Shown: piece after piece, positions 1 through 64,000 of the stretch
Position numbering within the stretch: the first letter of the stretch is position 1
Layout: each line of letters starts with the position of its first letter
From: a virus
Lineage: Duplodnaviria; Heunggongvirae; Uroviricota; Caudoviricetes
Reading direction: 5' to 3' (one strand)
Length of the DNA stretch: 64,000 bases
Virus record (IMG/VR): IMGVR_UViG_3300028797_000096
Location: 77,860 to 141,859 of that record
Notes under the pieces: generated by a model
Seen by the model: only the letters and a program-made list of their open reading frames with translations
Told to the model about the DNA's origin: nothing
Database searches by the model: none
Made by a program: the position numbers and the translations under genes

Positions 1-121
1 GAGCACAATTTGACCAAAGAAAACAGTGATTTAGTGGTTGATAATACAAATGACCCTGAAAGTCACTGGATTGTAAAGGTTAAACCTGGTTTTTTACATA
101 CAACAATATAAGGAGCGTAAA

Positions 122-793
122 ATGACTACAGTAAACCGTAAAATCTTAGATAATGGTAATGTCGAAATGACAATCATTAGAGAAATACCTCGTTATAAAG
201 GGGAAGTATCTTGTGATAATATCATGTGTCAAGATATATTCTTAACTGAAGTTAAACAAAATGGTGTTTTAATCTATCCATTCGAATGCGGAACATTTGA
301 TGCATTCCAAACATGGGATGTTGATGAAGAAGAATTGAATGGTAATACAATGAGTGTTGCTAAACAAATTCTGCAAACGAAATTAGATGAACAATATGGT
401 AAGGATACTTATAAGGTATTCGTATTAGGTGTATATGAACATTCAAGCGTTGCATTCCATATAGTAGATAGTGATATATCTCAATCAGGTTGTCCAGATG
501 CTAGATGGGATGGTAGAAATTCAGGCTTCGTTGCTGTTCCAAATGATGAAAATCAACCTTGGAATAGTAAAAATGTTGACAAATTATCTCGTTTGTTAAC
601 ATCATTATATAACGGTGAAGTCTATGAATACATGATTGTAGACAACAGTTTGGATGATGATGACCCTGATAATGTAGTAGATTCATGTTGGTTCATAGAT
701 GGAATAGATGATACCGCATGCAAAGATTTTCGCAAGAATGCATTAGAGAAATATAATGTAGACTTCGAAAAGGTAGAAGTACGATACTTCTAA
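122..793 (+). CDS. hypothetical protein
   Basis: 223-aa ORF; AGGAG Shine-Dalgarno (taaggagcgtaaaATG); acidic DDDDPD tract near C-terminus. Confidence 0.6.
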   Translation: MTTVNRKILDNGNVEMTIIREIPRYKGEVSCDNIMCQDIFLTEVKQNGVLIYPFECGTFDAFQTWDVDEEELNGNTMSVAKQILQTKLDEQYGKDTYKVFVLGVYEHSSVAFHIVDSDISQSGCPDARWDGRNSGFVAVPNDENQPWNSKNVDKLSRLLTSLYNGEVYEYMIVDNSLDDDDPDNVVDSCWFIDGIDDTACKDFRKNALEKYNVDFEKVEVRYF

Positions 794-865
794 AAAAACG
801 CTTTACAACGATGAAAAAATGTTGTATAGTATAATTACATTCATATAAAACTAAGAGGTAAAAAG

Positions 866-1486
866 ATGTCAAAAGGTGGTAAACAAGCACCAAAACCTGT
901 TAGCGTAGATGGAAAAGTATATCCTTCTATTTATGCAGCAGCGTTAGCATTAAAAACAAGTCCGGGTAATATCACTTGGACAGTAAATCATACTGGTGTT
1001 TGGCACGGTATGAATATCAAATTAGTCAATAATCCATTTACAGCAGTATTGTCTAATGAAATGGCTGATAAATTAGGTATTACATCTGAAAAGTCTGTTG
1101 CAGATAAGAAAAGCGTAATGCCTAAATTGACAAAGAAAGGTGTTAGAGTTGAAAGTGATTCTAAAATCTTTCCTTCTATTAAAGCAGCAGCACTATACTT
1201 GAATGAAAATCGTTATAAATTGTGCAATATATTACGTCGTGACGGCAAATATAAAGCAGCAGATGGTGAAGTGTATAGAGCAATTGACCCTGCACATTCA
1301 AGAAACTTGAAAAAAGGCACTGGATATGTCCAAACAAAGATGAAATTGCCAGAAAGTAAACCAGTCGTTAATACTGTAGATACTTCATTAGCAAAATCTA
1401 TCTTGAAACAACATGTCAATGCATACTTACAGAAAGATTGCTATAAAGAAGCACGTGAATTGCTTGAAACAATTGAAAAACTGTAA
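866..1486 (+). CDS. DNA-binding protein with NUMOD1-like HTH repeats
   Basis: internal repeat GKVYPSIYAAALALK / SKIFPSIKAAALYLN resembling NUMOD1 helix-turn-helix modules of homing endonucleases; no nuclease motif seen. Confidence 0.5.
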   Translation: MSKGGKQAPKPVSVDGKVYPSIYAAALALKTSPGNITWTVNHTGVWHGMNIKLVNNPFTAVLSNEMADKLGITSEKSVADKKSVMPKLTKKGVRVESDSKIFPSIKAAALYLNENRYKLCNILRRDGKYKAADGEVYRAIDPAHSRNLKKGTGYVQTKMKLPESKPVVNTVDTSLAKSILKQHVNAYLQKDCYKEARELLETIEKL

Positions 1487-1575
1487 GAATCATATAGTAA
1501 ATGAATAATATAGAACAAGGTTGGAATATATCTTGTTCTATATATAAGTTTTAGAAAGTAAAGAAGGAGTAATAA

Positions 1576-1788
1576 ATGGCAGTAAAATCTAGAACACCTT
1601 ATACTTCAAAAGGAATGGTTGGAACAGTCAAATCAGGACATAGTGATATGTCTATCTTAAGAAGTATGTGTTCGGGAACTAAAAAACATAAAACATATAA
1701 TATAAAGCAAGCCCCAAAGAATCCAGATATTGCAGAAAGGCGGCATGAAAAGAAGCGTCAAATGCGATTGAAAAAGAAAGAAATGTAA
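1576..1788 (+). CDS. small basic protein
   Basis: 70-aa ORF, SD aaggag 7 nt upstream, Lys/Arg-rich C-terminus. Confidence 0.5.
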   Translation: MAVKSRTPYTSKGMVGTVKSGHSDMSILRSMCSGTKKHKTYNIKQAPKNPDIAERRHEKKRQMRLKKKEM

Positions 1789-1816
1789 GAGTTTCCTCTA
1801 AAGGATGAATGTAAAG

Positions 1817-1843
1817 TCCTGGTTATAACAACCAGGATTTTTT
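1817..1843 (+). terminator. rho-independent terminator
   Basis: TCCTGGTT-ataaca-AACCAGGA followed by TTTTTT. Confidence 0.7.
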
Positions 1844-1850
1844 AATTTTT

Positions 1851-2333
1851 GTGGTTAAATCTTTATGTTATAATATAAATAAACCAAAGGAGGTTAAAAT
1901 CGGGTACACAAATTATTGGCGAACAAAAAGAATACCAAAAAATGAATTGCCACAAGAATTTTTGACAGAAGTTGAGAATTCTTTAGATAAGATTATTAGC
2001 CAAGGAATACAATTGGCTGATGGTTCTGGAGAAAAATTGTATAAAAACGGTAAACAAATCGTTGATAAAGCAATGAAAGCAAATCCAGATTACTTTATCT
2101 TATCCTTAAATGGATACGGTGAAGATTGTTATGAATCATTTGTATTTGATACAAGTGGTGACCATAACTTTTGTAAGACAGCAAGATGCAATTACGATAT
2201 AGCAGTCAAGTGTATACTTATCTTAGCAGAAAAATACCAATTACTGTCTATAAACGGAGAAGGGTCTTACTGGTCTTTTGATGGAAAGCGTAGCGATGAG
2301 GAATACCAAGCCGCTGCAAAATTACTTAAATAA
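1851..2333 (+). CDS. hypothetical protein (start codon uncertain)
   Basis: ORF track starts at GTG directly after a terminator; a -10-like tataat and aaggagg SD lie inside the annotated 5' end, so the real start is probably a non-ATG codon about 1896. Confidence 0.45.
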   Translation: MVKSLCYNINKPKEVKIGYTNYWRTKRIPKNELPQEFLTEVENSLDKIISQGIQLADGSGEKLYKNGKQIVDKAMKANPDYFILSLNGYGEDCYESFVFDTSGDHNFCKTARCNYDIAVKCILILAEKYQLLSINGEGSYWSFDGKRSDEEYQAAAKLLK

Positions 2334-2344
2334 AGGAGTAATAA

Positions 2345-2689
2345 ATGGCTTACATAATTAAAGCATACGATTATGATGGTAAATTCTATGGATACTTTGC
2401 ACCACATCCAGATGACCTAGAAAATAAATCGTTTTCTTTCTATGAAGATGATGTTAAATTGGCAAAACAATTTAATTCATATATAGAAGCAAGTAATATG
2501 GTTGAACGCTTCCAAGACGGTAGTGATTTGGAATATATAATAATCAACTATAATCCAAATAACGGTGATTTACATGACTTCATTAAACAATGGGTTGCAA
2601 AACACTATGGTGAAAGTGAAGCCAATAATCCTTCTTGGAATATTGAATCATTAGCAAATGCAATTACAGAATACTTAAACAACAAATAA
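2345..2689 (+). CDS. hypothetical protein
   Basis: 114-aa ORF with SD aaaggagtaataaATG. Confidence 0.55.
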   Translation: MAYIIKAYDYDGKFYGYFAPHPDDLENKSFSFYEDDVKLAKQFNSYIEASNMVERFQDGSDLEYIIINYNPNNGDLHDFIKQWVAKHYGESEANNPSWNIESLANAITEYLNNK

Positions 2690-2701
2690 AAGGAGCGTAA
2701 A

Positions 2702-3079
2702 ATGGGATGCAGATGTGTAATCGTATCTAAAGATACAGATAGAACAAATGCTAATCAAAAGATTGGTATTTACTTACATAGTCATGGTGATATTGACACT
2801 GTTAAATACTTACTGAATGAAGTTAAATCCAAAGGACCTCGTAACGTAATGTCAGACCCTGCTTATGGTTGGGCCAGAGCATGTCAAATCATTGGTGATG
2901 TCTTAACTAGTGAAGCATTAAATTCCCCCTATGAAATAGCGCAATCACATGCGTATGAAACAGGTATGGGAATTGGTGTAGTTAAAACATTAGATTGCCA
3001 TAACTATGATAACGGTGTATATTATATCGACGAAAACTGGGATATAGTTAAACATACTGATGGTCAAGAGTTGGTATAA
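2702..3079 (+). CDS. hypothetical protein
   Basis: 125-aa ORF with SD aaaggagcgtaaaATG. Confidence 0.55.
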   Translation: MGCRCVIVSKDTDRTNANQKIGIYLHSHGDIDTVKYLLNEVKSKGPRNVMSDPAYGWARACQIIGDVLTSEALNSPYEIAQSHAYETGMGIGVVKTLDCHNYDNGVYYIDENWDIVKHTDGQELV

Positions 3080-3097
3080 TAACGAAGGAGAACTGGG

Positions 3098-3463
3098 ATG
3101 AAGGCAACTATAGAACAAGTACAAATTCAGTTGTCTAATCTTAAATTAGATAGGCAACATGGTCGTAAAGGGAAAGCATTAGATGATTCTACTGCTGAAC
3201 TAAAACGATTAAAGAATAACCTTGCTTCAAGACTCTGTAGGGCTAGATTAAAACAGGCCAAAGAGCTTGGAATTCCAGATAAAAGAGCTGAAAAATCTAT
3301 TCCAGGTGGGTTAACCGAAGTAGATATTCGTAGATTTAAGCAGTGTTTTGTCTATGAAAGCATTTTACCTAGTATTACTTACGTTAAACGTATGACTGGA
3401 TTAACAGATACCCAGATAGAACATGCATGTAAGTATACTAAGTTAAAGTGTGCTAAAGTGTAA
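3098..3463 (+). CDS. hypothetical protein
   Basis: 121-aa ORF, SD gaaggag, followed by tandem terminators. Confidence 0.55.
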   Translation: MKATIEQVQIQLSNLKLDRQHGRKGKALDDSTAELKRLKNNLASRLCRARLKQAKELGIPDKRAEKSIPGGLTEVDIRRFKQCFVYESILPSITYVKRMTGLTDTQIEHACKYTKLKCAKV

Positions 3464-3474
3464 AGATAATAGAA

Positions 3475-3514
3475 GGACTACCACTTTTTATCTATTTTAG
3501 TGGTAGTCTTTTTC
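3475..3514 (+). terminator. rho-independent terminator (first of tandem pair)
   Basis: GGACTACCACT...AGTGGTAGTC then TTTTT. Confidence 0.7.
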
Positions 3515-3539
3515 TATTATAATTGTAGTAGAAAATATG

Positions 3540-3578
3540 ACCAAGTTATTACTCATCCTGATAACTTGGTTTTGTTTT
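3540..3578 (+). terminator. rho-independent terminator (second of tandem pair)
   Basis: ACCAAGTTAT...ATAACTTGGT then TTTGTTTT. Confidence 0.6.
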
Positions 3579-3659
3579 CTAGTTAGAAGCAAACATCCTG
3601 AACATGATGTTAAACTGTTCTTTGTCTAACTACATAATACTAACTAAAGGAGGTCAATT

Positions 3660-4013
3660 ATGTCAAAGACAAAAACAAACCGTGGTGTTAGAGCCACATT
3701 AGGACTGTCAGATGAAGACATTAGCCGTTTGGTTGATGCTGATACAGCAGTCAAAGAAGCAAAACTGAAACTCGATGCATTGAAGCAAGAGTTAAGAGTA
3801 GATGATTTGTCATCTGGTTCTTATGTTGCTGAAGGCATTGGTGCAGTCATCAAAAACACTTCAATTCGAGGCACTGTCGACTATAAAAAGATGTTGTTAG
3901 AACATCCAGAAATTGATGTCGAACAGTATACCGAATACAAAGAAGTAAGTTCTTTGATCATTAGAAATATGCGTGTCAAGCCATCTGGTTTGTTATCACG
4001 TATTGTTAAATAA
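3660..4013 (+). CDS. hypothetical protein
   Basis: 117-aa ORF, SD aaaggagg. Confidence 0.55.
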   Translation: MSKTKTNRGVRATLGLSDEDISRLVDADTAVKEAKLKLDALKQELRVDDLSSGSYVAEGIGAVIKNTSIRGTVDYKKMLLEHPEIDVEQYTEYKEVSSLIIRNMRVKPSGLLSRIVK

Positions 4014-4036
4014 CTCGTAAAGCAAGAGGTGTAATT

Positions 4037-5083
4037 ATGTTAACCCTTAAAGAATGGTATGATAAACTTACACCTGTCGCTCAAAAGTGGGTCAAAAATC
4101 ATTGTAATGAATGGTTTGATGAATCAACACCAGACTATTACAAAGCAGACCTAATGGAAGAAGTCTCAGGTAATATTGTATCTGAGACTTCGCATCCTTT
4201 CATGTATGATGAAATCCGTGGTTCGGGTTGCAACATAAGTGAAGGAATTATCAATAGATACTGTAAAATATTACAATTAATTAATAAGACTCATCCGGAA
4301 ATCATTTCGGATAAGGATTATGATACACTTGTAATGCCCGGTATTTGTAGATCCGATATAGGTTATCTTGACGACCTTTGGCGATATGGAAGAACCCTTG
4401 AACAGAAAAAGCAATTGTTTTTACAGAAAGAATTGCAACAATCATCTAGTCTTTATTTAAAGGATTATTTGTTTACTGTAAGTGATTATAGTAAATTAGA
4501 TATAAACTTGATAAAGAAAGATACACTGGATCAAGGTATAATAGATATCATAGGATACGATAATGCTAAAGCATGGGCTATTGATCATCCGAAACGATTG
4601 GTTGATGGCTTAAGTGATTGCGAAGAATCGGAATTGTTTGATGAGTTATTCTTTGGTGACTCTGACGAAGATAATATCAAAGGTTGGAGTTCTGCCGTTA
4701 AGAGTAGAGTCTTATATGATCGTTATCATAATATGACTAACTTATCACGATTCAATGATTTCTTATATCGTATGGTTGCAGTAGATCATCATTATTTAAG
4801 ACACTTGGGTGATTATTTGGCTAATTATCCTGCGTTGGGTAATATGATTGCAACGGCTAAGAAACCAGAAAGCGAATTAGATGGTACTGAATCTGTAGCA
4901 AATCGTTTCAGATATAGTCCAGAGATTCGTAAGTTGGGTAAGATAGCAAATGCTTGTATTCGTAAGACTATAAGTAAGACTAATCATGGATCATTACATG
5001 AACATGGATCACTTGTTAAGTTATATAACTATAGTTATAAAGATATATACGATGCAATGTATCCAGATGAGATTGTATTATAA
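4037..5083 (+). CDS. hypothetical protein
   Basis: 348-aa ORF, SD agaggtg; no recognisable motif. Confidence 0.6.
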   Translation: MLTLKEWYDKLTPVAQKWVKNHCNEWFDESTPDYYKADLMEEVSGNIVSETSHPFMYDEIRGSGCNISEGIINRYCKILQLINKTHPEIISDKDYDTLVMPGICRSDIGYLDDLWRYGRTLEQKKQLFLQKELQQSSSLYLKDYLFTVSDYSKLDINLIKKDTLDQGIIDIIGYDNAKAWAIDHPKRLVDGLSDCEESELFDELFFGDSDEDNIKGWSSAVKSRVLYDRYHNMTNLSRFNDFLYRMVAVDHHYLRHLGDYLANYPALGNMIATAKKPESELDGTESVANRFRYSPEIRKLGKIANACIRKTISKTNHGSLHEHGSLVKLYNYSYKDIYDAMYPDEIVL

Positions 5084-5197
5084 GATCTTTGATGAAACAA
5101 GAACCGAAGCATATATACTTACGACCGAAAAAATTTAATTTCAGTGGTAGTATATATGCTTTATAATATTAATAGACAATAACACAAGGAGTAAAAA

Positions 5198-6439
5198 ATG
5201 TCTATTTCCGAAAACATGAAGGGCAAAATGTTAATGCCCGAATTTACCATTGACACTTTAGAACAAGAAAATGGTAAACACATTCCAGGTATCAAGCGTA
5301 TGTTTGATATCGCGTTAGCACTTAAAGACTCTGTTATGATTTGGGCAGGTCCAGGTGTTGGTAAATCCCAAGGTGTCTTACAGTGGAATCAAGAAAAGGT
5401 TGAAGAATATAATGCTCGTATTGCTGCGGGTGAAAAAGTTAAACCTTGGAATCCACAAGTATGTGACATTCGTTTGTCCATGAAAGAACCTGTAGATATG
5501 ATGGGTGTGCCTATTCCAAGTAAAAATGAGAAAGGTGAAACAGTCACTGTCTGGGCTATTCCAAGTATCTGGCCAAAAGATGATGGTGAGTTTTCAGGTG
5601 GAACAATCTTCTTAGACGAAATGAACCAAGGTCAAGCAGCAATTCTTAATGCTGCATTCCAGTTGGTACAAGATCGTGCATTAGGTGATTATAAAGTACC
5701 TAAAGGTTATATCATTATAGGTGCTTCGAATCCATCTGCGTTTAATGGAACAGTGACAGAGTTTAGTATTCCTTTGAGTAATCGTTTCAGTCACTTCAAT
5801 ATTAAAGTAGACTTTGATTCTTGGTTAAACTATCGTATGAATAATGGTGGAAACTTAGACGTCATGACATTCTTGAAGACACAAGACCAATCATTGTTGT
5901 TTGATCGTCAAGGTATGGAAGCCAAAGTTGGTAGTAGTTTAGCAGAAACAATGTATACAGATATTGTTGTCACTCCTCGTTCTTGGGAAGTTGTAGAAAA
6001 ATTGTTGAACTTACCAGAAGGAACTAAAGATACAGGTGGCTTTAGTATCGATGAAAAGAAATACTATGCAACTGGTCGTTTAGGTTTGGGTGTTGCTAAC
6101 AGATTGTTTACATTCATTAAAGATAAAAACAAATATCAAGATTGTATGGAAATCTTGAAAGATGGTAAACCATTCCGTGATGAATCAGGTGATCAATTCT
6201 GGGCAACACAAATGGCTTGTGTTAATGCTATCATCAATCAATCAGATGATAAAACTTGTCGTGATTATGTATTAAACTTTATTAATGCAACAAGACAATT
6301 AAAGTCTGACGCATATAAAGTTATTAATACGACAACTTTAGTCAGATGCAAACGATTGAAAGGTGCATTAAAAGTCTTCAATCCTTTGGCAGATGCTGGT
6401 GATTTGTTGGGTCTTGCAGCAACAGCAGTAAAAGCCTAA
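5198..6439 (+). CDS. MoxR-like AAA+ ATPase
   Basis: Walker A GPGVGKS, Walker B IFLDEMNQ, about 410 aa, directly upstream of a VWA-domain gene (classic MoxR/VWA pairing). Confidence 0.7.
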   Translation: MSISENMKGKMLMPEFTIDTLEQENGKHIPGIKRMFDIALALKDSVMIWAGPGVGKSQGVLQWNQEKVEEYNARIAAGEKVKPWNPQVCDIRLSMKEPVDMMGVPIPSKNEKGETVTVWAIPSIWPKDDGEFSGGTIFLDEMNQGQAAILNAAFQLVQDRALGDYKVPKGYIIIGASNPSAFNGTVTEFSIPLSNRFSHFNIKVDFDSWLNYRMNNGGNLDVMTFLKTQDQSLLFDRQGMEAKVGSSLAETMYTDIVVTPRSWEVVEKLLNLPEGTKDTGGFSIDEKKYYATGRLGLGVANRLFTFIKDKNKYQDCMEILKDGKPFRDESGDQFWATQMACVNAIINQSDDKTCRDYVLNFINATRQLKSDAYKVINTTTLVRCKRLKGALKVFNPLADAGDLLGLAATAVKA

Positions 6440-6494
6440 GTAAATAATCTAGGGAAGTCATTAAGATTTCCCTAGTAAAATCAAGGAGTTAGTT

Positions 6495-6902
6495 ATGTCA
6501 TACATAATTAAAGAAGTTAAACCAGATCATTTCTTAGAGATCGATCGAGTAATTCAAGGCTTAGACATTGTGACTGTAGTTGAACCAATTTACAGTCATC
6601 ATGCAGCAACTAAGTTTGATAGTATCGATGAATGTAAAAGTATCTTAGAGCAGATCAAACAAGAAGGCAATTATCATATAGATGAATGTGTTTTCTTAGA
6701 TCCTGATGAAATTGATGCCGAAATTCAACGTAAGAAGGAAGAAGAAGAAAAACGATTGCAAGAATTTGGTCAGGCTAAGATGCAAGAAGTAATCGATAAA
6801 TTGAAGAAAGCCGGTAAGACAGATGAAGAAATATCAGAAGTCTTAGACCAAGGTATTCGTATCGATAAAGAAGAATATGAACGAGTAATCAAAGGAGAAT
6901 AA
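6495..6902 (+). CDS. acidic coiled-coil protein
   Basis: 135 aa, Glu/Lys-rich heptad-like C-terminal half; sits between the MoxR and VWA genes. Confidence 0.5.
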   Translation: MSYIIKEVKPDHFLEIDRVIQGLDIVTVVEPIYSHHAATKFDSIDECKSILEQIKQEGNYHIDECVFLDPDEIDAEIQRKKEEEEKRLQEFGQAKMQEVIDKLKKAGKTDEEISEVLDQGIRIDKEEYERVIKGE

Positions 6903-6903
6903 G

Positions 6904-8301
6904 ATGGCTACTATAGATGTTAATAAGATCGTAGAAAATGCTATGATTAATTTAAGTCTAGACTTTCCAATCTATACGAATTTAATTACACGCATTGGTT
7001 ATCGAGTGACTCATGAAGGTACTAAAAGAGCAATAGCCTATACAAATGGAACTAGTATTACTATTAATGCTGATGAAGTAGAACGTTGGAACTTAGATCC
7101 AATGGTCGAATTCGAAGGTAAAATGGTTAACAGAACCATTACACAGAAAGAAATGCAGTTCTTGTTATGTCATGAATTATTGCATTTACTTGGGTTAACA
7201 CATGAGCGTATGAAGAATGTAAAACTTTATGTTGCAGATATAGCAGCTAATGATGAAGTCTTACGTAAATTTGAGATCTGGAATCAAGCAACAGATTATG
7301 AAATCAATAGTTTGTTGTGGAATAATGAAACTACAGATCCTGAATTTGGTGATAAGAAAAGACATCCTGTTGGTAATATGCCAGCAGTTGGTTGCTATAA
7401 AGATGAATATAAAGATATGACAGCAGAAGAAATTTACGCTAAATTAATCGAAAAAGAAAAGCGTGAAAATAATGGTATGCTGTTAAAACCTCAGAATCCA
7501 ATGGTAATACCAGGCGATGGTGATGATGATGACGAAAGTGATAACGGTAAATCCTTAGCAGTAAAAGGTATTGGTGGAACAGCATTAGATATGCACATGC
7601 CAATAGAAAGTGAAGATGCTAAGAATGAAATGTTATCTAAAATGTCAGAAGTATTTGGTAGTAAGGGTAATGGATTAGGTGAATCTGCGATTGATCGTAT
7701 GGTTAATAGAGTATATAAACCAGTACCATTCAATTGGAGAAAAGCATTAACTAAATACATTAGATCTTATATCAAATCAAATTATACTTGGAACAAACCA
7801 AGTAGAGCAGGTATTGCGAATAATTTGATCTTACCAAGTGCTGGTACTACACCAAGTCTGCACGTAGGTGTTGCAATTGATACTTCTGGATCTATTAGTG
7901 ATAAAGAAATCAATGCAATGATGGATCATGTCTTTACTATCTTACAGCAATTCAAGTCCTTCGAAGTTGATTTGTGGGCTTGCGGTAGTAAAGTATATGA
8001 AGAGTCACTTATCAAAATCACTAACCAGAATAAAAAGGATTTGGAGAAATTCAATCCAATATCTGATGGTGGTAATGATATGAGAAAGAACTTTAAGTTT
8101 GTCAGAGATCATTATAAAGGTAAAGATAAAATTGATCTATTGATAATCTTAAGTGACTTCATTGATCCTCTAGATGGTGATGACGAAACAACAAGTATTT
8201 GTCCTTGTGTATTCTTGTGTATCGATCATAAAGACTTTAAGAAACCATCCAAGATCAAGGGTGAAGTGTATCCGTTTTCAGTAGAAAATTGGAAAGACTA
8301 A
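6904..8301 (+). CDS. VWA-domain protein with N-terminal HExxH (DUF2201-like)
   Basis: MIDAS motif VGVAIDTSGSIS (DxSxS); N-terminal LLCHELLHLLG HExxH motif; architecture typical of VWA partners of MoxR ATPases. Confidence 0.7.
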   Translation: MATIDVNKIVENAMINLSLDFPIYTNLITRIGYRVTHEGTKRAIAYTNGTSITINADEVERWNLDPMVEFEGKMVNRTITQKEMQFLLCHELLHLLGLTHERMKNVKLYVADIAANDEVLRKFEIWNQATDYEINSLLWNNETTDPEFGDKKRHPVGNMPAVGCYKDEYKDMTAEEIYAKLIEKEKRENNGMLLKPQNPMVIPGDGDDDDESDNGKSLAVKGIGGTALDMHMPIESEDAKNEMLSKMSEVFGSKGNGLGESAIDRMVNRVYKPVPFNWRKALTKYIRSYIKSNYTWNKPSRAGIANNLILPSAGTTPSLHVGVAIDTSGSISDKEINAMMDHVFTILQQFKSFEVDLWACGSKVYEESLIKITNQNKKDLEKFNPISDGGNDMRKNFKFVRDHYKGKDKIDLLIILSDFIDPLDGDDETTSICPCVFLCIDHKDFKKPSKIKGEVYPFSVENWKD

Positions 8302-8355
8302 GTAAGACAAGGGGTTATGTAAAAATAACCCCTTCGTTAATTGAAGGAGAACCAG

Positions 8356-8739
8356 ATGACTAACAAGCAGATATTAAAGAAATTAGAATCTACCGAAGGA
8401 AGAGAAAATGCTAAAGCAGTAAAAGAACTCTTACCACAGTGGAACTTAAAAGAATCCTTTCCAGATGATCATAATAGCATGATGCGTTATATAAGAATGC
8501 ATCAATGGGATTATGAAGACTTTGGATTTGGTATGGAAATGATATTAACAAGAGTGTTTCAAAGATATATCTTGCGTTCATATTTTGATATGAAAGAATT
8601 TAGAAGTAATCATAGAAACGTCCTAACCTCTACTTGTATTGCATTAAGTAAGATGGAAGGATTGCTTATGAATACTCAAGATGAAAAAGCATATTGTTTG
8701 TATCATTATTCGTTAAATAAGTATTACGGACATAATTAA
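8356..8739 (+). CDS. hypothetical protein
   Basis: ORF track start 8341 is a TTG inside the SD (ttgaaggagaaccagATG); ATG at 8356 preferred. Confidence 0.5.
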   Translation: MTNKQILKKLESTEGRENAKAVKELLPQWNLKESFPDDHNSMMRYIRMHQWDYEDFGFGMEMILTRVFQRYILRSYFDMKEFRSNHRNVLTSTCIALSKMEGLLMNTQDEKAYCLYHYSLNKYYGHN

Positions 8740-8750
8740 AGGAGTATAAA

Positions 8751-9497
8751 ATGAAAATTACTCGTATTAATATGAAAGGCTATATAGATCATATAGATTA
8801 TGCTGATCTTACTAAAGGAGTTTTTACAGCAAAAAAGACTCGTGTATCAGATATATATGGTTCTTATAAAGCAGATGAATGTAATGAAGTAGAAATAGAT
8901 AGTAAAGATGTAAAAGATTTGGCAAAAAAATATAGTCATGTTATTAGTGTTAGTGATATAGTAGATTACTTGCAAAAGAAAAAGTTATTACCAGCAGGTA
9001 GAGTATTTATACCAAATAACGAATGGAAGTATGACTTTATTAATGATAAAGGTGTATATAATATCTATTATGATGATACAATTCCATCTAGTAAAAAAAG
9101 ACAATCAACTGGTGTTTTACATATCTTTCACTATAAAGACTTTGTTAAATTACCTGCAACTAAGAAAGAACAAGATATGCTAGATCATTTAGCAAATCGC
9201 GCAAGAATGAAATCTTTGAATAATTTAGTATTAAAAGATAATTTCTTGAAGATACTGAATGATAATAAGTATAACGTAGAATTATATAAAGATGGTGAAA
9301 CAGTATACTTTAAGAATAAAGCAGGATGGAATAGATTAGTTCATGATGCTATTACTTACTACTTAAACAATACAATCTTAAAAGAAATAAAATGTGAAAT
9401 TGTCATGCCATTATATACTAGTAGTCATGCATGTAAATGGAGTGATTCATTCTGTAATATAGGCGATTTAAAGATGATTGTAGGTGATAAAAAGTAA
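8751..9497 (+). CDS. paralog family A protein
   Basis: 248 aa; shares a TKKEQ...L.K.N and C-terminal A(I/L).YYLN motif with the 13367 and 14293 proteins. Confidence 0.6.
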   Translation: MKITRINMKGYIDHIDYADLTKGVFTAKKTRVSDIYGSYKADECNEVEIDSKDVKDLAKKYSHVISVSDIVDYLQKKKLLPAGRVFIPNNEWKYDFINDKGVYNIYYDDTIPSSKKRQSTGVLHIFHYKDFVKLPATKKEQDMLDHLANRARMKSLNNLVLKDNFLKILNDNKYNVELYKDGETVYFKNKAGWNRLVHDAITYYLNNTILKEIKCEIVMPLYTSSHACKWSDSFCNIGDLKMIVGDKK

Positions 9498-9506
9498 AAA
9501 TATTGT

Positions 9507-9537
9507 TTTACTATTTGTTTTAGATAGTATATAATCA
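9507..9537 (+). promoter_or_regulatory. phage promoter, GTTTTAC-N18-TATAAT variant
   Basis: tgTTTTACtatttgttttagatagTATATAAT upstream of a 15-codon mini-ORF. Confidence 0.4.
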
Positions 9538-9637
9538 TGTCGTATTCAGAATAAAAGGAGTATGACATGAAGTATATATCTAGAGTTACTTCAGGTAAGA
9601 TCTTGCGTAAGTAAGATTTTATTTTGACAATAAAAAT

Positions 9638-9672
9638 GACCGAATATTTTAAATGTATTCGGTCTTTTTTTT
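9638..9672 (+). terminator. rho-independent terminator
   Basis: GACCGAATA-ttttaaatg-TATTCGGTC then TTTTTTTT. Confidence 0.75.
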
Positions 9673-9703
9673 ATGCTAATATAAATTTATAACAAAAGGA
9701 TAT

Positions 9704-10141
9704 ATGATGAGAGCAGACCATTGGATACCTATTAATGAATATATCTTTAAACACAATGGTGCAGAAGATATGGTTAAAATATCTAATATCTTAGATTTAG
9801 TTGGTAAATGTATTTATGTTCGTCCACCACACGCACGTTATAGTTCATATTATACTTTGCCTAAATACTATATCATTGGTATAGATAAAAATAATAGTAC
9901 TTTTACTGTATACCAGATTAAAGAAACAGTAGTTAAACAATATCGAGAAAATACTTATGAAAATAGTGAGTATACTACTTTTAAGTTTGACTTAGGATTA
10001 AAGAAACATATTAAAGTTAAAATGAATGCCAAAAACAATTGGTTAAAGATAGGTACTAATATAATCCGTATACAAGATATAAAAGAAACAGACCTTAAAC
10101 AAACACAAGAAGTTTGTACTTATGAAAGAATGTATGACTAA
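9704..10141 (+). CDS. paralog family B protein
   Basis: 145 aa, same length and residue pattern as 11135..11572. Confidence 0.55.
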   Translation: MMRADHWIPINEYIFKHNGAEDMVKISNILDLVGKCIYVRPPHARYSSYYTLPKYYIIGIDKNNSTFTVYQIKETVVKQYRENTYENSEYTTFKFDLGLKKHIKVKMNAKNNWLKIGTNIIRIQDIKETDLKQTQEVCTYERMYD

Positions 10142-10152
10142 AGGAGTGTAAA

Positions 10153-19305: not shown

Positions 19306-19665
19306 ATGGGAATATATATAGAAGCTGAGAATTATTTGCAGATGAATATACCTAGACTGCTTGGTGAATTGACTAAAGCAGATAAAGAATGTTATGGGTG
19401 TAATATATGTGTATTTGCACCTTTTGGAAAAGAATATAAAGGTTTTAGTACAGTAAGTATATGTATATTGAATATTAGGTTAGCGTATAAACCGGAGATA
19501 TTAGCATATATTAGAGAAAAATTTGGATTTGAGGATGCATGGATATATAAAGATGATGATCATATATTAGATAAGTCAGGTATCTTTGGTAATCTTAATC
19601 TAGCATATAAAATACCAATAAGTTTAGTTGAGCAGCTTGCGGTATTATATAAGATAACTATTTAA
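19306..19665 (+). CDS. paralog family D small protein
   Basis: 119 aa; tandem paralog of 19695..20057 (YI.AENY.Q.N...L.ELTK.DKE.Y ... LAY..PI.L.E.LA.LYK..I). Confidence 0.55.
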   Translation: MGIYIEAENYLQMNIPRLLGELTKADKECYGCNICVFAPFGKEYKGFSTVSICILNIRLAYKPEILAYIREKFGFEDAWIYKDDDHILDKSGIFGNLNLAYKIPISLVEQLAVLYKITI

Positions 19666-19694
19666 TTCATATAGTAAATAAAAAGGATTTAAAT

Positions 19695-20057
19695 ATGTTA
19701 ATATATATACCTGCAGAGAATTATATACAGTTAAATTTATCTAAGATGCTTTCTGAATTGACAAAAGATGATAAAGAATCCTATGCACTTAGTATAAATG
19801 TATTTAAAATACCTTTTGGGGCAGAAAATGCAGATTTTTCTATGGTATATATAAGGGTAATGAATATTAAATTAGAGCATAAACAAAACTTTTTAGATAT
19901 ACTTAGAGAAAACTTTGGGTTAGATCCTATGTGGTTAACTAAAGATGAAGATTATATATATGAAAACGATGAAACAATAGCAAATTATAATTTAGCATAT
20001 CAAGTTCCGATTGGTTTAATTGAAAAGTTAGCGCTATTATATAAGTTAGCTATTTAA
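19695..20057 (+). CDS. paralog family D small protein
   Basis: 120 aa, tandem duplicate of previous gene. Confidence 0.55.
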   Translation: MLIYIPAENYIQLNLSKMLSELTKDDKESYALSINVFKIPFGAENADFSMVYIRVMNIKLEHKQNFLDILRENFGLDPMWLTKDEDYIYENDETIANYNLAYQVPIGLIEKLALLYKLAI

Positions 20058-20134
20058 TTGGTATAGTAAAATATACAGTAAAATCAAAGACTTAGACTTA
20101 GAATGTTTAAGTTTTTTAATTTTTTGAATTTTTT

Positions 20135-20165
20135 GCTTTACTTTTAATAAAAATTAATGTAAGAT
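20135..20165 (+). promoter_or_regulatory. phage promoter GCTTTAC-N18-TAAGAT
   Basis: ttttGCTTTACttttaataaaaattaatgTAAGAT, 16 nt before ATG 20181. Confidence 0.45.
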
Positions 20166-20180
20166 TGTAATAACTCAATA

Positions 20181-20516
20181 ATGAGTAATAGTAAAAAGGA
20201 CATGGAAATGAATAATGAAAATGTAATTTTTAATAAAGAAACAGTAGATACTGAAACTTTAAAGAAGTTAGGCATAAAATCTACTACAAGTACTTTGAAC
20301 TTAACGATACATGAAAAGCGCGTATTGGAATTGTTTAAAGATAAAGATACTGAATTGACTGTTGTTGATATAGTGTTGGGTTATTATAATAAATATACCA
20401 AAGACCATAGTAAAGAAAAGTTGATAAACCGAAATTACATGGGTTTAATTGTTTATAGAATGGCTCAAAAGAAGTTATTAAAAGCAGTTAAAAGAGGTGT
20501 ATATAAACTAATTTAA
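20181..20516 (+). CDS. hypothetical protein
   Basis: 111 aa; GCTTTAC promoter motif 40 nt upstream. Confidence 0.5.
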   Translation: MSNSKKDMEMNNENVIFNKETVDTETLKKLGIKSTTSTLNLTIHEKRVLELFKDKDTELTVVDIVLGYYNKYTKDHSKEKLINRNYMGLIVYRMAQKKLLKAVKRGVYKLI

Positions 20517-20530
20517 TAAAAAGATTAAAA

Positions 20531-21127
20531 ATGGAAAATAAAAGTAAAAAAAGATATTTATATATTGCAACAAATCCATGCTTATATGGATTTATTAAAA
20601 TTGGTATAACTAATAGTATAAATGGTAGAAAAGCTACTTTATCAAATACTAGTGTGTTAGAAGATTTTGAATTTGTTGCTTTATTTGAATGCCAAGATGC
20701 TGAAAAAAATGAAAAAGCTTTACATAAAGCTTTTGCTGCATATAGACATTATACCAGAACTGGTCGTGAAACAGAATTTTTTAGTGCAGATAAATTAGAT
20801 GAAGTTTTAAGTTTTGCTAGAACATCTTTACCTGGAAGTAAAGAAATTACACCTAATTCTACTAAAAAACGCCGTAATAATACTACGTTTGCTATGTTGA
20901 ATATTCCAATTGGTGCTAAGATTTATTATATGAATTGTCAATTACCAGCATGTACTGGTATTGTAATGCCAAAGAATAAAGTTCAATTTCCAGGTTTCGA
21001 TAAACCAGAAAGTGTATCAAAAATTGCCGGTAAATTAGCACCTGCAGATAAAACTAATTCTTTAAATGGTTATCAATTATTTTATTACAACAATAAAACT
21101 TTAGAAGAATTAAGACCAAACGAGTAA
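20531..21127 (+). CDS. T5orf172 / GIY-YIG-like domain protein
   Basis: N-terminal YLYIATNPCLYGFIKIGITNSINGRKATLSNTSVLEDFEFVALFEC...LHKAFAAYR matches the T5orf172 (MUG113-like) pattern. Confidence 0.55.
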   Translation: MENKSKKRYLYIATNPCLYGFIKIGITNSINGRKATLSNTSVLEDFEFVALFECQDAEKNEKALHKAFAAYRHYTRTGRETEFFSADKLDEVLSFARTSLPGSKEITPNSTKKRRNNTTFAMLNIPIGAKIYYMNCQLPACTGIVMPKNKVQFPGFDKPESVSKIAGKLAPADKTNSLNGYQLFYYNNKTLEELRPNE

Positions 21128-21211
21128 TATAATCAAGTCAAAAAGCTTAGATAGAAATATTTAGGCTTTTGACTTTACTATTTAATAAATATATATTATA
21201 ATAAAAATATA

Positions 21212-21607
21212 TTGGGGTTAATAAATAAAATGTCTAATTCTGGAAGATTTATTAAAGGACATAAAACTTGGAATAAAGGCCTTTTTGGTTGGCAAGGGGC
21301 TAATGCTACTAGTTTTACTAAAAAAGATATTGAAGCTAGACGTATTATTGGTAAGCCCAGAAAAGGTCGAGATGGTATGGTATGTAGTAGTGAAGAGAAA
21401 GTACCTGTAAGAAGCCGTAATGGTAAAGTATATATGCACCAGCGCAGAGTAAGTTATAGTAAATGGCTTATGGAAAAGGAATTAGGTAGAAAATTAAAAA
21501 GCAATGAAGTAGTTTATCATATAGATGGGGATAAGTTTAATAACGATTTAAATAATCTTGAAGTTATTACTAGAGCTGAATTATTAAAAAGAAATGGTAG
21601 GAGATAA
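21212..21607 (+). CDS. HNH_3 homing endonuclease
   Basis: FIKGHKTWNKG N-terminal motif and VVYHIDGDKFNNDLNNLEVITRAE HNH_3 motif. Confidence 0.6.
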   Translation: MGLINKMSNSGRFIKGHKTWNKGLFGWQGANATSFTKKDIEARRIIGKPRKGRDGMVCSSEEKVPVRSRNGKVYMHQRRVSYSKWLMEKELGRKLKSNEVVYHIDGDKFNNDLNNLEVITRAELLKRNGRR

Positions 21608-21609
21608 TT

Positions 21610-21984
21610 ATGATGACAGATACAGAAATTGCTACCGCAATAGTTTTTTATCTTTCTAATAAATTGAATATTAATGCAATTCCACAAGATTATACTAATG
21701 ATATTGCGTCTATAAGTCTTAATTATACTCCAAGTGATAAGGTTTTTAGTGTAGCATTAGATATAACTCATCATTTAACTAGTAAAGAAAATATTAATGA
21801 AATAGTAGAAAGAAATATAAAATGGTTTAATAATGATACAAAACGGAAATTAGGCTTAGATAAGCCAAGTCGAATATATAAAGATCTTATAAGTCAAAGT
21901 TGGATGCTTGCTAAAGTAATATTAATGTATGATTTAACAGAAGATATAGAAAATACTTTACTTGTATTATCTAAAATACAATAA
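21610..21984 (+). CDS. paralog family D-related small protein
   Basis: 124 aa; C-terminal ...ENTLLVLSKIQ tail shared with 22043, 22402, 19306 and 19695 proteins. Confidence 0.5.
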   Translation: MMTDTEIATAIVFYLSNKLNINAIPQDYTNDIASISLNYTPSDKVFSVALDITHHLTSKENINEIVERNIKWFNNDTKRKLGLDKPSRIYKDLISQSWMLAKVILMYDLTEDIENTLLVLSKIQ

Positions 21985-22042
21985 TTTGTTTTACATTTAA
22001 TTTGTAGCAAGTTATTATTTAAATAGATTAAAAGGTCATTCT

Positions 22043-22399
22043 ATGATATATAATAAAGAATATTTTGATATTGAAAAACTTTTGACACACTATATTCAAG
22101 ATGAATTAGGTGAAACAAAAGTTAATTTTCATATTAATTTTGCAGTTAAAGATACTTTACCAGAGCCTTATAATTATAAAGAATATCCGCCTTATATTAG
22201 AGTTGCTATAAGATCTAATGTATTAAATATAGAAGCTCAGTTGTGGATAAAAAATTGGTTTAAAAATACATTTGGATTAGATAAACCACATTTAGAAAGG
22301 GAATATGCGCATAGTAGTAAAGAAATTTTATATGAGATTTTATATAAAGTACCTGAAGAATTATATGATAAATTAAAAGTATTAAGTAAGATCAATTAG
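22043..22399 (+). CDS. paralog family D-related small protein
   Basis: 118 aa; C-terminal YDKLKVLSKIN. Confidence 0.5.
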   Translation: MIYNKEYFDIEKLLTHYIQDELGETKVNFHINFAVKDTLPEPYNYKEYPPYIRVAIRSNVLNIEAQLWIKNWFKNTFGLDKPHLEREYAHSSKEILYEILYKVPEELYDKLKVLSKIN

Positions 22400-22401
22400 T
22401 T

Positions 22402-22845
22402 ATGAAGACAGATAGAGATTTTTTGATAGAAGCTTTAAGAACGTATGTGGATACTAATGTCCGCAGCTGTTTTTATTGGAATAGTTTAAGTAGTTATGTA
22501 TATATTACAGATATATCTGAACTTAAAGTTAGAATTGAATTATCTTTTGGTATATCAAAGAATAAATATCTTAAAAGTTTTCGTAGATTTGCTATTAATA
22601 AACTAATTGAAAATTTAGAAAAAGATTTAGGTATTAAAAGTAAATTCAAAACAGATGTTAAATATAGTGAAGCTAGAATAATTGAAGATACATGGGGTTC
22701 AAAAGTAAATTATTGTGATATTAATGTTAAATACTTAATACCACGTGATTTATATAACAAATTAGAAATTTTAGCTAAAATAGATAAAGAAAGTATTATA
22801 GCTATGGCAAATGAACATGTTAAATGTTCGGAGGTTTTAGTATGA
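22402..22845 (+). CDS. paralog family D-related small protein
   Basis: 147 aa; LYNKLEILAKIDKES tail. Confidence 0.5.
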   Translation: MKTDRDFLIEALRTYVDTNVRSCFYWNSLSSYVYITDISELKVRIELSFGISKNKYLKSFRRFAINKLIENLEKDLGIKSKFKTDVKYSEARIIEDTWGSKVNYCDINVKYLIPRDLYNKLEILAKIDKESIIAMANEHVKCSEVLV

Positions 22846-23216
22846 GTAATTTCTTTGTACCTTATGGTAAATGGGTAATTTGTCATGCTTTAAAAGATTA
22901 TCTAGAAAGTTTAATTTTTCCTATTCCTAATACTGATGAAGCAATTCCTGGTAAATCTTTAGGAATAGCAGATATAATTGTAGGAACTGTTAATGCTCAA
23001 TTAAATAATGTATCTATTGTAGTTTTATTTCATAATGACTGGAGTCCTAATAATTTAGAGTTTGAATTAGTAGAAAAACATCTTAGTAACTTATTAAAAG
23101 ATTGGAATAAAGTTATAGATTTTAAGCACAACGGTATAGAGTTTATTGGTAATACCGAGTTAATGACTAATTTAGGCAATTTTTTAAGAATGGGTGGATA
23201 TATTGTTGTAAAATAA
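22842..23216 (+). CDS. hypothetical protein
   Basis: ATG at 22842 (MSNFFVPYG...) preferred over overlapping upstream start at 22824. Confidence 0.5.
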   Translation: MSNFFVPYGKWVICHALKDYLESLIFPIPNTDEAIPGKSLGIADIIVGTVNAQLNNVSIVVLFHNDWSPNNLEFELVEKHLSNLLKDWNKVIDFKHNGIEFIGNTELMTNLGNFLRMGGYIVVK

Positions 23217-23254
23217 GCTTAAAATTTATATAACAAAAAGTTTATTGTTTTTCT

Positions 23255-23285
23255 GCTTTACTTTTAATATTTTATATACTATTAT
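23255..23285 (+). promoter_or_regulatory. phage promoter GCTTTAC-N18-TATTAT
   Basis: ctGCTTTACttttaatattttatatacTATTAT. Confidence 0.45.
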
Positions 23286-23317
23286 AATAATATAGTTAAA
23301 AACCAAAAGGGGTAAAA

Positions 23318-23650
23318 ATGGCAACAAATCATAATATGACATTAAAACAACCTTATTTTAATTTGATTAAAGAAGGTAAAAAAACTATTGAATTACGTTT
23401 ATATGATGCTAAAAGACGTAAAATTGAAATTGGAGACACTATTACTTTTCAAAATGGTGATAATTTTCATACAGTACAAGTAAAAGGCTTTTTTACTGCA
23501 CCTACTTTTAAAGAATTGTTTAGATATATTGATCCTAAATATGCTGGATTGGGAACTGTTGAAAATGCGATTAAGATTATGGAACAGTTTTATGATAAAG
23601 AAGCACAAGGTAAATTTGGTGTAGTAGGTATTTGTATAGAAAATATATAA
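23318..23650 (+). CDS. ASCH/PUA-like domain protein
   Basis: 110 aa; LKQPYFNLIKEGKKTIELRLYDAKRRKIEIGDTITFQNG resembles the ASCH domain. Confidence 0.45.
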   Translation: MATNHNMTLKQPYFNLIKEGKKTIELRLYDAKRRKIEIGDTITFQNGDNFHTVQVKGFFTAPTFKELFRYIDPKYAGLGTVENAIKIMEQFYDKEAQGKFGVVGICIENI

Positions 23651-23663
23651 TAAAGGATTTTAA

Positions 23664-24182
23664 ATGAGTACTATTTCTTATGAATTATCAAATGTCTATA
23701 ATCCAAAGCATGAACCATTTTATGGACAAGTTGCTTGGTTAACTAGAGATATTTTGGACAGTTATGAAGGGCATTGGGATTGGTTACAATATAAATTCTT
23801 TCCGGGATTAAAAGAAGGTAAACGTGGGTATAGCTTTGCAATAGATCCATATTCTAAGCAAGTAATTACTACTAAAAGAGGTATTATTCCTGTATATACC
23901 TTAGCGGGTTGTGCTTTATTAAAAGATGAACCAGATGAAAAAAAATTATGTTGTTTATTTGTAGATCCAAATTATAGAGGTCAAAAAATTGCAAGTAAAT
24001 TGATTGAAGATAGTTTCGAAGTATTGAAAACGAATAAACCAGTTATGACAGTATCTCAACAGAATTTAAGTATGTTACAGAAACTGATTGATAGATATGG
24101 TTTTGAATTAACATCAGTTAAAGAATCTGTATACAAACCTGGTATTAAAGAATATTTTTATAATGAAGGTTTAGCTAGATAA
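23664..24182 (+). CDS. GNAT family acetyltransferase
   Basis: motif A-like CCLFVDPNYRGQKIASKLIEDS. Confidence 0.5.
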   Translation: MSTISYELSNVYNPKHEPFYGQVAWLTRDILDSYEGHWDWLQYKFFPGLKEGKRGYSFAIDPYSKQVITTKRGIIPVYTLAGCALLKDEPDEKKLCCLFVDPNYRGQKIASKLIEDSFEVLKTNKPVMTVSQQNLSMLQKLIDRYGFELTSVKESVYKPGIKEYFYNEGLAR

Positions 24183-24199
24183 ATTAAAAAGGATATTAA

Positions 24200-24499
24200 A
24201 TGTTAAAAAATAGTAGTATTGAAATTATTAAAAACGCTTTAGAAACAAATAATGAAGAACATGTTGCATTTCTTTCACAAAGATGTATTGAATTTGTTGA
24301 TAAAATAAAAGAAATATGTAAAGACGATGAAGAAGGTCCTGAAAAAGAAAGAGTTATTTCTATATTAATAGATAAGTGTTTAGCTGTCATAAGAAGCGAT
24401 ATAGAAAAAAGGATAAATGGACAAAATAAAGAATTTGTGTCTAAAATGTGTGAAGTTTTAGCTAATGTAAGTAGGAATGAATTATTAAAAAATCAATAG
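24200..24499 (+). CDS. hypothetical protein
   Basis: 99-aa ORF. Confidence 0.5.
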   Translation: MLKNSSIEIIKNALETNNEEHVAFLSQRCIEFVDKIKEICKDDEEGPEKERVISILIDKCLAVIRSDIEKRINGQNKEFVSKMCEVLANVSRNELLKNQ

Positions 24500-24501
24500 T
24501 T

Positions 24502-24909
24502 TTAGAATTTATTCCAAGGTTTACCGTTTTTATCAATATAAGTAAAAGGTCTAACTTCTATAGAATAATCTATTGGATATCCTACTAGAAAATTATATTC
24601 ATCGTCATATTTAAGTAACTTTGAATATATTTCTTTTGTGTCAGGTACTGATGGACCAGCATATTCTGAAAGATCTTTATGAATAAGATTGGCTAGAGTT
24701 TTTCTAGCTTCTTTTTTATTTTTATATAAGATAGCCTCTTCTTTAGAATTCACCCAACTACTACCATTATAATAAAGTGTAGGACCAGGAATATCTTTTG
24801 CATTTTGTTTTAATGCATATACTTCATGCTTTAATGTGATATATTCTTTTAAAGTATTTTCTAATAACGATCTTAGCTTACTCATATAAAAATCCTTGAT
24901 TCTATTCAC
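24502..24909 (-). CDS. hypothetical protein (minus strand)
   Basis: 135-aa ORF on minus strand in a gap between plus-strand genes. Confidence 0.5.
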   Translation of the reverse strand: MNRIKDFYMSKLRSLLENTLKEYITLKHEVYALKQNAKDIPGPTLYYNGSSWVNSKEEAILYKNKKEARKTLANLIHKDLSEYAGPSVPDTKEIYSKLLKYDDEYNFLVGYPIDYSIEVRPFTYIDKNGKPWNKF

Positions 24910-24946
24910 TTATAATAGAACTTAGTTACAAAGAATTAAATTTTTT

Positions 24947-24977
24947 GCTTTACTTTTTAAAACGATTATTGTATATT
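24947..24977 (+). promoter_or_regulatory. phage promoter GCTTTAC-N18-TATATT
   Basis: ttttttGCTTTACtttttaaaacgattattgTATATT upstream of the sigma-r4-like gene. Confidence 0.45.
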
Positions 24978-25001
24978 TAACATAAAATAAAGGTATTAAA
25001 A

Positions 25002-26195
25002 ATGGATGAGCAATTAAAAAAAGCTGTTACACAATTATTAAAAAAAGATTTTTCTCTTGATTGGATTTGTAATTCTTTAAATTTAAAAAGAGAAGATGTA
25101 TTAAAAGCTTTTTCTAATGATAAAAAAGGCAAACCTAGTGTAATCACGAAAGAACTTAAACAATTAAAAACTTTAAATAGATTACAAATAAAAGAAACTA
25201 AAGCTAAATTTAAACAAGCCATTATTAATAGAGTTATAGAAACATATAAAAATTATCCAGAGTTATCAGTTAAAGAAAAAGCTATTAAAGCGGGTATAGA
25301 ATTTTCACGCTTTACTAATATTTCACATAAATTAGGTTTAAAACAACCTCAATATATACCACCTTTAGAAAAAAGAAAACAAAAACAGGCAATTAGAGAT
25401 ATGTATAGTAAAGGTATTTATACATATCAAGCTGTTGCAGATAAATTTGGAATTACAAGAGAACGAGTTCGTCAAATTGTTTCAGATATTTATACAGAGT
25501 TTAAAGCTCAAGGCAAAACACATAAAATTGTTAAAAAAGTATTGTGTGGTAAAAATTCACCTTCATATAAAAAAAGTTTAGAAAATTATAATGATATGAT
25601 TAATGTGTTTAAAATTGCAAAAATACATTATAATAAAAGTATATTAAATTTAAATGAAATAACCATTGCTTACCATAATTTGTATGGTAAAAAAAAGAAA
25701 ATTAAACCTAGTCATTTGATTTGGGCAAGTTTGTATAAATATATAAATAATAATGAATTAAAAGAAAATGGTGTAGAAATTAAAAGAATAGATAAAAATA
25801 AATATACTTTATTAATAGACAAACCTTTAAATAAAGAGGAAATTCCAATGATAGAAAATTTGTTTACAGTAAGTGAAAGTGAAGCAAAAAAATTAAAATT
25901 GTCTTCTTATACTATAAATATATATAGAAGTATGGAATTTTTGCGTGTGTTTTGGATTGCTTTAAAAGATTATAATAAAGATAAATTAACATTAAATGAA
26001 TTAACTACTGCTTATTATAATTTATATGGAGCTAAAAATTCAGCTAAAGTATTAACCAGAAAACAAATTAGTACAAAATTACATAATATTCGGCATAGAG
26101 AAAATTGTAGTTATATAGAAAATGTCAAAAATGCCAAAGGATTATATAGATTAACCGAAGCAGGTAAAGATTATGCTGCTAAAATGTTTAAGTAA
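25002..26195 (+). CDS. sigma-70 region-4-like HTH protein with internal tandem repeat
   Basis: KQAIRDMYSKGIYTYQAVADKFGITRERVRQIVSD closely resembles sigma70 region 4.2 (VTRERIRQIEAKAL); internal repeat LNEITIAYHNLYGKKKK / LNELTTAYYNLYGAKNS; GCTTTAC promoter upstream. Confidence 0.55.
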   Translation: MDEQLKKAVTQLLKKDFSLDWICNSLNLKREDVLKAFSNDKKGKPSVITKELKQLKTLNRLQIKETKAKFKQAIINRVIETYKNYPELSVKEKAIKAGIEFSRFTNISHKLGLKQPQYIPPLEKRKQKQAIRDMYSKGIYTYQAVADKFGITRERVRQIVSDIYTEFKAQGKTHKIVKKVLCGKNSPSYKKSLENYNDMINVFKIAKIHYNKSILNLNEITIAYHNLYGKKKKIKPSHLIWASLYKYINNNELKENGVEIKRIDKNKYTLLIDKPLNKEEIPMIENLFTVSESEAKKLKLSSYTINIYRSMEFLRVFWIALKDYNKDKLTLNELTTAYYNLYGAKNSAKVLTRKQISTKLHNIRHRENCSYIENVKNAKGLYRLTEAGKDYAAKMFK

Positions 26196-26206
26196 AGGAG
26201 TAAGAT

Positions 26207-26518
26207 ATGTTACCTTCTAGTGAAAAATATTTAATGCAAAGATATGAAAAGAAAGAAGATTTTGAATATTTACGCGGTTTAATTGATACTTGTATAAAAG
26301 CTTATAATGAAATATCTAAAGAATTAATTAATGGTGAAATAACCATAGATGATAAAAAATACAGTGAATTTGATTTACGTATGGGTATGGTTCAAGCTTG
26401 CATGGGAATGATTACAGATAAAGCAGAAGAAATTAAATGCAAACCAAATCCTGAAACATTAGAAGATATTAAAAAAGTTTTAACTAATGAATTAATCAGT
26501 GAATTTATGGAAGATTAA
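26207..26518 (+). CDS. hypothetical protein
   Basis: 103 aa, SD aaaggagtaagatATG. Confidence 0.5.
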   Translation: MLPSSEKYLMQRYEKKEDFEYLRGLIDTCIKAYNEISKELINGEITIDDKKYSEFDLRMGMVQACMGMITDKAEEIKCKPNPETLEDIKKVLTNELISEFMED

Positions 26519-26519
26519 A

Positions 26520-26924
26520 ATGCATGAATTAGAAAATACTAGATTTAAAAAAATATCAACCTCTTCTGGTGATTGGCTTATTTATGAAAATGGAGATGTT
26601 GAAAGTTATAATATTTTTAATTTTTATTATTCTATTCATCTATTTTGGCCGCCTAAAGAACAGCCTATTGTGCTAAGTGGAAAATATGTAGAATTTCCTC
26701 ATTCGGATTATTTAGTTTATGATAATAATAAATTTAGTTATTTTAAACTTATTAAAAATCCTGATACATTTAATTATTTATCACCAATGTATTATGAATT
26801 GGTTTGGGAATGCGATAATAAAGATTTAATTAAATTTTATATAAAATTAATAGATTCAGGTTTAACTATAGATTCAGTAGTATTAGAAGAATTTTTAAAT
26901 ATGGCAAAAAAATTAAAGGCCTAA
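26520..26924 (+). CDS. hypothetical protein
   Basis: ATG 26520 (MHELENT...) preferred over overlapping start 26499. Confidence 0.5.
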   Translation: MHELENTRFKKISTSSGDWLIYENGDVESYNIFNFYYSIHLFWPPKEQPIVLSGKYVEFPHSDYLVYDNNKFSYFKLIKNPDTFNYLSPMYYELVWECDNKDLIKFYIKLIDSGLTIDSVVLEEFLNMAKKLKA

Positions 26925-26940
26925 TTAAAGGCCTTTTTCT
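26915..26940. terminator. bidirectional hairpin between convergent genes
   Basis: AAAGGCC-taattaaa-GGCCTTT with T-run; lies between 26520..26924(+) and 26942..27442(-). Confidence 0.55.
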
Positions 26941-26941
26941 T

Positions 26942-27442
26942 TTATCTTACTATATCCCAGAAAGAATACTCTTTAGTTCCTACTCTTATTACAGTAAAAT
27001 TCATAAATGGAAATTCACCAGATCCAAAGAAAGCATGATAGTCTGCTTTATCATATAAAGTAATTTGATCAACAGCAACTTTATCTAATTGTCCATTCAT
27101 TACCAATTGTTCTTCCATATAAGGATCTTGTGCTCCTCTTTTATCCTTTTGTCTTTCCAGATAAGTTACAAATCTATCCCATAAATCTGTTACACAAGTT
27201 TCAAACATTAAATTTTTAGTATTAAATGTAATATTCTTGTGTGTATTATACATATTACGAAATACAGTATAATTATCTAAGCAAGATAAATTAACTGGAT
27301 ATTTTTCTGAATCTTGTTTACGTTGATGGAAAATTTTTATGAAGTTTTCACAAAATTGTTCTTTACAAACAGATATGACATTATCAATATCATAATCTTC
27401 ACGAAATGCCCAGAAATCGAGGGCAGTAGTCTCTTTTAACAT
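26942..27442 (-). CDS. hypothetical protein (minus strand)
   Basis: 166-aa minus-strand ORF convergent with 26520..26924; bidirectional hairpin between them. Confidence 0.5.
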   Translation of the reverse strand: MLKETTALDFWAFREDYDIDNVISVCKEQFCENFIKIFHQRKQDSEKYPVNLSCLDNYTVFRNMYNTHKNITFNTKNLMFETCVTDLWDRFVTYLERQKDKRGAQDPYMEEQLVMNGQLDKVAVDQITLYDKADYHAFFGSGEFPFMNFTVIRVGTKEYSFWDIVR

Positions 27443-27539
27443 TTTTTACTCTTTTAGTTCCGCCACTTGATATTATCGCATGGAAATTATGAAGTCGCAG
27501 TCATTGCTACTTCTTATTATATAGAACATAAATTTTATG

Positions 27540-27570
27540 GCTTTACATTATAAAATATTTAACTTATAAT
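27540..27570 (+). promoter_or_regulatory. phage promoter GCTTTAC-N18-TATAAT
   Basis: atgGCTTTACattataaaatatttaactTATAAT. Confidence 0.45.
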
Positions 27571-27596
27571 AAAAAATGTAAAATAAAGGATATTTT

Positions 27597-28274
27597 ATGA
27601 AATTTGAAAAAGAGATTACTAATACATTAAAAGTTGGTATATTATTTCAACTTTTACATAGGCATCTAATACGTGATATCGAATCTGAATATTATAAGCA
27701 AGCATATGAAGAAATGCTAAATGGTAATGCATATAGAATTAATTGGGGAATTAAAGAAGATGTACATTTTGTATTAGCTTTACGTTTAGGTAAAGGTAAT
27801 GAAGATACTCTTTTTTCAGCAGAAAAAGATGGGGATAAATTAATTATTAATATTTGGTTATCTTATTTAGAAAGTTTAGTCTTATATAGAGAAATAAACA
27901 AAAAAGCTTTTATAGTACGTAGAATTGAAAGTTTATCAAGTATAATTATTTGGTATATGCTTTCTTTACTGAATGAAGACAAACAAAATATAGATTATAA
28001 TTCAATTAATTTTGAAAAAAATACAAAAAAATTCTTTAATTTAAATAAAGTAAAGACAGCTTTTAATGGAGTTATTTCATTATGTTTATTATGTGATGAT
28101 AAAATCATAACAAAAAATACACCTAAACAAGAAGTTGTAGATGTAATAAAGCAAACAATGGAAAATGATGCTATGCTTTCAGGTATAACTAAGTATTTGG
28201 AATCTTTAAATCAATCAGGTTATGATGATTTAGTAGAATATTGTGAAGAATTATTTGAAAAAAATAAGGAGTAA
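27597..28274 (+). CDS. hypothetical protein
   Basis: 225 aa; GGCTTTAC promoter variant upstream. Confidence 0.5.
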   Translation: MKFEKEITNTLKVGILFQLLHRHLIRDIESEYYKQAYEEMLNGNAYRINWGIKEDVHFVLALRLGKGNEDTLFSAEKDGDKLIINIWLSYLESLVLYREINKKAFIVRRIESLSSIIIWYMLSLLNEDKQNIDYNSINFEKNTKKFFNLNKVKTAFNGVISLCLLCDDKIITKNTPKQEVVDVIKQTMENDAMLSGITKYLESLNQSGYDDLVEYCEELFEKNKE

Positions 28275-28277
28275 ATT

Positions 28278-28493
28278 ATGAAAAGAATTATTTTAGGGAT
28301 ATGCGATTATTTTAAAGATTGTCGTCATGATAGATTAATGAAAAAAGCAGAAAAACTTAATTGTAAGTTATATGAACCAGCTTCTAGATTATTTAAAAAG
28401 AATATAGTTGGTTATGTAGTATCATCAGAATGGAAAGAAGGACCAATGATTTACTATATTTTACAACGATTTATGAAACGGAAAAAATTTTAA
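28278..28493 (+). CDS. hypothetical protein
   Basis: 71 aa, SD aataaggagtaaattATG. Confidence 0.45.
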   Translation: MKRIILGICDYFKDCRHDRLMKKAEKLNCKLYEPASRLFKKNIVGYVVSSEWKEGPMIYYILQRFMKRKKF

Positions 28494-28499
28494 TTTTTT

Positions 28500-28529
28500 G
28501 CTTTACTTTTTAAAAAATTACGTTATTAT
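28500..28529 (+). promoter_or_regulatory. phage promoter GCTTTAC-N17-TATTAT
   Basis: ttttttGCTTTACtttttaaaaaattacgtTATTAT. Confidence 0.4.
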
Positions 28530-28802
28530 ATATAATAAGTAAAGTGTTGAAACGGTAAGTTATTGTTTTCGTCATTTTTCTGATGTGTCTATAAACGGTT
28601 GTACTTTGTATAGTTTGTTTTTAGTCATAAATTTAATGAATGCTTTATATATTAAGCTAGCAAAAATATATAAAGTTAAACAATGATCGCTATAGGGGTA
28701 ACCTCCTTAGGATTAAATATCTGGATAGATATTAAAATCCGCTCCTATTTAGTGGAATTGAATTCATTTATCTAACATCAATTGTAATTATTTTTTATAC
28801 TT

Positions 28803-28833
28803 TAAGCTTCTTCTTTTTGAAGAAGCTTTTTTT
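28803..28833 (+). terminator. rho-independent terminator
   Basis: AAGCTTCTTC-tttttg-AAGAAGCTT then TTTTTTT, immediately followed by a promoter. Confidence 0.8.
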
Positions 28834-28863
28834 TGTTTTACTTTTAATATTTATTTGTTATAA
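28834..28863 (+). promoter_or_regulatory. phage promoter GTTTTAC-N17-TATAAT
   Basis: tttGTTTTACttttaatatttatttgtTATAAT directly after the terminator, 7 nt before ATG 28871. Confidence 0.5.
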
Positions 28864-28870
28864 TATAAAT

Positions 28871-29377
28871 ATGGCCAGTGAAGGTAATACATTTTTAAGA
28901 ATAAATTTTCCATCATTAAATACAAGTAAGTTTGTTGCTGCTTTGTATGATATGTGGTATAATCCTACTACTCCAATTCCATATAAATATGAATTAGATA
29001 AAATTACACATGATCCTAAAACTAGTATAATTACATTTAATTTTGTTGCTACTTTAGGTAATTATCCTTTTGTTTTAAAAATGATAGATACACGTATTCA
29101 TGAATGGTTTAGTTTTATAGAAGAAAAATTAGGCTTAGGCTATAATAATCTTATTGAAATGATTAAAAAAGAATTGTCTGCGGATAAATTGAATTGGGAA
29201 ATATCTTTTATGTATAATCTTCCAAAAGACAAATTAGATCGTATTGAAATTTTATTAAGAATGGAAGGATATTATAAAGAAAATGATTCTAACATGGCAT
29301 ATATGTTTAAAAATTGTACAAATTTAAAAGAGGTAAATTTTTCATCTTTAATGAATATTAGCATTGAACATAAATAA
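28871..29377 (+). CDS. hypothetical protein, C-terminal LRR_5-like segment
   Basis: ORF track start 28817 lies inside a terminator hairpin plus promoter, so ATG 28871 (MASEGNTF...) is preferred; C-terminus AYMFKNCTNLKEVNFSSLMNIS resembles BspA-type LRR. Confidence 0.45.
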   Translation: MASEGNTFLRINFPSLNTSKFVAALYDMWYNPTTPIPYKYELDKITHDPKTSIITFNFVATLGNYPFVLKMIDTRIHEWFSFIEEKLGLGYNNLIEMIKKELSADKLNWEISFMYNLPKDKLDRIEILLRMEGYYKENDSNMAYMFKNCTNLKEVNFSSLMNISIEHK

Positions 29378-29384
29378 AATAATG

Positions 29385-29414
29385 GCTTTACATTGTTAGA
29401 ATTTTTATTATAAT
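29385..29414 (+). promoter_or_regulatory. phage promoter GCTTTAC-N17-TATAAT
   Basis: atgGCTTTACattgttagaatttttatTATAAT. Confidence 0.5.
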
Positions 29415-29438
29415 AAAAATATAATAAAAAGGTTTAAA

Positions 29439-30431
29439 ATGATAAATACTTGGAATTATAGATATAGTAATAATATGTGGTATGCATCTCTTTTTGCATT
29501 TAGACATCCTATTCGTTTTATAAAAGAATTTAAGGATAATATGTATACTTGGCCTTCATTGGAAAATACAATTCGTGAAAAATGGATGAAGTTATATAAA
29601 AGATTACCATTTCAAAAGGCTTGTCGTTGGTTAGGTTCTGAATTAATTGAGCGCGTATCTGATAGTAAAATATTAGATACTTTTGAATGTAGAACACGTG
29701 ATGCAAATACTAAATATTATTTTGCAACATGTCATTTTGGTTACATTAAATTTGAAGAAAAACAATACACTTATAAAGGTAAAGCTTGTAATTTATTTAT
29801 GGACTTTACAGTAGCCGGTTTAGTTGGTGATGAATCTGCTAAAACAAAAGCAGAACAAACTAAAACTAAAGTTAAAGTACTTTATAAAGGTTGGGTATTT
29901 TCTAAAAAGAAAGCAGAAAAAGTATTAAAACAAGTTATTAAAAAGAATCCTAAAATCTATAAATCTGAATATCAAAATTATCCAGAAGCTGCAATACCAT
30001 ACTTAGTGGAATATCCAGAGCATATGTTAAATCTTTTGAATACTGGTAAATTGCCTTGGAATGATATAGATAGTAAGCATTTATGTGATATCTATAATAA
30101 TAGCAAAGATAATATTGAAAAGCTTTGGTGTTATGTAATGTATTTGTTATCTTGTAGAAATGATTTTAATGCACATGCTGAATTAACAGATATAGCTTCA
30201 ACATGTGATTGGTACTTGTTTAATAAAGCTAGAATGAAAGATCCTATAGTAGATGCACATTATGCTTTGTTAATGAAACAAGGTAAAGAAAAACAGGCTA
30301 AAAAATATATAAGCTTAGTAAGAAAAGATAATAAAAATTATAAAGAAAGTTCTATGAAAGAGATTAAAGAAAAAATTAATAAATTAAAAGAGTATTATTT
30401 AAATATGCCTTTTAATTATTATAGAATTTAA
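29439..30431 (+). CDS. hypothetical protein
   Basis: 330 aa, Lys-rich. Confidence 0.55.
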   Translation: MINTWNYRYSNNMWYASLFAFRHPIRFIKEFKDNMYTWPSLENTIREKWMKLYKRLPFQKACRWLGSELIERVSDSKILDTFECRTRDANTKYYFATCHFGYIKFEEKQYTYKGKACNLFMDFTVAGLVGDESAKTKAEQTKTKVKVLYKGWVFSKKKAEKVLKQVIKKNPKIYKSEYQNYPEAAIPYLVEYPEHMLNLLNTGKLPWNDIDSKHLCDIYNNSKDNIEKLWCYVMYLLSCRNDFNAHAELTDIASTCDWYLFNKARMKDPIVDAHYALLMKQGKEKQAKKYISLVRKDNKNYKESSMKEIKEKINKLKEYYLNMPFNYYRI

Positions 30432-30441
30432 GGAGTATGAG

Positions 30442-30594
30442 ATGTTTGCAGCTATAGAAAATAAAGTAGAAGATTGTAAAATAGTTTGTACAGGTCAATC
30501 GAAAGGTCAGGTTAAGCGTATACTTTGCCAAATGGGTTTAGACTGGAATCAATATCGAATAATAGATTTGGATGCTCCAGATATCTATAGATAA
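30442..30594 (+). CDS. small hypothetical protein
   Basis: 50-aa ORF not in track, SD aaggag 6 nt upstream. Confidence 0.35.
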   Translation: MFAAIENKVEDCKIVCTGQSKGQVKRILCQMGLDWNQYRIIDLDAPDIYR

Positions 30595-30604
30595 AGGAAA
30601 TTAA

Positions 30605-30799
30605 ATGGGCTTTATATTTAGAAAAAGTTTAAATTTAGGCTTGTTTCGTGTTAATTTAAGTAAACATGGATTTGGTTTTAGTTTTGGTATGCCTGGTTTT
30701 AGAAAAACATATGGTAGTAATGGTATAAATCGTACTACTTATAATATTCCAGGTACAGGAATATCTTATGTTAAAACAAGTAAAAGGAAAAGTAAATGA
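30605..30799 (+). CDS. DUF4236-like small protein
   Basis: MGFIFRKSLNLGLFRVNLSKHGFGFSFGMPGFRKT matches the DUF4236 pattern. Confidence 0.5.
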   Translation: MGFIFRKSLNLGLFRVNLSKHGFGFSFGMPGFRKTYGSNGINRTTYNIPGTGISYVKTSKRKSK

Positions 30800-31026
30800 A
30801 AACTAGGACAAAATTAAATGTAGCAGAATATCTTGAAAAAAATTTAAAAGATGATCCAGCTAAGGAATTAATATTAGAGTATATAAGTTATTTAGAAAAA
30901 AGAGCTGAATCTTTAGATAAAATTAGAGCTTCCGGTAGAAAATATATAGATAAAAATAAAGAAAAAAAAGCAGAATATAATCGTATGCGCTATTTAAAAA
31001 GAAAAGAGGCAAAAAATGAAAAATAA
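30796..31026 (+). CDS. hypothetical protein
   Basis: 76 aa, basic. Confidence 0.45.
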   Translation: MKTRTKLNVAEYLEKNLKDDPAKELILEYISYLEKRAESLDKIRASGRKYIDKNKEKKAEYNRMRYLKRKEAKNEK

Positions 31027-31366
31027 AAAAATTGATAAATTATTTGTACAATGTGATTGTGGATCTGAATATATAGTTTTAGAACCACAAGATATAGATT
31101 GCTTAGAATGTGGTTTGTATATGGGTGTTTTAGCAAATGCTTATCATAAACCTTCATTTTGGCATAGATTTAGACATATTTGGTATACATTGAAACATGG
31201 TAAACCTTATACAGATCAGGTATGTTTAGATTTAGACAAAGTTAAAAAATTAGAAATGTATTTGAAAAGTTATATTGCTATGGCCGAATTAGATAAAAAG
31301 TATAGAAATAAAAAAGATAATAAATCTAATATGATTTTAATTTATCCTACTAAAAAAGGAAAATAA
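31016..31366 (+). CDS. zinc-ribbon protein
   Basis: CDCGSEY...CLECG cysteine pairs. Confidence 0.45.
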   Translation: MKNKKIDKLFVQCDCGSEYIVLEPQDIDCLECGLYMGVLANAYHKPSFWHRFRHIWYTLKHGKPYTDQVCLDLDKVKKLEMYLKSYIAMAELDKKYRNKKDNKSNMILIYPTKKGK

Positions 31367-31367
31367 C

Positions 31368-31562
31368 ATGTTAGAATTTTTTAAAATCTTAGGTCTAACT
31401 ATATTGGGTATTATTGCTTTTGTTATAATTGCGTTTTTCGGCATATGGTTATTACTTTGGATATGGCCAATTATAATTATAGCTTTACCTATTGCTTTAG
31501 TTATTTATTTAATCCAATTATATAAAATAGCTAAGCCAACAAAGAAAAATAGAAAGAAATAA
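31368..31562 (+). CDS. small hydrophobic membrane protein
   Basis: 64 aa, two TM segments, basic C-terminus (holin-like topology, unproven). Confidence 0.45.
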   Translation: MLEFFKILGLTILGIIAFVIIAFFGIWLLLWIWPIIIIALPIALVIYLIQLYKIAKPTKKNRKK

Positions 31563-31576
31563 AAAAGGAGTAAACA

Positions 31577-32431
31577 ATGAAATGGAAAAAGTTTTATTTT
31601 GTACCAAATAATGGTTATAATATGGATAATGAAAATGTTACAGATTTTATATTATCTGCTTTATTTACCGGTGCATTGTGGATTTTGTGTTTAATTCTTA
31701 TTTTTGGATCTTGGTTTACTGTAGCTGAAGGTGAAAGAGCCATCTTAACTACTTTTGGTAAAGCTTCGAATCATATATATGAAGCAGGTTTACATATCAA
31801 GTGTCCAATTATTCAAGATGTAAAAACTTTTGATATTAAAACGATTCGTGCTGATTATAAAACACAAACTTATACAAAAGATATTCAAACAGCAAATATT
31901 ACTGTGTCATATTCATATAATTTGATTAGTAATGATATTATTGAAACATATAAAACATACGGTAATCAATGGCAAGAACGTATTTTATATCCTAACTTAG
32001 AACAAGCCGTTAAAGCTGAAGTGGGTACATGGAATGCAGATCAAATGGTTGCTAATCGTGATAAAGTAGCAGATAATATTTTAAAATCACTACAATCTCG
32101 TATGATTGAACATAAATATCCTGTTACTATTACAAATTTTCAAATGATTAATATTGATTATTCTGATCAATTTGAAAAATCTATTGAAAAGAAAGTAGTT
32201 GCAGAACAAGAAGCTTTAGAAGAAGAAAATCGTACTAAACAAGTTGAACAAAAAGCTAAACAGCAAGTTATTAGTGCAAAAAGTGAAGCTGAATCTATGC
32301 GTATTCGTGCAAATGCTTTAGCAAATAATCCAAAATTAGTTAATTATGAATTTGTTCAAAAATGGGATGGTAAATTGCCACAAATTATGACTGGTGATTC
32401 TATGCCAATTTTAATGAATTTAAATAAATAA
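31577..32431 (+). CDS. SPFH/band-7 (prohibitin-like) domain membrane protein
   Basis: N-terminal TM then ERAILTTFGKASNHIYEAGLHIKCPIIQDVKTFDIKTI typical of SPFH domains; coiled-coil C-terminal region. Confidence 0.6.
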   Translation: MKWKKFYFVPNNGYNMDNENVTDFILSALFTGALWILCLILIFGSWFTVAEGERAILTTFGKASNHIYEAGLHIKCPIIQDVKTFDIKTIRADYKTQTYTKDIQTANITVSYSYNLISNDIIETYKTYGNQWQERILYPNLEQAVKAEVGTWNADQMVANRDKVADNILKSLQSRMIEHKYPVTITNFQMINIDYSDQFEKSIEKKVVAEQEALEEENRTKQVEQKAKQQVISAKSEAESMRIRANALANNPKLVNYEFVQKWDGKLPQIMTGDSMPILMNLNK

Positions 32432-32456
32432 TTATTAAGGAAAAAAAGGCGAAGTT

Positions 32457-33710
32457 ATGTTATTTAAAACATTTGATAATGGATTAGTTTTATTATATGA
32501 AAAAAATAAAGTTAATAATAAAGATGCTTTTCATGTAAATGTTTTAACAGGTAGTGCTTTAGAAGAATCAAATGAAAAAGGAATTAATCATTTGGTTGAG
32601 CATTTAATGTTCAAAGCAAGTCATAAAAGAACGACTAAACAAATATCTGAAGAATTAGAACAACAAGGTGCTATTGTTAATGCATGGACTAATTATGATA
32701 ATGTTCGTTTTCATTTTGAATGTTTACCAGAAAAACTTGAAAAATGTGCTGAAATATATGCAGATATGTTGTTAAATAAAAATATTAGTAAAGAAGAATT
32801 TGAAAAAGAAAAGTCTATTGTATGCCAAGAAATTGCTATGTATGAAGATAATTTTGAAGCAACAAATGAAACAAATTATTTTCATGAATTTTTAAGTATG
32901 GAAGATGTGGCTGGCTCTATTAAAAGTGTTAAAAAAATTACATTAAAACAAGTAAACGATTTTATTTATAATACATATATACCAAGAAATATGGTAATTT
33001 CTGTATGTTCACATTTATCATTTCGTAAGATTTGTAAAATTGTTGAAAAATATTTTGGTATAAAACATTGTTATCTTTCTACACAAAAAGATATGCGTAA
33101 GATATGGAGTGAAAAAGCGGCTACTGCTTTTAATTTAGATATAAAGAAAAAATCTCCATATAAACAAAAGAAAAATACTGCACAAGTACAAGTATTACAT
33201 GCATATTATTTAAAAGATATTATGACTACACCAAGAATGTTAACTATATTAGAGGTTGCTTTATCAGGTGGATTATCTGCGCCTTTAATTAAAGAGATTC
33301 GTGAAAAATATGGTATTTGTTATAGTATTTATGCAGATGGGGTTGTTTTATATCCAAATCAGTTTAATAATAAATTACCACAAATTATATTAATTAAATC
33401 AAGTACAGAAAAGAAACATTTAAAACAATATTTAGCTGCAGTAGATGAAGTAGTTAAGAATTTACCAAAGCTTATATCAGATATTGATATTGAGCGTAGT
33501 GTAAATACTCTTCGTACTGCTGGGTTAAAAGCAACTGATATTGCAAGTACAAATTTCTTTTGGTATTTAAATCCAAAAACTTATCTTTGTAATATTTCAG
33601 CTGCAAAAGAAAGTGAACTAATTAACAAATGTGCAAATGATATTATAAGAAGTTTAGCTCAACGATTATCAGTTGCAGATTGTGATATTAGTATTTTAGG
33701 TAATATTTAA
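32457..33710 (+). CDS. M16 (pitrilysin/insulinase) family zinc peptidase
   Basis: inverted zinc motif GINHLVEHLMFK (HxxEH) about 45 residues from N-terminus; 417 aa. Confidence 0.65.
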   Translation: MLFKTFDNGLVLLYEKNKVNNKDAFHVNVLTGSALEESNEKGINHLVEHLMFKASHKRTTKQISEELEQQGAIVNAWTNYDNVRFHFECLPEKLEKCAEIYADMLLNKNISKEEFEKEKSIVCQEIAMYEDNFEATNETNYFHEFLSMEDVAGSIKSVKKITLKQVNDFIYNTYIPRNMVISVCSHLSFRKICKIVEKYFGIKHCYLSTQKDMRKIWSEKAATAFNLDIKKKSPYKQKKNTAQVQVLHAYYLKDIMTTPRMLTILEVALSGGLSAPLIKEIREKYGICYSIYADGVVLYPNQFNNKLPQIILIKSSTEKKHLKQYLAAVDEVVKNLPKLISDIDIERSVNTLRTAGLKATDIASTNFFWYLNPKTYLCNISAAKESELINKCANDIIRSLAQRLSVADCDISILGNI

Positions 33711-33724
33711 TTAAGGAGTAAACT

Positions 33725-34033
33725 ATGAAAAAACTTATTATTACCTCAATTATCGCTTTAACAACAACTTGTGGCTTTGCTTCAGATTATTATATTCCAC
33801 AAGAAACTACATCTGAAGTATTTACTCGTCAACAAGTACAAGTAACTAATGATTGTTATGGTTCAGTATGTAATAAACGTGTAGCTATGCCTTCATATAA
33901 AATGGCTCCAGTTACAGTTCATACTGGTCGTACAGTTACAGTTAAAGATCATTACGATGTGTATCAACCACGAGTAGTTTATGACAAAGTAGATAGTTAT
34001 ACAACTACTAAAACATGTACATATTGTGATTAA
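33725..34033 (+). CDS. lipoprotein
   Basis: signal peptide with lipobox TTCGFAS. Confidence 0.5.
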   Translation: MKKLIITSIIALTTTCGFASDYYIPQETTSEVFTRQQVQVTNDCYGSVCNKRVAMPSYKMAPVTVHTGRTVTVKDHYDVYQPRVVYDKVDSYTTTKTCTYCD

Positions 34034-34101
34034 TCAGAAAGGGATAAATGTTAATAGGTATTTATCCCTTTTTCCAAATATAAAAGTAAAGGAGGATATT
34101 A

Positions 34102-34470
34102 ATGTATATAAGTTTAAAACAAAATAAAAATTTATTATGTGAAGTTGGTATATATACAATAAAAGCAGATAATATAATAGCAAAGCCTTGGTCAGTATCT
34201 ATACATTCATATATTAATATAGAAAATTATTCAAATGCTTTATTAAAAATTTCAGAAGAACTTCAGCAAGATTTCATAAAAGATTTTAAAATGATCCAAG
34301 GTTTTAGGCAAGATTATTTTGAACAAATATCTAAAGAGTTTCCTGTTCCAAATTGCTATGATTTAAGTGATGAAAATTTAACTAAAGATGAATTTAAGAT
34401 TATTTGTATAATTAGAGAAAAAATACAAAAATTAGCAGATAAATGGAATATGGAATATAATGAAGATTAA
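34102..34470 (+). CDS. hypothetical protein
   Basis: 122 aa, SD aaggagg. Confidence 0.5.
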   Translation: MYISLKQNKNLLCEVGIYTIKADNIIAKPWSVSIHSYINIENYSNALLKISEELQQDFIKDFKMIQGFRQDYFEQISKEFPVPNCYDLSDENLTKDEFKIICIIREKIQKLADKWNMEYNED

Positions 34471-34482
34471 AGGAGTTAAAAT

Positions 34483-35052
34483 ATGACTAAAACATATAAA
34501 AAAATAGAAGTTGAAGAAATCAAAACATATAAATGTTCTGATGGTAAAATTTTTAATACTAAAGAAGCAGCTGAAAAGCATGAAAAAATTTTAGCAAATC
34601 CAGATTGTAGAATTGAAATGTTAGAAGAAAGAATTCAAGATTTGGAGATATTGGTTGATTCATTGCGAAATAAAGTATTAGCTTTAGAATTTCATAGACT
34701 TAATCCAGCAAAACCTCATCCAGATATTGTAGGTCCACAATGGCCACCATATCCTTATAATGAACCGTTGCGTTTTGATGAAGAAGCTAAAAAAGTTAAA
34801 TTACCAGCAGAACCCGGTAATGTAGTATATGATTCAGTAGAATTATCTAAATTATCAGATGAAGAATTAATAAAAAGAGGATATAATGTAACTTATGCGG
34901 GTCATAACAGATCGATTATTCCACGTGTAGATTTAAGTACTGTTTGTGGTAATGTAACTACTCCACCTGAATATATTGGTAATCCTTTGGATAATCAAGA
35001 TTGTGGTTCAAATTGTGGTAGTAATTCAGGTATATATGGGAATAATAAATGA
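34483..35052 (+). CDS. hypothetical protein
   Basis: 189 aa, followed by terminator and promoter. Confidence 0.5.
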   Translation: MTKTYKKIEVEEIKTYKCSDGKIFNTKEAAEKHEKILANPDCRIEMLEERIQDLEILVDSLRNKVLALEFHRLNPAKPHPDIVGPQWPPYPYNEPLRFDEEAKKVKLPAEPGNVVYDSVELSKLSDEELIKRGYNVTYAGHNRSIIPRVDLSTVCGNVTTPPEYIGNPLDNQDCGSNCGSNSGIYGNNK

Positions 35053-35066
35053 TAAATAAAATTACT

Positions 35067-35096
35067 GCTTTACTTTTGTAAAAAATGTACTATATT
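35067..35096 (+). promoter_or_regulatory. phage promoter GCTTTAC-N17-TATATT
   Basis: actGCTTTACttttgtaaaaaatgtacTATATT. Confidence 0.45.
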
Positions 35097-35156
35097 ATAT
35101 AATGTATTAAAAAACTTCATGTTTTTATACATTTTTTAAACTCTGAATACACTCTA

Positions 35157-35192
35157 AATCACCAGATTTTATATTTGGTGATTTTTTGTTTT
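35157..35192 (+). terminator. rho-independent terminator
   Basis: AAATCACCA-gattttatattt-GGTGATTT then TTTTGTTTT; upstream of the Pnkp gene. Confidence 0.65.
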
Positions 35193-35239
35193 ACAATTAT
35201 TATAAAAAATTATATAATATAAATATAAAGAGGTAATAA

Positions 35240-37441
35240 ATGAAGATCTTGTTAGTTTTAAGAGGTATTCCAGGTTCTGGTAAATCTACTTGGATTAAAG
35301 AAAGAGATTTAGAAGCATACGTTTTAAGTACCGATGCTATTCGTTTATTATACTCTTCTCCAGAACAAACTATAAAAGGTAAATATATTGTTTCTAATAA
35401 ACATGATAAACATGTTTGGGCTTTCTTTAAAGAAAGATTAGAAGATCGTATGAAGAATGGTGATTTTACTATATTAGATGCTACACATACCAAAGAATCT
35501 TATTTAAAAGATTATAAAAAATTGTGTAAAGAATATAATTATCGTATGATTATTGTAGATTTTTCTTCTGTTGATTTAGATACTTGTAAAGAAAGAAATT
35601 TAATGCGGGAAAGTTATAAACAAGTACCAAATGAAGTATTAGATCGTATGTATAATCAAATAAAAGTACCATTACAAAATAAATATGAAATTTATGATTA
35701 TAATGAATTTCCTAATTTAGATAATTTTGTATATAAAATAGATGGTAATAAATGGAAAGAAGTAGTAATATTTGGTGATATACATAATTGTTATGATCCA
35801 ATAAGAAAATACTTTGAAGCATCTCCAGAATCTGATCAAAAATTATACATCTTTATTGGTGATTATTTTGATCGTGGTATTCAAGCTAAAGAAGTATTAC
35901 AGTTTTGTTTAGACCACTGTGAAAAAGAAAACTTTGTATTTTTACAAGGTAATCATGAAATATGGGCTAAGAATTATGTAAGAGATGGTGAAGCTGCTAA
36001 AATGACACCAGATTTCAAAGATTCTTTAGTACAGTTTGGTGAATTAAAAGATCAATTAAGTAAGTTTACTAGAAGATTAAAAGTAGCAGTAAATGTTAGT
36101 TTTTACTGTCAGGGTATTTATCATAGATTTTCTATTACTCATGGTGGATTAAGCTTTCCTTTAGATTATCGTACTTCTGCAATACAATGTATTAAAGGAG
36201 TAGGTGATTATGATGATTTAGATGAAGTAGAAAAAGCTTTTGGTAGTATTAATGAAAAAATGACTATGCAAGTATTAAACTACAAATGCTATAATGTACA
36301 TGGTCATCGTAATGTAACTAATAATCCAATTATAAGTGCAGACGGCTATAGTATTAACTTAGAAGGTAAAGTTGAATTTGGTGGTAATTTAAGAATAGTT
36401 GAATTATCTTATACAGACAAAATGAATATATTACCAATAGAAATACCAAATACAATTTATAACAAAGATATACAAATTCCTTCTAGTAGACATGATAATC
36501 CAATTATTCAACAATTGGATAGTAGTAGTTTAATACATAAAAAAGATTTGGGTGATGGTATAGTTTCTTATAACTTTAGTAGAGAAGCTTTTTATAGCCA
36601 AAAATGGAATAAATTAACTACTACAGCGAGAGGCTTATTTGTTGATACTAAGACAAATCAAGTAGTTGCTAGATCTTATCCTAAATTTTTTGAAGCAGAA
36701 CAGCATCCATCTACACAATGGAGAAATTTAGAAAAGACATTAGTATTTCCAGTAACTGCTTATTTGAAAGAAAATGGCTTTTTAGGTATTGTATCTGTAT
36801 ATAATGATCAATTATTTATTGCATCTAAATCTACAAATCAAGGCGAATATAAAGAAAACTTTGAGCGTATATTAAAAACACATACAAATATTGATAAATT
36901 AAAAGAATATTTAAAAGCTAATAATTGTTCCGCTATATTTGAATGTGTAGATCCACATAATGATCCGCATATTATTGAATATGTCAATGAAAAAGTTGTA
37001 TTATTAGATATAGTACAGAATGATTTTACAGATACATTTAAATCTTATGATGATGTATGGGAATTAGCTAAACAAATAGGATGTAAACCAAAAGAAATGT
37101 GTAAAGTATTTAATACCTTTGCTGAATTAAAATCTTTTATTGAAGCATTTGATAAAGATTTTCATGAAGAAATAGAAGGTTTTGTATTTGTAGATCAGAA
37201 TAATTTTATGATTAAATATAAAACACCTTTCTATAAATTCTGGAAAGACATGCGTAGAATGAAAGAATATATTAATAAAGGTGATAATGATAAATATTTT
37301 GCCGCTAAAAATGTAAAGTCTGAACAAACAAATTTGATGAATGATTTGTTTAGTTTTATGACAGGTATTAAAAATGGTGGTATTGATTTAGATACATTAT
37401 CCATTATTGATATTAAAAACAGTTATTATAATAAGGATTAA
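35240..37441 (+). CDS. Pnkp-like polynucleotide kinase / calcineurin-type phosphoesterase with C-terminal ligase-like domain
   Basis: P-loop LRGIPGSGKST; metallophosphoesterase motifs GDIHN, GDYFDRG, GNHE; C-terminal third has ligase-like elements (ARGLFVD, EGFVFV, KYKTPFYK) reminiscent of bacterial Pnkp RNA-repair enzymes. Confidence 0.65.
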   Translation: MKILLVLRGIPGSGKSTWIKERDLEAYVLSTDAIRLLYSSPEQTIKGKYIVSNKHDKHVWAFFKERLEDRMKNGDFTILDATHTKESYLKDYKKLCKEYNYRMIIVDFSSVDLDTCKERNLMRESYKQVPNEVLDRMYNQIKVPLQNKYEIYDYNEFPNLDNFVYKIDGNKWKEVVIFGDIHNCYDPIRKYFEASPESDQKLYIFIGDYFDRGIQAKEVLQFCLDHCEKENFVFLQGNHEIWAKNYVRDGEAAKMTPDFKDSLVQFGELKDQLSKFTRRLKVAVNVSFYCQGIYHRFSITHGGLSFPLDYRTSAIQCIKGVGDYDDLDEVEKAFGSINEKMTMQVLNYKCYNVHGHRNVTNNPIISADGYSINLEGKVEFGGNLRIVELSYTDKMNILPIEIPNTIYNKDIQIPSSRHDNPIIQQLDSSSLIHKKDLGDGIVSYNFSREAFYSQKWNKLTTTARGLFVDTKTNQVVARSYPKFFEAEQHPSTQWRNLEKTLVFPVTAYLKENGFLGIVSVYNDQLFIASKSTNQGEYKENFERILKTHTNIDKLKEYLKANNCSAIFECVDPHNDPHIIEYVNEKVVLLDIVQNDFTDTFKSYDDVWELAKQIGCKPKEMCKVFNTFAELKSFIEAFDKDFHEEIEGFVFVDQNNFMIKYKTPFYKFWKDMRRMKEYINKGDNDKYFAAKNVKSEQTNLMNDLFSFMTGIKNGGIDLDTLSIIDIKNSYYNKD

Positions 37442-37452
37442 AGGAGAAAAGT

Positions 37453-37620
37453 ATGGTAGAAAAAATTACTTGCCCATATTGTGGAGAATCTTTATATAGG
37501 CATCCAAAACAATATATATTAGATAAAGAATATATATATTATTGTAAAAAATGTCAACAAGAATTTAATAAAACCATAACAAATGCTGAAAGACTGAAAA
37601 AGTTCTTGTATAAGAAGTAA
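37453..37620 (+). CDS. small zinc-ribbon protein
   Basis: 55-aa ORF not in track: CPYCG...CKKC, SD aaggag. Confidence 0.45.
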   Translation: MVEKITCPYCGESLYRHPKQYILDKEYIYYCKKCQQEFNKTITNAERLKKFLYKK

Positions 37621-37635
37621 TTAAAGGAAAATAAA

Positions 37636-38010
37636 ATGAATATGGAATATATACCTTCAAAGCCAAAAGGTCAAAATGGATATATTAGTGATAACTTAGC
37701 TGCGTCTATAAACAGTGCAATAGCTTGTGCTAATCTTAGTATAAGCCATGAAGAATGCGTACAAAGACTAAATGAAACAGAACAATGTAGTAATTGTGCT
37801 CATTATGGTTGGGTAGGTAATTATAATGCATGCGCTGATGGTAGCTGGTTTAAGATTTTAAGAGATGGCCCGTTATCAGTAAGTTATTGTGGTTGGTGTA
37901 GGCATTTTGTAAACAAATCTTCACCGGAAGGTAAAGCAATTCAATATTCAAAATATAAAAAATGGTTATTAAAAGGCATGGGATTTCACAATGAAAGAGA
38001 ATCAAGATAA
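37636..38010 (+). CDS. cysteine-rich protein
   Basis: CSNCAHYGW...CADGSW...CGWCRH. Confidence 0.45.
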   Translation: MNMEYIPSKPKGQNGYISDNLAASINSAIACANLSISHEECVQRLNETEQCSNCAHYGWVGNYNACADGSWFKILRDGPLSVSYCGWCRHFVNKSSPEGKAIQYSKYKKWLLKGMGFHNERESR

Positions 38011-38221
38011 TAAACAACCACAACAATCTTCTAAAACTTTATTTTCTATTCCTTTGAATGGATGTTTATCAGTAATTATTTTATCAGCTCTAGCTGTTAT
38101 AGCGGTTAAGGGTTGTAAAATGATGAATATGAAATATGAAGAACAAAAAGTCCAGCATGAAATGTATATGGATAGTATTAATAAAGTAAGAAATGATACA
38201 ATAAATTATAGAGGTAAATAA
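37991..38221 (+). CDS. small membrane protein
   Basis: TM segment CLSVIILSALAVIAV. Confidence 0.4.
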   Translation: MKENQDNKQPQQSSKTLFSIPLNGCLSVIILSALAVIAVKGCKMMNMKYEEQKVQHEMYMDSINKVRNDTINYRGK

Positions 38222-38245
38222 ATGAATAAACAAAAAGGAGTAAAA

Positions 38246-38806
38246 ATGTTTCACAAAATAGCACAAATTTGTCAAACTATTTTAATTGCATTTATATTTG
38301 TTTATACTATATTATTAATTTGGTCTCCAGATGTATTTGCTGATACTATAAAGGGTAAAGCAAAAGTTATTGATGGTGATACTATAGAAATACAAGGCGA
38401 AAAAATTCGTTTACAATGTATTGATACTCCAGAAAGTTCATATCGTGGTAAAATTCAATATTGTTTAGATAATGAAACAGATTGTGGATTTTATGCTAAA
38501 AAAGTATTGTTAGAAACAGTTAGAAATAAAGAAATTGTCTGTGAATATACCAAAAGAGATGTATATGGTAGAATTCTTGGTATGTGTCAAGAATATTATT
38601 GGAATATAGAATGGGATTATGAAGGTACTTTAAATTATAGAATGGTTACAGAAGGTTATGCTTGGTGGTATAATGGTGGAAAAGAATGTAAACCGTTCAA
38701 AGAAGCAATGGAAGAAGCACAGAAGTATGAAAAAGGTTTATGGTGGAGTGGTTATGGTGGATTTAAAGAGCCTAAACTTTGGAGAAAAACAAGGAGTAAT
38801 GATTAA
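38246..38806 (+). CDS. membrane-anchored staphylococcal-nuclease (SNase)-like nuclease
   Basis: N-terminal TM then KAKVIDGDTIEIQGEKIRLQCIDTPES matching SNase; ATG 38246 with SD aaaaggag preferred. Confidence 0.6.
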   Translation: MFHKIAQICQTILIAFIFVYTILLIWSPDVFADTIKGKAKVIDGDTIEIQGEKIRLQCIDTPESSYRGKIQYCLDNETDCGFYAKKVLLETVRNKEIVCEYTKRDVYGRILGMCQEYYWNIEWDYEGTLNYRMVTEGYAWWYNGGKECKPFKEAMEEAQKYEKGLWWSGYGGFKEPKLWRKTRSND

Positions 38807-39006
38807 TGGAATATGAAGTTATAGATTTAGAAGAAGCACTAAAATTACTTATACAAGGAAAATATGTATATTATCCAAGTATATATGGTACAGTCTTAAT
38901 GCAACAAATAGATCCAGAATATTGTCCTAAAGATTCTTCTTGGTCTGAGATAGCAAATTTATTATATTATAATCCATTATATAAAAGAGTATATAAGGAG
39001 GATTAA
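38806..39006 (+). CDS. hypothetical protein
   Basis: 66-aa ORF. Confidence 0.4.
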   Translation: MEYEVIDLEEALKLLIQGKYVYYPSIYGTVLMQQIDPEYCPKDSSWSEIANLLYYNPLYKRVYKED

Positions 39007-39390
39007 ATGATTAGATGGTATAAAGGAACAGATCCAGTAGAACCAGATGAAAGTAAACAGATATTGTTTTATGCTGGAGGTAGTTCGTTACCTTATCTTG
39101 GATTTTATTATAAGCATAGTGATAGATTTGGTGATTGGAAAGCAGAAGATGTACAAAAATGGCAATATATAGAAGAGATATTAAGTTTAGCTAATCAAGC
39201 TCCAGAAAAAAGATATACTTTTAGTGCTATGAGTTTAGGCTCAAAGCTTTATCCAATGAAAGTAGAAGGTCCGGGCTCAACAGATTATTGGTGGACAGAT
39301 AAAATAGAAGAAGCTATGACTTGGCCAGAAAAAGAAATGGTAGAAATTATTGCTAATGAATATTGTGATACAGAAATAGTAGAGATATAG
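39007..39390 (+). CDS. hypothetical protein
   Basis: 127-aa ORF, SD aaggagg. Confidence 0.5.
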   Translation: MIRWYKGTDPVEPDESKQILFYAGGSSLPYLGFYYKHSDRFGDWKAEDVQKWQYIEEILSLANQAPEKRYTFSAMSLGSKLYPMKVEGPGSTDYWWTDKIEEAMTWPEKEMVEIIANEYCDTEIVEI

Positions 39391-39392
39391 TA

Positions 39393-39623
39393 ATGACTTG
39401 TTTAAAAGATATTAAATATTTAACTAAAAAGAAGGTTTTATCTTTACAACCGATATATTATGCACAGCCGGGTTTAAATATCGGGAATAAAAGAGGAAAA
39501 TGGTCTGTAATAAAATTAGAAGGTGAAAAATTAGAAAAGGCACTTGATAACTATTTATTATATAATGATTATTTATGTTTTACTACAGAAAAAGAAGCTT
39601 TAGATTTAATAAAAGGAAAATAA
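39393..39623 (+). CDS. hypothetical protein
   Basis: 76-aa ORF. Confidence 0.45.
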   Translation: MTCLKDIKYLTKKKVLSLQPIYYAQPGLNIGNKRGKWSVIKLEGEKLEKALDNYLLYNDYLCFTTEKEALDLIKGK

Positions 39624-39660
39624 AAAATTGGAATACATAGAATAACTTCGGAGTAATAAA

Positions 39661-40053
39661 ATGAAAAAGTTTTTACAAAATTGGTGGAATAAAATAGATA
39701 ATATTCTTTATTTTCAATTTGTTTTTTCATACAGGTATATTAGTATATCTTTGAAAATTTTTGATTTAGGATTTAATTTTTCATTTTATTTACCGATTAC
39801 GTTATATAAGTTTAGGCAGATAGATTTTATAGATTATAATTCAAAAGTAAAAAATAACAAAAGATATTTACAGCAATTATCTTTAAGTGATAGTTGTCAT
39901 ACAGGCATTGAAATAGATATACCAAAACCAATTGGTCATCATGGTTTGACATTTGAGATTGCCCTGCTTGGTTTGTTTTATATATTTAATTATTTTGATA
40001 TGCGGGAATGGGATTATAAAACAAATAGTTATAAAGAAGTAAAGGAGAAATAA
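39661..40053 (+). CDS. hypothetical protein
   Basis: 130-aa ORF, SD ggagtaataaaATG. Confidence 0.45.
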   Translation: MKKFLQNWWNKIDNILYFQFVFSYRYISISLKIFDLGFNFSFYLPITLYKFRQIDFIDYNSKVKNNKRYLQQLSLSDSCHTGIEIDIPKPIGHHGLTFEIALLGLFYIFNYFDMREWDYKTNSYKEVKEK

Positions 40054-40683
40054 ATGGGATATAGAAATTATTTTGCTGTTATAGAAAAAGAAGAAGCTGA
40101 TAAAATTTTGAATTTATCTCACGAAGAACAAATGAAACTTACTGCAAAGCAAGTAAGAGAAGAATGGTCTGGTTGTAGTGATGAAGAAGAAATAGTTGCT
40201 AAGTATTTAAAAGATGATGTAGTAAATACCTATGCACTTAGAAATTATTTAAAACCAGAAGAAATAGTAGAATGTGGTAAATATTTTGATTATGATGTTG
40301 CACAAAAAATAAAAGAAGATTGTAGAGACTATTCAGATGAAGATACTGAATTTTGTATAGTTAAACCAGAAGCTTTATTGATTTGTGCAGATTTTTATAG
40401 AAATAATACTGTTAAATATTATGAATCTGTGATTAGATCTTTTGATATGACTGATGAAGAATGTTTAGAAGATAAAGATATGGGTTACCGTAGACCTAAT
40501 TTAGTATCAGCTTTTCGTCATCAAATATATGATTTGAAAGCATTAAAAATAGATAAAGAATCAGTATTAAAGCATAAAACATTGATAGATACTTGGGAAT
40601 ATGAATATGATATGTTTAATATGTTGCATATGTATAAGAATATAGATTGGGATAAATATTATTTAATTTGGCAAGGTTATTAA
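40054..40683 (+). CDS. hypothetical acidic protein
   Basis: 209-aa ORF. Confidence 0.5.
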   Translation: MGYRNYFAVIEKEEADKILNLSHEEQMKLTAKQVREEWSGCSDEEEIVAKYLKDDVVNTYALRNYLKPEEIVECGKYFDYDVAQKIKEDCRDYSDEDTEFCIVKPEALLICADFYRNNTVKYYESVIRSFDMTDEECLEDKDMGYRRPNLVSAFRHQIYDLKALKIDKESVLKHKTLIDTWEYEYDMFNMLHMYKNIDWDKYYLIWQGY

Positions 40684-40684
40684 A

Positions 40685-40879
40685 ATGAAACGCTTTTTAG
40701 TATTATTTTTAATGACTTCTTTGTGTTTAGGCTGTAGTTTACCGACACCTGGAGTAAAACCTACGCCTTATACAAATGATAATTTACAAGAAAGTGATAT
40801 AAATAGAGATAATTTAGATGTAGAGTATAAAATCCCTATAGATATACTTATATGGGCAACTGAAAAAACTATAAAATAA
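40685..40879 (+). CDS. small lipoprotein
   Basis: lipobox LCLGCS. Confidence 0.5.
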   Translation: MKRFLVLFLMTSLCLGCSLPTPGVKPTPYTNDNLQESDINRDNLDVEYKIPIDILIWATEKTIK

Positions 40880-40903
40880 AGGTCATTTTGATGGCCTTTT
40901 TTA
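40879..40903 (+). terminator. rho-independent terminator
   Basis: AAGGTCAT-tttg-ATGGCCTT then TTTTATT (one mismatch in the stem), followed by GCTTTAC promoter. Confidence 0.55.
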
Positions 40904-40905
40904 TT

Positions 40906-40935
40906 GCTTTACTATTATAATAAATAGTTTATAAT
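40906..40935 (+). promoter_or_regulatory. phage promoter GCTTTAC-N17-TATAAT
   Basis: ttattGCTTTACtattataataaatagttTATAAT. Confidence 0.5.
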
Positions 40936-40957
40936 AATATAATAAAAGAGGTAAAAA

Positions 40958-41434
40958 ATGAAAAAGCAAAAGTTACCAAACGATTTAATTAAGAACATTT
41001 GTATGATTAATTCTACAAGTGGGTTGTTTCAATGTATGGATGAATGCGCTAATAATCCAGAATTTAATTTTGAAAATCCATTTGATAAAAAAGTATATAG
41101 TTTTTCAATTAATGATTGGTTAGATATGCATTTTATTATTACCAAAGAAACAAGTACTCCGGCTTTTCCGGTTTATTTAGATATTAGTACATGTACAGAT
41201 ATTAAACAATTAATATATCAATTATTAAATTCTAAAGAAGATACAATTGATTATACTATTTTAACACTTTCTTTTTGGAAAAGAGCTAGTAAAGAGGTTG
41301 TAAAAGAATATGGGTTATTTGGTGATGATCCAGTATTTTATCAAGGTTTAAAAGTAACAAGATGGTTTGTACCTAATATAAAAAATTATCAAATACCTAC
41401 TGATGAAATGATAAATTCAGTTAAAAGGATATAG
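40958..41434 (+). CDS. hypothetical protein
   Basis: 158 aa; terminator plus GCTTTAC promoter upstream. Confidence 0.5.
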   Translation: MKKQKLPNDLIKNICMINSTSGLFQCMDECANNPEFNFENPFDKKVYSFSINDWLDMHFIITKETSTPAFPVYLDISTCTDIKQLIYQLLNSKEDTIDYTILTLSFWKRASKEVVKEYGLFGDDPVFYQGLKVTRWFVPNIKNYQIPTDEMINSVKRI

Positions 41435-41436
41435 TT

Positions 41437-42051
41437 ATGAAAAATAAAACAATATTATGGTTATTATTAATTTTTTGGGCAGCGATATTTTTTGTTGCAG
41501 GAATTATAAATGCTAAAGCAGAAAATTGGGTTACTTCACCAAGTAAAATGTATATGCCAGGAAATATTTATAATACAGCAATTATAAATAGTACAAATAC
41601 TGTAAATACTACTTCTAATAATAAATTTGATAGTTGTAAAAATCCAGGTACAGTAAGAAAAATTATAGTAGATAAATCTGATAAAACTTTACAGCTTTTA
41701 GATGTTAATGGATGTATAGTTAAACAATATGATAATATTCGTTTAGGTAAAAATGAAGGACCAAAGCATTGTGAAGGTGATTCTAAAACACCAGAAGGTA
41801 TTTATCATATTATAGAAAAAAGAAATTCTAAGTATGTTAAATTTTTAGCCTTGGATTATCCACAAGCTAAAGATATTAAAAAAGCAAAAGAATTAGGATG
41901 TAAACCAGGTGATTCGATTGGTATTCATAGTTGGATTGAAGGTTTACCAAAAGAAGGTTCACAAGGTTGTATTACTGTATGGACTAAAAAAGATATTCTT
42001 GAAATTAATGATTTAGTTAGTGTAGGTACTGAAGTAGAAATTAGGAAATAA
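41437..42051 (+). CDS. secreted L,D-transpeptidase (YkuD)-like protein
   Basis: signal/TM N-terminus; GDSIGIHSWIEGLPKEGSQGCITVW resembles the YkuD His..Ser.Gly-Cys catalytic region. Confidence 0.45.
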   Translation: MKNKTILWLLLIFWAAIFFVAGIINAKAENWVTSPSKMYMPGNIYNTAIINSTNTVNTTSNNKFDSCKNPGTVRKIIVDKSDKTLQLLDVNGCIVKQYDNIRLGKNEGPKHCEGDSKTPEGIYHIIEKRNSKYVKFLALDYPQAKDIKKAKELGCKPGDSIGIHSWIEGLPKEGSQGCITVWTKKDILEINDLVSVGTEVEIRK

Positions 42052-42054
42052 CTA

Positions 42055-42384
42055 ATGCAAACTAATAGTGAAAAATTTACCATATGGAAACGACAGTTTG
42101 AAGATGAGATTAGTACTTATTTAAATACTGTTTGTGAAAAATTAAGACTTACAATGAGTATTAGTTGTAATGGTAAATATAATATTGATATTCAAGTATT
42201 TGGAGTAAAAGATAAACTTGACTATTTATTAAAAACAGTTAAAGATCATAAAGTGTGTACATATCTTACTATGGAAAATATTGATAGCCAAATATCACCA
42301 TATATGGCAATGACTTTGCATTTTAAAGAAAAAACAGAAAAAGAATTAAAAGCTAAACTTACTCTGTTAAAAATTTTAATTTAA
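42055..42384 (+). CDS. hypothetical protein
   Basis: 109-aa ORF. Confidence 0.45.
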   Translation: MQTNSEKFTIWKRQFEDEISTYLNTVCEKLRLTMSISCNGKYNIDIQVFGVKDKLDYLLKTVKDHKVCTYLTMENIDSQISPYMAMTLHFKEKTEKELKAKLTLLKILI

Positions 42385-42451
42385 ATTAGAAATTTTAATT
42401 TTACTTTTTTCTTTTTTTATGTTATATTTTTAATATAAAAAAGGAGAAAAG

Positions 42452-42817
42452 ATGCCTAAGAAAAATTTTCAATATAAGCAGCTTTCTGAGGATGTCTGGT
42501 ATACAGATAGTTTGAAAGGTTGGTTCATCGTTAAGGATAAGCAAGTATATGTTTTAAAGAAAGGTTCTATTATAAGTGATGATATGATTGAATTTGGAAC
42601 CAAGATATTTAGAACATATCAAAGACTTGCTGATGCTAAGGTGGGACTTGAAAATCTTCTACGAGATAGAGTAGAAATGATAAAGAAGCAGGAGGACCTT
42701 TTCAATGAATTACAAAAAAATAATAAAATCGATAAAAAAGAAAATCAAACGAGTATTGACTACGGACAATTGGATAAAGAAGCCGAAAGACTTAAAGCGA
42801 AATGGGGGCTTAGGTAA
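42452..42817 (+). CDS. hypothetical protein
   Basis: 121 aa; overlaps next ORF by 113 nt across poly-A tracts. Confidence 0.45.
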   Translation: MPKKNFQYKQLSEDVWYTDSLKGWFIVKDKQVYVLKKGSIISDDMIEFGTKIFRTYQRLADAKVGLENLLRDRVEMIKKQEDLFNELQKNNKIDKKENQTSIDYGQLDKEAERLKAKWGLR

Positions 42818-43130
42818 AGAATATATAATTGTTAATAAAAATAATTTTACAGAAGTTATTTTAAATCATTTAACAAGACATTTATATGATATAACCGTAA
42901 CATTTAAAGGATTGGATTTTTATGAATTAAATCTTTTAATTTGGGGTGATGAAATGCATAATCTTAGAAAGCTTTTACCTTTTGGAATTAAAATAGAGGA
43001 TATAACAAGTACAAAAAAAGAATATACAATAATAGTAGTAGAATTATCAAAAGATTTAAAAGAAGCATATATACAATTAGATAAAACAAATTTTCTTCTT
43101 TATGTAAAGAATTTGTTAAAAGGATATTAA
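42705..43130 (+). CDS. hypothetical protein (start uncertain, possible frameshift fusion with previous ORF)
   Basis: 141-aa ORF in another frame overlapping 42452..42817; A-rich homopolymers at 42712-42745. Confidence 0.4.
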   Translation: MNYKKIIKSIKKKIKRVLTTDNWIKKPKDLKRNGGLGKEYIIVNKNNFTEVILNHLTRHLYDITVTFKGLDFYELNLLIWGDEMHNLRKLLPFGIKIEDITSTKKEYTIIVVELSKDLKEAYIQLDKTNFLLYVKNLLKGY

Positions 43131-43131
43131 T

Positions 43132-43614
43132 ATGGCAATAAGAGAAATAGTTAATCAAGATAATGAAATTCTTCGTAAAATTGCAGATCCAATAATAGAA
43201 TCTGATAGGGTTGATATTTCTCTTGAAAATTTAATTTATGATATGGTTCAAACTGTAAAAAGTGTAGATGGTGCGGGTTTAGCAGCACCTCAAGTAGGAA
43301 TATCTAAAAGAGTTATTGTTGTAAAAGATATAAATAAAGAAGGAAATTTTTTCGAAATGATTAACCCTGAAATTATTTGGACATCTTTTGATAAGCAATA
43401 TGAATTTGAAGGTTGTTTAAGTGTATTAGGAAAAGATGGTAAACCTATTCATGAAAGAGTAGAGAGATATAAAAGGATAAGAGTTAAATGGGAAGATGTT
43501 GATGGCAATTTACATGAAGAATTAATCAAAGATCCGTTAACGAGTAGAATTATACAGCATGAAACTGATCATTTAAATGGAAAGTTGTTTACAGACTATT
43601 TACAAAAGGAGTAA
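43132..43614 (+). CDS. def: peptide deformylase
   Basis: all three PDF motifs: GAGLAAPQVG, EGCLSV, QHETDHLNG. Confidence 0.85.
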   Translation: MAIREIVNQDNEILRKIADPIIESDRVDISLENLIYDMVQTVKSVDGAGLAAPQVGISKRVIVVKDINKEGNFFEMINPEIIWTSFDKQYEFEGCLSVLGKDGKPIHERVERYKRIRVKWEDVDGNLHEELIKDPLTSRIIQHETDHLNGKLFTDYLQKE

Positions 43615-43617
43615 TAT

Positions 43618-44217
43618 ATGTCAGAAATGTTACATTGTTGTGATAAAGATTTGAATACTATTCAACCTTATGATAGAGATGTAGTACATAAAGAAGGTAT
43701 TTGGCATAAGACTTCTCATGTATGGTTTTATGATCGAGAAGGATATGTATATTTCCAAGTAAGAGCGGATGCAGATAAATTATATACTACTGCTTCTGGA
43801 CATGTATTAGCGGGTGAAGATCCTAAAATGACAGCTTATAGAGAAACAGCAGAAGAAATAGGTATAAATATAAATACAAATAATTTAGAATTAATAGAAA
43901 TAGATAGCTGGAAATCAGATACAGAAACTAAGCATGATCATGCATATGCTTATATTTATTTATATGAAATTGCAGCAGGATTTATTGGTTTTAGCGTTAA
44001 TACTACAGAAGTAACTGATATTATTAAGATTAAAGCCGAAGATTTATTAGGATATTTATTAGGTTTACCATTTGAATGTGATCAATATTCGATTTGGGAA
44101 AGAAAGAATTTAAAACATAAAAAAGATTTGTTATTAATGAATGGTGAAGTTGGTATATTAAAATATGGTAGAATATTACAAGCTATACATAATAGGACTA
44201 AAAAAGAGGACAAATAG
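43618..44217 (+). CDS. Nudix hydrolase
   Basis: Nudix box GHVLAGEDPKMTAYRETAEEIGI. Confidence 0.7.
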   Translation: MSEMLHCCDKDLNTIQPYDRDVVHKEGIWHKTSHVWFYDREGYVYFQVRADADKLYTTASGHVLAGEDPKMTAYRETAEEIGININTNNLELIEIDSWKSDTETKHDHAYAYIYLYEIAAGFIGFSVNTTEVTDIIKIKAEDLLGYLLGLPFECDQYSIWERKNLKHKKDLLLMNGEVGILKYGRILQAIHNRTKKEDK

Positions 44218-44219
44218 GT

Positions 44220-44876
44220 ATGCATAATTACAAATTTGGTGTTACACCTGCCGAATTAAAAGAAGCAAGAAAACTTATTATTCAAGATATTAAATCTAAT
44301 AATAAAGTTAATAATCCTATTTGTAATATGACTCTTCAAGATTATTTTGATATAATTAAAGAATGTGTATTGGGTTCCTGTGATGAAAATGGTATAATAA
44401 CTGATCCATATACTGGTTGTTGGTATAGTGAATCAAAAAGACAAGATATGAGAAAACTATCATCTATAGAAGTTGCTAAAGCTTGGATGGATGGTAGAGG
44501 TTTATTTACTGAACATTTTAATTCTCAATTATGGGCTGATGAAAAACATCAAGGTAATTGGGATAATATAGGTCAACATGACCAAAATCAATGGTATCAT
44601 GAAGATAGACTAAATGATCCATTATGGTTTAAAGAATGTGTTCAAGTTATAGGTCATGCTGGACATCCTACAGAAATGGTAACATGCGGTAATTTTAATC
44701 CTTATGAATATGAACCAAATAAATGGTGTATGAGATTTGGAACCTTTAGTAGGAGTAGTTATTATATGCTTAAAGGTTATCTATATATGAAAAAGAAAGG
44801 TATATCGGTTTTTATAGATGGTGCTAAAGAATATCTTACAATTAAACAAAAAGGAAAATTAAATGGCAAATATTAA
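44220..44876 (+). CDS. hypothetical protein
   Basis: 218-aa ORF, Trp/His-rich. Confidence 0.5.
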   Translation: MHNYKFGVTPAELKEARKLIIQDIKSNNKVNNPICNMTLQDYFDIIKECVLGSCDENGIITDPYTGCWYSESKRQDMRKLSSIEVAKAWMDGRGLFTEHFNSQLWADEKHQGNWDNIGQHDQNQWYHEDRLNDPLWFKECVQVIGHAGHPTEMVTCGNFNPYEYEPNKWCMRFGTFSRSSYYMLKGYLYMKKKGISVFIDGAKEYLTIKQKGKLNGKY

Positions 44877-45084
44877 AGCAAATGCATATGCAGCGGAAAG
44901 ATGTAAAACCCCATTGTTTAAACATGAAGATAGAAGATGGCATGTTGATTATGTTGAAAACGATAAATGGACAGAGAAATCTTTTATGGACCCAGAAAAA
45001 GCATATGAATTTTATTTGAGTATTTTTCATAAATTAGAAAAAGAATATACAAGAAAAAATAGAGAAGGTAAAGGTAGTAGATAA
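44863..45084 (+). CDS. hypothetical protein
   Basis: 73-aa ORF. Confidence 0.45.
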   Translation: MANIKANAYAAERCKTPLFKHEDRRWHVDYVENDKWTEKSFMDPEKAYEFYLSIFHKLEKEYTRKNREGKGSR

Positions 45085-45482
45085 TGGATAAAATACCAGC
45101 AATTTTTTGTGATATAGATGGTGTAGTTACGCATAAATTTGCTATTCCTAATTATGATCATTTTGGTGAACCTAATGAAAAGATGATATCTGTAATCGAA
45201 CAGCTTGGTCAAAAGTTTACTATCGTATTCATTACAGGTCGTTGGGCTATGGGTCAAGAAAAAGTAGAAAAATTACTTAATGAACTATTTCCAAATATTA
45301 AAAAGAAAGTATTTTGTAAACCACATGATTACCCCGGTACTACTGCTGAATTTAAACTCGATATGATTAAAAAGTTAGAAGAAAAAGGCTATGAGTTTAA
45401 TTTAGGCTTAGATGATCACAGCGCAGTAGTTGGTTTAATGCATAATCATGGTATATTTATGGCACAAGTATTATCAGATTAA
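45084..45482 (+). CDS. HAD-superfamily phosphatase
   Basis: motif I FCDIDGVVT (DxDGV) at N-terminus. Confidence 0.55.
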   Translation: MDKIPAIFCDIDGVVTHKFAIPNYDHFGEPNEKMISVIEQLGQKFTIVFITGRWAMGQEKVEKLLNELFPNIKKKVFCKPHDYPGTTAEFKLDMIKKLEEKGYEFNLGLDDHSAVVGLMHNHGIFMAQVLSD

Positions 45483-45496
45483 AACAGAAAATAAAT

Positions 45497-45527
45497 GCTT
45501 TACTTTTAAGAAAAATAGTTCTATAAT
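45497..45527 (+). promoter_or_regulatory. phage promoter GCTTTAC-N18-TATAAT
   Basis: aatGCTTTACttttaagaaaaatagttcTATAAT. Confidence 0.5.
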
Positions 45528-45641
45528 ATAATTATTGTAAAAAAATAAGAAAGGGTTTATACGCTTTCCTCTGTTTTAATAAGGAGTTTTTGTGAATCGG
45601 TTAAATTCTCAATTTTAAATAAAATATTGAGGAGGTATAAA

Positions 45642-46127
45642 ATGAACATGGTTAATCCATCTGCGAATAAAATTATTTTGGGTAGTTATCCAGGTTTGGT
45701 ATCTAATTTACGTAGTGAGTATTATAGTCATCCAAATAATAGTTTTTGGACATTATTAAATATTCCTACTAAAGATAAAGATGATAACAAAATTTCTTAT
45801 ATAGAAAAAATAAAAAGGTTAGCAGAAAAAGATATTGGTGTATGGGATGTATTATCTGCTTGTTCTAGATTAGATAAAAATAATAAAGAAACAAGTCTAG
45901 ATAAAAATATATCTTTACAACAATATAATAATTTAGAAAAACTAATTAATAAAGATCTATATTTTAATGGACAAACTGCTTTTAAAGAATTTTCTAAAAT
46001 CGTAAAACAACAAAATTTATCATTTGATTTAGATAAATTACAAAAACATGTTTTACCTTCTAGCAGTGGTTTGTATAGAAATAATCTAGATAAAAGAAAA
46101 GAAATATGGAATAACTTTTTTAATTAG
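45642..46127 (+). CDS. hypothetical protein
   Basis: ATG 45642 with SD gaggagg preferred; ORF track start 45627 is TTG inside the SD. Confidence 0.5.
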   Translation: MNMVNPSANKIILGSYPGLVSNLRSEYYSHPNNSFWTLLNIPTKDKDDNKISYIEKIKRLAEKDIGVWDVLSACSRLDKNNKETSLDKNISLQQYNNLEKLINKDLYFNGQTAFKEFSKIVKQQNLSFDLDKLQKHVLPSSSGLYRNNLDKRKEIWNNFFN

Positions 46128-46135
46128 TAACTAAT

Positions 46136-46172
46136 GGGCGAGCGCCGGAGTCGGAGAGCCGGGGCAGACTGT
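46136..46172 (+). tRNA. tRNA-Tyr(GUA) exon 1 (intron-interrupted)
   Basis: GGGCGAG acceptor, CCGG D-stem, GCAGA anticodon stem, loop CUGU|; near-identical to E. coli tRNA-Tyr core (GCAGACTGTAAATCTGC) once spliced to exon 2. Confidence 0.65.
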
Positions 46173-46352
46173 AAAAAATTGCAGCCTTATATAGTAATAT
46201 ATAAGTGAAAATTTGGCTAAGTCGGGGAAAGCTAAGTTAAATGATATGCTAATCCCGAGCTAGGAGAAATCCGAGTGTAGAGACTTTACACCAGACATCT
46301 TATTGAGATGAAGAGAAAGTCCAGACTACAATGTGAAAACAATGTAGCAATG
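46173..46352 (+). ncRNA. group I intron (about 180 nt, ORF-less) in tRNA-Tyr anticodon loop
   Basis: inserted after U35; internal guide GCAG pairs with exon end CUGU with a U-G wobble at the splice site; shares GTGTAGAGACT and AAGTCCAGACTACAA blocks with the tRNA-Leu intron; ends in G before exon 2. Confidence 0.6.
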
Positions 46353-46402
46353 AAATCTGTTGTCTTATGACTGAGTTGGTTCGACTCCAACCTCTCCCAC
46401 CA
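46353..46402 (+). tRNA. tRNA-Tyr(GUA) exon 2
   Basis: AAA-TCTGT anticodon 3' half, 14-nt variable arm, GTTGG-TTCGACT-CCAAC T-arm, CTCTCCC-A-CCA. Confidence 0.65.
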
Positions 46403-47594
46403 CAAATGAAATCCTAGAACAACTGCTATGACATCTTAGTAATGTTATCAGCTCTAGGTAAAGATACAAGGGGATGAGTTAAATTCGACAGTATATTTTT
46501 ACTGGACTCGGTTTCAATACCGATATCTCCACCATAAAGTTTGGTGATATTTAGTTTATTACGAATAGAACATTTGGTACTAGACCAAAAGAAGCATAAG
46601 GGACATTGCAATATCACCGATACAGTTTACTAAATAATTACAAAAGATTATTTAATTGACTGGCATGATAAATGAACCAGCGAACGATAACTATAAATTA
46701 AGTGCAATAGCTGCTTGATTTAAATAAAGTTATCAATCGGAGCTGGGTAGAGCTTGGCAACAGAATCTACCAAATTTATTTGCGGGCTTAGCTCAAAAAG
46801 TATAGAAAAATATTTGGCTCGTGGGAATGCATAGTGTGTTCACCTGACTGTCACTCAGGAAATCAGATGGGGGCGGTACCCATACGAGTCGCCATAAAGT
46901 TTGGGTAAGTAGTGTGAAGTATAGCACACAGCACACTGGGCTGAAGTGTTAGGGGAAGTGCCTAACCAATAATCCCACCCTCAATTTAGCTGAGACTGCA
47001 GTAGTAGGCTAAATCCCTTGACTAACGTTCCTGGTCAGAACGATCGTCACTAGTCGATAGTAGTCGGAGTTTAATGCAGGTGTGACTTCGTTAGGTTAGG
47101 CCAACTAAATTCTGCATTTTTAATGTTTATACTTATTTCGAGTGAAATAGTCTCGAATGTATTGGTGTTCGACAATACAGCTTGCTGTAACAAGTCCAAG
47201 GGAAAGAATAGGAAACCTGAAAGAGCTCTAGTAAGGTGGAATTGGAAGTATAAATGTTTACTGTTGATATACTTTTATGTATATTAATTTCGGGTTTGAT
47301 AGGCCGGTTAGCTTGTACTCTTACAAGTCAGTGATCTAAATTCCGGGTCTTACTATCATTCTCCGCTTAAATTCCTATTAGCATTAGCTAGTATGGATTG
47401 CCAGAATGTAGAAATGCATTTTTGGTTTTTGGGGTAAAGTTTCAACTACTGATTGGACACCTCAATCCGAACATCACGGAGTTCAGCTAGTGATGCTCGA
47501 CTGAACATATTTCTGGGCCTTGACCAATGGTCGAGGATTTGCCGAGGCTTTTGGTGTTATTGAGCCATCGTAGAGAATCAAAACACCTTTATAT

Positions 47595-47669
47595 TGGCGT
47601 GTAGCTCAACGGCAGAGCTTTCGGCTGTTAACCGAATGGTTGTCCGTTCGAATCGGACCACGCCAGCCA
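47595..47669 (+). tRNA. tRNA-Asn(GUU)
   Basis: TGGCGTG/CACGCCA acceptor, anticodon loop CTGTTAA, GTCCG-TTCGAAT-CGGAC T-arm, encoded CCA. Confidence 0.85.
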
Positions 47670-47676
47670 TGTTTCT

Positions 47677-47751
47677 GGCCCCATCGTCTAATGGTTAGGA
47701 CACCGCCCTTTCAAGGCGAGAATCCCGGTTCAAATCCGAGTGGGGCTGCCA
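47677..47751 (+). tRNA. tRNA-Glu(UUC)
   Basis: GGCCCCA acceptor, anticodon loop CTTTCAA, GGTTCAAATCC T-loop, CCA. Confidence 0.75.
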
Positions 47752-47757
47752 ATTTAT

Positions 47758-47831
47758 TGGAGCATAGTTTAATGGTAGAACCCGGGATTTTGGTTCCCGT
47801 TATCTTGGTCCGAATCCAGGTGCTCCAACCA
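47758..47831 (+). tRNA. tRNA-Gln(UUG)
   Basis: TGGAGCA/TGCTCCA acceptor, anticodon stem CGGGA/TCCCG, loop TTTTGGT, CCA. Confidence 0.8.
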
Positions 47832-48024
47832 TTAAGTTTTACAGAAGTGTCTACTATTAGTTACGTATGAGGCTATAAAGGTAGGAATACGTATCAAAGA
47901 CAGCCTACTAATAAGCACGAAATAATTTTGGTAAGACTTATTAGAGGAAAGTTTTTCTTTTAGCATTGGCTAGAAGTATTACCTGAAAGTTAATATGAAA
48001 AAGTTATTAGCTTTCTTGGTCTAT

Positions 48025-48101
48025 GCTTGTTTAGCTCAGTTGGCTAGAGCATCTGCTTTACACGCAGAGGGTCAGGAGTTCGAGTCTCTTAACAAGCACC
48101 A
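48025..48101 (+). tRNA. tRNA-Val(UAC)
   Basis: GCTTGTT/AACAAGC acceptor, anticodon loop TTTACAC, GGAGTTCGAGTCTC T-arm, CCA. Confidence 0.85.
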
Positions 48102-48124
48102 AAAAATTTAAAAAAAGGAAATTA

Positions 48125-48616
48125 ATGAAAGCAATTTGTCCAAAATGTGGAATAGAATTTGAAAATGATACAAATCGAAAATTTTGTTCAAGAAAATGTG
48201 TAAATAGTCGTAATATTTCACAAGAAACAAAAAAGAAAATTTCAAATAAAATGAAAGCCAGATATCAAGAACCTGAATACAGAAAACAAATTTTGAATTT
48301 AAATAGAAAATTAGGTAATCATTTACATGAAGAAAAATTAAAAAGATTTGTAAAAGCAAAAAATGGGCAAATTTTAGATATTACATATGGGGAATTAGAA
48401 GAATACCAAAAAACTCATTTGGTATGTGAAATTTGTGGTAAAACTGAAATTGCTTCACATAACATAATAAAAAAGATATATCGAAATTATGTCGTGATCA
48501 TGATCATAAAACTTCTAAATTTCGTGGATTATTATGTAGTAATTGTAACAGAAAGTTAGGTTGGTTTGAAAATTTTAAAGATGAAATTTTCAAATATTTG
48601 AATAAAAAGCACCAGT
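48125..48616 (+). pseudogene. NUMOD3 + Endonuclease-VII/HNH-type homing endonuclease with frameshift
   Basis: N-terminal NUMOD3-like SQETKKKISNKMK; frame 2 reads ...LVCEICGKTEIASHNIIKK then must shift to frame 1 (DISKLCRDHDHKTSKFRGLLCSNCNRKLGWF) at the A6 run 48468-48473 to restore the CxxC...DHDH...RGLLC..CN motif. Confidence 0.6.
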
Positions 48617-48682
48617 AGTTTAATAGTAGAATGTAACCTTGCCAAGGTTAAGACCTCGGAGCATAACCGGGTTGGTGCACCA
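48609..48682 (+). tRNA. tRNA-Gly(GCC)-like, atypical arms
   Basis: GCACCAG/TTGGTGC acceptor, perfect anticodon stem TAACC/GGTTA with loop TTGCCAA, CCA; D-arm weak and T-loop AGCATAA non-canonical; overlaps the stop of the HNH pseudogene. Confidence 0.45.
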
Positions 48683-48684
48683 AT

Positions 48685-48774
48685 GGACAGATGGTAGAGT
48701 GGCTGAATACACTGGTCTTGAAAACCGGCATACCAGCAATGGTATCGGGGGTTCGAATCCCTCTCTGTCCGCCA
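48685..48774 (+). tRNA. tRNA-Ser(UGA)
   Basis: GGACAGA/TCTGTCC acceptor, loop CTTGAAA, long variable arm, GGGGTTCGAATCCC T-arm, CCA. Confidence 0.85.
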
Positions 48775-48782
48775 TTTTTTAA

Positions 48783-48872
48783 AGGAGTGGTGGTAGAGCG
48801 GTTTAATACAGCTGATTACTAATCAGCCGAAGCAGTAATGTTTCCGGGGGTTCAAATCCCTCCCACTCCGCC
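48783..48872 (+). tRNA. class II tRNA (Ser-like) with anticodon loop TTACTAA (anticodon ACU?)
   Basis: GGAGTGG/CCACTCC acceptor, GAGCGGTTTAA D-loop as in tRNA-Ser, perfect anticodon stem GCTGA/TCAGC, long variable arm, GGGGTTCAAATCCC, CCA; A at position 34 is unusual. Confidence 0.6.
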
Positions 48873-48888
48873 ATTACTTTATTAATTT

Positions 48889-48923
48889 TGGCCCTGTGGC
48901 GGAATTGGTAGACGCTGCAGACT
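48889..48923 (+). tRNA. tRNA-Leu(UAA) exon 1 (intron-interrupted)
   Basis: GGCCCTG acceptor, GGCGGAATTGGTAGACGC D-arm, GCAGA anticodon stem, loop CUU| ; intron inserted after U34 as in cyanobacterial/plastid tRNA-Leu(UAA). Confidence 0.65.
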
Positions 48924-49628
48924 TAGACGAAAATGAGTGTATCATAATTTATTGAAAAAGTAGTTCTATATCATAAGGAGTTAATCCTATGAAAAATAGA
49001 ATTACAGATCAAGAAATGATTGATATTATCATTAAGTCTCAAACAATGGCTTTAGCTGCTAAAAGATGTGGTATGGCATATACAACATTTATTAGGCATG
49101 CTAAAAGATTGGGTATTTATAAACCTAATCAAGGCGGAAAAGGTACTGAGAAAAAAAGATCTGCTAAAATATCTATAGAAGAAATTTTAGCAGGAAAGTA
49201 TCCTCAGTATCAAACATATAAATTAAAAACAAGATTAATAGATGAAGGATATAAAGAAGATAAGTGTGAGAAATGTGGGTGGTGTGAAAAATTAAAAAAT
49301 AGCAAATATACTCCATGCGAATTACATCATATCGATGGAAATCCTGAAAATCATTTATTATCTAATTTAATTATATTGTGTCCAAATTGCCATTCCTTAA
49401 CTAAATCTTATAGGTTTAGAAGAGGTAAGACTAATGAGCAACAAGGTAGGAAACTTCTCGATTGAATGCTGTCAAATTCGGTGAAAGGTTTTATAATCCT
49501 AACGCCGAGCGAAGCCTAGAAATAGGAACGTGTAGAGACTTAACGGCAGCCACCTAAGTAGAAATATATGGTGAAGACAAAGTCCAGACTACAAACAAGA
49601 AATTGGTAGTGAAAGCTATAGTAGTAAG
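48924..49628 (+). ncRNA. group I intron (Azoarcus / cyanobacterial tRNA-Leu type) carrying an HNH ORF
   Basis: 705 nt; guide GAGT pairs with exon end ACUU (U-G at splice site); core blocks TGTCAAATTCGGTGAAA and GTGTAGAGACTTAACGGCAGCCACCTAAG match the Azoarcus pre-tRNA-Ile intron recalled from memory; terminal G at 49628. Confidence 0.65.
48989..49465 (+). CDS. intron-encoded HNH homing endonuclease
   Basis: CEKCGWCEKL...CELHHIDGNPENHLLSNLIILCPNCH (HNH with two Cys pairs); lies wholly inside the tRNA-Leu group I intron; SD aaggag. Confidence 0.7.
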   Translation: MKNRITDQEMIDIIIKSQTMALAAKRCGMAYTTFIRHAKRLGIYKPNQGGKGTEKKRSAKISIEEILAGKYPQYQTYKLKTRLIDEGYKEDKCEKCGWCEKLKNSKYTPCELHHIDGNPENHLLSNLIILCPNCHSLTKSYRFRRGKTNEQQGRKLLD

Positions 49629-49682
49629 AAAATCTGTTGACAGTTAAATGTCGTACCGGTTCGATTCCGGTCAGGGCCACCA
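49629..49682 (+). tRNA. tRNA-Leu(UAA) exon 2
   Basis: AAAA-TCTGT, variable arm TGACAGTTAAATGTCGT, ACCGG-TTCGATT-CCGGT, CAGGGCC-A-CCA pairing exactly with exon 1 acceptor. Confidence 0.65.
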
Positions 49683-49694
49683 AAAAATTTATAT

Positions 49695-49770
49695 GGGGTT
49701 GTAGCTCAGTTGGTAGAGCATCTGCTTTGCAAGCAGAGAGTCGTCAGTTCGAGTCTGATCAGCTCCACCA
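49695..49770 (+). tRNA. tRNA-Ala(UGC)
   Basis: G3-U70 wobble identity pair, anticodon loop TTTGCAA, CCA. Confidence 0.8.
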
Positions 49771-49771
49771 T

Positions 49772-49848
49772 AGGAAGGTAGTTCAGATGGTTAGAATGTC
49801 GCTCTGATACAGCGAAGGTCGTGAGTTCGAATCTCACTCTTCCTACCA
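49772..49848 (+). tRNA. tRNA-Ile(GAU)
   Basis: AGGAAGG acceptor, anticodon loop CTGATAC, GTGAGTTCGAATCTCAC, CCA. Confidence 0.8.
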
Positions 49849-49856
49849 TAGTTTAT

Positions 49857-49932
49857 GCCTGCTTAGTTCAGTTGGTAGAACGACTGATTTGTAATCAGTA
49901 AGTCGGCGGTTCAAGTCCGTCAGCAGGCACCA
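49857..49932 (+). tRNA. tRNA-Thr(UGU)
   Basis: GCCTGCT/AGCAGGC acceptor, anticodon loop TTTGTAA, CCA. Confidence 0.8.
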
Positions 49933-50321
49933 GAGATTAGTAGGTAATCGTAGTATAGAGATAAAAGCCTTGAATCGTATATCCAATATATTTGAATGGA
50001 CGCCGTAGTCAGTAAAGGGACCTACTAAGTAAGAGATTTTGATAATAAAAAATAGGTTGAGCACATAGTGTTAACTCCAGGTTAGTCATGACTGCTGAGC
50101 ACAGACCGATCATGAAGTAACATACTTGAAACGATAGAGTAGGGTTACAGTTATCAAAATAGTGTTGGGGTAGAGTCTATATAATATATTAAGCATGTTT
50201 ATGCAATCCTTGGATGTTTATATTTGATTGACTCTACAACAATTTTAACCGGATATTAGTGAATGATAATTATTTATTATGCCTAATATCTATAAGTCTA
50301 AGAAAAACATAAGGAAAAAAT

Positions 50322-50747
50322 ATGTTTATTAATACAAATGGAGGTTTGATTGATACTCCAGAACGCTTAATCAATCATTTTGCATCTCTTCCTGAATATA
50401 CTGATATTCAGAAGTCTTTAATTGAAGATCATTGTGCTTGCTGTGCTAAAAGCTTTGCTAGAGGTGTTGGTAAAGTTACAAAAGAAGAGGTATGGTTTGG
50501 TGCTTTAGATGTGTTTCCATATATATCTAATAAGCATGAATTTACCAATGAAGATTTTTTAATTAAAAGATGGGGTATTGATTGGCAAAAAGCTAGGTTA
50601 AAAGAAAGACCAGATGTAGATATTGATAAATCTACTAAAAGTCAATTAGGAAAGATTTTTTACGATGCCTTATTGAGAGATAAAAACGCTATTTATAAAT
50701 GGCGTAGAGTAGAAGGCAAATATTTTGAATATTGTCGTATAAAATAG
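50322..50747 (+). CDS. hypothetical protein
   Basis: 141-aa ORF within tRNA island; CACCAK motif. Confidence 0.5.
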   Translation: MFINTNGGLIDTPERLINHFASLPEYTDIQKSLIEDHCACCAKSFARGVGKVTKEEVWFGALDVFPYISNKHEFTNEDFLIKRWGIDWQKARLKERPDVDIDKSTKSQLGKIFYDALLRDKNAIYKWRRVEGKYFEYCRIK

Positions 50748-50835
50748 TTCAAATATAAAAGGGTGGGACAATTGCTATGATGTTTTAGTAACATTATCAA
50801 TCCCACCCAATGAGTTTAAAATAAGAGGTAAAATC

Positions 50836-51108
50836 ATGTCATTTAACCGTAAACAAACACCAATTGCAACAAACGATCATTGGAATTTATATTTATTAGG
50901 ATTTTGTAAAGAAAATGTTCGTAAAGCTGTGTTAATTAATTATCTTACTAATGATGAATTATCTGCAAAAGTTAATGTAGGTGCAGATATTACTGGTAAA
51001 AATACACAATATACTGTAATTGAAGCGGTTGATGAAAAAACAAATCATTTAGTTGATTTTACTAAAACATTTGTTGTTCCGGGTAAATATGTTAAAACTC
51101 GTGGATAA
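50836..51108 (+). CDS. hypothetical protein
   Basis: 90-aa ORF, SD aagaggtaaaatcATG. Confidence 0.5.
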   Translation: MSFNRKQTPIATNDHWNLYLLGFCKENVRKAVLINYLTNDELSAKVNVGADITGKNTQYTVIEAVDEKTNHLVDFTKTFVVPGKYVKTRG

Positions 51109-51377
51109 TAAATATTAAAAGTTTTGGTCTTATAGGTCAAAGACTAAAATGACGGGGACAGCCTGAAGATAGGAGGCTGCTGCTTGGATCGGCAATATAG
51201 GGTCTCACAAAATACATAAGATTGACCTCACAGTGTTTTCACGCTGATAATCTTATGGTGAGTGTATGCAAAACCTGATTGAGTTGGTTCAAATCCAGAC
51301 AGTTAGGTAGGCAAGGTGTTGGAGCATGAACACACTTAGATGGGTTGCTCCTTATAGTTTTATAGGAAGGATATGAT

Positions 51378-51611
51378 ATGAAAGATATATGTACTGAAAT
51401 TATAAAAGAGTTAGAAAAAATGGGATATACTGCATTTCAAATAACTCCAGAGATGTCTATTCATGAAGATTTAGGTTTAGATTCATTAGATACTATTGAA
51501 TTGGTTGCTAAATTAGAAGAAAAATTTGATATTCGTATAAAAGATGATGATTTAGTAGATGTAAAAACGATTCAAGATATTGTAGATATTGCTAATAAAT
51601 ATTTAAAATGA
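51378..51611 (+). CDS. acyl carrier protein
   Basis: 77 aa acidic; phosphopantetheine attachment motif DLGLDSLDTIELVAKLEEKFDIRI. Confidence 0.8.
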   Translation: MKDICTEIIKELEKMGYTAFQITPEMSIHEDLGLDSLDTIELVAKLEEKFDIRIKDDDLVDVKTIQDIVDIANKYLK

Positions 51612-51734
51612 GAGTTTAACCGATAAAAGAAATAGTTCTATATAATATGAAAAAAATAAATGTATGTTTTTGGCCATGCTTTCCTAGTACCTTTGGAGGT
51701 AAGTGTTAATCATACTTTTATAGAAGATTAGATA

Positions 51735-51764
51735 CCTCCAGAAATAAAAAGCTGGAGGTTTTTT
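51735..51764 (+). terminator. rho-independent terminator after the ACP gene
   Basis: CCTCCAG-aaataaaaag-CTGGAGG then TTTTTT. Confidence 0.8.
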
Positions 51765-51853
51765 AATTGAGTTTGGTAGTTGTAGTATAATCAATACACT
51801 TCCCAATGGGGTAGAAGAGATGTAAGTAAAATCTTATCGATTACCACAGTTTA

Positions 51854-51931
51854 TCGGAATGTAGGATAATCTGGTTATTCCGCCTGTTTTGGGTACAGGA
51901 GACTCCCGGTTCAAATCCGGGCATTCCGACC
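51854..51931 (+). tRNA. tRNA-Pro(UGG)
   Basis: CGGAATG/CATTCCG acceptor, anticodon loop TTTGGGT, CCCGGTTCAAATCCGGG, CCA. Confidence 0.8.
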
Positions 51932-51937
51932 AGTTTT

Positions 51938-52014
51938 TGGCTGGGTAGCTCAGTTGGTAGAGCAAGGGACTGAAAATCCCTGTGTCAGTGGTTCGATCCC
52001 GCTCTCAGCCACCA
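51938..52014 (+). tRNA. tRNA-Phe(GAA)
   Basis: GCTCAGTTGGTAGAGC D-arm, anticodon loop CTGAAAA, CCA. Confidence 0.85.
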
Positions 52015-52019
52015 ATCTT

Positions 52020-52093
52020 GGCCAGGTGGCAGAATGATTATGCAGAGGACTGCAAATCCTTGTACATCGGTTTGATTCCGGTCCTGGCCTCCA
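52020..52093 (+). tRNA. tRNA-Cys(GCA)
   Basis: GGCCAGG/CCTGGCC acceptor, anticodon loop CTGCAAA, discriminator U, CCA. Confidence 0.75.
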
Positions 52094-52098
52094 AATCT

Positions 52099-52172
52099 AG
52101 GTCATTAGTTTAGTGATAAAACAAAGATCTCCAAAATCTTAGTCGGTGGTTTGATTCCATCATGACCTGCCA
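52099..52172 (+). tRNA. tRNA-Trp(CCA)
   Basis: AGGTCAT/ATGACCT acceptor, anticodon loop CTCCAAA, CCA. Confidence 0.75.
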
Positions 52173-52303
52173 TTATTTTGGAAATTTAGTTAAAAAAAGT
52201 ATTTACAAATAAAAATAAATGTATATAATATATAATATCTACTTGCTGCCATACTAGATTTCCCAGTTACCATCGTAGTAAGTACAGCAAGTAGGTAGTT
52301 TAT

Positions 52304-52380
<77 letters not shown>

Positions 52381-52571
52381 AGATTTATAAGGTCTTGAAA
52401 GTTGGTGTCAATGCTTTCTGGATTAAATTCCAAAGACCTTGCCAGTTTAAGGGTTATTGTCGTATTTAACCAATTATTTTTGCTCTTCAATAACCCTTAA
52501 TTCATTGCTTTCAAGAAGAAAACCTCGACTAAAGTTCTATTAAATATAGGATTTTTATCGGGGTATTTTTT

Positions 52572-52805
52572 ATGTCAAAAATGCAAAAAGAATCTGTTGG
52601 TTGGCATAATAATTATCACATGTATAAACTCGTTGATGGTGTAGGGCAAGAACACTACTGGGCAGAGTCGGATTATGTGGGAGAAGGTTATGTAACTGTA
52701 ACAGGGGAAAATGTCGATCAACTTAAATTAGCAATAGATGATATAAATCTCCGCATGAAAATCTTTTCTACTTTACATCGAAAATATAGAAAAAGGTGTA
52801 AGTAA
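52572..52805 (+). CDS. hypothetical protein
   Basis: 77-aa ORF. Confidence 0.45.
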   Translation: MSKMQKESVGWHNNYHMYKLVDGVGQEHYWAESDYVGEGYVTVTGENVDQLKLAIDDINLRMKIFSTLHRKYRKRCK

Positions 52806-52806
52806 T

Positions 52807-53220
52807 ATGCCTGATCCACAACCTAAAAGAAAAAGAATTGGCTTTCGGTTTAATGGTGAAGAGGATCTAGAGCCAATGAAAAATTTAAACACAGTGGAAG
52901 AAGAAGTAGAACCTAAAGAAGAAGGAAACGAAGAAGATACACAAAATAATTCAACTGTAATGTTAGAAGATTATATTCCAGGAGCTATTTATGATGGTAA
53001 TGGTAATATAGTAACATATGAATTATTTAGAGCCAAACTTAGAAAAGTAAAAGCTGAAGCAAAAAGTTTACGCAGAACATCTTTTGGAAAAACTCTTCTT
53101 TATCTATCATTAGCTGCTTCTATTGCACTATTAAGTTATGGAGTATATAATAAGTATTTAAGTAGTAATGCTAAAAAAGCTACTATTACAAATACAGTTG
53201 TAAAAGAAAGACAAAGATAA
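52807..53220 (+). CDS. membrane protein
   Basis: acidic N-terminal half, C-terminal TM LLYLSLAASIALLSYGVY. Confidence 0.5.
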   Translation: MPDPQPKRKRIGFRFNGEEDLEPMKNLNTVEEEVEPKEEGNEEDTQNNSTVMLEDYIPGAIYDGNGNIVTYELFRAKLRKVKAEAKSLRRTSFGKTLLYLSLAASIALLSYGVYNKYLSSNAKKATITNTVVKERQR

Positions 53221-53233
53221 AAAGTAGGTAATT

Positions 53234-53449
53234 ATGAATAATGGTATATCGGCATCTAAATATGCTGAAGGTATGATTTGGCCTCCTCATTTTGATTCAG
53301 GTTTAAAAAAGTGGATTTTGTCATATAAAAAAGATGGCAAAGTTTGTGTATTACAATTTGATAATCCTACACTTGCTTGTGCTACATATATAACTAAGTT
53401 TAATCAATATAAAAATAGTTACTTGCAAGATTTAAGTAAGCATAAATAA
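53234..53449 (+). CDS. hypothetical protein
   Basis: 71-aa ORF. Confidence 0.45.
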   Translation: MNNGISASKYAEGMIWPPHFDSGLKKWILSYKKDGKVCVLQFDNPTLACATYITKFNQYKNSYLQDLSKHK

Positions 53450-53463
53450 GGAAGAGTTATAAC

Positions 53464-53664
53464 ATGTATGATTTAACTACCATGAAAGCTATTATGGAAA
53501 GTGATAAATATGCTTTATACATTATAAAAGAATTATCTAAAAATAAATATGAAGGTATTCGTTTAGATAAGAAAAATAATCATCAGGTTGGTGTTTATAT
53601 AGAAAAAACTAATACTCCTAAACCTCCTTATAGAGTAATTGGATTTATTCAAAATAATAGATAA
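53464..53664 (+). CDS. hypothetical protein
   Basis: 66-aa ORF. Confidence 0.45.
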   Translation: MYDLTTMKAIMESDKYALYIIKELSKNKYEGIRLDKKNNHQVGVYIEKTNTPKPPYRVIGFIQNNR

Positions 53665-53843
53665 AAAATTAATTTAAGTAATTCGGTCATATATTATTTA
53701 TAAAGTTCTATTTAATGTAATATTGGTAGTATAGAAACGCAATATTCTTATTTAAATAGAAAACTGCATTTATAAGGAAAGAATTCTTATATCTATACTA
53801 CATGATATAAGAATTTTTTTTTATATTAGAAAGGAAAGATAAA

Positions 53844-54137
53844 ATGGCAACAAAAGTAGAATTAAACAAAACATATCATTGTCAATCTCCAGCTATTGGA
53901 AGTGGTGTTATTCAAGTAATCGGTGGTTCTGTAACTTTAAAAGGATCTAATATTACTGAATATGATACAAAGGGTAAATTAATTGTTCCAGCTTTTTCTG
54001 AATTGGTAGCAACTGGTGATACTTTAGAGGAAGGAATTCATACATTAACAGGTTTGTGTGAATGGATTGGTTTTGACGGTAGTGCTACAGAAGTTTGGAT
54101 TAAAATGGGTGTAGATCAACGTATCGAACCAAAATAA
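53844..54137 (+). CDS. small structural (tail-module) protein
   Basis: 97 aa, Gly/Thr/Val-rich, first gene of the fibre cluster. Confidence 0.45.
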   Translation: MATKVELNKTYHCQSPAIGSGVIQVIGGSVTLKGSNITEYDTKGKLIVPAFSELVATGDTLEEGIHTLTGLCEWIGFDGSATEVWIKMGVDQRIEPK

Positions 54138-54158
54138 TTATAGGAAGGAGACAATACG

Positions 54159-55205
54159 ATGAGTTTAGTATTAGGTCAAGGTTTAATTTTTAATGGATTT
54201 GGTGGCGGCGGTTCTGATCCACATAATTTAGGTTGGTATGTAGATCTAAATGCTTTAGAAACTGCCCATCCGGTTGGCACATCTGGTGATTATGCTATTT
54301 TAGGCTCAACAGATACTGTGTGGGTATGGGATGAAGATACCATAGCTTGGGTTGATACAGATACAAAAGGTCAAGTAACTACTGTTAATAACCAAACAGG
54401 TGATGTTGTTGTTCAAGAAACATTAGTATCTGGTACTAATATTAAAACAATTAACGGTAGTAATGTTTTAGGTTCAGGTAATTTAGAAATTGCATCTTAT
54501 TTAAATTTTCCTTCTAGTTGGCCAACAACTTCTGCTACTACAACTAAAGCTTTTTGTGATGTTGTAGCTGGAGATTCTACTGCTATAGAAGGTAAAATGT
54601 ATTTAGGTGAAGTTAGATGGAATGATTTACCAGCAGAGATGGTAAATGCAGAAGTTACCGTTAAAATCATGAAAGGCTCAAGTGCTTCAAATAAAGTTAT
54701 TTTACTTGAAATGACAAGCGGTAATCGTGCTCCATATAAATGGCAATATACATATTGGAATCAAGGTGGATCAGTAAGTGGTTGGATTGGCTTTCAACCT
54801 GAATTACCAAGTCAAACTGGTCAATCGGGTAAGTACTTAACAACTAATGGCAGTAGTATGTCATGGTCTACTGTTGATGCTTTGCCTTCACAATCTGGTC
54901 AATCAGGTAAATATTTAACAACCGATGGTACTACAGCAAGTTGGACAGAAGTAGATGCTTTACCTGCGCAAACTAGTCAATTGGGTAAATTTTTAACAAC
55001 TAACGGTACAGCTGCTTCTTGGTCTGGATTAGCTCTGTCAAATATTAGTGATGTTACGGCTACAACTTCAGAAGTTAATAAATTACATGGTGTAACAGTA
55101 ACAACTAATGAAATTAATTATTTAGATGGCGTTTCAAGCAATATCCAAAATCAACTAACAAATAAAGTTGTATTTAGAAAATGGACTACAACTCCTAATA
55201 ATTAA
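54159..55205 (+). CDS. tail fibre protein with three LPSQSGQSGKYLTTxG..SW repeats
   Basis: Gly-rich N-terminus; repeats LPSQTGQSGKYLTTNGSSMSWS, LPSQSGQSGKYLTTDGTTASWT, LPAQTSQLGKFLTTNGTAASWS; the motif is shared with the 60305 and 62382 proteins. Confidence 0.65.
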   Translation: MSLVLGQGLIFNGFGGGGSDPHNLGWYVDLNALETAHPVGTSGDYAILGSTDTVWVWDEDTIAWVDTDTKGQVTTVNNQTGDVVVQETLVSGTNIKTINGSNVLGSGNLEIASYLNFPSSWPTTSATTTKAFCDVVAGDSTAIEGKMYLGEVRWNDLPAEMVNAEVTVKIMKGSSASNKVILLEMTSGNRAPYKWQYTYWNQGGSVSGWIGFQPELPSQTGQSGKYLTTNGSSMSWSTVDALPSQSGQSGKYLTTDGTTASWTEVDALPAQTSQLGKFLTTNGTAASWSGLALSNISDVTATTSEVNKLHGVTVTTNEINYLDGVSSNIQNQLTNKVVFRKWTTTPNN

Positions 55206-55233
55206 TAAAATACAAAAATAAAGAGTATTAAAT

Positions 55234-57810
55234 ATGGCTAAACTTATAATCGGTGAGTCTAATCCAATCCCAGCTAAAATTTTAGAGCAAAAAGTTCCTT
55301 TGCCTTTTAGTGAAATCTCTTCAAACTATGAAGTAGTAGAAGGTAAGTTGTGTAAAAGAACTACTTCAACAGAAGAACTTTTATCTATTTGGCCCAAACC
55401 TGGTGATATGGAAGGAGTTACCAATTTAGGTGAAGGTGTATTTAAAGATGCGGCAAAAAATTGGACAGCGAATCAGCGAGATGCTCTTACAAAGATAGAT
55501 TTTTCTTCTTTGACTAGTCTTACTAATAAAAATGTTTTATATGATGCATTTTATACAGGTCAATATCCAAATGTAACTGAAATTGATTTTTCAAATTTAA
55601 AAGAAATAAATGTAGAAGGGGCTACTGGTAATGCGAATGGTACTTTAAATTATACTTTTTATCAGTTACGTACGACTACTTATGGAAAACCAATAACTAT
55701 AAACTTTAATTCCTTAGAAAAAATAAAAGGTAAATATACTTGTTGGTATACTTTTTATGGATGTAAGGATTTATATTATGTGGATTTTCCTAAATTAAAA
55801 GAAATAACAACAGACGGAACAGGCAATGCAGCATATTATATGTTTAGTAACACAAAAGATTTAATAGAAGCTAGATTTGAAAGCTTAAAAAGAATTGAAG
55901 GTACTACGGGTCTCTTTGGTGGAGGAAATGCTTCTGGAATTCAAAAAATATATATGCCAGCTTTAAAGCAAATAGAAAATTCTAATGATATGTTTAAAAA
56001 CTGCGCAAATTTAACCGAAGTTGTTCTTGGTACTTCAGATTTGATTTTAGGACCTAGTCATGAGGGTATTAATGCAACAAATGGCTTATTTTATAATTGT
56101 ACAGGTTTAACCTCTATTAATTTAGATAGCGTAATAAAAATAGATGAAAGAGGAGCTTGTTGTGCGTTTAAACAATGCTCTAATTTACAGCATGTTAGTT
56201 TAGCTAACCTTAAAGAAATTGGACCGGCAGGTGGTTGGGAAATATTTCAATATTGTACATCTTTAACTTCTATAAGTTTTGATAGTTTGATGTTATTAAA
56301 GGATAATCAAGCATTATATTTAGCATTTAGAGGATGTACAAGTTTAACAGATATATATTTTCCTAAATTAGGTGATATAGATGCTCCTGCTGTTGAAGGT
56401 TTAGTTGAAGATTGTACAGATGTAAAAATACATTTTTCTAAAGATTTATATCCACTACTTATAAATAAATATGGAGATTGGTTTATTGAAAATTTATTAG
56501 CTAGGGTAAGTGGAACAAATACTTCACTTTTATTTGATTTACCTGAATTAGAAAAAGTAAAGGTTACAATTTTAGCAGATTTTGTTAAAAGAAGTTATAC
56601 TACTACAAATACATTTTGTAAGACTATTATATATAATAGAGAAACTGATTTTTATGAAGAATCAAGTAATGTTGATATCGTATATGATGATAATTTAGGT
56701 TGTGGAGTAAGTACAATTGAAATATTTAAGGATAAGTTAACTGAGCAAACAGAATTATATATACATAAAACTGATAAAACAAATTATAGTATGTATAGAT
56801 TAGAAGAAGCTTTTATTACTATAAAATTACCTCATGAAAAAGGTACTCCTTGGGAAAATAATATAGAAGTAGATTTACGTGCGGCAACAAGACCTTTTGA
56901 TTTAAAATGTATAAGTATTGAAGTAGGCAATGAAGATATTGTACATGGTCAAGGTGGATTTATGGTTGGGCCTAACTTAGGTACTGATAGAATAATAGCA
57001 TATGATGGTCATCCTGCTACTAATAATTATCGTACATTTTATGTTGGTCATACAACAAATGATTCTGATTTATATATATATTATAATTTGAGTCCAAGAG
57101 ATACGTATAACTATGAGTATTTAGAGTCTTATCCATACGCATATAGTGTTAAAACTCCTCAACCTCTTTTACTTAATTTTCCTGAATATACAATTCATTC
57201 AGATTGGACCGCTAATGATTTTATAGTAGTTACAACATTTTCACCTAGCGAAGCAGGCGAATGGTGGTCACTTGCAGAAAGAATTGAAGGGGCTAGCACG
57301 CCTGTAATGTTAGCTAAATTCTGTTGTACTGATGGAAGTATAAATTCGAGTTTTAGATCAGTAAATTTGTCTAATTGTATTTCTGATAATTTATTTAAAC
57401 ATGGTACAAAATTACAAATAGACATTGATAGTAGATTTGAACATTATCCAGAATTAGATGATGCTTTAGTTTATATGGGTTTAGTAAAAGAACCTAATAG
57501 AAATTATACATACAATGAAGTTGTTCAATTACAGTGGTCAAATTTATTCTATCATTCGACTGCAATTTTAGATTCTCAATTTGCTGGTACTGTTAGTAAT
57601 GGGGAAATATGGTCTCCTGATGTTCCGGGTGAAGGAAAGTATGTAGGCATGTCACATTCATTTTGTATAACTAAAGAAGCTTTATTATTACAAGGTTGGG
57701 TAGAGGGTGATCCATTATGGCTACAAATTGGTCAATGTAATGCTTCTAATGTACAAGATCCAGCGTCGATACAACTTTATATAAAAAATATTTTAATAAG
57801 GGAAGATTAA
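55234..57810 (+). CDS. BspA-type leucine-rich-repeat (LRR_5) receptor-binding-like protein
   Basis: 858 aa; about 12 repeats of the F..C..L..I.FP.L..I pattern (e.g. YMFSNTKDLIEARFESLKRIEG, MFKNCANLTEVVLG); N-terminus MAKLI shared with the next gene. Confidence 0.6.
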   Translation: MAKLIIGESNPIPAKILEQKVPLPFSEISSNYEVVEGKLCKRTTSTEELLSIWPKPGDMEGVTNLGEGVFKDAAKNWTANQRDALTKIDFSSLTSLTNKNVLYDAFYTGQYPNVTEIDFSNLKEINVEGATGNANGTLNYTFYQLRTTTYGKPITINFNSLEKIKGKYTCWYTFYGCKDLYYVDFPKLKEITTDGTGNAAYYMFSNTKDLIEARFESLKRIEGTTGLFGGGNASGIQKIYMPALKQIENSNDMFKNCANLTEVVLGTSDLILGPSHEGINATNGLFYNCTGLTSINLDSVIKIDERGACCAFKQCSNLQHVSLANLKEIGPAGGWEIFQYCTSLTSISFDSLMLLKDNQALYLAFRGCTSLTDIYFPKLGDIDAPAVEGLVEDCTDVKIHFSKDLYPLLINKYGDWFIENLLARVSGTNTSLLFDLPELEKVKVTILADFVKRSYTTTNTFCKTIIYNRETDFYEESSNVDIVYDDNLGCGVSTIEIFKDKLTEQTELYIHKTDKTNYSMYRLEEAFITIKLPHEKGTPWENNIEVDLRAATRPFDLKCISIEVGNEDIVHGQGGFMVGPNLGTDRIIAYDGHPATNNYRTFYVGHTTNDSDLYIYYNLSPRDTYNYEYLESYPYAYSVKTPQPLLLNFPEYTIHSDWTANDFIVVTTFSPSEAGEWWSLAERIEGASTPVMLAKFCCTDGSINSSFRSVNLSNCISDNLFKHGTKLQIDIDSRFEHYPELDDALVYMGLVKEPNRNYTYNEVVQLQWSNLFYHSTAILDSQFAGTVSNGEIWSPDVPGEGKYVGMSHSFCITKEALLLQGWVEGDPLWLQIGQCNASNVQDPASIQLYIKNILIRED

Positions 57811-57811
57811 G

Positions 57812-60241
57812 ATGGCTAAATTAATAAATGATGATTCTGTACAGACTTTAATTAAAAATCTTAATGTACCTACACATATAAGTGGTACAAAACAGGTATA
57901 TCATGCAGATGAAAATGGCGTTTTAGTAGTAGGTCCTTCATATGAAGAGCTAGCTTCATCTATTTGGCCAGATTTTGATATGACAGGTGTTACTGATTTA
58001 GGTACAGAAGTATTTTATAGTGTATATGATAAGATAACTGATCCTAGTATTAGGAAAATTAATTTATCTTCTTTAACAAGTATTACCGGGGATAAATGTT
58101 TAACTTATGCATTTAGAAGCAATTCTAGTACACCTGGTTGTTATAATATTTCAGATATTGATTTTTCAAATGTAGTTACTATAGCAAATACAGGAACTAC
58201 TAATTATGGGCCATTAGAAGGAGCTTTTCAGTATTTTCATAATAATACTTCAGGAGTACCTGTAAGACTACGCTTTGATAATTTACAAGAAATTACAGGT
58301 GCTTATGCAATATCTCAAGCTTTTCAATATACCAGAGATATTTATGAATTATCTATGCCTAAATTAAAACGAATATCAACAGGAGCGCAAGTCGCAGCAA
58401 ATGCATTTAGTTATTGTTATAATTTACAAACAGTAAATTTTGAGCATTTAGAATATATACAAAATGCATATAATATGTTTATGAGTTGTCCAGAATTAAC
58501 TAGTGTAACTTTAGATAATATAAGTTATATTGAAAATTGTTATGGTATGTTTAAAGGTTGTTCAAACTTAAATCACGTTGATTTTGGATCAGAAGCGGAT
58601 AATCTTACATTATATGACAATCACACTAGTGGTACTGCACCGACAAGCGTGACAGGAACTACTAATGGTATATTTGAAAATTGTTATTCTTTAGAGACGA
58701 TTGATTTAGAATATATACAATATATTGAAGAGCTAGGTGCAGTTGGAATATTTAAAAACTGTACTAGTTTAAAACATTATGATGATGAAGGATATGATAG
58801 ATGGGGACCTCTTGAATTTACTTCATTAAAAAGAATTGGTAAGAATGGATTAAATCTAGGTTTTTATGGATGTAGTAATACTCCAGCTATATATTTTAAT
58901 ATGCTTGATATAGTAGAATCATATGGATTACGTTTTGCTTTTGGTAATTGTACATCTCTAAGAGATGTATATTTTCCAAAATTAAGTGATTTCAATATAA
59001 ACTTTTTAGATCAAGCTTTTTATAATTGTGGTAATGTAAACGTTCATTTTTCATCTAGCTTAGCTAATAATCAAGATATATTAGATGCTATTGCTGCAGC
59101 TGGAGGTGAAAATATAAATGCAATATTTGATCAACCTGCATTACCTACCTTTAATGTAGTAATTTATACATATGAACCTGCACAAGATGGAATAGGTTTT
59201 ATATATAAAGGTAAAAATTATTCTAATAATTTTCAATCAGAATGGGATTCTGAACGGTCTTGTTATAAATTTTATCAATCTATTGTTTATTTAGGCGAAG
59301 ATGATAATATATATGTATATAATAAACGTACAATAGTTACAACACCTGGAGTAGTATGTATAAAAACAGTAAATAATGATAATTCTGATATGGAATTTGA
59401 TTTACGTGTTCCAGATCAAGATCCTAATTTAGTTACTGTAAATTGGCAAGCAAATCAGCTTGTTAATTCAATTTTATTTAATGTTTATAATACAGCTGGT
59501 ACGACACTTATATGTGGAAATGTATATGATATAACAGAAAGTACTAGTGGTGCATTTGGATATTTTACACCAAATTCTTTCTTAGTTGAAGGAGATTTTA
59601 CTACATCTACTGCGGGATATTTACCACAAAGTTATTCTATAATTCCAGCACCTGTTACAGGTGAATTAATCGATATTGCATTCCAACCTGTTGAAACTAT
59701 TATGACTATTACTGCTGCAGATTCTAATTTATTAACTCCAGCAATTGCAGAAGGTGATAAATGGTCTATAGAAAATCTTCAAGATTATACAACGAGTGAA
59801 TATGAAGATGTAATAAGAATACATCAAGACAGTTATGCAAAAGCCTGGGAAACTGCTAAAGGTATAGAATTTACTATGCCAAATAATATAGATAATTTTA
59901 TATTCACTATATATGCTAATGCAGATAGTGAAAAGAATTATGATTTTGGATATATTGCTTTAAGAAATACAATAAGTACTATACCAGCAACCACTGGTAA
60001 TGCAAATGGTACAAATGTTAAATATTGGAAAGATTCTTTAGGTATATTACTTATGAAAGATACAGATAATCATAATGGTTGTAATATTCAAGAATGGAGT
60101 GCAACAGCTACTAGAAGTCAAATTGAATCACTTTTAGGTAGTGGTCCATATTATATACAGATAGGATTTAGCCAAGATAGTAGTACTACTAAATGGACAA
60201 ATTCTTTCTATGTAAAAGAAATAAAAGTCCAAGGTTATTAA
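57812..60241 (+). CDS. BspA-type LRR (LRR_5) receptor-binding-like protein, paralog
   Basis: 809 aa; same repeat architecture (AFSYCYNLQTVNFEHLEYIQNAYNMFMSCPELTSVTLDNISYIENCYGMFKGCSNLNHVDF). Confidence 0.6.
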   Translation: MAKLINDDSVQTLIKNLNVPTHISGTKQVYHADENGVLVVGPSYEELASSIWPDFDMTGVTDLGTEVFYSVYDKITDPSIRKINLSSLTSITGDKCLTYAFRSNSSTPGCYNISDIDFSNVVTIANTGTTNYGPLEGAFQYFHNNTSGVPVRLRFDNLQEITGAYAISQAFQYTRDIYELSMPKLKRISTGAQVAANAFSYCYNLQTVNFEHLEYIQNAYNMFMSCPELTSVTLDNISYIENCYGMFKGCSNLNHVDFGSEADNLTLYDNHTSGTAPTSVTGTTNGIFENCYSLETIDLEYIQYIEELGAVGIFKNCTSLKHYDDEGYDRWGPLEFTSLKRIGKNGLNLGFYGCSNTPAIYFNMLDIVESYGLRFAFGNCTSLRDVYFPKLSDFNINFLDQAFYNCGNVNVHFSSSLANNQDILDAIAAAGGENINAIFDQPALPTFNVVIYTYEPAQDGIGFIYKGKNYSNNFQSEWDSERSCYKFYQSIVYLGEDDNIYVYNKRTIVTTPGVVCIKTVNNDNSDMEFDLRVPDQDPNLVTVNWQANQLVNSILFNVYNTAGTTLICGNVYDITESTSGAFGYFTPNSFLVEGDFTTSTAGYLPQSYSIIPAPVTGELIDIAFQPVETIMTITAADSNLLTPAIAEGDKWSIENLQDYTTSEYEDVIRIHQDSYAKAWETAKGIEFTMPNNIDNFIFTIYANADSEKNYDFGYIALRNTISTIPATTGNANGTNVKYWKDSLGILLMKDTDNHNGCNIQEWSATATRSQIESLLGSGPYYIQIGFSQDSSTTKWTNSFYVKEIKVQGY

Positions 60242-60304
60242 AGAAAATTAAACAAAATAAAACAAGTTCTAACTATAGAATAATAAAGTGAAGGAAAGTA
60301 GAAA

Positions 60305-62365
60305 ATGCCAAATACATATACAGATACCGCAGTTGCAAGTCTTGTTATAAACAAGATGACTCAAGAACAGTATGATGCTTTAGCTGAAAAATCAGATACA
60401 GAGTTATATTTGATTGATGGTGGTGAAACTGCAGTTTATGCAGAACAAATGATAGAAATGCCTAATGCTGAAGCTGCTAAATTGGGTAATATTATACAAT
60501 ATGCAGGTTTAACTGATCAAGATTACACAAATGGTTATTTCTATAAATGTAATATTACAAGTGGTTCACCGGCATCTGTTACTATAACACAAACGATAGG
60601 TAGTAGTTTAAGTGATTTAGCGGTTAATATTACTACTTTTGAAAACTATGTGCACCCTTCTGGTGATGAAACAATTGATTTTGAATATGTAGTAATACCT
60701 GGTACAATGAATTGTGTAGATACAGCAGGTGAAATAGGAATTGCTTGTAATAATGTAGATGAATTTATTGCAGGACTTGCTACGGCGTGTGGTTATACAG
60801 TAGATCTTACAGTAGAAAATCTTAATGATTCTAATTCTATTTTTACCTATTATCCTAATAATGCATCAGATGAACGTTTGACTTGGAATATGGGTAATGG
60901 TAGTTGGCTTCCAGACACATTGTTAGCTTATTTTAGTTTTGCTGAAACACCTTTAAATGATATTAGTTGGACTACTTCTCCAGTTACACAAGGTTCCTAT
61001 TATTGGAGTGATGGTTTTGATGAAGTAAATCTACTTAATTATGGTATTGTATATTCAGGTACTCCAGTAGGTGGTGATGAAATTGAAGTAGATTATGTTG
61101 CTTCAACAGCTGTGTATAGTTGGGTACAGCTTAATGTACAACCGGGCGTAACAGTTGTAGATAATTATGGTTCAACTTCTACTACTTCTGCCTTGTCTGC
61201 AAATATGGGTCATGATTTAAATGAACGTTTAACTTCAGTTGAAGGTCGTGGTCGTTATTTGTCAACTTGGGATTGTACAACTGGTTTAGCCGGAACAAAT
61301 CCACCGGAATCTCCATATACATATAAAGCAGGTGATTATTTTATTGTAAGTACTGTTGGTGTTACAAATTATAAACCAAGTGGTAGTAGTTATACAACTG
61401 GTGTAGCTTCCTCTACTGTTGAAACAGGTACAGTTAAAATAAATGATACATATCAATTTGATGGAACAAATTGGACATTATTAAATAATACAGCTGGTGA
61501 TGTATTACCTTCACAATCTGGAAATAGCGGTAAGTTCTTAACAACTGATGGGACAACAACAAGTTGGGGTGAAGCATTAGTTAATAAAAGATTAGCTTCT
61601 CAAACTGGTGATTTAGTAATTGGTGATAATGCTTCCGCAAATGGTGCGCAAGAAGGTGCTACAGCTGTTGGTCAATACGCACAAAGCGGTTCAAAAGGTA
61701 CATCGGTTGGATATGCTGCATCAGCAAGTTCTCGTGGTACAGCTATTGGTAATAATGCACAAACAACTGATACTTATGCTACAGCTATTGGTATGAGTGC
61801 TAAAGCTACTGCAACTAATGCAATCCAATTAGGTGTTGGTGCAAACGGTGCAGATGTAACTAATGCTAATGCAAATACATTTAAAGTCGGTAATGCAAAC
61901 GGTAATTTTGAATTGATGAGTGCAGACGGTACAATTCCAGAGGCTCGTTTAGCAAGTATGAGTGGTGTTAGTGCAGGTCAAGGCTTAGTATTAGATAATA
62001 ATTTAAATGCAGTATGGGGAAACATTGATCCATTACCATCACAATCTGGTCATGCTGGTAAAGTATTAACTACAAATGGTGTATATACATCTTGGACAGA
62101 ATTAATTAAGTCTCCAACTACTGCTCCTGTATTATTAGGCGGTACTGGTGCAGGTGCTTGGGATAGTAGTACAAATACTCAAACTGTAACAGTACAAGGA
62201 GTAACCTCTACTAATGCTATCTTTATTAGTCCAGCACCCGCAAGTTCATTGGATTATGCAACAGCCGGGGTGATTTGTACAAATCAAAATTTAAATAGTT
62301 TAACATTTAGTTGCAATACAATACCTGTAAATGATCTTACTGTTAATGTAGTAATTTTAGGATAA
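60305..62365 (+). CDS. tail fibre protein with YadA/Hep_Hag-like alanine-glycine repeats
   Basis: 686 aa; LPSQSGNSGKFLTTDGTTTSW and PLPSQSGHAGKVLTTNGVYTSW motifs; ATAVGQYAQSGSKGTSVGYAASASSRGTAIGNNAQTTDTYATAIGMSAKATATNAIQLG head-like repeats. Confidence 0.65.
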   Translation: MPNTYTDTAVASLVINKMTQEQYDALAEKSDTELYLIDGGETAVYAEQMIEMPNAEAAKLGNIIQYAGLTDQDYTNGYFYKCNITSGSPASVTITQTIGSSLSDLAVNITTFENYVHPSGDETIDFEYVVIPGTMNCVDTAGEIGIACNNVDEFIAGLATACGYTVDLTVENLNDSNSIFTYYPNNASDERLTWNMGNGSWLPDTLLAYFSFAETPLNDISWTTSPVTQGSYYWSDGFDEVNLLNYGIVYSGTPVGGDEIEVDYVASTAVYSWVQLNVQPGVTVVDNYGSTSTTSALSANMGHDLNERLTSVEGRGRYLSTWDCTTGLAGTNPPESPYTYKAGDYFIVSTVGVTNYKPSGSSYTTGVASSTVETGTVKINDTYQFDGTNWTLLNNTAGDVLPSQSGNSGKFLTTDGTTTSWGEALVNKRLASQTGDLVIGDNASANGAQEGATAVGQYAQSGSKGTSVGYAASASSRGTAIGNNAQTTDTYATAIGMSAKATATNAIQLGVGANGADVTNANANTFKVGNANGNFELMSADGTIPEARLASMSGVSAGQGLVLDNNLNAVWGNIDPLPSQSGHAGKVLTTNGVYTSWTELIKSPTTAPVLLGGTGAGAWDSSTNTQTVTVQGVTSTNAIFISPAPASSLDYATAGVICTNQNLNSLTFSCNTIPVNDLTVNVVILG

Positions 62366-62381
62366 ATAGGAGTATACAAAT

Positions 62382-62726
62382 ATGACACTTATAAATAGTT
62401 ATGTAACAGCATATACACAAGATATACAAGTTACTACAATGCCTACGGCAAATGCTGATAATTTAGGTAGAGTAGTACAATTCGTAGGTACTACTACTAG
62501 TACTTATACAAATGGATACTTCTATGAATGTGTTTCAGATGGTGATCCTACACCTACATATTCTTGGACACAACTAGATGTACAACCTGCATCTGGTGGA
62601 TCTCCATTACCAAGTCAAACAGGTCAAGCAGGTAAATTCTTAGTAACAGATGGTACTAATGCATCTTGGAGTGATGTAACAAATAGATCTAAAGTTACTT
62701 TAAGAACATGGTCAGATCAACAATAG
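62382..62726 (+). CDS. short fibre-module protein (partial paralog of 60305 fibre)
   Basis: TNGYFYEC and YSWTQLDVQP match TNGYFYKC / YSWVQLNVQP of the 60305 protein; one PLPSQTGQAGKFLVTDGTNASW repeat. Confidence 0.55.
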   Translation: MTLINSYVTAYTQDIQVTTMPTANADNLGRVVQFVGTTTSTYTNGYFYECVSDGDPTPTYSWTQLDVQPASGGSPLPSQTGQAGKFLVTDGTNASWSDVTNRSKVTLRTWSDQQ

Positions 62727-62916
62727 CATATATATTTAGGAAATAAAATATGCTTAGCTATTTAGCACATGGTACAAAAAGAGTTTCTCTAGCAACTATT
62801 ATTAAAGTACTCACTATACCTGCTGGTGTAGCATCTCGTATAGTACAAAATTGAGTAGTAATAGGCTCAGTTTGAAATAATAAAAATTTTAAAATAAAGA
62901 TATAGGAGTAATAGAT

Positions 62917-64000
62917 ATGGGAAAACTTATGATGGGAACTTCAGCAATAGCACCCGCAGTAACTTATGTGCAAGAAGTTGAAGGTATGCCTTCCTATATT
63001 CCAACCTCTAAGGGTTATACTTTTGATAATAATACTTTAACTAGTTATGATTTATTACACAATCAATATAGTACTTATCCAGCTAAAGATATTGGAACAG
63101 ATATTTTATCTCGTGCATTTTCTAAAGAATCTTCAAATGAAATGGGGGAAGTTAGTTTTAATGGTGATCCTAATTTAGTAGCTGTAGATTTGGATTCTTT
63201 ACTTACAGTTACTGGTGATAGAGCAATGTATGCAGCTTTTGCAGCTTGTGAAAATTTGGCTACTATTTCTATTGCAAATTTAAAATCTATAAAAGCAGAT
63301 TCGGTATTTGCAAGGGCTTTTTGTGGTACTTGGCAATATATGGATGAAGAAACTTGGGAAGAAAAGCCTGGTATTCATCCTGCATATACATCTTTAAGTT
63401 TTCCTGAATTAGAAGAAATTGAAGGAGATAATGTATTTGAATATACATTTTGGTGTTGTGAAAATTTAACAAGTGTTACCTTTCCTAAGTTAAAAAAGAT
63501 CACCGGTGATTGGGTATTTAAATATACATTTGGTTATTCACAAATACCTTCGATTGAATTTACAAGTTTAGAAGAAGTAAATGGAGACCGTGTATTTAGT
63601 TCTGCATTCGTATATAGCGGACAAACTTCACCTGCAACTGGAGGTAAAACAGGTCCTGCAATTAGAGTTACTTATCCTGCATTAAAGAAAGTAACAGGTG
63701 ACTATACAATGTATAATACGTATAGTTATCGTGGTTCAGATATTACTACTTTTGCATTACCTAATCTTCAATATGTAGAAGGTACCTGTGCAATGGGATC
63801 TCTTGCTTCTAATAATGTAAATTTAGTTAATGTAGACTTAGGTAAACTTGAAACCGTTAAAGGTGATAATGCAATGTCATATTTCTTTTCGGGTTGTACA
63901 AGTTTAACTGAGATATCGTTTCCATCATTAAAGAATGACTTTGGTACATATAAAACTCAATTTAACAAGATGTTAAATAATTGCACAGGTGTAACAGTAC
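62917..64000 (+). CDS. BspA-type LRR protein (third paralog, runs off window end)
   Basis: ORF open from ATG 62917 (MGKLMMG...) to the window end; repeats such as AAFAACENLATISIANLKSI, FWCCENLTSVTFPKLKKI, FSGCTSLTEISFPSLKN; SD ataggag. Confidence 0.55.
   Translation, partial: MGKLMMGTSAIAPAVTYVQEVEGMPSYIPTSKGYTFDNNTLTSYDLLHNQYSTYPAKDIGTDILSRAFSKESSNEMGEVSFNGDPNLVAVDLDSLLTVTGDRAMYAAFAACENLATISIANLKSIKADSVFARAFCGTWQYMDEETWEEKPGIHPAYTSLSFPELEEIEGDNVFEYTFWCCENLTSVTFPKLKKITGDWVFKYTFGYSQIPSIEFTSLEEVNGDRVFSSAFVYSGQTSPATGGKTGPAIRVTYPALKKVTGDYTMYNTYSYRGSDITTFALPNLQYVEGTCAMGSLASNNVNLVNVDLGKLETVKGDNAMSYFFSGCTSLTEISFPSLKNDFGTYKTQFNKMLNNCTGVTV

What the first reader, a model, noticed from the sequence alone, without database searches (positions are those of the whole stretch)
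46136..46402. tRNA-Tyr(GUA) interrupted by a compact (about 180 nt) group I intron in the anticodon loop
Exon 1 (GGGCGAG..GCAGA-CUGU) and exon 2 (AAA-UCUGU..CCA) rebuild a tRNA almost identical to bacterial tRNA-Tyr (GCAGACUGUAAAUCUGC). The intervening 180 nt start with an internal guide (GCAG) that pairs with the exon end through a U-G wobble. They share GTGTAGAGACT and AAGTCCAGACTACAA blocks with the tRNA-Leu intron downstream and end in G. If real, at 180 nt it would be among the smallest group I introns known. There is one C-U mismatch in the acceptor stem.
Basis: partly seen in the sequence, partly recalled or inferred. Interest (0 to 1): 0.75.

Follow-up and report, generated by a model that had tools for sequence, protein, structure and literature searches.

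The report
Tiny self-splicing intron in phage tRNA-Tyr
A large phage carries its only tyrosine tRNA gene split in the anticodon loop by a genuine but unusually small (180-base) group I ribozyme intron, a compact relative of introns that sit at the same spot in tRNA-Tyr genes of gut Clostridia.

Summary
The observation and the interpretation both hold. Joining 46136-46172 to 46353-46402 gives an 87-nt tRNA-Tyr(GUA) that ARAGORN accepts. The 180 nt between them (46173-46352) score 64.8 bits against Rfam Intron_gpI (gathering score 50).

- **Splice sites:** the intron follows U35, which pairs with G in P1, and it ends in G. The insertion site is 35/36.
- **Structure:** P1 to P9 can all be drawn. 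They are backed by compensatory changes in three alignments of 34, 44 and 12 relatives. No shuffle out of 500 reached the observed values, and shifted-register controls paired at only 29-44% against 82-96%.
- **Relatives:** metagenomic tRNA arrays hold tRNA-Tyr introns of 179-189 nt. At least 40 gut Clostridia MAGs hold longer versions of 215-248 nt, with an extra P1 extension and a second P9 hairpin.
- **Prior knowledge:** the bacterial class "Tyr.4Ug" was already catalogued in 2020, and a 2026 paper describes the 35/36 site. This is therefore a new, phage-borne, minimal member of a known kind.
- **Size:** it is below the published range for bacterial tRNA introns (184-894 nt) and below Azoarcus (205 nt), but relatives reach 179 nt.

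Actual splicing is inferred, not shown.

The parts
46136..46172 (+). tRNA-Tyr(GUA) exon 1 (37 nt): acceptor 5' strand, D arm, anticodon stem 5' strand, and loop C32 U33 G34 U35
   Evidence: In-silico splicing followed by ARAGORN. This stretch is identical in metagenome contig L478.
46173..46352 (+). Group I intron, 180 nt, inserted at tRNA position 35/36, with no ORF
   Evidence: RF00028 scores 64.8 bits over 46162-46345. A profile built from the family alignment matches at E 8e-34 (nhmmer). Covariation.
46169..46184 (+). P1: exon CUGU plus intron AA (46169-46174) pair with the internal guide UUGCAG (46179-46184). The 5' splice site follows U46172, which pairs with G46181. The UU of the guide can pair instead with the first AA of exon 2 (P10).
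   Evidence: Read from the sequence, with the Rfam alignment. The U·G pair is present in 44 of 44 Tyr introns and 12 of 12 compact introns. P1 changes together with the exon in the tRNA-Ser introns.
46186..46205 (+). P2, 8 bp, with a GUAA tetraloop (L2, 46194-46197)
   Evidence: 100% paired in the 44 Tyr introns; 7 of 8 pairs show changes on both sides. Recovered by the MFE fold.
46212..46216 (+). P3 5' strand (UUUGG), pairing with 46291-46295
   Evidence: 5 of 5 pairs show compensatory changes and 98.8-100% of cells are paired.
46222..46258 (+). P4 (46222-46227 with 46253-46258) enclosing P5 (46231-46238 with 46243-46249). P5 carries a GCUAAG...UAUGC motif that resembles the 11-nt GAAA-tetraloop receptor.
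   Evidence: P4 is 99.5-100% paired with compensatory changes. The receptor resemblance is my reading of the sequence against the textbook CCUAAG...UAUGG motif; I did not test it.
46259..46276 (+). P6 with a GAAA loop (46266-46269) and one internal A·G mismatch
   Evidence: 99.6% paired in the Tyr clade, with 4 pairs changed on both sides.
46280..46285 (+). P7 5' strand, G-A(bulge)-GACU. G46282 pairs with C46321 at the position of the guanosine-binding pair.
   Evidence: Read from the sequence. P7 is invariant in all homologues, but my search pattern fixed it, so it gives no covariation information.
46291..46295 (+). P3 3' strand (CCAGA)
46296..46310 (+). P8, a short 5-6 bp hairpin
   Evidence: 94-100% paired, with 5 of 6 pairs changed on both sides in the compact set. 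Recovered by the MFE fold.
46311..46322 (+). J8/7 (AAGAGAA) and the P7 3' strand (AGUCC, 46318-46322)
   Evidence: Conserved block AAGTCCAGACTACAA; Rfam alignment.
46326..46352 (+). P9, a single 9-position hairpin with a GAAA loop (46335-46338), then CAAU and the terminal guanosine G46352
   Evidence: 97.9% paired in the compact set. The terminal G precedes exon 2 in all relatives.
46353..46402 (+). tRNA-Tyr exon 2 (50 nt): A36 A37 A38, anticodon stem 3' strand, long variable arm, T arm, acceptor 3' strand, A73 and an encoded CCA
   Evidence: ARAGORN on the spliced product. Colinear with intron-less tRNA-Tyr genes in other viral contigs.

Best explanation
The window comes from a large tailed phage with a T4-like capsid gene. 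Its tRNA array holds a single tRNA-Tyr(GUA) gene, and a 180-nt group I intron without an ORF interrupts it between anticodon positions 35 and 36.

**Proposed mechanism.** These steps are inferred from the established group I mechanism; none was shown here.
1. In the precursor, the guide UUGCAG pairs with the exon end CUGU to form P1, with U35·G marking the 5' splice site.
2. The core folds as two stacked domains (P4-P6 and P3-P7-P8-P9). The GNRA loops L2, L6 and L9 are available for long-range contacts.
3. A free guanosine bound at P7 attacks after U35.
4. The terminal G46352 replaces it in the same site. The freed U35 3'-OH attacks after that G, and the exons are ligated into an 87-nt tRNA-Tyr that already ends in CCA.

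**Origin (inferred from the comparisons).** The intron is a trimmed member of a mobile family. The family occupies the same site in tRNA-Tyr genes of gut Clostridia and also sits in many other tRNA genes of phage tRNA arrays. Compared with the bacterial version it has lost a P1 extension hairpin and a second P9 hairpin. It is most likely a tolerated selfish element. It probably spread by homing (its relatives carry HNH endonucleases) or by recombination between phage and host tRNA-Tyr genes.
For: **The element itself**
- RF00028 scores 64.8 bits against a gathering score of 50 over 46162-46345.
- The spliced exons give tRNA-Tyr(GTA).
- No other tRNA-Tyr is found in the window.
- The MFE fold independently recovers P1, P2, P4, P6, P8 and P9, with z = -3.7.

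**Covariation**
- 34 viral family members: 81.7% of cells paired, 33 pairs changed on both sides, 0/500 shuffles reach this, shifted registers give 29-40%.
- 44 tRNA-Tyr introns: 88.0% paired, with P1, P2, P4 and P8 at 100%. The U·G pair is present in 44 of 44.
- 12 compact introns: 96.5% paired, 28 of 52 pairs compensatory.

**Relatives**
- Compact tRNA-Tyr introns of 179-189 nt sit at the same site in other contigs. One (L478) has exons identical to the window's while its intron has diverged.
- 40 Clostridia-MAG tRNA-Tyr genes carry the intron at the same site, 215-248 nt long.
- Intron-less tRNA-Tyr genes in other viral contigs run contiguously across the predicted junction.
- Homologous introns lie in dense tRNA arrays that have no second tRNA-Tyr in the DNA held.

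**Context**
- Phage identity: Gp23 major capsid, tail-fibre repeats, Pnkp/RNA ligase.
- A sister intron in the same window's tRNA-Leu(UAA) carries an HNH ORF.
Against: - No RNA data: neither splicing nor expression of the gene is shown.
- P7 and the flanking junctions are invariant only because my search pattern fixed them, so the guanosine-binding helix has no covariation support.
- The intron has very short P8 and P9 and an A+U-rich P2. Autonomous folding at physiological Mg2+ is therefore not guaranteed.
- The Rfam hit is lost by the filters when the whole window is scanned.
- The acceptor stem has a C4·U69 mismatch. It recurs in relatives, as C·U or C·A, which argues against decay.
- No homing endonuclease lies in or next to this intron. 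The upstream ORF is UDG-like, so how it moves is an inference.
Confidence: 0.88

Rival explanations
1. It is a genuine group I intron, but it does not splice on its own. At 180 nt, with minimal peripheral elements, it needs a host or phage protein (an RNA chaperone or a tRNA-synthetase-like cofactor), so tRNA-Tyr maturation depends on that factor.
For: P8 and P9 are minimal, and the P1 extension and second P9 hairpin of the bacterial orthologues are missing. [quoted passage not shown]
Against: The comparably small Azoarcus intron (205 nt) splices robustly by itself (PMC13168695). Three GNRA loops and a receptor-like P5 motif are kept, as expected for a fold that stabilises itself. The core is well conserved.
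Confidence: 0.15
2. It is a decaying, inactive intron, which would make this a tRNA-Tyr pseudogene. The phage would then rely on host tRNA-Tyr.
For: There is a C·U mismatch in the acceptor stem, no intron ORF, and no expression data.
Against: Every core helix is intact. Substitutions among relatives of 179-189 nt are compensatory. L478 has identical exons while its intron has diverged, and the acceptor stems of other relatives co-vary. U-1 and the terminal G are kept in all 44 Tyr introns. The mismatch at 4:69 recurs in the window, L478, L483 and L014, which suggests it is tolerated or selected.
Confidence: 0.04
3. The phage has co-opted the intron. It might make tRNA-Tyr supply conditional, for example on GTP level or on infection stage. 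Or it might keep the precursor's anticodon loop, or the gene, out of reach of host nucleases that target tRNA-Tyr or its gene.
For: The intron-containing gene is the only tRNA-Tyr in the window and in related arrays. The same island encodes tRNA-repair enzymes, a Pnkp/RNA ligase and a PNKP-type phosphatase. A host defence that cleaves tRNA-Tyr has been described, Septu (abstract of PMC13096335).
Against: Nothing here separates function from selfish persistence. The same family sits in many different tRNAs and often carries homing endonucleases, and many phages carry intron-less tRNA-Tyr genes. That is the signature of a mobile parasite.
Confidence: 0.06
4. The match to tRNA halves and group I motifs arises by chance in A+T-rich non-coding DNA.
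For: Two whole-window Rfam scans did not report the intron.
Against: The bit score is above the curated threshold. Homologues occupy the identical tRNA site in dozens of independent contigs. Covariation exceeds every shuffled and shifted control.
Confidence: 0.01

Closest known systems
Bacterial 'Tyr.4Ug' group I introns, meaning tRNA-Tyr(GUA) interrupted at 35/36 (Williams 2020, bioRxiv 10.1101/2020.01.27.920355; Nakagawa et al. 2026, PMC13011429)
   Same: Same host gene and same insertion site, CUGU|AAA. The same P1 and guide, CUGUAA...UUGCAG, appear in the seed sequence Mba143.Tyr.4Ug. U-1 and the terminal G are the same. Tyr(GUA) at 35/36 is listed for a Patescibacteria genome.
   Different: This one is phage-borne. 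It is 180 nt, against 205 nt for the seed example and 215-248 nt for the Clostridia-MAG orthologues I found. Its core sequence belongs to the GUAGAGACU...AAGUCCAGACUA family and differs from the Mba143 core. Nakagawa et al. class nearly all Patescibacteria tRNA introns as subgroup IA.
[quoted passage not shown]
   Same: A compact intron in a tRNA anticodon loop, without an ORF, with P2 to P9 only and GNRA loops. From memory, the Azoarcus core shares motifs such as AAUUCGG.GAAA, CCGAGC and GUGUAGAGACU. Size and IC3 assignment come from PMC3895272 and PMC13168695.
   Different: A different tRNA and a different site (36/37). The window's intron is 25 nt shorter, with shorter P8 and P9.
Classical cyanobacterial/plastid-type tRNA-Leu(UAA) intron at 34/35 ('Leu.3Ug')
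   Same: The family is homologous: nhmmer with the Tyr intron finds the viral Leu.3Ug introns at E 1e-5 to 1e-9. The core blocks are shared with the window's own tRNA-Leu intron.
   Different: The site is one base upstream. The viral Leu introns are 192-208 nt and have a two-hairpin P9. The window's Leu copy carries an HNH ORF and is 704 nt long.
Phage group I introns in protein-coding genes (T4 td/nrdB/sunY, Twort, SPO1)
   Same: Self-splicing group I introns carried by phages, often with homing endonucleases.
   Different: Those interrupt ORFs. The 2014 review states that all phage introns known then were in protein-coding genes, despite the many phage tRNA genes (PMC3984707). This one, and more than 117 IMG/VR contigs, place the family in viral tRNA genes.

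Membership tests
Group I intron (Rfam RF00028) | Covariance-model score at or above the curated gathering threshold | tested here: met
   64.8 bits against 50, covering model positions 1-253, at 46162-46345. The 64-kb scans do not report it, an effect of the speed filters.
Group I intron (Rfam RF00028) | The 5' splice site follows a U that forms a U·G wobble pair with the internal guide in P1 | tested here: met
   U46172·G46181. The U·G pair is present in 44 of 44 Tyr introns and 12 of 12 compact introns, and P1 changes together with the exon sequence in the tRNA-Ser introns.
Group I intron (Rfam RF00028) | The intron ends in a guanosine immediately before the 3' exon | tested here: met
   G46352 precedes AAAUCUG. 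This is the only U/G boundary pair that rebuilds a 7-nt anticodon loop, CUGUAAA. It is conserved in all relatives.
Group I intron (Rfam RF00028) | Conserved core helices P3, P4, P6 and P8, supported by compensatory changes | tested here: met
   P3 98.8-100%, P4 99.5-100%, P6 66-99.6% and P8 94-100% paired, each with several pairs changed on both sides. No shuffle out of 500 matches, and shifted registers give 29-44%.
Group I intron (Rfam RF00028) | A P7 pseudoknot helix with a bulged base and a G-C guanosine-binding pair | tested here: inconclusive
   The sequence allows G46280-C46322, an A46281 bulge, then G46282-C46321, A-U, C-G and U-A. The helix is invariant in every homologue because the search pattern fixed it, so there is no covariation evidence.
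Group I intron (Rfam RF00028) | Guanosine-dependent two-step transesterification that yields ligated exons | not testable with these tools
   This needs in vitro splicing or RNA sequencing.
Subgroup IC3 (bacterial tRNA introns) | A P2-to-P9 architecture without large peripheral domains, and homology to the classical tRNA-Leu, tRNA-Ile and tRNA-Arg introns | tested here: inconclusive
   The architecture fits. Homology to viral Leu.3Ug introns is significant. I ran no formal subgroup classifier and made no comparison with reference IC3 sequences.
Bacterial-type tRNA-Tyr | Cloverleaf with a GUA anticodon, a long variable arm and A73 | tested here: met
   ARAGORN calls the spliced 87-mer tRNA-Tyr(gta), with a variable stem-loop and discriminator A before an encoded CCA. 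There is one C4·U69 mismatch.
Tyr.4Ug class (intron at 35/36 of tRNA-Tyr) | The intron lies between U35 and A36, with CUGU pairing to a GCAG guide | tested here: met
   The P1 and guide match those of the seed sequence Mba143.Tyr.4Ug and of 40 MAG orthologues.
Mobile intron with a homing endonuclease | An endonuclease ORF inside the intron or beside it | tested here: not met
   The 180 nt hold no ORF. The upstream ORF 45627-46127 is UDG-like. Relatives in other tRNAs do carry HNH or other ORFs in P5, P6 or P1.

The most novel reading that the evidence does not exclude
The anticodon-loop introns in phage tRNA arrays, including this one, may be more than passengers. In this reading the phage exploits them. 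They could gate the supply of the one phage tRNA-Tyr on guanosine/GTP level or on infection stage. Or they could shield the gene or the precursor from host nucleases that target tRNA-Tyr or other GUN-anticodon tRNAs. The shielding idea would fit an island that also encodes tRNA-repair enzymes and a tmRNA-like gene.
Probability: 0.06. Interest if true: 0.8.

Novelty: new member of a known kind. Interest (0 to 1): 0.45.

Why it matters
1. **Annotation.** Standard tRNA finders and default Rfam scans miss this gene. The phage's tRNA set then looks as if it lacks Tyr and Leu. The same blind spot probably affects many phage genomes: more than 117 IMG/VR contigs carry the family, in tRNA genes for Leu, Asn, Tyr, Ser, Lys, Gln, Ala, Ile and Arg.

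2. **Phage biology.** This contradicts the review statement that phage group I introns sit only in protein-coding genes. It also points to traffic of one intron family between gut Clostridia tRNA-Tyr genes and phage tRNA arrays.

3. **Ribozyme work.** The 179-189-nt clade is smaller than Azoarcus (205 nt) and lies below the published range for bacterial tRNA introns (184-894 nt). If it self-splices, it offers a natural minimal group I scaffold, with many natural variants, for structural and engineering work.

Tried and rejected
- **Whole-window Rfam scans**, at the gathering and at the E-value threshold, did not report the intron. Only a 1.8-kb scan did, so the miss comes from the filters.
- **ARAGORN with intron search** on the unspliced DNA found nothing.
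- **Searches of the INPHARED phage collection** with window pieces found no match, by megablast and by tblastn, so no cultured relative was identified.
- **A 16-base P1 pattern scan of IMG/VR** returned mostly chance hits. Only L013, L014 and L025 were real.
- **My first in-silico splicing screen** produced many spurious alternative tRNA calls. I therefore added a P1-pairing filter and an anticodon-position filter.
- **Homing endonuclease next to the intron:** rejected, since the upstream ORF is UDG-like.
- **Literature searches** for phage tRNA group I introns found no report. That library lacks most subscription journals.
- **A scan for the contiguous tmRNA-like domain** in IMG/VR found nothing.
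- **I did not build my own covariance model.** MAFFT alignments already gave clear covariation, and nhmmer with the family profile found only the two introns in the window.

Full report
**1. The observation**

- Exon 1 is 46136-46172 and ends GCAGA-CUGU. Exon 2 is 46353-46402, begins AAA-UCUGU and ends CCA.
- Joined, they form an 87-nt sequence that ARAGORN calls tRNA-Tyr(GTA). It has a long variable arm and discriminator A. It has one C4·U69 mismatch in the acceptor stem.
- The unspliced DNA is not recognised as a tRNA by ARAGORN, even with intron search, or by the Rfam tRNA model.
- The 180 nt between the exons start after a U and end in G. This is the only boundary pair that restores a 7-nt loop, CUGUAAA. 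The insertion site is therefore between U35 and A36.
The second copy of each lies in a tRNA-Leu intron.

**2. It is a group I intron**

- A sensitive Rfam scan of 45900-47700 gives Intron_gpI (RF00028) at 46162-46345. The score is 64.8 bits against a gathering score of 50, and the match spans the whole model.
- Both 64-kb scans missed it. This is a filter effect and is worth noting for anyone annotating such genomes.
- From the Rfam alignment and the sequence I mapped the following helices:
  - P1, CUGU|AA with UUGCAG, including U46172·G46181
  - P2, with a GUAA loop
  - P3
  - P4
  - P5, with a GCUAAG...UAUGC motif that looks like a GAAA-tetraloop receptor
  - P6, with a GAAA loop
  - the P7 pseudoknot, with a bulged A and a G-C pair at the guanosine-binding position
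  - a short P8
  - a single P9 hairpin with a GAAA loop
  - the terminal G46352
- The UU of the guide can pair with the first AA of exon 2, which would form P10.
- An unconstrained MFE fold recovers P1, P2, P4, P6, P8 and P9. It is more stable than all 200 shuffles (z = -3.7).

**3. Comparative evidence**

In-silico splicing places these introns in anticodon loops:
- tRNA-Leu(UAA), the majority, 192-208 nt
- Asn(GUU), Tyr(GUA), Ser(UGA), Lys(UUU), Gln(UUG), Ala, Ile and Arg
- one tRNA with a CUA anticodon

Contig L014 carries a tRNA-Tyr gene plus intron that is 87% identical to the window's. L013 and L025 carry a 189-nt version.

*Metagenomes.* A metagenome scan found further compact tRNA-Tyr introns of 179, 179, 179, 181, 182, 184 and 189 nt. 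In L478 the exons are identical to the window's while the intron differs at several positions.

Most are animal- and human-gut Clostridia or Bacilli MAGs. Forty of them hold tRNA-Tyr(GUA) genes with an orthologous intron at exactly the same site, 215-248 nt long. The alignment shows that the window's intron lacks a P1 extension hairpin of about 25 nt and the second P9 hairpin.

*Pair counts.* I projected my structure onto three MAFFT alignments. None of them was fitted to the structure.

| Alignment | Cells paired | Pairs changed on both sides | Shuffles reaching this | Shifted registers |
|---|---|---|---|---|
| 34 viral introns | 81.7% | 33 | 0/500 | 29-40% |
| 44 Tyr introns | 88.0% | 26 | 0/500 | 32-44% |
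| 12 compact introns | 96.5% | 28 of 52 | 0/500 | 31-40% |

- In the 44 Tyr introns, P1, P2, P4 and P8 are 100% paired, and the U·G pair is present in all 44.
- In the compact set, P1 changes together with the exon in the tRNA-Ser introns.
- P7 never varies, but my search pattern fixed it, so it says nothing either way.

*Intron-less genes.* More than 120 viral contigs hold uninterrupted tRNA-Tyr genes containing exactly the predicted ligated junction. The closest of these aligns contiguously across the junction with the window's spliced tRNA at 88-90% identity.

**4. Context**

- The window encodes a T4-type major capsid protein (PF07068), tail-fibre repeats, HNH endonucleases, a Pnkp/RNA-ligase fusion, a PNKP-type phosphatase and a peptide deformylase. 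It also holds about 19 co-oriented tRNA genes.
- Contigs encoding the identical RNA ligase reach 136 kb and more. This is a large phage. Its hosts are probably gut Firmicutes. That inference rests on where the bacterial orthologues of the intron occur.
- No second tRNA-Tyr is present in the window, or in the tRNA arrays of L013, L014 and L025. The phage's tRNA-Tyr therefore depends on removal of the intron.
- The intron has no ORF, and the gene upstream is UDG-like, not an endonuclease.
- The sister intron in tRNA-Leu(UAA) (gene 48890-49682, intron 48925-49628, 704 nt) carries an HNH ORF. Many relatives carry ORFs in P5, P6 or P1. That is the signature of a mobile family.

**5. Mechanism**

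The best-supported reading is ordinary group I self-splicing:
1. P1 presents U35.
2. An exogenous guanosine bound at P7 attacks there.
3. The terminal G then occupies the same site.
4. The exons are ligated into mature tRNA-Tyr with an encoded CCA.

What is shown: the sequence, the structural conservation, and the colinearity with intron-less genes. What is inferred: catalysis, independence from proteins, and the route of spread. Rivals, each with my confidence:
- dependence on a protein cofactor, 0.15 (this one is not exclusive of the main reading)
- a decayed pseudogene, 0.04
- functional co-option, 0.06
- chance, 0.01

**6. Comparison with what is known**

[quoted passage not shown] Williams (2020) expanded them from 4 to 21 gene/site classes. 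The seed alignment of that preprint includes Mba143.Tyr.4Ug. That sequence is 205 nt with the same CUGUAA...UUGCAG P1.
- Nakagawa et al. (2026) highlighted the 35/36 site in Asn, Asp and one Tyr gene of Patescibacteria. They reported lengths of 184-894 bp for 333 bacterial tRNA introns.
- The Azoarcus IC3 intron is 205 nt.
- The gene and site class is therefore already known. Three things are new here:
  - the phage setting, since the 2014 review says that all phage introns then known were in protein-coding genes
  - the link to abundant Clostridia tRNA-Tyr orthologues
  - the compact 179-189-nt architecture
- I found no paper describing group I introns in phage tRNA genes. The library searched is incomplete.

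**7. Verdict**

The finding is real and correctly interpreted. It is a new, minimal, phage-borne member of a known kind. Interest is moderate. It matters for tRNA annotation in phages, for the ecology of mobile introns shared between phages and gut Firmicutes, and as a candidate minimal natural ribozyme. It is not a conceptual surprise.

Noticed in passing
window 48890-49682: A second split tRNA, tRNA-Leu(UAA), is interrupted at 34/35 (CUU|AAAA) by a 704-nt intron of the same family (48925-49628). An HNH endonuclease ORF (48989-49465) lies near the 5' end, and the ribozyme core is at 49447-49634. The spliced product is called tRNA-Leu(taa).
   Followed up: partly
window 46440-46809: A tmRNA-like gene is missed by default tools. 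At a relaxed threshold ARAGORN calls a permuted tmRNA with the tag EPANDNYKLSAIAA*. The canonical 5' end (GGGGAUGAGUUAAAUUCGAC) and the T arm plus AUCUCCACCA 3' end lie next to each other (46470-46534, Rfam tmRNA 34.5 bits, G3·U70 present). They form a complete 65-nt tRNA-like domain, and the tag-coding part lies about 150 nt downstream of the CCA. I could not resolve how, or whether, the two parts work together. An IMG/VR scan for this arrangement found nothing.
   Followed up: partly
window 46816-46894: A non-canonical tRNA-Asp(GUC) is found only at a relaxed ARAGORN threshold. Its T loop is GGCGGUA, with no T-Psi-C motif, and its D loop is unusual. The 93 nt at 46802-46894 are 100% identical in viral contig L014 (889-981), far better conserved than the flanks.
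   Followed up: partly
window 46900-47590: About 700 nt hold no ORF of note (the longest is 54 aa) and have no Rfam match. They look richer in G+C than the surrounding genome, though I did not compute this for the stretch itself. They lie between the tRNA-Asp-like gene and tRNA-Asn. This may be another structured RNA.
   Followed up: no
window 48609-48679: A tRNA-Gly(GCC) is seen by the Rfam tRNA model (49.2 bits) and by relaxed ARAGORN, but not by default ARAGORN.
   Followed up: partly
window 35240-37441, 45084-45482, 43132-43614, 51378-51611: A translation and RNA-repair island surrounds the tRNA array. It includes a Pnkp (kinase-phosphatase) fused to a T4-type RNA ligase (PHROG E 6e-175), a separate PNKP-type HAD phosphatase, a peptide deformylase and an acyl-carrier-protein-like ORF.
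   Followed up: partly
L001-L117 (IMG/VR) and L235-L354 (GTDB genomes): The same intron core is very common. The introns sit in tRNA genes for Leu, Asn, Tyr, Ser, Lys, Gln, Ala, Ile, Arg and Met. In viral contigs several carry endonuclease ORFs in P5, P6 or P1 (for example L011, L012, L027, L042, L015, L035).
   Followed up: partly
L082:7447-7660: A 197-nt family intron interrupts a viral tRNA with anticodon CUA (loop CUCUAAA), a candidate amber-suppressor tRNA. L086 also has an uninterrupted CUA tRNA next to an intron-containing tRNA-Ser.
   Followed up: no
L014:411-622 (minus strand): A second 183-nt copy, 83% identical to the window's Tyr intron, follows a 5' exon resembling the window's tRNA-Phe 5' half but ending GGGACUGU. 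I could not recognise a matching 3' exon. This may be an ectopic or degenerate insertion, or a tRNA I failed to reconstruct.
   Followed up: partly
window 46139 with 46395; L478, L483, L014: The mismatch at acceptor-stem position 4:69 recurs in this tRNA-Tyr lineage, as C·U in the window, L478 and L483 and as C·A in L014/L482. Other relatives (L479, L480) have perfect stems. It may be a tolerated or selected feature, not damage.
   Followed up: no

Follow-up and report, generated by a model that had tools for sequence, protein, structure and literature searches.

The window, by which we mean the whole 64,000-nt stretch of phage DNA analyzed here, contains a 1.2-kb block (46403-47594) that is non-coding and lies between an intron-bearing tRNA-Tyr gene and a tRNA array, which begins directly downstream at 47595 with 15 tRNAs. 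Genes for a gp23-like capsid protein, a tail fibre and a terminase, found in the window or in related contigs, supply the phage context, and, to judge from the study-style names of several samples, the source may be ruminant gut metagenomes. The longest ORF overlapping the block on either strand encodes 63 aa (46426..46617, minus strand), and TAA, TAG and TGA each occur 5-15 times per frame in all six frames, so that no frame is opened by any single stop-codon reassignment. GC content in 300-nt segments of the block is 0.34-0.47, compared with 0.20-0.31 in the flanking coding DNA and a mean of 0.296 for the whole window. In these respects the first-pass annotation, which had described an ORF-free block (nothing over 63 aa) of raised GC between these two neighbors, is borne out. 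The Rfam Intron_gpI match (46162-46345, 64.8 bits, gathering score 50) lies inside tRNA-Tyr and outside the block, and three related loci (L033, L036 and L038; contigs are numbered with the prefix L) carry tRNA-Tyr alleles that lack the intron, with both exons 100% identical.

Some 20 related phage contigs from metagenomes conserve the block, with numerous compensatory changes in base pairs, and it was for covariation that a comparison with related phages had been called for. That annotation had also named, as outcomes that would count against a structured RNA, a region both poorly conserved and untranscribed and a concealed frameshifted gene; poor conservation and such a gene were not found: the block DNA is 84-94% identical to L008, in which the nearest common protein is only 68% identical, while substitutions in the block show no 3-nt (codon) periodicity and indels (1, 2, 4 and 5 nt) are not multiples of three. 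Related contigs are often 80-95% identical, so the conservation in part reflects recent common ancestry or recombination. We note that the related loci were retrieved through an X3 pattern or a neighboring ORF, which biases the module combinations seen.

Rfam was applied to the block at the gathering score and then at E<=10, and to seven related loci at E<=1. With ARAGORN at its defaults and Rfam at its gathering scores, nothing was found in the block. At E<=10 the block gave no match to GOLLD (RF01998), ROOL (RF03087), HEARO, RNase P or group I/II introns, and the seven related loci gave none to GOLLD, ROOL, HEARO or group I/II introns at E<=1. The block is thus not GOLLD, ROOL, HEARO or an intron, and the proposals of membership in one of those RNA families or of degenerate introns inside it fall away, the sole intron match being that in tRNA-Tyr; the observation that the block occupies a GOLLD/ROOL-like location in a phage tRNA island holds. 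Weak Rfam matches in the block (Corona_FSE, NiCo, IMES-2, ceN63, CRISPR-DR9) are at chance level, and single-sequence folding z-scores are unremarkable (-1.2 to -2.2). Against 50,697 cultured phages, blastn gave tRNA-Asn as the sole match, tblastn with the tail protein gave none, and the capsid protein is <=34% identical to that of any cultured phage. No related loci were found in IMG/VR via the UDG neighbor and two X3 patterns had no match there; lookups via the protein at 44220-44876 returned mostly other synteny and no RNA island (L003-L007, L011-L018). A scan of genome contigs gave two chance matches without homology, and thus no host or prophage was identified.

The block forms the 5′ part of the tRNA island, and the evidence supports well the presence on the plus strand of eight or more small structured RNA units, separate from one another, in the order leader hairpin, alanine-type tRNA-like domain (TLD), relic, tag-coding piece, malformed tRNA-Asp and X2-X7. 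We infer the RNA ends in Table 1 from tRNA-like features and module boundaries, and the functions suggested below are predictions from sequence.

Table 1. Features of the block and of the adjoining tRNA-Tyr gene, in window coordinates.
Feature	Position	Strand	Basis or remark
tRNA-Tyr(GUA) with group I intron (intron ~46173-46352)	46136..46402	+	Rfam and ARAGORN, introns allowed
Leader hairpin, 46 nt, CCUAGA...GCUAUGACAUCUUAGUAAUGUUAUCA...UCUAGG, before the TLD	46413..46458	+	conserved
tmRNA tRNA-like domain (TLD) only, 65 nt, complete	46470..46534	+	RF00023 alignment, covariation
Junction motif UAAAGUUU, directly after the TLD CCA	46535..46542	+	sequence
X1, 76-nt tRNA-like relic closed by GGUGAUAUU/AAUAUCACC	46543..46618	+	relaxed ARAGORN
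tmRNA coding piece (mRNA-like domain, MLD), ~150 nt	46623..46771	+	RF01849, covariation
Tag frame GCG AAC GAU AAC UAU AAA UUA AGU GCA AUA GCU GCU UGA, encoding ANDNYKLSAIAA then stop	46680..46718	+	
tRNA-Asp(GUC)-like gene, aberrant	46816..46894	+	ARAGORN -ps80 only
X2, 78-nt structured RNA unit	46903..46980	+	conserved hairpin GUUAGG-GGAAGUG-CCUAAC at 46948-46966
X3, discrete RNA of ~135 nt	46984..47118	+	13 distinct variants aligned
Self-complementary apical ACUGCAGU in the X3 H1 loop	46995..47002	+	flanked by GAGA and AGUA
Another candidate symmetric loop: GGCC in the middle of the 10-nt X3 H4 apical loop	47099..47102	+	by eye
X4, optional 141-nt insert flanked by AAUGUUUA(U/C) repeats	47121..47261	+	hairpins
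X5, hairpin UUGAUAUAC/GUAUAUUAA, then long irregular hairpin CGGGUUUG-variable-CAUUCUCCG	47262..47367	+	
X6, optional/variable segment	47368..47507	+	3′ end is an H-type pseudoknot candidate, 47472-47506
X7, 74-nt terminal module	47514..47587	+	12 variants aligned

The tRNA-like domain and the tag-coding piece

The leader hairpin occurs once in the window and recurs beside tRNA genes in eight related contigs (L008, L019, L030, L032, L036, L045, L049 and L051), twice in L019, with outer stems that differ among relatives (CCUAGG/CCUAGG, GAUGGG/CCCAUC). The TLD that follows has a 7-bp acceptor stem with G3:U70, the D-loop analogue AGUUAAAUUCGAC, a T arm and a 3′ ACCA, and a short closing hairpin (~14 nt) stands in the usual place of the tag template. 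Its alignment to RF00023 spans model positions 1-374 with 310 positions deleted (aligned 1-26 and 337-374); the window TLD scores 26 bits, and those of L036, L021 and L024 score 48-48.9 bits against a gathering score of 47. Nine TLD variants all have G3:U70, pairing is kept in 99.3% of their cells, and compensatory changes fall in the closing hairpin and the T stem.

The CCA end of the TLD also explains a repeat reported earlier. Exact copies of CCATAAAGTTTGG number two in the window, at 46532 and 46892 (0.14 expected; none of 100 shuffles reached two), so that the second position was right and the first, given as 46527, was off by 5 nt. Both had been read as hairpin-loop motifs, which they are not primarily; instead, at each of them a tRNA-like unit (the TLD and the tRNA-Asp-like gene, respectively) ends in its encoded 3′ CCA, and the common junction UAAAGUUUGG follows. 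The junction motif after the TLD is thus repeated after the tRNA-Asp-like gene, at 46895-46902. The sequence (A)AAGUUU is also found ahead of many RNA units in related loci; in the whole window AAAGTTT is not enriched (21 observed, 21.3 expected).

Parts of the coding piece are a hairpin with covariation, a resume region rich in A, the tag frame, a helix that contains the stop codon, and the 3′ hairpin GGUAGA-GCUUGGCAACAGAA-UCUACC. The upstream hairpin has 98% of cells paired and five pairs with compensatory changes, and 0/500 shuffles were as good. The 3′ hairpin, with the loop GGCAACAGAA, agrees with its counterpart in L020, a canonical permuted phage tmRNA of the alpha type. The alpha_tmRNA model RF01849 matches the window piece at 36.4 bits (E 1e-8, under the gathering score of 50) and those of L024 and L037 at 38-40 bits; RF04321 reaches 22.9-25.6 bits, under its threshold of 47. 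The piece begins its tag on an alanine resume codon, ends it in hydrophobic-Ala-Ala and holds the stop codon in a helix. ARAGORN reports the tag as well, and five tag variants conform to ANDNY(K/R)L(S/V/G)AIAA followed by stop, with both ends invariant and synonymous changes at Leu, Ala and Ile codons. By sequence this coding piece is most like that of alpha-type permuted tmRNAs, an assignment we regard as well supported.

The arrangement of the two parts is neither standard nor permuted. The tag frame lies not between the TLD halves, as in a standard tmRNA, but 145 nt downstream of the CCA end. ARAGORN calls a permuted gene order only at -ps80, and does so via a strand that gives U3.U70; since the 5′ acceptor strand and the D-loop analogue precede the T arm instead of opening the coding piece, the gene is no circular permutation. 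The strand in question belongs to X1, which relaxed-threshold ARAGORN takes for the 5′ tRNA domain of a permuted tmRNA: its 5′ end, GGUGAUAUUUAGUUUAUUACGAAUAG, looks like a decayed TLD 5′ half, and its GGUGAUA, paired with the acceptor 3′ strand, gives U3.U70 and not G3:U70 (read from the sequence). X1 precedes the coding piece in the window and L008 only, being absent or replaced in seven other loci (L024, L025, L033, L037, L038, L045 and L051).

In the relatives, the TLD CCA adjoins the coding piece directly in L033, L038 and L045, whereas the two are separated by a tRNA in L025 and L037 and by an ORF in L024. In L021 and L036 an ORF follows the TLD and the contigs end ahead of any coding piece. 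Every locus long enough to show both parts retains both, and a stand-alone TLD with a separate tag template is seen in ~10 phage contigs. Two contigs, L042 and L044, carry a truly permuted tmRNA with the same acceptor stem, GGGGAUG/CAUCUCC. Together, these arrangements support well the view that tmRNA is here split into two apparently separate genes, TLD and coding piece. The most likely route, we infer, is that a permuted two-piece tmRNA gene was re-permuted, so that the TLD became a self-contained mini-RNA; such an event would leave a relic 5′ half and the coding piece downstream.

No base pairing that would tether the coding piece to the TLD was found in these loci, in which the variable hairpins show no mutual covariation (by eye), and this leaves a joint role in trans-translation without a mechanism. 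Pairing of the TLD closing hairpin with the coding-piece hairpin was considered and rejected, as L008 and L045 share the closing hairpin and differ in the coding-piece hairpin. A tblastn search found no SmpB homologue in the window. The mini TLD is predicted to be a substrate of alanyl-tRNA synthetase and a ligand of host SmpB, and might then divert host ribosome rescue, block it, or join the coding piece in phage-controlled trans-translation.

The tRNA-Asp-like gene that follows keeps a 7-bp acceptor stem, the anticodon arm CCUGA-CUGUCAC-UCAGG and a GCCA end, and its minimum-free-energy fold is a cloverleaf. Its D loop lacks GG, the D arm being a 7-bp stem with a 3-nt loop, and its T loop is GGCGGUA instead of UUCNNNN; a 191-nt search at E<=10 gave no RF00005 match to it (Rfam threshold 29 bits). 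The copy in L032 is 97% identical and that in L045 lacks the anticodon stem. A canonical tRNA-Asp is present in the same neighborhood in most relatives.

Modules X2 to X7 and the palindromic loops

None of X2-X7 matches an Rfam family, a result that for X3 extends over the window and seven related loci. X2 is 97% identical in L043, where it lies between tRNA-Ser and the TLD. Its hairpin stem is replaced by UUCAGG/CCUGAA in L030, UAUUGG/CCAAUA in L008 and GUUGG/CCAAC in L022, and its closing helix becomes AUGAGC/GCUCAU in L022 (all by eye).

X3 consists of H1 (46985-47013), the single-stranded AAAUCCCUU, the hairpin CGUUC-CUGGUCA-GAACG (47026-47042), a variable middle hairpin and H4, AAUGCAG...CUGCAUU (47073-47118), whose outer stem pairs in each of its five sequence versions. 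Pairing in H1 is complete (100%), with four covarying pairs and three stem versions. The second hairpin was at one stage drawn as UGACUA/UGGUCA, a pairing rejected for an A.A mismatch in most sequences; the replacement CGUUC/GAACG accommodates every variant, although its sequence does not vary. In L022 and L038, X3 is a solitary unit with tRNAs on either side, and in L028 it is followed by a terminator-like GC-rich hairpin with a U-run (by eye).

The H1 loop carries a self-complementary 6-8-mer in all variants, and the seven sequences that it takes switch between phages: at the offset of the window palindrome, other phages have AACUAGUU, ACUAGU, CUCGAG, GUGCAC, GUGCAU or GAUGCAUC, of which GUGCAU self-pairs only through G.U. 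A palindrome of >=6 nt arises in a shuffled H1 loop with P = 0.07-0.21. At the H4 loop, the central tetranucleotide is GGCC, CAUG (within GCAUGC in L021, L032 and L039) or GAUC (L028 and type-2 copies), all by eye. The case for kissing loops depends on few independent switches, confined to one or two positions in the loops, and palindrome density over the whole region does not exceed that of shuffles. Pairing within one molecule, between the H1 loop and the H4 stem, was also considered and discarded, its correlation being broken by L022 and L023. Palindrome switching has been used as support for intermolecular kissing loops in OLE and GOLLD (PMC12286853). For X3, homodimers or higher assemblies formed via symmetric kissing loops, as in OLE, ROOL and GOLLD, would be the most likely consequence of these loops.

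X4, present in the window, L008, L030 and L037 and absent from nine other loci (L021, L024, L032, L034, L036, L039, L045, L046 and L051), contains a palindromic-loop hairpin, ACCU-GAAAGAGCUCUAGUA-AGGU (47215-47237), in the same loop format as X3 H1. Its CUUG/CAAG becomes CUUA/UAAG in L008, and in a related module of L021 and L032 GUAUAC replaces AGAGCUCU. X5 is found in every locus that continues past X3, and the inner hairpin gives way to one of three distinct versions, 12 to 66 nt long and each self-pairing. X6 is absent in L039 and partly absent in L034 and L032; its pseudoknot candidate interleaves CAUCAC/GUGAUG with GUUCAG/CUGAAC, and a U-A pair in stem 1 becomes C-G in L021 and L051. The Corona_FSE match of X6 scores 17 bits, at chance level. 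An RNase P RNA in X6, raised by GAGGUAAAGUCC, was rejected, since the module is optional and has no covariance-model match.

X7 comprises hairpin A (47518-47536), the single-stranded AUUUGCCGAGGCUUUU and hairpin B (47553-47587), with a 3-bp pseudoknot in which GGC pairs with the loop GCC of hairpin B. Across its alignment 98% of cells are paired and 10/21 pairs show compensatory changes, a result that 0/500 shuffles equaled. A U.G pair is invariant in 12/12 sequences, which fixes the strand. A divergent copy of X7 stands alone ahead of an ORF in L049. Across related phages the modules are found singly, reordered, or split by tRNAs or ORFs, and X3, X5 and X7 with the optional X4 and X6 may together make up a single modular RNA (330-700 nt) or be individual small RNAs in a row.

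Competing readings of the block

The best explanation, and in our judgment a probable one, is that the block is a tight row of small structured RNA genes in the tRNA island, including the split tmRNA and X2-X7. The units would be co-transcribed with the tRNAs and released by host tRNA-processing enzymes, with RNase P acting at 5′ ends and 3′ trimming proceeding to the encoded CCA.

A candidate large structured RNA had been the first-pass proposal, and the part of it that stands is structure, namely covarying helices beside the tRNA island, in a block that is composite and not one 1.2-kb RNA. A single ornate RNA, occupying either the whole 1.2 kb or 46984-47587 (X3-X7, as a ~600-nt modular RNA), is an explanation that we hold to be possible though doubtful. 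One RNA over 1.2 kb is unsupported because the first 490 nt are accounted for by parts of a tmRNA and by a tRNA-like gene that have CCA ends of their own, two such CCA-ending units lying inside the block, and in relatives the tmRNA pieces are separated by tRNAs, by ORFs or by nothing. The narrower version, with optional peripheral domains that make it comparable to ROOL/GOLLD without homology, draws on the order X3, (X4), X5, (X6), X7, which is constant with no intervening tRNA in ~12 loci; insertions are confined to fixed points, a pattern known from RNAs with peripheral expansions, and a minimal form of ~330 nt lies between two tRNAs in L039. The tRNA-island position and kissing-loop signature match those of ROOL and GOLLD, and X3 AAAUCCC could pair with X5 GGGUUU, both being invariant. 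However, X3 and X7 also occur alone, the hairpin after X3 in L028 is terminator-like, the RNAalifold consensus holds essentially local hairpins only, no covarying long-range pair was found, and the block gave no GOLLD or ROOL match at E<=10.

An improbable alternative to the row of small RNA genes is a functionless assemblage of decayed tRNA and tmRNA genes and spacer, similar among relatives through recent descent. The decayed look of X1, the tRNA-Asp-like gene without canonical D and T loops (and, in L045, without the anticodon stem), a tmRNA intact in neither the standard nor the permuted sense and frequent gain and loss of modules are what such decay might leave. It is opposed by compensatory changes in the TLD, coding piece, X3 and X7, where 98-100% of cells are paired compared with 85-96% in shuffles, by tag amino acids kept through synonymous changes, by non-coding DNA that is 84-94% identical next to a protein at 68%, and by the retention of TLD and coding piece in every sufficiently long locus.

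A DNA-level element (origin, packaging site, promoter/operator array) or a hidden frameshifted or recoded ORF, to which the high GC, the lack of ORFs and several 6-8-nt palindromes in the block might point, is very improbable and largely refuted: the invariant U.G pair and the G.U-dependent loop would give A-C mismatches on the other strand, so that the structure is strand-specific, the palindromes switch sequence and stay palindromic, which poorly fits a fixed protein-binding site, sigma-70-like promoter and terminator scans gave counts equal to shuffles, and stops throughout six frames, non-triplet indels and absent codon periodicity speak against a gene.

Relation to known systems and implications

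Phage T4 encodes in its tRNA gene cluster small stable non-tRNA RNAs that are processed with the tRNAs, and the row of small RNA genes described here resembles that cluster, by description, in placing non-tRNA RNAs among phage tRNA genes. The mitochondrial tmRNA of Jakoba libera offers a parallel to the putative history of the TLD, a permuted ancestor having returned to a contiguous TLD without tag template (a route that we propose for the phage), and this 're-permuted' tmRNA presumably has no coding part. The coding piece persists here. Jakobid tmRNA has been described as a reduced form (PMC3590771), and the tmRNA database, which lists 'standard, no CDS' and 'permuted, no CDS' forms, cites the 're-permuted' J. 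libera gene (PMC11915505).

Among phages, a close likeness is to mycobacteriophage DS6A, which has a TLD-only tmRNA (PMC4131195): in both, a phage tmRNA is cut to the TLD in standard 5′-to-3′ order, with G3:U70, T arm and CCA, and a hairpin replaces the template. A TLD-only molecule inhibits tmRNA, perhaps through SmpB titration (PMC4131195). Unlike in DS6A, whose descriptions contain no such partner (PMC4131195; PMC11915505), a conserved and apparently constrained tag-coding piece lies downstream here. With alpha-type permuted tmRNA (RF01849) the coding piece shares the resume region, the ANDN... tag and the 3′ hairpin loop GGCAACAGAA, and with the permuted phage tmRNA of L042 the TLD shares an identical acceptor stem. 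As in permuted tmRNA, a variable intervening sequence follows the CCA, with a tRNA in some loci; a tRNA inside the intervening sequence of a permuted tmRNA gene has been reported once (PMC11915505). In contrast to permuted tmRNA (RF01849, RF04321), the coding piece has a relic 5′ strand (U3.U70) or none, and its scores are sub-threshold.

The X modules share with ROOL (RF03087) and GOLLD (RF01998) a phage-encoded origin beside tRNA islands, richness in hairpins, optional domains and the lack of a known protein partner, and with GOLLD and OLE the self-complementary loops that switch between palindromes (PMC12286853), candidate kissing loops in the X modules. They differ from ROOL and GOLLD in having no covariance-model match at E<=10 and no long-range tertiary pairs found, and in that X3 is only ~135 nt and can stand alone.

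We put forward, tentatively and as a conjunction that is itself rather unlikely, two new elements at this locus: a split tmRNA in which independent TLD and MLD genes and RNAs would cooperate in ribosome rescue, or act against that of the host, with no covalent or base-paired link of the sort present in every known tmRNA, and an X3-type family of small modular RNAs that would self-assemble via symmetric kissing loops on loop-E-like hairpins, as a compact counterpart in kind of the nanocage RNAs ROOL and GOLLD. A split tmRNA of this kind would mean that an untethered template is usable in trans-translation, or that the two halves have different purposes, such that the TLD may block host rescue through SmpB and the coding piece do something else. 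The covariation-supported helices add candidates to the short list of phage tRNA-island RNAs, and because nothing was found at default ARAGORN or Rfam gathering thresholds, similar clusters have probably been missed in phage annotation. X3, at ~135 nt, is small enough for biophysical and cryo-EM study of its predicted self-association, which could help to explain why such RNAs are sited beside phage tRNAs.

Composition and coding status of the block

The block at 46403-47594 lies between a tRNA-Tyr gene split by a group I intron (Rfam Intron_gpI, 64.8 bits) and a tRNA gene array that runs from 47595 on. The longest ORF on either strand is at most 63 aa and GC rises from 0.20-0.31 in the adjacent coding DNA to 0.34-0.47 in the block, which bears out the first-pass annotation of an ORF-free, GC-raised stretch beside tRNAs. 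The repeat CCATAAAGTTTGG, which that annotation took for a hairpin-loop motif, does occur in exactly two copies (46532 and 46892; 0.14 expected), with the position corrected by 5 nt, but both copies mark where a tRNA-like unit ends in CCA and passes into a common junction. Comparison with relatives also argues against the frameshifted protein gene that had been allowed for: substitutions lack 3-nt periodicity, indels are of 1, 2, 4 and 5 nt, and TAA, TAG and TGA each recur often in six of six frames of the block, and a frameshifted or recoded gene is therefore excluded.

The window belongs to a 136-kb metagenomic contig (ENA ERZ27257207) from a phage that encodes a gp23-like capsid protein with at most 34% identity to any cultured phage. 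No cultured phage was found with the block, and representative bacterial genomes gave chance matches only. Relatives were obtained through a neighbouring protein (locus L008), through a degenerate DNA pattern searched against JGI metagenomes (L021-L039) and through an ORF located inside the relatives' islands (L045-L053), with IMG/VR as the source of L019/L043, L020 and L042/L044. Between the window and L008 the non-coding pieces are 84-94% identical, and the nearest common protein 68%. Module maps of all loci show pieces alone, reordered, or split by tRNAs or ORFs; thus, we conclude that the block is a mosaic.

No Rfam model matched within the block at its gathering score, and at E<=10 only sub-threshold tmRNA-type matches appeared there; the GOLLD, ROOL, HEARO, RNase P and intron models matched neither the block nor seven related loci. 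The earlier proposal of structured RNA beside the tRNA island is upheld; its single GOLLD- or ROOL-like molecule is not, the block being composite.

Features of the block and its surroundings (window coordinates)
Feature	Position	Strand	Description
tRNA-Tyr	46136-46402		contains group I intron
46-nt hairpin	46413-46458		conserved; core GCUAUGACAUCUUAGUAAUGUUAUCA invariant; outer stems variable, covarying
TLD (tRNA-like domain of tmRNA)	46470-46534	+	complete, normal order (RF00023 alignment, covariation); acceptor stem GGGGAUG/UAUCUCC with G3:U70; D-loop analogue AGUUAAAUUCGAC; short hairpin replacing the entire mRNA-like domain; T arm, then ACCA
X1	46543-46618		tRNA-like relic, 76 nt
tmRNA coding piece	46623-46771		upstream hairpin with five compensatory pairs; A-rich resume region; 3' hairpin loop GGCAACAGAA, common to the canonical permuted phage tmRNA in L020
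Tag frame	46680-46718		ANDNYKLSAIAA-stop
tRNA-Asp-like gene	46816-46894		cloverleaf fold; GUC anticodon arm intact; GCCA end; D arm of 7-bp stem and 3-nt loop; T loop GGCGGUA
X2	46903-46980		separate 78-nt unit
X3	46984-47118
X4 loop	47215-47237		AGAGCUCU in the loop format of X3
X7	47514-47587		two hairpins and 3-bp pseudoknot
tRNA-Gln/tRNA-Val spacer	47832-48024		193 nt, outside the block
tRNA	48609-48679		Rfam tRNA, 49.2 bits; no call by default ARAGORN
tRNA-Ser	48784-48873		anticodon ACU (ARAGORN)

A tmRNA in two pieces

RF00023 aligns to the TLD at both model ends with 310 positions deleted, scoring 26 bits in the window and 48-49 bits in three relatives (gathering score 47). Over nine variants 99.3% of cells are in pairs and G3:U70 never changes, and covariation is seen in the closing hairpin and the T stem. 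The domain would probably be alanylated and bind SmpB; no SmpB gene lies within the window. A TLD-only tmRNA exists in mycobacteriophage DS6A, and such a molecule inhibits tmRNA, perhaps through SmpB titration (PMC4131195).

The coding piece resembles that of alpha-type permuted tmRNA at 36.4 bits and E 1e-8, short of the threshold of 50. Its tag occurs in five variants, ANDNY(K/R)L(S/V/G)AIAA, with synonymous changes at three codons and replacements at two middle positions only, and the variation thus reads as the pattern of a translated template. Another IMG/VR viral contig (L020 5918-6256) carries a canonical alpha-type permuted tmRNA with the tag ANDNFASDDFALAA-stop.

In three relatives (L033, L038 and L045) the CCA of the TLD directly abuts the coding piece. 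X1 separates the two in the window and in L008, which has ~270 nt extra, and an ORF does so in L024; the L021 and L036 contigs have an ORF after the TLD and stop before any coding piece. A search for pairing able to tether the TLD RNA to the coding-piece RNA found none, and the two are not joined in any known way. At a relaxed threshold ARAGORN called a permuted tmRNA with GGUGAUA of X1 as the 5' acceptor strand; we rejected this reading, in which U3.U70 is formed, the strand does not track changes in the 3' strand, and the element is missing in most relatives.

Two related phages (L042, L044) have a truly permuted tmRNA whose acceptor stem is the same as that of the TLD. In the simplest history a permuted gene would have been re-permuted, for example via tandem duplication, leaving a self-contained TLD followed by the leftover 5' half and coding piece. 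Forms labelled 'no CDS' are included in the current tmRNA database, where a mitochondrial gene that was re-permuted is also cited (PMC11915505). The tmRNA part of the block arranges a known RNA in a new way.

Other genes adjoin these pieces. Between TLD and coding piece, L025 (348-430) and L037 (38-112) carry a tRNA-like gene (RF00005, 31 bits) with a CCACCA end and an odd anticodon loop (GACUUAAUC). Its acceptor stem has G3:U70, implying alanine identity; the gene might encode a suppressor or read codons with unusual specificity. Directly 3' of the coding piece, many relatives have a conserved 128-130-aa ORF with no Pfam domain (L008 13914-14300 and homologues P0063-P0172; 110 metagenome homologues), which is absent from the window, where the tRNA-Asp-like gene follows. 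The latter is missed by default ARAGORN and has no RF00005 match even at E<=10. Its copy in L032 is 97% identical, that in L045 has lost the anticodon stem, and most relatives have a canonical tRNA-Asp in the same neighbourhood; the gene is a tRNA that either departs from the usual structure or is in decay. Its T loop is near-identical to that of the L020 tmRNA (GGCAGUA), both of an unusual type.

Structured modules X2-X7 and their self-complementary loops

The remainder of the block, X2-X7, consists of families absent from Rfam 15. In a nine-locus alignment X3, X5 and X7 are conserved and X4 and X6 are optional inserts at fixed points, with a minimal version of ~330 nt between tRNA-Asp and tRNA-Asn in L039. 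X7 is the best supported of the unmatched RNAs: 98% of its cells are paired, compensatory changes occur in 10 of its 21 pairs, none of 500 shuffles was as good, and sliding the partner by a few columns left only 28-47% paired. An invariant U.G pair fixes its strand, and L049 has a divergent X7 by itself ahead of an ORF. The first hairpin of X3 pairs at 100% in three entirely different stem versions, and the outer 3' helix of X3 pairs in all five of its versions. X3 occurs alone between tRNAs in L022 and L038, and in the GC-richer contig L028 it precedes, by eye, a GC-rich hairpin and U-run resembling a terminator; X3 is therefore a discrete RNA gene. X2 sits elsewhere in L043, and its hairpin stem shows compensatory changes by eye.

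RNAalifold predicted essentially local hairpins only in the core, and a search for a covarying long-range pair in X3-X7 found none. X3-X7 could form one RNA or several, and processing of the block's units into separate RNAs is predicted.

The apical loop of the first X3 hairpin has the format stem-GA(R)A-[palindrome]-NAGUA-stem, with flanks that may resemble a loop E motif (GAA/AGUA). At the same offset lie the cores ACUGCAGU, AACUAGUU, ACUAGU, CUCGAG, GUGCAC, GUGCAU (self-pairing via G.U) and GAUGCAUC; the probability that a shuffled loop holds a palindrome of 6 nt or more is 0.07-0.21. Three of the changes keep the palindrome: central GC to CG, terminal C..G to G..C, and deletion of the central GC. 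X4 shares the format, and a related module in L021 and L032 has GUAUAC in place of AGAGCUCU; the 10-nt apical loop of the last X3 hairpin is centred, by eye, on GGCC, CAUG or GAUC. Since adjacent nucleotides cannot pair within a loop, Kretsch et al. relied on palindrome switching (GGCC, GAUC, AGCU; GC, CG) of exactly this kind to argue for symmetric kissing loops between molecules in OLE and GOLLD (PMC12286853). Independent switching events are few, and palindromes are not enriched over the whole region. Self-association would be a plausible mechanism for X2-X7, and the loops may dimerise by kissing.

The tRNA islands

Not all of the islands' non-tRNA small RNA families are seen in the window. 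A further tRNA-sized structured unit (GGGAUGUGGAGACCG...GCAUCCC, ~80 nt), flanked by an AAAGUUU junction, occurs in relatives and not in the window (L030 1561-1820, L038 3413-3500, L046 3735-3820, L022 1800-1890). The 46-nt hairpin adjoins tRNA genes in one or two copies per island in at least eight related contigs, and is possibly a processing signal, small RNA or regulatory site. The tRNA-Gln/tRNA-Val spacer, a candidate for another small RNA, is 90-96% identical in L030, L032, L039, L046 and L051 despite different neighbouring genes, and has no Rfam match at E<=10. The group I intron is missing from the tRNA-Tyr genes of L033, L036 and L038, which are otherwise identical, and related intron sequence (75-84% identity) lies at other island positions, apparently inside or adjoining other tRNA genes (L039 2360-2555, L051 5427-5621, L049 5534-5630), which suggests that the intron is mobile. 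The tRNA-Ser(ACU) gene adjoins tRNA-Ser(UGA), conserved in L008, L030, L032, L033, L038 and L049; ACU is an unusual anticodon, with unmodified A34, for a bacterial system. One related phage has an IS605 OrfB/TnpB (Cas12f-like) gene ~3 kb upstream of its RNA island (L051, L052 260-1456).

Close to the island in the window are translation and RNA-repair genes (35240-37441, 43132-43614, 45084-45482), namely a 733-aa fused polynucleotide kinase, phosphatase and T4 Rnl1-type RNA ligase, a peptide deformylase and a PNKP phosphatase domain of HAD type, as would suit a phage investing in the protection or remodelling of host translation. For the block itself, the identity and conservation of the parts, the helices and the constraint on the tag are established. 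It is real, conserved, composite and probably functional at the RNA level, and any biological role of its RNAs is inferred.

Follow-up and report, generated by a model that had tools for sequence, protein, structure and literature searches.

A phage tRNA array with a predicted AGU-reading tRNA-Ser(ACU) and a tRNA-Gly(GCC) with a putatively compensated alternative elbow

To our knowledge, wobble rules and surveys of tRNA sets exclude A34 from two-codon boxes, AGY among them. Two reasons are usually given: inosine at position 34 (I34) would misread the codons of the neighbouring amino acid, and an unmodified A34 is held to be unfavourable. An earlier note on the DNA analysed here had regarded A34 beyond tRNA-Arg(ACG) as nearly absent in bacteria, and one review calls A34 in the AGY codon box "universally missing". 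In tRNA-Arg(ACG), the standard bacterial A34 tRNA, A34 normally becomes I34. The reading of an ACU anticodon has been measured in E. coli with an engineered orthogonal tRNA on an artificial archaeal tRNA-Tyr body, which read AGU at 9.4% and AGG at 0.36%, whereas its reading of AGC and of AGA stayed under the detection limit (Schmitt, Tittle and Fisk 2024, PMC11066159). This tRNA preferred AGU over AGC by at least 95:5 and carried no inosine in E. coli, whose TadA left the ACU anticodon unmodified in an otherwise Arg2-like loop (PMC11066159).

The elbow of canonical tRNAs has G18-G19, T54-Psi55-C56 (Psi, pseudouridine) and A58. Eukaryotic initiator tRNAs have A54 in place of T54 and keep A58 and pseudouridine-55/G18. 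In the staphylococcal NP tRNA-Gly, which serves the synthesis of peptidoglycan cross-bridges and whose lineage has been reported in staphylococci only, the anticodon is UCC, U55 is replaced by G55 (UGC/UGU for UUC), pseudouridine is lacking and the tRNA is discriminated via its D/T arms (PMC7826273).

Here, we describe a tRNA-Gly(GCC) gene and a tRNA-Ser(ACU) gene from a phage tRNA array (Table 1). Both are probably functional phage elongator tRNAs of recurrent variant families, the Ser tRNA reading AGU only with an unmodified A34 and the Gly tRNA having a compensated elbow. The array lies in a 64-kb stretch of DNA, analysed as a whole and hereafter called the window, which is AT-rich (GC 24-34%) and matches a stretch of a 136-kb contig (ENA assembly ERZ27257207) at 100% identity. 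The source phage is of the large, AT-rich, gut/rumen type, and the window ORFs include a major head protein, an HNH endonuclease and a peptide deformylase. Since an INPHARED megablast of positions 47500-52500 returned short tRNA matches only, the array region has no cultured relative in that collection. The Rfam tRNA model recovered all 14 tRNAs called by ARAGORN plus a fifteenth, the Gly gene, and its matches to the Gly and Ser(ACU) genes both span model positions 1-71 of 71. Neither a Ser(GCU) gene nor a second Gly tRNA gene was found in the 64 kb by ARAGORN and Rfam.

Table 1. Coordinates of the tRNA array, the two variant tRNA genes and their neighbours in the window.
Feature	Coordinates	Strand	Remarks
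tRNA array	47595..52380	+	16 genes: 14 ARAGORN calls, the variant Gly and the intron-split Leu(UAA)
tRNA-Gly(GCC), alternative elbow	48609..48682	+	Rfam tRNA 49.2 bits
tRNA-Ser(UGA), canonical class II neighbour	48685..48774	+	ARAGORN; Rfam 55.7 bits
tRNA-Ser(ACU), class II	48784..48873	+	ARAGORN tRNA-Ser(act); Rfam 54.0 bits
tRNA-Leu(UAA), group I intron-split	48890..49682	+	exons 48890-48924 and 49629-49682; intron 48925-49628
HNH ORF inside the Leu(UAA) intron	48989-49465	–	part of intron 48925-49628

ARAGORN, the scoring of which had been proposed as a check, called the Ser gene and typed it as tRNA-Ser(ACT), whereas it made no call for the Gly gene. The Ser call begins and ends one base downstream of the interval 48783-48872 given in the earlier note, whose class II assignment and loop UUACUAA hold. 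The Rfam model RF00005 matched at 48784-48870 (E=8e-9; gathering threshold 29), and both programs place the loop in the same register, U32 U33 A34 C35 U36 A37 A38, closed by the 5-bp stem GCUGA/UCAGC, which bears out the earlier reading of A34-C35-U36. The 7-nt loop thus has the U33, C35-U36 and A37 of an AGY reader. The long variable arm, CGAAGCAGUAAUGUUUCC, folds into a hairpin of 6 bp as in class II tRNAs, and the discriminator is G73, as in class II tRNA-Ser, followed by an encoded CCA; RNAfold likewise gives a class II cloverleaf, with an MFE of -32 kcal/mol (z=-3.5). Bacterial SerRS recognises a long variable arm and G73 independently of the anticodon. From these two features, host SerRS would be expected to charge tRNA-Ser(ACU). 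The normal AGY reader, tRNA-Ser(GCU), is also class II and has the same long variable arm, G73, U33 and C35-U36-A37-A38, whereas Ser(ACU) has A34 instead of G34, belongs to separate lineages and is predicted to read AGU only, not AGU and AGC.

It had been suggested that A34 of this tRNA, if deaminated to inosine, would read AGU/AGC/AGA. Such a conversion, by host TadA or a phage enzyme, would bring either broader AGY decoding or Ser at AGA. The U33-A34-C35 and A37-A38 of Ser(ACU) do resemble the TadA substrate (PMC8007984), and additional A34 tRNAs are deaminated in some bacteria (PMC11066159). With tRNA-Arg(ACG), the Ser tRNA shares A34-C35, U33, A37, A38 and a 7-nt loop; it differs in having U36 where the TadA substrate (U33-A34-C35-G36-A37) has G36, in being class II with Ser identity, and in sitting in a split codon box, in which I34 would misread AGA, and no evidence of its deamination was found. 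Moreover, the ACU tRNA left unmodified by E. coli TadA read AGU only (PMC11066159). The codon usage of AGY and AGA, another proposed check, was counted in 70 window ORFs. AGU leads the Ser codons (341, or 37%), with AGC found 41 times. AGA leads the Arg codons (264 of 490, 54%), which speaks against inosine. Recoding of AGA to Ser was rejected on orthologue codon alignments: of 56 positions with AGA, 38 align with R, 9 with K and none with S. A phage-encoded TadA was also rejected for the 64 kb analysed, out of a genome that spans 136 kb or more, the deaminase motif [HC]AE...PCxxC occurring in none of the window ORFs of at least 60 aa. Stop-codon usage in the window looks standard. Because position 36 is U and not G, AGA never aligns with Ser, the window ORFs hold no deaminase motif and stops are standard, the inosine reading is disfavoured, and we regard it as highly improbable.

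Under the AGU-only reading that we prefer, A34 would stay unmodified and pair with AGU in Watson-Crick fashion, which is the behaviour measured for the engineered tRNA with the same anticodon, here proposed for a natural, conserved Ser tRNA (PMC11066159). Ser(ACU) probably bears t6A37, given the presence of U36-A37. The rare AGC codons would be left to host tRNA-Ser(GCU), with Ser(ACU) complementing the G34 isoacceptor in a division of labour between AGU and AGC. Such a division is feasible since phages can always draw on a G34 isoacceptor of the host, and CPR bacteria on one encoded in their own genome.

The Ser(ACU) family, of which the earlier note made no mention, is widespread and not peculiar to this phage. 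A search of viral sequences for the loop YUACUAA with a canonical T-arm (GGTTCRAATCC) downstream of it matched at least 120 IMG/VR contigs; among the matches listed, ARAGORN validated a class II Ser(act) in 88 of 121 loci, and Ser(gct) stood beside Ser(act) in just 1 locus. Ser(act) therefore fills the same slot in phage tRNA arrays as Ser(GCU), with almost no co-occurrence among these listed matches. In a second scan that left position 34 open (loop YTNCTAR plus T-loop GGTTCRAATCC; at least 120 IMG/VR loci, ARAGORN-validated), about 15 Ser(act) were found against 76 Ser(gct) among the matches listed, an A34 share of ~16% of viral AGY-type Ser tRNAs in this pattern-restricted IMG/VR sample. 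The nearest neighbour of a Ser(act) gene was another Ser(act) in 111 of 118 cases among the matches listed, which indicates persistent lineages and not sporadic G34A mutants. BLAST of the whole tRNA and of the anticodon arm against cultured phages, a non-exhaustive search, identified no isolate with Ser(ACT): the matches in S-H9-2, S-PM2, phiA8-29 and Vibrio 1.023.O were Ser(GCT) or Ser(TGA), and those in S-CREM1 and PBECO4 fell outside the anticodon typing.

Cellular genomes carry the gene as well. A scan of GTDB contigs (one genome per species, 596 Gb) yielded at least 120 pattern matches, and Ser(act) was validated in 38 of the 120 listed, many of them from Patescibacteria/CPR and including contigs >1 Mb; the other 82 listed matches were not tRNAs and were set aside, their number being consistent with chance in a collection of this size. 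Among the matches listed, 19 of the 38 Ser(act) genes have a Ser(gct) gene at most 8 kb away that is merely 60-80% identical. Judged from these sequences, Ser(ACU) in CPR genomes is an old extra paralogue or isoacceptor beside Ser(GCU). In addition, wherever an Arg gene with a GCG or ACG anticodon was seen at the CPR Ser(act) loci among the matches listed, it was Arg(gcg) and never Arg(acg), which argues against inosine there too and hints that CPR genomes with Ser(act) may lack TadA-dependent decoding.

GC content was below 0.50 in all Ser(act) viral loci (exceptions 0/77, versus 11/64 for Ser(gct), p=1e-4, among the matches listed), and AGU dominates AGY in the low-GC range where Ser(act) loci occur. 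When GC was regressed out, the AGT fraction did not differ between Ser(act) and Ser(gct) loci among the matches listed. A simple codon-adaptation gain of A34 over G34 was therefore rejected, no effect being seen at equal GC; codon adaptation would account for the settings that tolerate A34 but not for the choice of A34.

The Gly gene matched RF00005 at 48609-48679 with the lowest score in the array (E=1.7e-7 in the 64-kb window; threshold 29). That it was missed by ARAGORN is attributed to its non-canonical T-loop. The interval 48609-48682, the loop UUGCCAA and the T-loop AGCAUAA had all been given exactly in the earlier note. The acceptor, GCACCAG/UUGGUGC, contains A3:U70 and is followed by A73 and an encoded CCA. 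In the Rfam alignment, the D-stem is GUUU/GAAU with the D-loop AAUAGUA (A18, G19), and the T-stem CUCGG/CCGGG closes a T-loop that reads A54 G55 C56 A57 U58 A59 A60. The D-arm had been called weak; it does contain two G.U pairs (G10.U25, U11-A24, U12-A23, U13.G22), and RNAfold alone folds the gene without it (z=-1.2), yet this 4-bp stem is supported by covariation among homologues. With the loop bases of the Gly tRNA and the A34 register of the Ser tRNA, the view of both as atypical is confirmed.

The anticodon of the Gly tRNA offers the C35 and C36 used by GlyRS. The bacterial GlyRS identity set further comprises U73, G1:C72, C2:G71 and G3:C70. In the window gene, G1:C72 and C2:G71 are present, while A3:U70 stands for G3:C70 and A73 for U73. 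A73 is also found in canonical-elbow Gly(GCC) tRNAs of related phages (loci L358, L366 and L369), and distant Gly genes with the variant elbow (L122, L123, L125, L126 and L131) have GCG.../U73. Taking anticodon and family context together, glycine identity is likely. The tRNA would read GGU and GGC, both of which match a GCC anticodon and which make up 73% of the Gly codons in the window.

Of the canonical elbow, only G19:C56 is kept in this tRNA; G18, U54, U55 and A58, the bases of canonical elbow modification and recognition, are all gone. An IMG/VR scan for UUGCCAA followed by GGAGCAUAACC gave six loci with five distinct Gly(GCC) genes, in which the stems differ and the D- and T-loops are the same. 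The A54-G55-C56-R57-U58 elbow is also seen in other phages, in tRNAs for His, Gln, Phe, Ile, Lys and Glu (3.2 Mb of loci scanned). The variant-elbow set comprises the window copy and 18 others, and all 19 of their AGC.U T-loops go with an AG D-loop. Ten sequences were aligned for covariation, a Phe member having been dropped after MAFFT mis-aligned it. In their cloverleaf, 99.5% of cells are paired, both sides have changed in 17 of 21 pairs, and the covariation score is 0.92 versus 0.24 for shuffled alignments (observed value reached in 0/500 shuffles).

The same coupling appears in a wider sample. Among the 918 distinct class I tRNAs that were parsed, a GG D-loop accompanies U55 (838 versus 14) and an AG D-loop accompanies G55 (30 versus 4), so that positions 55 and 18 covary (Fisher p=8e-41); positions 54 and 58 hold U/A in 859 tRNAs and A/U in 31. 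An A54/A58 loop (AUCGAAA) was seen in 9 viral tRNAs. Given the covariation at 55/18 and 54/58, the window Gly tRNA would represent two compensated tertiary swaps with G19:C56 retained: G18:U55 would become A18:G55, and U54:A58 would become A54:U58, the geometry of these pairs being suggested by their covariation, and the L-shape would presumably be preserved. Eukaryotic initiator tRNA shares the A54, whereas the window tRNA has U58 and G55/A18 and is an elongator Gly tRNA.

The relatives of a 141-aa ORF within the array bear on whether the two genes are kept. These relatives are 62-89% identical and lie on contigs of gut/rumen-type assemblies (protein search with the encoding contigs); a related-locus search of IMG/VR with the same ORF gave no match. 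In loci L362-L364 (66% identity), the gene order Val-Gly(GCC)-Ser(UGA)-Ser(ACU) is that of the window, and the Ser(ACU) copies differ from that of the window by compensated substitutions in three stems (acceptor, anticodon and T), with the anticodon and variable arm kept. The Gly orthologue of L362 has the T-loop AGCGUAA, the same type of D-loop, A3:U70 and A73. The Gly(GCC) of L358 and L366 has the canonical elbow, and in L369 (62% identity) a variant-elbow copy lies next to a canonical Gly(GCC); A73 is common to all these Gly copies, whichever elbow they have.

Consequently, the notion that the Gly gene may be a pseudo-tRNA or a minimalist tRNA is not supported: relatives retain the gene, and the unusual bases of its D- and T-loops form coordinated, compensated swaps found in many phage tRNAs. 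More generally, one or both genes might be decaying pseudogenes or chance tRNA-like sequences in the array. The missing ARAGORN call and low Rfam score of the Gly gene would fit this, as would the Ser(ACU) copy of L369, whose two acceptor-stem mismatches suggest that some copies may be decaying, and L358 (85% identity), where no Ser(act) was seen in the 13.7 kb examined. On the other hand, each gene has its CCA end encoded and lies in register within the array, both persist in L362 with compensatory stem changes, and the unusual bases are invariant in unrelated phages in which the stems vary, with the tertiary covariation given above. A pseudogene reading of either gene is thus not supported, and we see scarcely any likelihood in it.

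Another reading is that the variant-elbow Gly tRNA is a non-proteinogenic glycine donor or decoy with poor EF-Tu/ribosome binding, like the staphylococcal NP tRNA-Gly. Both NP1-3 tRNA-Gly and the window tRNA have G55 for U55 and non-canonical D/T loops. The window also encodes a YkuD-domain protein (L,D-transpeptidase fold), and the canonical and variant Gly(GCC) pair in L369 would fit a division of roles. Nevertheless, NP tRNA-Gly is a staphylococcal lineage with UCC and U54, whereas the window tRNA comes from a gut/rumen phage and has GCC, A54/U58 and an AGC loop. It is the sole Gly tRNA in the window, with an anticodon that suits most of the Gly codons there, and the elbow is general and not Gly-specific. 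Since tRNAs of many specificities share it, an NP-like role becomes less likely, and we hold it to be very unlikely.

If the elbow is instead a compensated variant of an elongator tRNA, the target sites of Gm18, m5U54, Psi55 and m1A58 are lost through the swaps, as is the canonical T-loop signature. This loss suggests, as a selective reason, independence or escape from an elbow-reading host factor, which could be a modification enzyme or a T-loop nuclease. The window encodes a tRNA-repair enzyme, a 733-aa polynucleotide kinase-phosphatase/RNA ligase fusion (phrog_8238, E=6e-175), and tRNA damage therefore appears to be a pressure on the phage; together with published evasion of tRNA nucleases by phages (PMC11555353, PMC10264068), this makes escape from an elbow-reading factor plausible.

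A broader proposal is that both variants mainly evade host tRNA-targeting defences, A34 escaping an anticodon nuclease that senses G34 of Ser(GCU) and the elbow a T-loop or elbow nuclease. Phage tRNAs have been proposed, and some shown, to resist anticodon nucleases via loop changes (PMC10264068, PMC11555353), and the repair fusion points the same way. However, no Ser(GCU)-specific or T-loop-specific nuclease was identified in this analysis, and escape by phages gives no account of the chromosomal Ser(ACU) beside Ser(GCU) in CPR. Defence evasion, which is compatible with the elongator reading as its selective driver, thus seems rather unlikely as the main role of both variants.

In the open-access literature, neither a phage or CPR Ser(ACU) nor an elbow of the A54/U58 or G55/G18 type was found described, and both tRNA families are apparently undescribed so far. 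We tentatively propose, at somewhat less than even confidence, that Ser(ACU) occurs naturally in phages and Patescibacteria as an ancient, widely distributed and dedicated AGU reader with unmodified A34, and that phages possess an alternative elbow without the universal modifications, possibly for counter-defence. A generalisation that has been stated for tRNA repertoires is contradicted by the existence of this Ser(ACU) family. Amounting to about one-sixth of the viral AGY-type Ser tRNAs sampled and chromosomal in CPR, the family would offer a natural test of in vivo A34 decoding, with a bearing on annotation, on codon-usage models of phage-host matching and on genetic-code engineering at AGU. 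The compensated elbow, for its part, suggests that the 'universal' G18/T54/Psi55/A58 signature is replaceable, would account for real phage tRNAs missed by finders that rely on a canonical T-loop, and may mark the elbow as a front of phage-host conflict.

Elsewhere in the array, the intron-split tRNA-Leu(UAA) gene contains an Rfam Intron_gpI match of 65.1 bits at 49397-49609. When its exons are joined, ARAGORN types the resulting 89 nt as tRNA-Leu(taa).

The window's tRNA-Leu(UAA) is split by a group I intron inserted between U34 and A35, the site that is also occupied by the cyanobacterial and plastid tRNA-Leu intron. Neither ARAGORN nor Rfam called the unspliced gene in the window; joining the exons gave 89 nt, called by ARAGORN as tRNA-Leu(taa), and the intron itself matched Intron_gpI in Rfam (65.1 bits, 49397-49609). 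UUA makes up 66% of the Leu codons in the window.

An endonuclease-like ORF, of endonuclease VII/HNH type, sits between tRNA-Val and tRNA-Gly. Its first frame (48125-48559) has the terminal ...CEICGK..., and its motif DHDHKTSKFRGLLCSNCNRKLG carries on in a different frame to a stop at 48616, where it overlaps the start of the Gly tRNA. This ORF is probably a decaying homing endonuclease. An acyl-carrier-protein-like ORF lies inside the tRNA array, with a YkuD-domain protein and a peptide deformylase encoded upstream of it.

Features of the window and of related-phage loci (L358, L366, L367, L369)
Feature	Locus	Positions	Strand	Support
Kinase, phosphatase and RNA ligase fusion (polynucleotide kinase), 733 aa	window	35240-37441	+	phrog_8238, E=6e-175
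YkuD-domain (L,D-transpeptidase fold) protein, peptide deformylase	window	41437-42051	+	
Endonuclease VII/HNH-like ORF, apparently frameshifted	window	48125-48616	+	
tRNA-Leu(UAA), intron-split	window	48890-49682	+	spliced exons called by ARAGORN
Group I intron, 704 nt, 3' end G	window	48925-49628	+	Rfam Intron_gpI
HNH-type ORF in the intron, 158 aa	window	48989-49465	+	
Acyl-carrier-protein-like ORF (PP-binding), 77 aa	window	51378-51611	+	
tRNA-Gly(GCC) with A73	window	48609-48682		
tRNA-Gly(GCC) with A73	L358	8521-8595		
tRNA-Gly(GCC) with A73	L366	9219-9295		
tRNA-Gly(GCC) with A73	L369	6949-7023		
Carbamoyltransferase (Carbam_trans_N/C), 687-aa radical SAM protein	L358	1250-4936		
Same pair, with a MiaB/MtaB-like protein	L366/L367	1-4383		

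Whereas the discriminator of bacterial tRNA-Gly is U73, every tRNA-Gly(GCC) of the phage group carries A73, whether its elbow is canonical or variant, which may hint at the type of host GlyRS. U73 was found in variant-elbow Gly genes more distant from the group.

The 733-aa fusion, whose gene precedes the tRNA array by ~10 kb, is an enzyme of tRNA-repair type. In the related phages, the genes for the carbamoyltransferase, the radical SAM protein and, at L366/L367, an additional MiaB/MtaB-like (UPF0004 + Radical_SAM) protein lie 2.5–3.6 kb upstream of their own tRNA arrays; these proteins may be phage-encoded tRNA modification enzymes.

At four CPR or CPR-like genome loci with Ser(ACU) (L264, L307, L330 and L352), Ser gga/cga/gct/tga genes cluster alongside Arg(gcg) and Arg(ccg), so that the loci have Arg(GCG) and not Arg(ACG), the substrate of the A34 deaminase TadA. 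Such genomes may be wholly without TadA-dependent decoding, in which case A34 would be guaranteed to remain unmodified.

Further non-canonical T-loop classes recur among viral tRNAs of IMG/VR (L002-L235). Among the matches listed were ~17 of UGCRAAU (U54, G55, A58; AG D-loop), including initiator-like Met tRNAs, 16 of AUCGUUA and relatives (A54, U55, U58; GG D-loop) and nine of AUCGAAA (A54, A58). Other A34 anticodons were sporadic in this set of loci, with three Leu aag and single cases of Asn att, Cys aca, Tyr ata, Gly acc and Thr agt.

What the first reader, a model, noticed from the sequence alone, without database searches (positions are those of the whole stretch)
48889..49682. tRNA-Leu(UAA) interrupted after U34 by a group I intron carrying an HNH homing endonuclease
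Exon 1 and exon 2 rebuild a class II tRNA-Leu with loop CUU|AAAA. The 705-nt insert has P1 pairing (GAGU with ACUU) and core blocks (UGUCAAAUUCGGUGAAA; GUGUAGAGACUUAACGGCAGCCACCUAAG) that, as I recall it, match the Azoarcus / cyanobacterial tRNA-Leu(UAA) IC3 intron family. The insertion site is the same as the ancient cyanobacterial and plastid tRNA-Leu intron. An HNH endonuclease ORF (48989-49465) is embedded, implying mobility. Phage-borne tRNA group I introns with homing endonucleases are rare.
Basis: partly seen in the sequence, partly recalled or inferred. Interest (0 to 1): 0.8.

Follow-up and report, generated by a model that had tools for sequence, protein, structure and literature searches.

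The report
Mobile self-splicing intron in phage tRNA-Leu
A large phage carries a leucine tRNA gene split by a self-splicing group I intron that encodes its own DNA-cutting "homing" enzyme; it belongs to a large, apparently undescribed population of such elements in phage tRNA genes.

Summary
Joining 48890-48924 to 49629-49682 gives a class II tRNA-Leu(UAA) with encoded CCA (ARAGORN). The 704-nt insert (48925-49628) follows U34. It scores 65.1 bits on Rfam Intron_gpI (gathering 50).

All core helices pair in the window, with U.G at the 5' splice site and a terminal G. The fold is backed by covariation across 32 homologous tRNA-Leu introns: 94.7% of cells paired against 29-40% in slid controls.

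The 158-aa ORF (48989-49465) is an HNH endonuclease under purifying selection (dN/dS 0.14-0.27).

Agrobacterium phage Atu_ph07, a 735-kb phage and 37 or more IMG/VR contigs carry the same intron. All 15 examined contigs encoding the closest relatives (83-100% core identity) carry the HNH gene inside this intron.

Near-identical introns (98.8%) sit in divergent tRNA-Leu genes (exon 2 69.6%), and an intron-less allele with identical exons exists. Relatives of the enzyme also lie free-standing beside tRNA-Leu genes.

Verdict: a new member of a known kind, probably mobile. Splicing and cleavage were not tested.

The parts
48890..48924 (+). tRNA-Leu(UAA) exon 1: acceptor 5' strand, D arm, anticodon stem 5' strand, C32 U33 U34
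   Evidence: ARAGORN on the spliced sequence. The anticodon stem covaries across 32 homologs.
48925..49628 (+). Group I intron, 704 nt, ending in the terminal G at 49628
   Evidence: Rfam RF00028 65.1 bits. Family structure with covariation.
48921..48938 (+). P1: exon ACUU (48921-24) pairs with the internal guide GAGU (48935-38), with U.G at the splice site
   Evidence: Direct reading. U.G is present in 31 of 32 aligned homologs.
48940..48955 (+). Reduced P2-like hairpin (about 3 bp), followed by the conserved AGUAG (48959-63)
   Evidence: Comparison of 5' leaders in the HNH subfamily. The canonical 6-9 bp P2 of ORF-less relatives is not kept.
48964..49463 (+). 500-nt endonuclease cassette inserted between P2/AGUAG and GAAU+P3, with Shine-Dalgarno AAGGAG at 48975-80
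   Evidence: Alignment with ORF-less relatives, which read AGUAGAA-P3 without a break.
48989..49465 (+). HNH homing endonuclease ORF, 158 aa: N-terminal three-helix domain, zinc cysteines C93 and C96 with C131xxC134, and the catalytic block ELHHIDGN...N..NL
   Evidence: PHROG HNH family phrog_10822, E 3.6e-20. Pfam HNH 18.9 bits, below the 21.4 cutoff. 940 homologs. AlphaFold2 pLDDT 87 with a beta-beta-alpha element. dN/dS 0.14-0.27.
49468..49550 (+). P3 (49468-73 with 49545-50), which encloses P4 (49478-83/49503-08), P5 (49486-88/49498-500), P6 (49509-11/49529-31), P6a (49515-18/49523-26, GAAA loop) and the 5' strand of P7
   Evidence: All pairs are standard in the window. P3, P5 and P6 covary; P4 is 100% paired in 32 sequences.
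49535..49585 (+). P7 pseudoknot (G49535 and 49537-41 with 49580-85, A49536 bulged), which encloses P3' and P8 (49551-54/49570-73, inner pairs 49559-60/49565-66); J8/7 is 49574-79
   Evidence: P7 is 100% paired in 32 sequences, and its closing pair switches A-U/U-A/G-C. P8 shows compensatory changes inside the HNH subfamily.
49588..49628 (+). P9 three-way junction: P9 (49588-92/49621-25), P9a (49596-98/49603-05, GAAA loop), P9b (49606-10/49615-19, GAAA loop), then UAAG with the terminal G
   Evidence: P9 covaries (ACUAC/GUAGU against ACCAC/GUGGU).
49629..49682 (+). tRNA-Leu(UAA) exon 2: A35 A36 A37 A38, anticodon stem 3' strand, long variable arm, T arm, acceptor 3' strand, CCA
   Evidence: ARAGORN on the spliced sequence.

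Best explanation
The element is a self-splicing group I intron of the tRNA-Leu(UAA) lineage, lodged between U34 and A35 of a phage-encoded tRNA-Leu(UAA) gene. It carries an HNH homing endonuclease gene.

Proposed mechanism; none of these steps was tested experimentally:
1. The tRNA array is transcribed.
2. The intron folds into P1 and P3-P9. An external guanosine attacks after U34, at the U.G pair of P1.
3. The freed exon 1 attacks after the terminal G (49628). The exons are ligated into a working tRNA-Leu(UAA).

The phage probably needs this tRNA. UUA and UUG make up 85% of its leucine codons, and no other tRNA-Leu lies in the window.

The 158-aa HNH protein would be translated from the precursor or from the excised intron. 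It would nick or cut intron-less tRNA-Leu(UAA) alleles at or near the conserved anticodon-arm sequence GACGCUGCAGACUU|AAAAUCUG in co-infecting phages. Recombinational repair from the intron-bearing copy would then copy the intron and ORF into the cut allele (homing).

The ORF lies between P2 and P3, not in the P6 loop used by homologous endonucleases in related introns. The same enzyme family therefore seems to have entered this intron lineage several times.

Shown here: gene anatomy, fold conservation, selection on the ORF, and presence/absence and exon/intron discordance patterns. Inferred: catalysis, the cleavage site, and homing itself.
For: **tRNA and intron.** The spliced sequence is a tRNA-Leu(UAA). 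Rfam Intron_gpI gives 65.1 bits. In the window, 48 of the 49 family pairs outside P2 are standard. The exception is a P5 pair displaced by the alignment; AGG/CCU pairs on direct reading.

**Family fold.** 94.7% of cells are paired against 29-40% in slid controls. 39 of 58 pairs show compensatory changes. 0 of 500 shuffles reach the observed values.

**Constraint after the ORF arrived.** The HNH-bearing subfamily itself shows compensatory changes. P3 is GCUGUC/GGCAGC in the window and GCUAUC/GGUAGC in L129. P8 is CACC/GGUG against UUCC/GGAA. Window and L126 differ at 4 of 164 aligned core positions (97.6% identical), although synonymous divergence of the ORF is dS 0.31.

**The endonuclease.** PHROG HNH match E 3.6e-20. 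Catalytic and zinc residues are invariant or nearly so across 41 homologs. dN/dS is 0.14-0.27.

**Mobility.**
- Window against L127: core 98.8% identical, exon 2 only 69.6%.
- L357 (with intron) and L380 (without) have 100% identical exons.
- 11 IMG/VR contigs hold an intron-less allele with the identical 22-nt anticodon arm.
- The P0001, P0009, P0030 and P0043 relatives, P0112 and P0090 and 6 metagenome members all sit in this intron.
- Homologous enzymes occur in P6, antisense in P6, and free-standing beside tRNA-Leu genes.

**Need for the tRNA.** Leucine codon usage.
Against: - No splicing or cleavage data exist for this element or any close relative.
- The ORF cassette interrupts the J2/3 joiner rather than a terminal loop, and the canonical P2 is reduced. 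A closing helix can be drawn, but covariation cannot test it.
- P10 is almost absent (1 bp).
- Some relatives have U-A at the splice site, or no obvious guide sequence. Not every member may still splice.
- The Pfam HNH score is below the curated cutoff (18.9 against 21.4).
- PDB sequence and fold searches give only weak matches.
- No syntenic intron-less version of this particular phage was found.
Confidence: 0.85

Rival explanations
1. The intron splices, but the endonuclease no longer promotes homing. It would be a fixed, domesticated or decaying passenger, and the intron is inherited vertically in this phage.
For: Homing elements often lose activity once they are fixed (review PMC3984707). 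No syntenic intron-less relative of this phage was found. The Pfam HNH score is sub-threshold.
Against: dN/dS of 0.14-0.27 over dS up to 1.3 shows the protein is maintained. Catalytic residues are invariant or nearly so. A 98.8% identical core sits in tRNA genes whose exon 2 is 69.6% identical, which points to recent transfer between alleles. A presence/absence pair exists.
Confidence: 0.1
2. The insert has disabled the gene. The ribozyme cannot fold because 500 nt lie in J2/3 and P2 is degenerate, so this is a tRNA pseudogene and the host supplies tRNA-Leu(UAA).
For: The ORF position is unusual, P2 is reduced and P10 is 1 bp. Some relatives lack a canonical P1.
Against: The core is far more conserved than synonymous sites of the ORF. 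Compensatory changes in P3 and P8 arose within the ORF-bearing subfamily. The exons keep a perfect cloverleaf with CCA. 85% of the phage's leucine codons need this tRNA.
Confidence: 0.04
3. The ORF product helps splicing (as a maturase) or defends the phage's tRNA region against competitors. It would not be a classical intron-homing enzyme.
For: The ORF is translated across or next to core helices in relatives. Free-standing homologs in tRNA arrays resemble T4 SegB-type marker exclusion (own knowledge; SegB in PMC13096335).
Against: No maturase activity is known for HNH intron proteins (own knowledge). ORF-less relatives of the same intron are common, so the RNA needs no such protein.
Confidence: 0.04

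Closest known systems
[quoted passage not shown] Nostoc/Anabaena PCC 7120), and its bacterial relatives
   Same: Same host gene and same site (U34/A35). Same helices P1-P9. The conserved blocks UCAAAUUCGG, CCGAGC.AAGC, GUG(U/C)AGAGACU..ACGG and AGUCC are shared. It aligns along its full length with 8 cyanobacterial and more than 40 other bacterial examples.
   Different: Core identity to a cyanobacterial member is only 58.6%. It sits in a phage, carries a 500-nt endonuclease cassette, and has a reduced P2. Classical members have no ORF.
HNH endonuclease gene in a tRNA-Leu(UAA) intron of a Bacteroidota genome (PMC13011429, 2026 survey of complete bacterial genomes)
   Same: [quoted passage not shown]
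   Different: That case is a single bacterial chromosome in a survey that left out phages. I could not retrieve its sequence, so homology to this element was not tested. The survey concluded that tRNA-intron endonucleases are rare and transfer infrequent.
Phage group I introns with HNH or GIY-YIG homing endonucleases in protein genes (T4 td/nrdB/nrdD, SPO1 I-HmuI, Pf-WMP3 I-PfoP3I)
   Same: A phage-borne self-splicing intron with an embedded homing endonuclease. Homing is expected during co-infection.
   Different: The host gene here is a tRNA, not a protein gene. A 2014 review states that all phage introns then known lay in protein-coding genes (PMC3984707).
Collaborative or trans homing: a free-standing endonuclease that targets an intron insertion site (F-CphI/psbA in cyanophage S-PM2; T4 mobE/I-TevIII)
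   Same: Relatives of this HNH lie free-standing beside ORF-less intron-containing tRNA-Leu(UAA) genes (L419, L420, L423, L425, L434, L435). Others lie beside intron-less tRNA-Leu genes. [quoted passage not shown]
   Different: In the window the endonuclease is already inside the intron. Target sites are unknown for every member.
tRNA introns of Lak megaphages (10.1101/356790)
   Same: Large gut phages with tRNA arrays in which some tRNAs, including Tyr(GUA), carry introns. This window also holds an intron-split tRNA-Tyr(GUA).
   Different: The Lak introns were called enigmatic. They were not assigned to group I, and neither a Leu intron nor an endonuclease was reported. This window uses the standard genetic code, and its capsid has no close match among GenBank phages (34% identity at best).

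Membership tests
Group I intron (Rfam RF00028) | Covariance-model score at or above the curated gathering score | tested here: met
   65.1 bits against 50, E 4e-16; found again. Missed in 64-kb scans because of the speed filters.
Group I intron (Rfam RF00028) | P1 formed by the end of the 5' exon and an internal guide, with U.G at the cleavage site | tested here: met
   ACUU (48921-24) with GAGU (48935-38). U.G in 31 of 32 homologs.
Group I intron (Rfam RF00028) | Conserved core P3-P8 with the P3/P7 pseudoknot, and a terminal G | tested here: met
   All core pairs are standard in the window. Covariation supports the fold. G49628 precedes exon 2.
Group I intron (Rfam RF00028) | Guanosine-dependent self-splicing | not testable with these tools
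   Needs an in vitro splicing assay or RNA-seq junction reads.
tRNA-Leu(UAA) intron lineage | Insertion between U34 and A35 of tRNA-Leu(UAA) | tested here: met
   Spliced loop is CUU|AAAA. The same site is used in 52 of 120 bacterial loci and in at least 37 IMG/VR loci.
tRNA-Leu(UAA) intron lineage | Full-length sequence and structure homology with cyanobacterial members | tested here: met
   It aligns from P1 to P9 with a Microcystaceae intron, at 58.6% core identity and with shared helices. Seven further cyanobacterial introns show the same blocks.
Subgroup IC3 (Azoarcus-like) | Assignment by subgroup-specific covariance models, or by the defining peripheral elements | not tested
   No subgroup models are available here. 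The lack of a P5abc extension and the presence of GAAA loops fit IC3 only from my own knowledge. No Azoarcus sequence was compared.
HNH homing endonuclease | HNH beta-beta-alpha-metal motif with catalytic His and Asn and zinc cysteines | tested here: met
   C93 and C96, ELHHIDGN, N126 and C131xxC134 read directly, and invariant or nearly invariant in 41 homologs. PHROG HNH E 3.6e-20. The model has strands 111-114 and 127-130 and helix 132-136. Pfam HNH is sub-threshold.
HNH homing endonuclease | Encoded inside a self-splicing intron, with presence/absence polymorphism of the element | tested here: met
   The ORF lies within the intron. L357 and L380 have identical exons, with and without the intron. 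Intron and exon identities are discordant. This was shown for close relatives, not for this phage's own locus.
HNH homing endonuclease | Site-specific nicking or cleavage of the intron-less allele | not testable with these tools
   Needs purified protein and an intron-less tRNA-Leu(UAA) substrate.

The most novel reading that the evidence does not exclude

That family is caught in every stage of the proposed origin of mobile introns:
- free-standing beside intron-less tRNA-Leu;
- free-standing beside an ORF-less intron;
- inside the intron, in at least two different positions and in both orientations.

In some members translation runs through the ribozyme core.

If this is right, phage-mediated homing could explain the patchy distribution of this intron across bacterial phyla.
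Probability: 0.5. Interest if true: 0.65.

Novelty: new member of a known kind. Interest (0 to 1): 0.5.

Why it matters
The tRNA-Leu(UAA) intron is the textbook "oldest intron", and whether it spreads horizontally has long been debated. A 2014 review stated that phage introns occur only in protein genes. A 2026 survey of bacterial genomes concluded that tRNA-intron endonucleases are rare and transfer infrequent.

This locus and its relatives show that phages carry this intron, often with an endonuclease that is under selection. Near-identical introns sit in divergent tRNA-Leu genes.

That gives a concrete system for testing intron homing into tRNA genes and the stepwise birth of a mobile intron. 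Atu_ph07 is a cultured phage with the ORF-less form.

There is also a practical point. Standard tRNA finders and whole-contig Rfam scans miss these genes, so tRNA-Leu and tRNA-Tyr can be wrongly scored as absent from phage genomes.

Tried and rejected
- **Rfam at window scale.** Scans of the whole 64-kb window, with gathering or E-value thresholds, found no intron. Only scans of 8 kb or less did.
- **ARAGORN in intron mode.** It mis-called the locus as tRNA-Ser(aga) with an intron at the canonical 37/38 site. I rejected this: the U34/A35 split gives a proper Leu cloverleaf, a U.G pair and a terminal G.
- **Closing helix around the ORF cassette.** RNAfold proposes UUCUAU/GUAGGA and neighbouring pairs. 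Both strands are invariant or coding in relatives, so the helix stays unsupported.
- **Loizos-type test.** I compared the sequence flanking the ORF with the exon junction by eye. Only AA..CUGU is shared on the 3' side, which is inconclusive.
- **Promoters.** Sigma-70-like sites in 47500-50100 were no more frequent than in shuffles. There is no evidence for an internal promoter.
- **Protein structure.** The PDB sequence search found nothing significant. Foldseek gave only weak matches, to the McrA and Cap5 HNH domains and to helix-turn-helix domains, all with E of 0.02 or more.
- **Metagenome pattern scan.** Most of the 120 hits were random; 6 were true members.
- **Generic splice-site search.** It produced many false tRNA calls with long "introns". 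Only the shortest candidate per locus, under 1000 nt, was counted.
- **Lak megaphage identity.** Rejected: the standard code fits, and the capsid has no close match among GenBank phages, the best being Xanthomonas phage phiXF1 at 34%.
- **Literature.** No paper found describes a group I intron in a phage tRNA-Leu gene.

Full report
**1. What is in the sequence**

The region lies in a tRNA array (47595-52380) of a low-GC phage. The window encodes a major head protein (16716-18257, minus strand) and a polynucleotide kinase-phosphatase/RNA ligase fusion (35240-37441). The standard genetic code fits. No GenBank phage is close; the capsid is 34% identical to that of Xanthomonas phage phiXF1. The exact HNH protein occurs on a 136-kb ENA metagenome contig and on one contig of 0.2-1 Mb.

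ARAGORN and Rfam list no tRNA-Leu in the window. Joining 48890-48924 to 49629-49682 gives an 89-nt class II tRNA-Leu(UAA) with anticodon loop CUU|AAAA and an encoded CCA. The insert is 704 nt (48925-49628) and ends in G.

**2. The insert is a group I intron**

Rfam Intron_gpI scores 65.1 bits (gathering 50, E 4e-16) when the region is scanned alone or within 8 kb. Both 64-kb scans miss it.

I collected homologs in three ways:
- blastn against GenBank phages;
- a scan of IMG/VR for the P7 motif GTGTAGAGACTNNACGG;
- a scan of GTDB species genomes for GTGYAGAGACTNNACGG.

Both scans stopped at their limit of 120 rows. Splicing candidate exons in silico and running ARAGORN showed tRNA-Leu(UAA) split at U34/A35 in these sources:
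- Agrobacterium phage Atu_ph07 (278-nt intron, not annotated);
- the 735-kb uncultured phage LR756501 (205 nt);
- at least 37 IMG/VR loci;
- 52 of 120 bacterial loci from many phyla, including eight cyanobacteria.

An alignment of 32 of these introns was made, with the window's ORF cassette removed (A1). It yields a consensus fold with P2, P3, P4, P5, P6/P6a, P8 and a P9 three-way junction. I added P1 and the P7 pseudoknot by hand. With these, 94.7% of cells form standard pairs against 29-40% when partners are slid. 39 of 58 pairs show changes on both sides, and 0 of 500 shuffles reach the observed values.

In the window every core pair is standard apart from one alignment-shifted P5 pair. The splice site has U.G, and A49536 is the bulge in P7. 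Only P2 departs: the ORF-bearing subfamily has a 3-4 bp hairpin where ORF-less relatives have 6-9 bp.

**3. The ORF**

ORF 48989-49465 is preceded by AAGGAG. Its 158-aa product matches PHROG HNH families (E 3.6e-20) and Pfam HNH just below threshold. It shows C93 and C96, ELHHIDGN, N126 and C131xxC134, which are invariant or nearly so across 41 homologs. AlphaFold2 gives pLDDT 87. The model has an N-terminal three-helix bundle and a C-terminal beta-beta-alpha element. Fold matches to HNH and helix-turn-helix domains are weak.

The protein database holds 940 homologs at E of 1e-5 or better. dN/dS against relatives is 0.14-0.27.

**4. Where the ORF sits**

ORF-less relatives read GAGUGC-P2-AGUAGAA-P3. 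The window reads GAGUG-hairpin-AGUAG, then 500 nt (48964-49463), then GAAU-P3. The stop codon lies 2 nt before P3.

In some relatives that stop is lost. The ORF then runs on through P3-P6 (L132, L135) or through P7 (L291, L361, which end ...EGVET).

Other IMG/VR introns carry homologous enzymes (32-44% identity) in other places:
- in the P6 loop (L030, L033, L068, L089), where the ORF ends at the UAG inside GUGUAGAGACU;
- antisense in P6 (L014, L099);
- near the 5' end (L087).

The same enzyme family has therefore entered this intron lineage repeatedly.

**5. Evidence that the RNA is still under selection**

Within the ORF-bearing subfamily, P3 and P8 show compensatory changes (window against L129). 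Window and L126 differ at 4 of 164 aligned core positions, although the ORF's synonymous divergence is dS 0.31. UUA and UUG make up 85% of leucine codons in 24 window ORFs, and 12 of 14 in the HNH ORF itself. No other tRNA-Leu is present in the window.

**6. Evidence for mobility**

- The relatives looked up at 57-91% identity fall into two groups. P0001, P0009, P0030, P0043, P0112 and P0090 lie inside a tRNA-Leu(UAA) intron. So do six members from a metagenome scan.
- P0081 and P0120 are free-standing, 9 and about 55 nt downstream of an intron-less tRNA-Leu(UAA).
- The window core is 98.8% identical to that of L127, but exon 2 is 69.6% identical and exon 1 is 88.6% identical. The anticodon arm GACGCTGCAGACTT|AAAATCTG is shared.
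- Eleven IMG/VR contigs have an intron-less gene with exactly this arm. One of them, L380 (227 kb), has exons 100% identical to those of the intron-bearing L357.

IMG/VR holds 558 stretches that encode relatives of the enzyme. The best 80 break down as follows:

| Arrangement | Loci |
|---|---|
| Inside a tRNA-Leu(UAA) intron | 9 |
| Free-standing within 300 nt of an intact tRNA-Leu (29 UAA, 10 UAG) | 39 |
| Free-standing beside an ORF-less intron-containing tRNA-Leu(UAA) | 6 |

These arrangements are the stages proposed for collaborative homing and endonuclease-gene invasion (PMC3984707, PMC6083498, PMC2790892).

**7. Relation to known families**

The intron belongs to the tRNA-Leu(UAA) lineage: same site, same helices, full-length alignment. 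Its nearest relatives are ORF-less phage introns (82%). Acidobacterial and gammaproteobacterial members follow at 74-76%, and a cyanobacterial member is at 58.6%. The IC3 and Azoarcus assignments were not tested.

In the literature I could search:
- the 2014 review says all phage introns are in protein genes;
- the Lak megaphage preprint reports unclassified tRNA introns in Phe, Gly, Thr and Tyr;
- a 2026 survey of complete bacterial genomes reports one HNH gene in a Bacteroidota tRNA-Leu(UAA) intron, and concludes such genes are rare.

No paper on phage tRNA-Leu introns was found.

**8. Verdict**

The observation and the interpretation are both correct. The element is a new member of known kinds (tRNA-Leu group I intron, HNH homing endonuclease) in a host context that is scarcely documented.

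The claim of rarity is wrong for sequence data. The wider pattern is more interesting than the single locus: an endonuclease family specialised on tRNA-Leu, seen free-standing and inside introns.

Splicing, the cleavage site and homing remain untested.

Noticed in passing
window 46136-46402: A second split tRNA. tRNA-Tyr(GUA) has exon 1 at 46136-46172, a 180-nt ORF-less group I intron at 46173-46352 and exon 2 at 46353-46402. The intron follows U35, and P1 is CUGU/GCAG. Rfam Intron_gpI gives 56.8 bits. The spliced sequence is called tRNA-Tyr(gta) by ARAGORN. The Lak megaphage preprint lists an 'enigmatic' intron in tRNA-Tyr(GTA).
   Followed up: partly
window 46403-47590: About 1.2 kb of GC-richer sequence without long ORFs lies upstream of the tRNA array. 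It contains a sub-threshold alpha_tmRNA match at 46622-46774 (36.4 bits against 50, E 9e-8) and tRNA-like 3' ends such as TCGGTTTCAATACCGATATCTCCACCA near 46508. It could be a permuted (two-piece) tmRNA or another structured RNA.
   Followed up: no
window 48125-48605: Between tRNA-Val and tRNA-Gly lies an ORF with a zinc-ribbon N-terminus. After a frameshift near an A-run, it continues with an Endonuclease VII-type motif (CRDHDHKTSKFRGLLCSNCNRKLGWFEN). It is probably a free-standing homing endonuclease of the F-CphI type, either decayed or affected by an assembly error. A relative's locus (L126) also has an Endonuclease_7 gene nearby.
   Followed up: partly
window 48609-48682: Rfam finds a tRNA-Gly(GCC) here (49.2 bits). 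ARAGORN misses it at default settings and finds it only at a relaxed threshold. Its T loop is unusual.
   Followed up: partly
L002 (Agrobacterium phage Atu_ph07, MF403008, record about 112880-113250) and L001 (LR756501): [quoted passage not shown] In Atu_ph07 a 'hypothetical protein' CDS (AUZ94936.1) is annotated across the 3' part of the intron and exon 2. Atu_ph07 is cultured, so splicing could be tested.
   Followed up: partly
L003 (Pelagibacter phage HTVC120P) 1464-1654; L004 (uncultured phage KM23-C739): A related intron core (73-84% identity over 85-155 nt) lies between two CDSs that are both annotated 'capsid protein'. The major capsid gene is probably split by an unannotated group I intron.
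   Followed up: no
L291, L361, L132, L135 (relatives): In these relatives the HNH ORF has lost the stop before P3. It is translated through P3-P6, or through P7 with protein tails ending ...NSVKP..EGVET, so ribozyme core and coding sequence overlap. L289, L291 and L361 also lack an obvious internal guide upstream of the ORF.
   Followed up: partly
L419, L420, L423, L425, L434, L435 (IMG/VR): Free-standing homologs of the HNH gene lie 24 to about 100 nt from an ORF-less intron-containing tRNA-Leu(UAA). This arrangement resembles collaborative homing.
   Followed up: yes
IMG/VR loci (e.g. L023, L080, L116, L059, L084, L067): The same P7 motif marks short group I introns in other phage tRNA genes: Arg(UCU), Met(CAU), Ser(UGA), Lys, Ala and others. 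The calls come from an automated splice search and were not checked one by one.
   Followed up: no
window 35240-37441: A 733-aa fusion of polynucleotide kinase-phosphatase and RNA ligase (phrog_8238, E 6e-175). This is a tRNA-repair enzyme, encoded about 10 kb upstream of the tRNA array.
   Followed up: no
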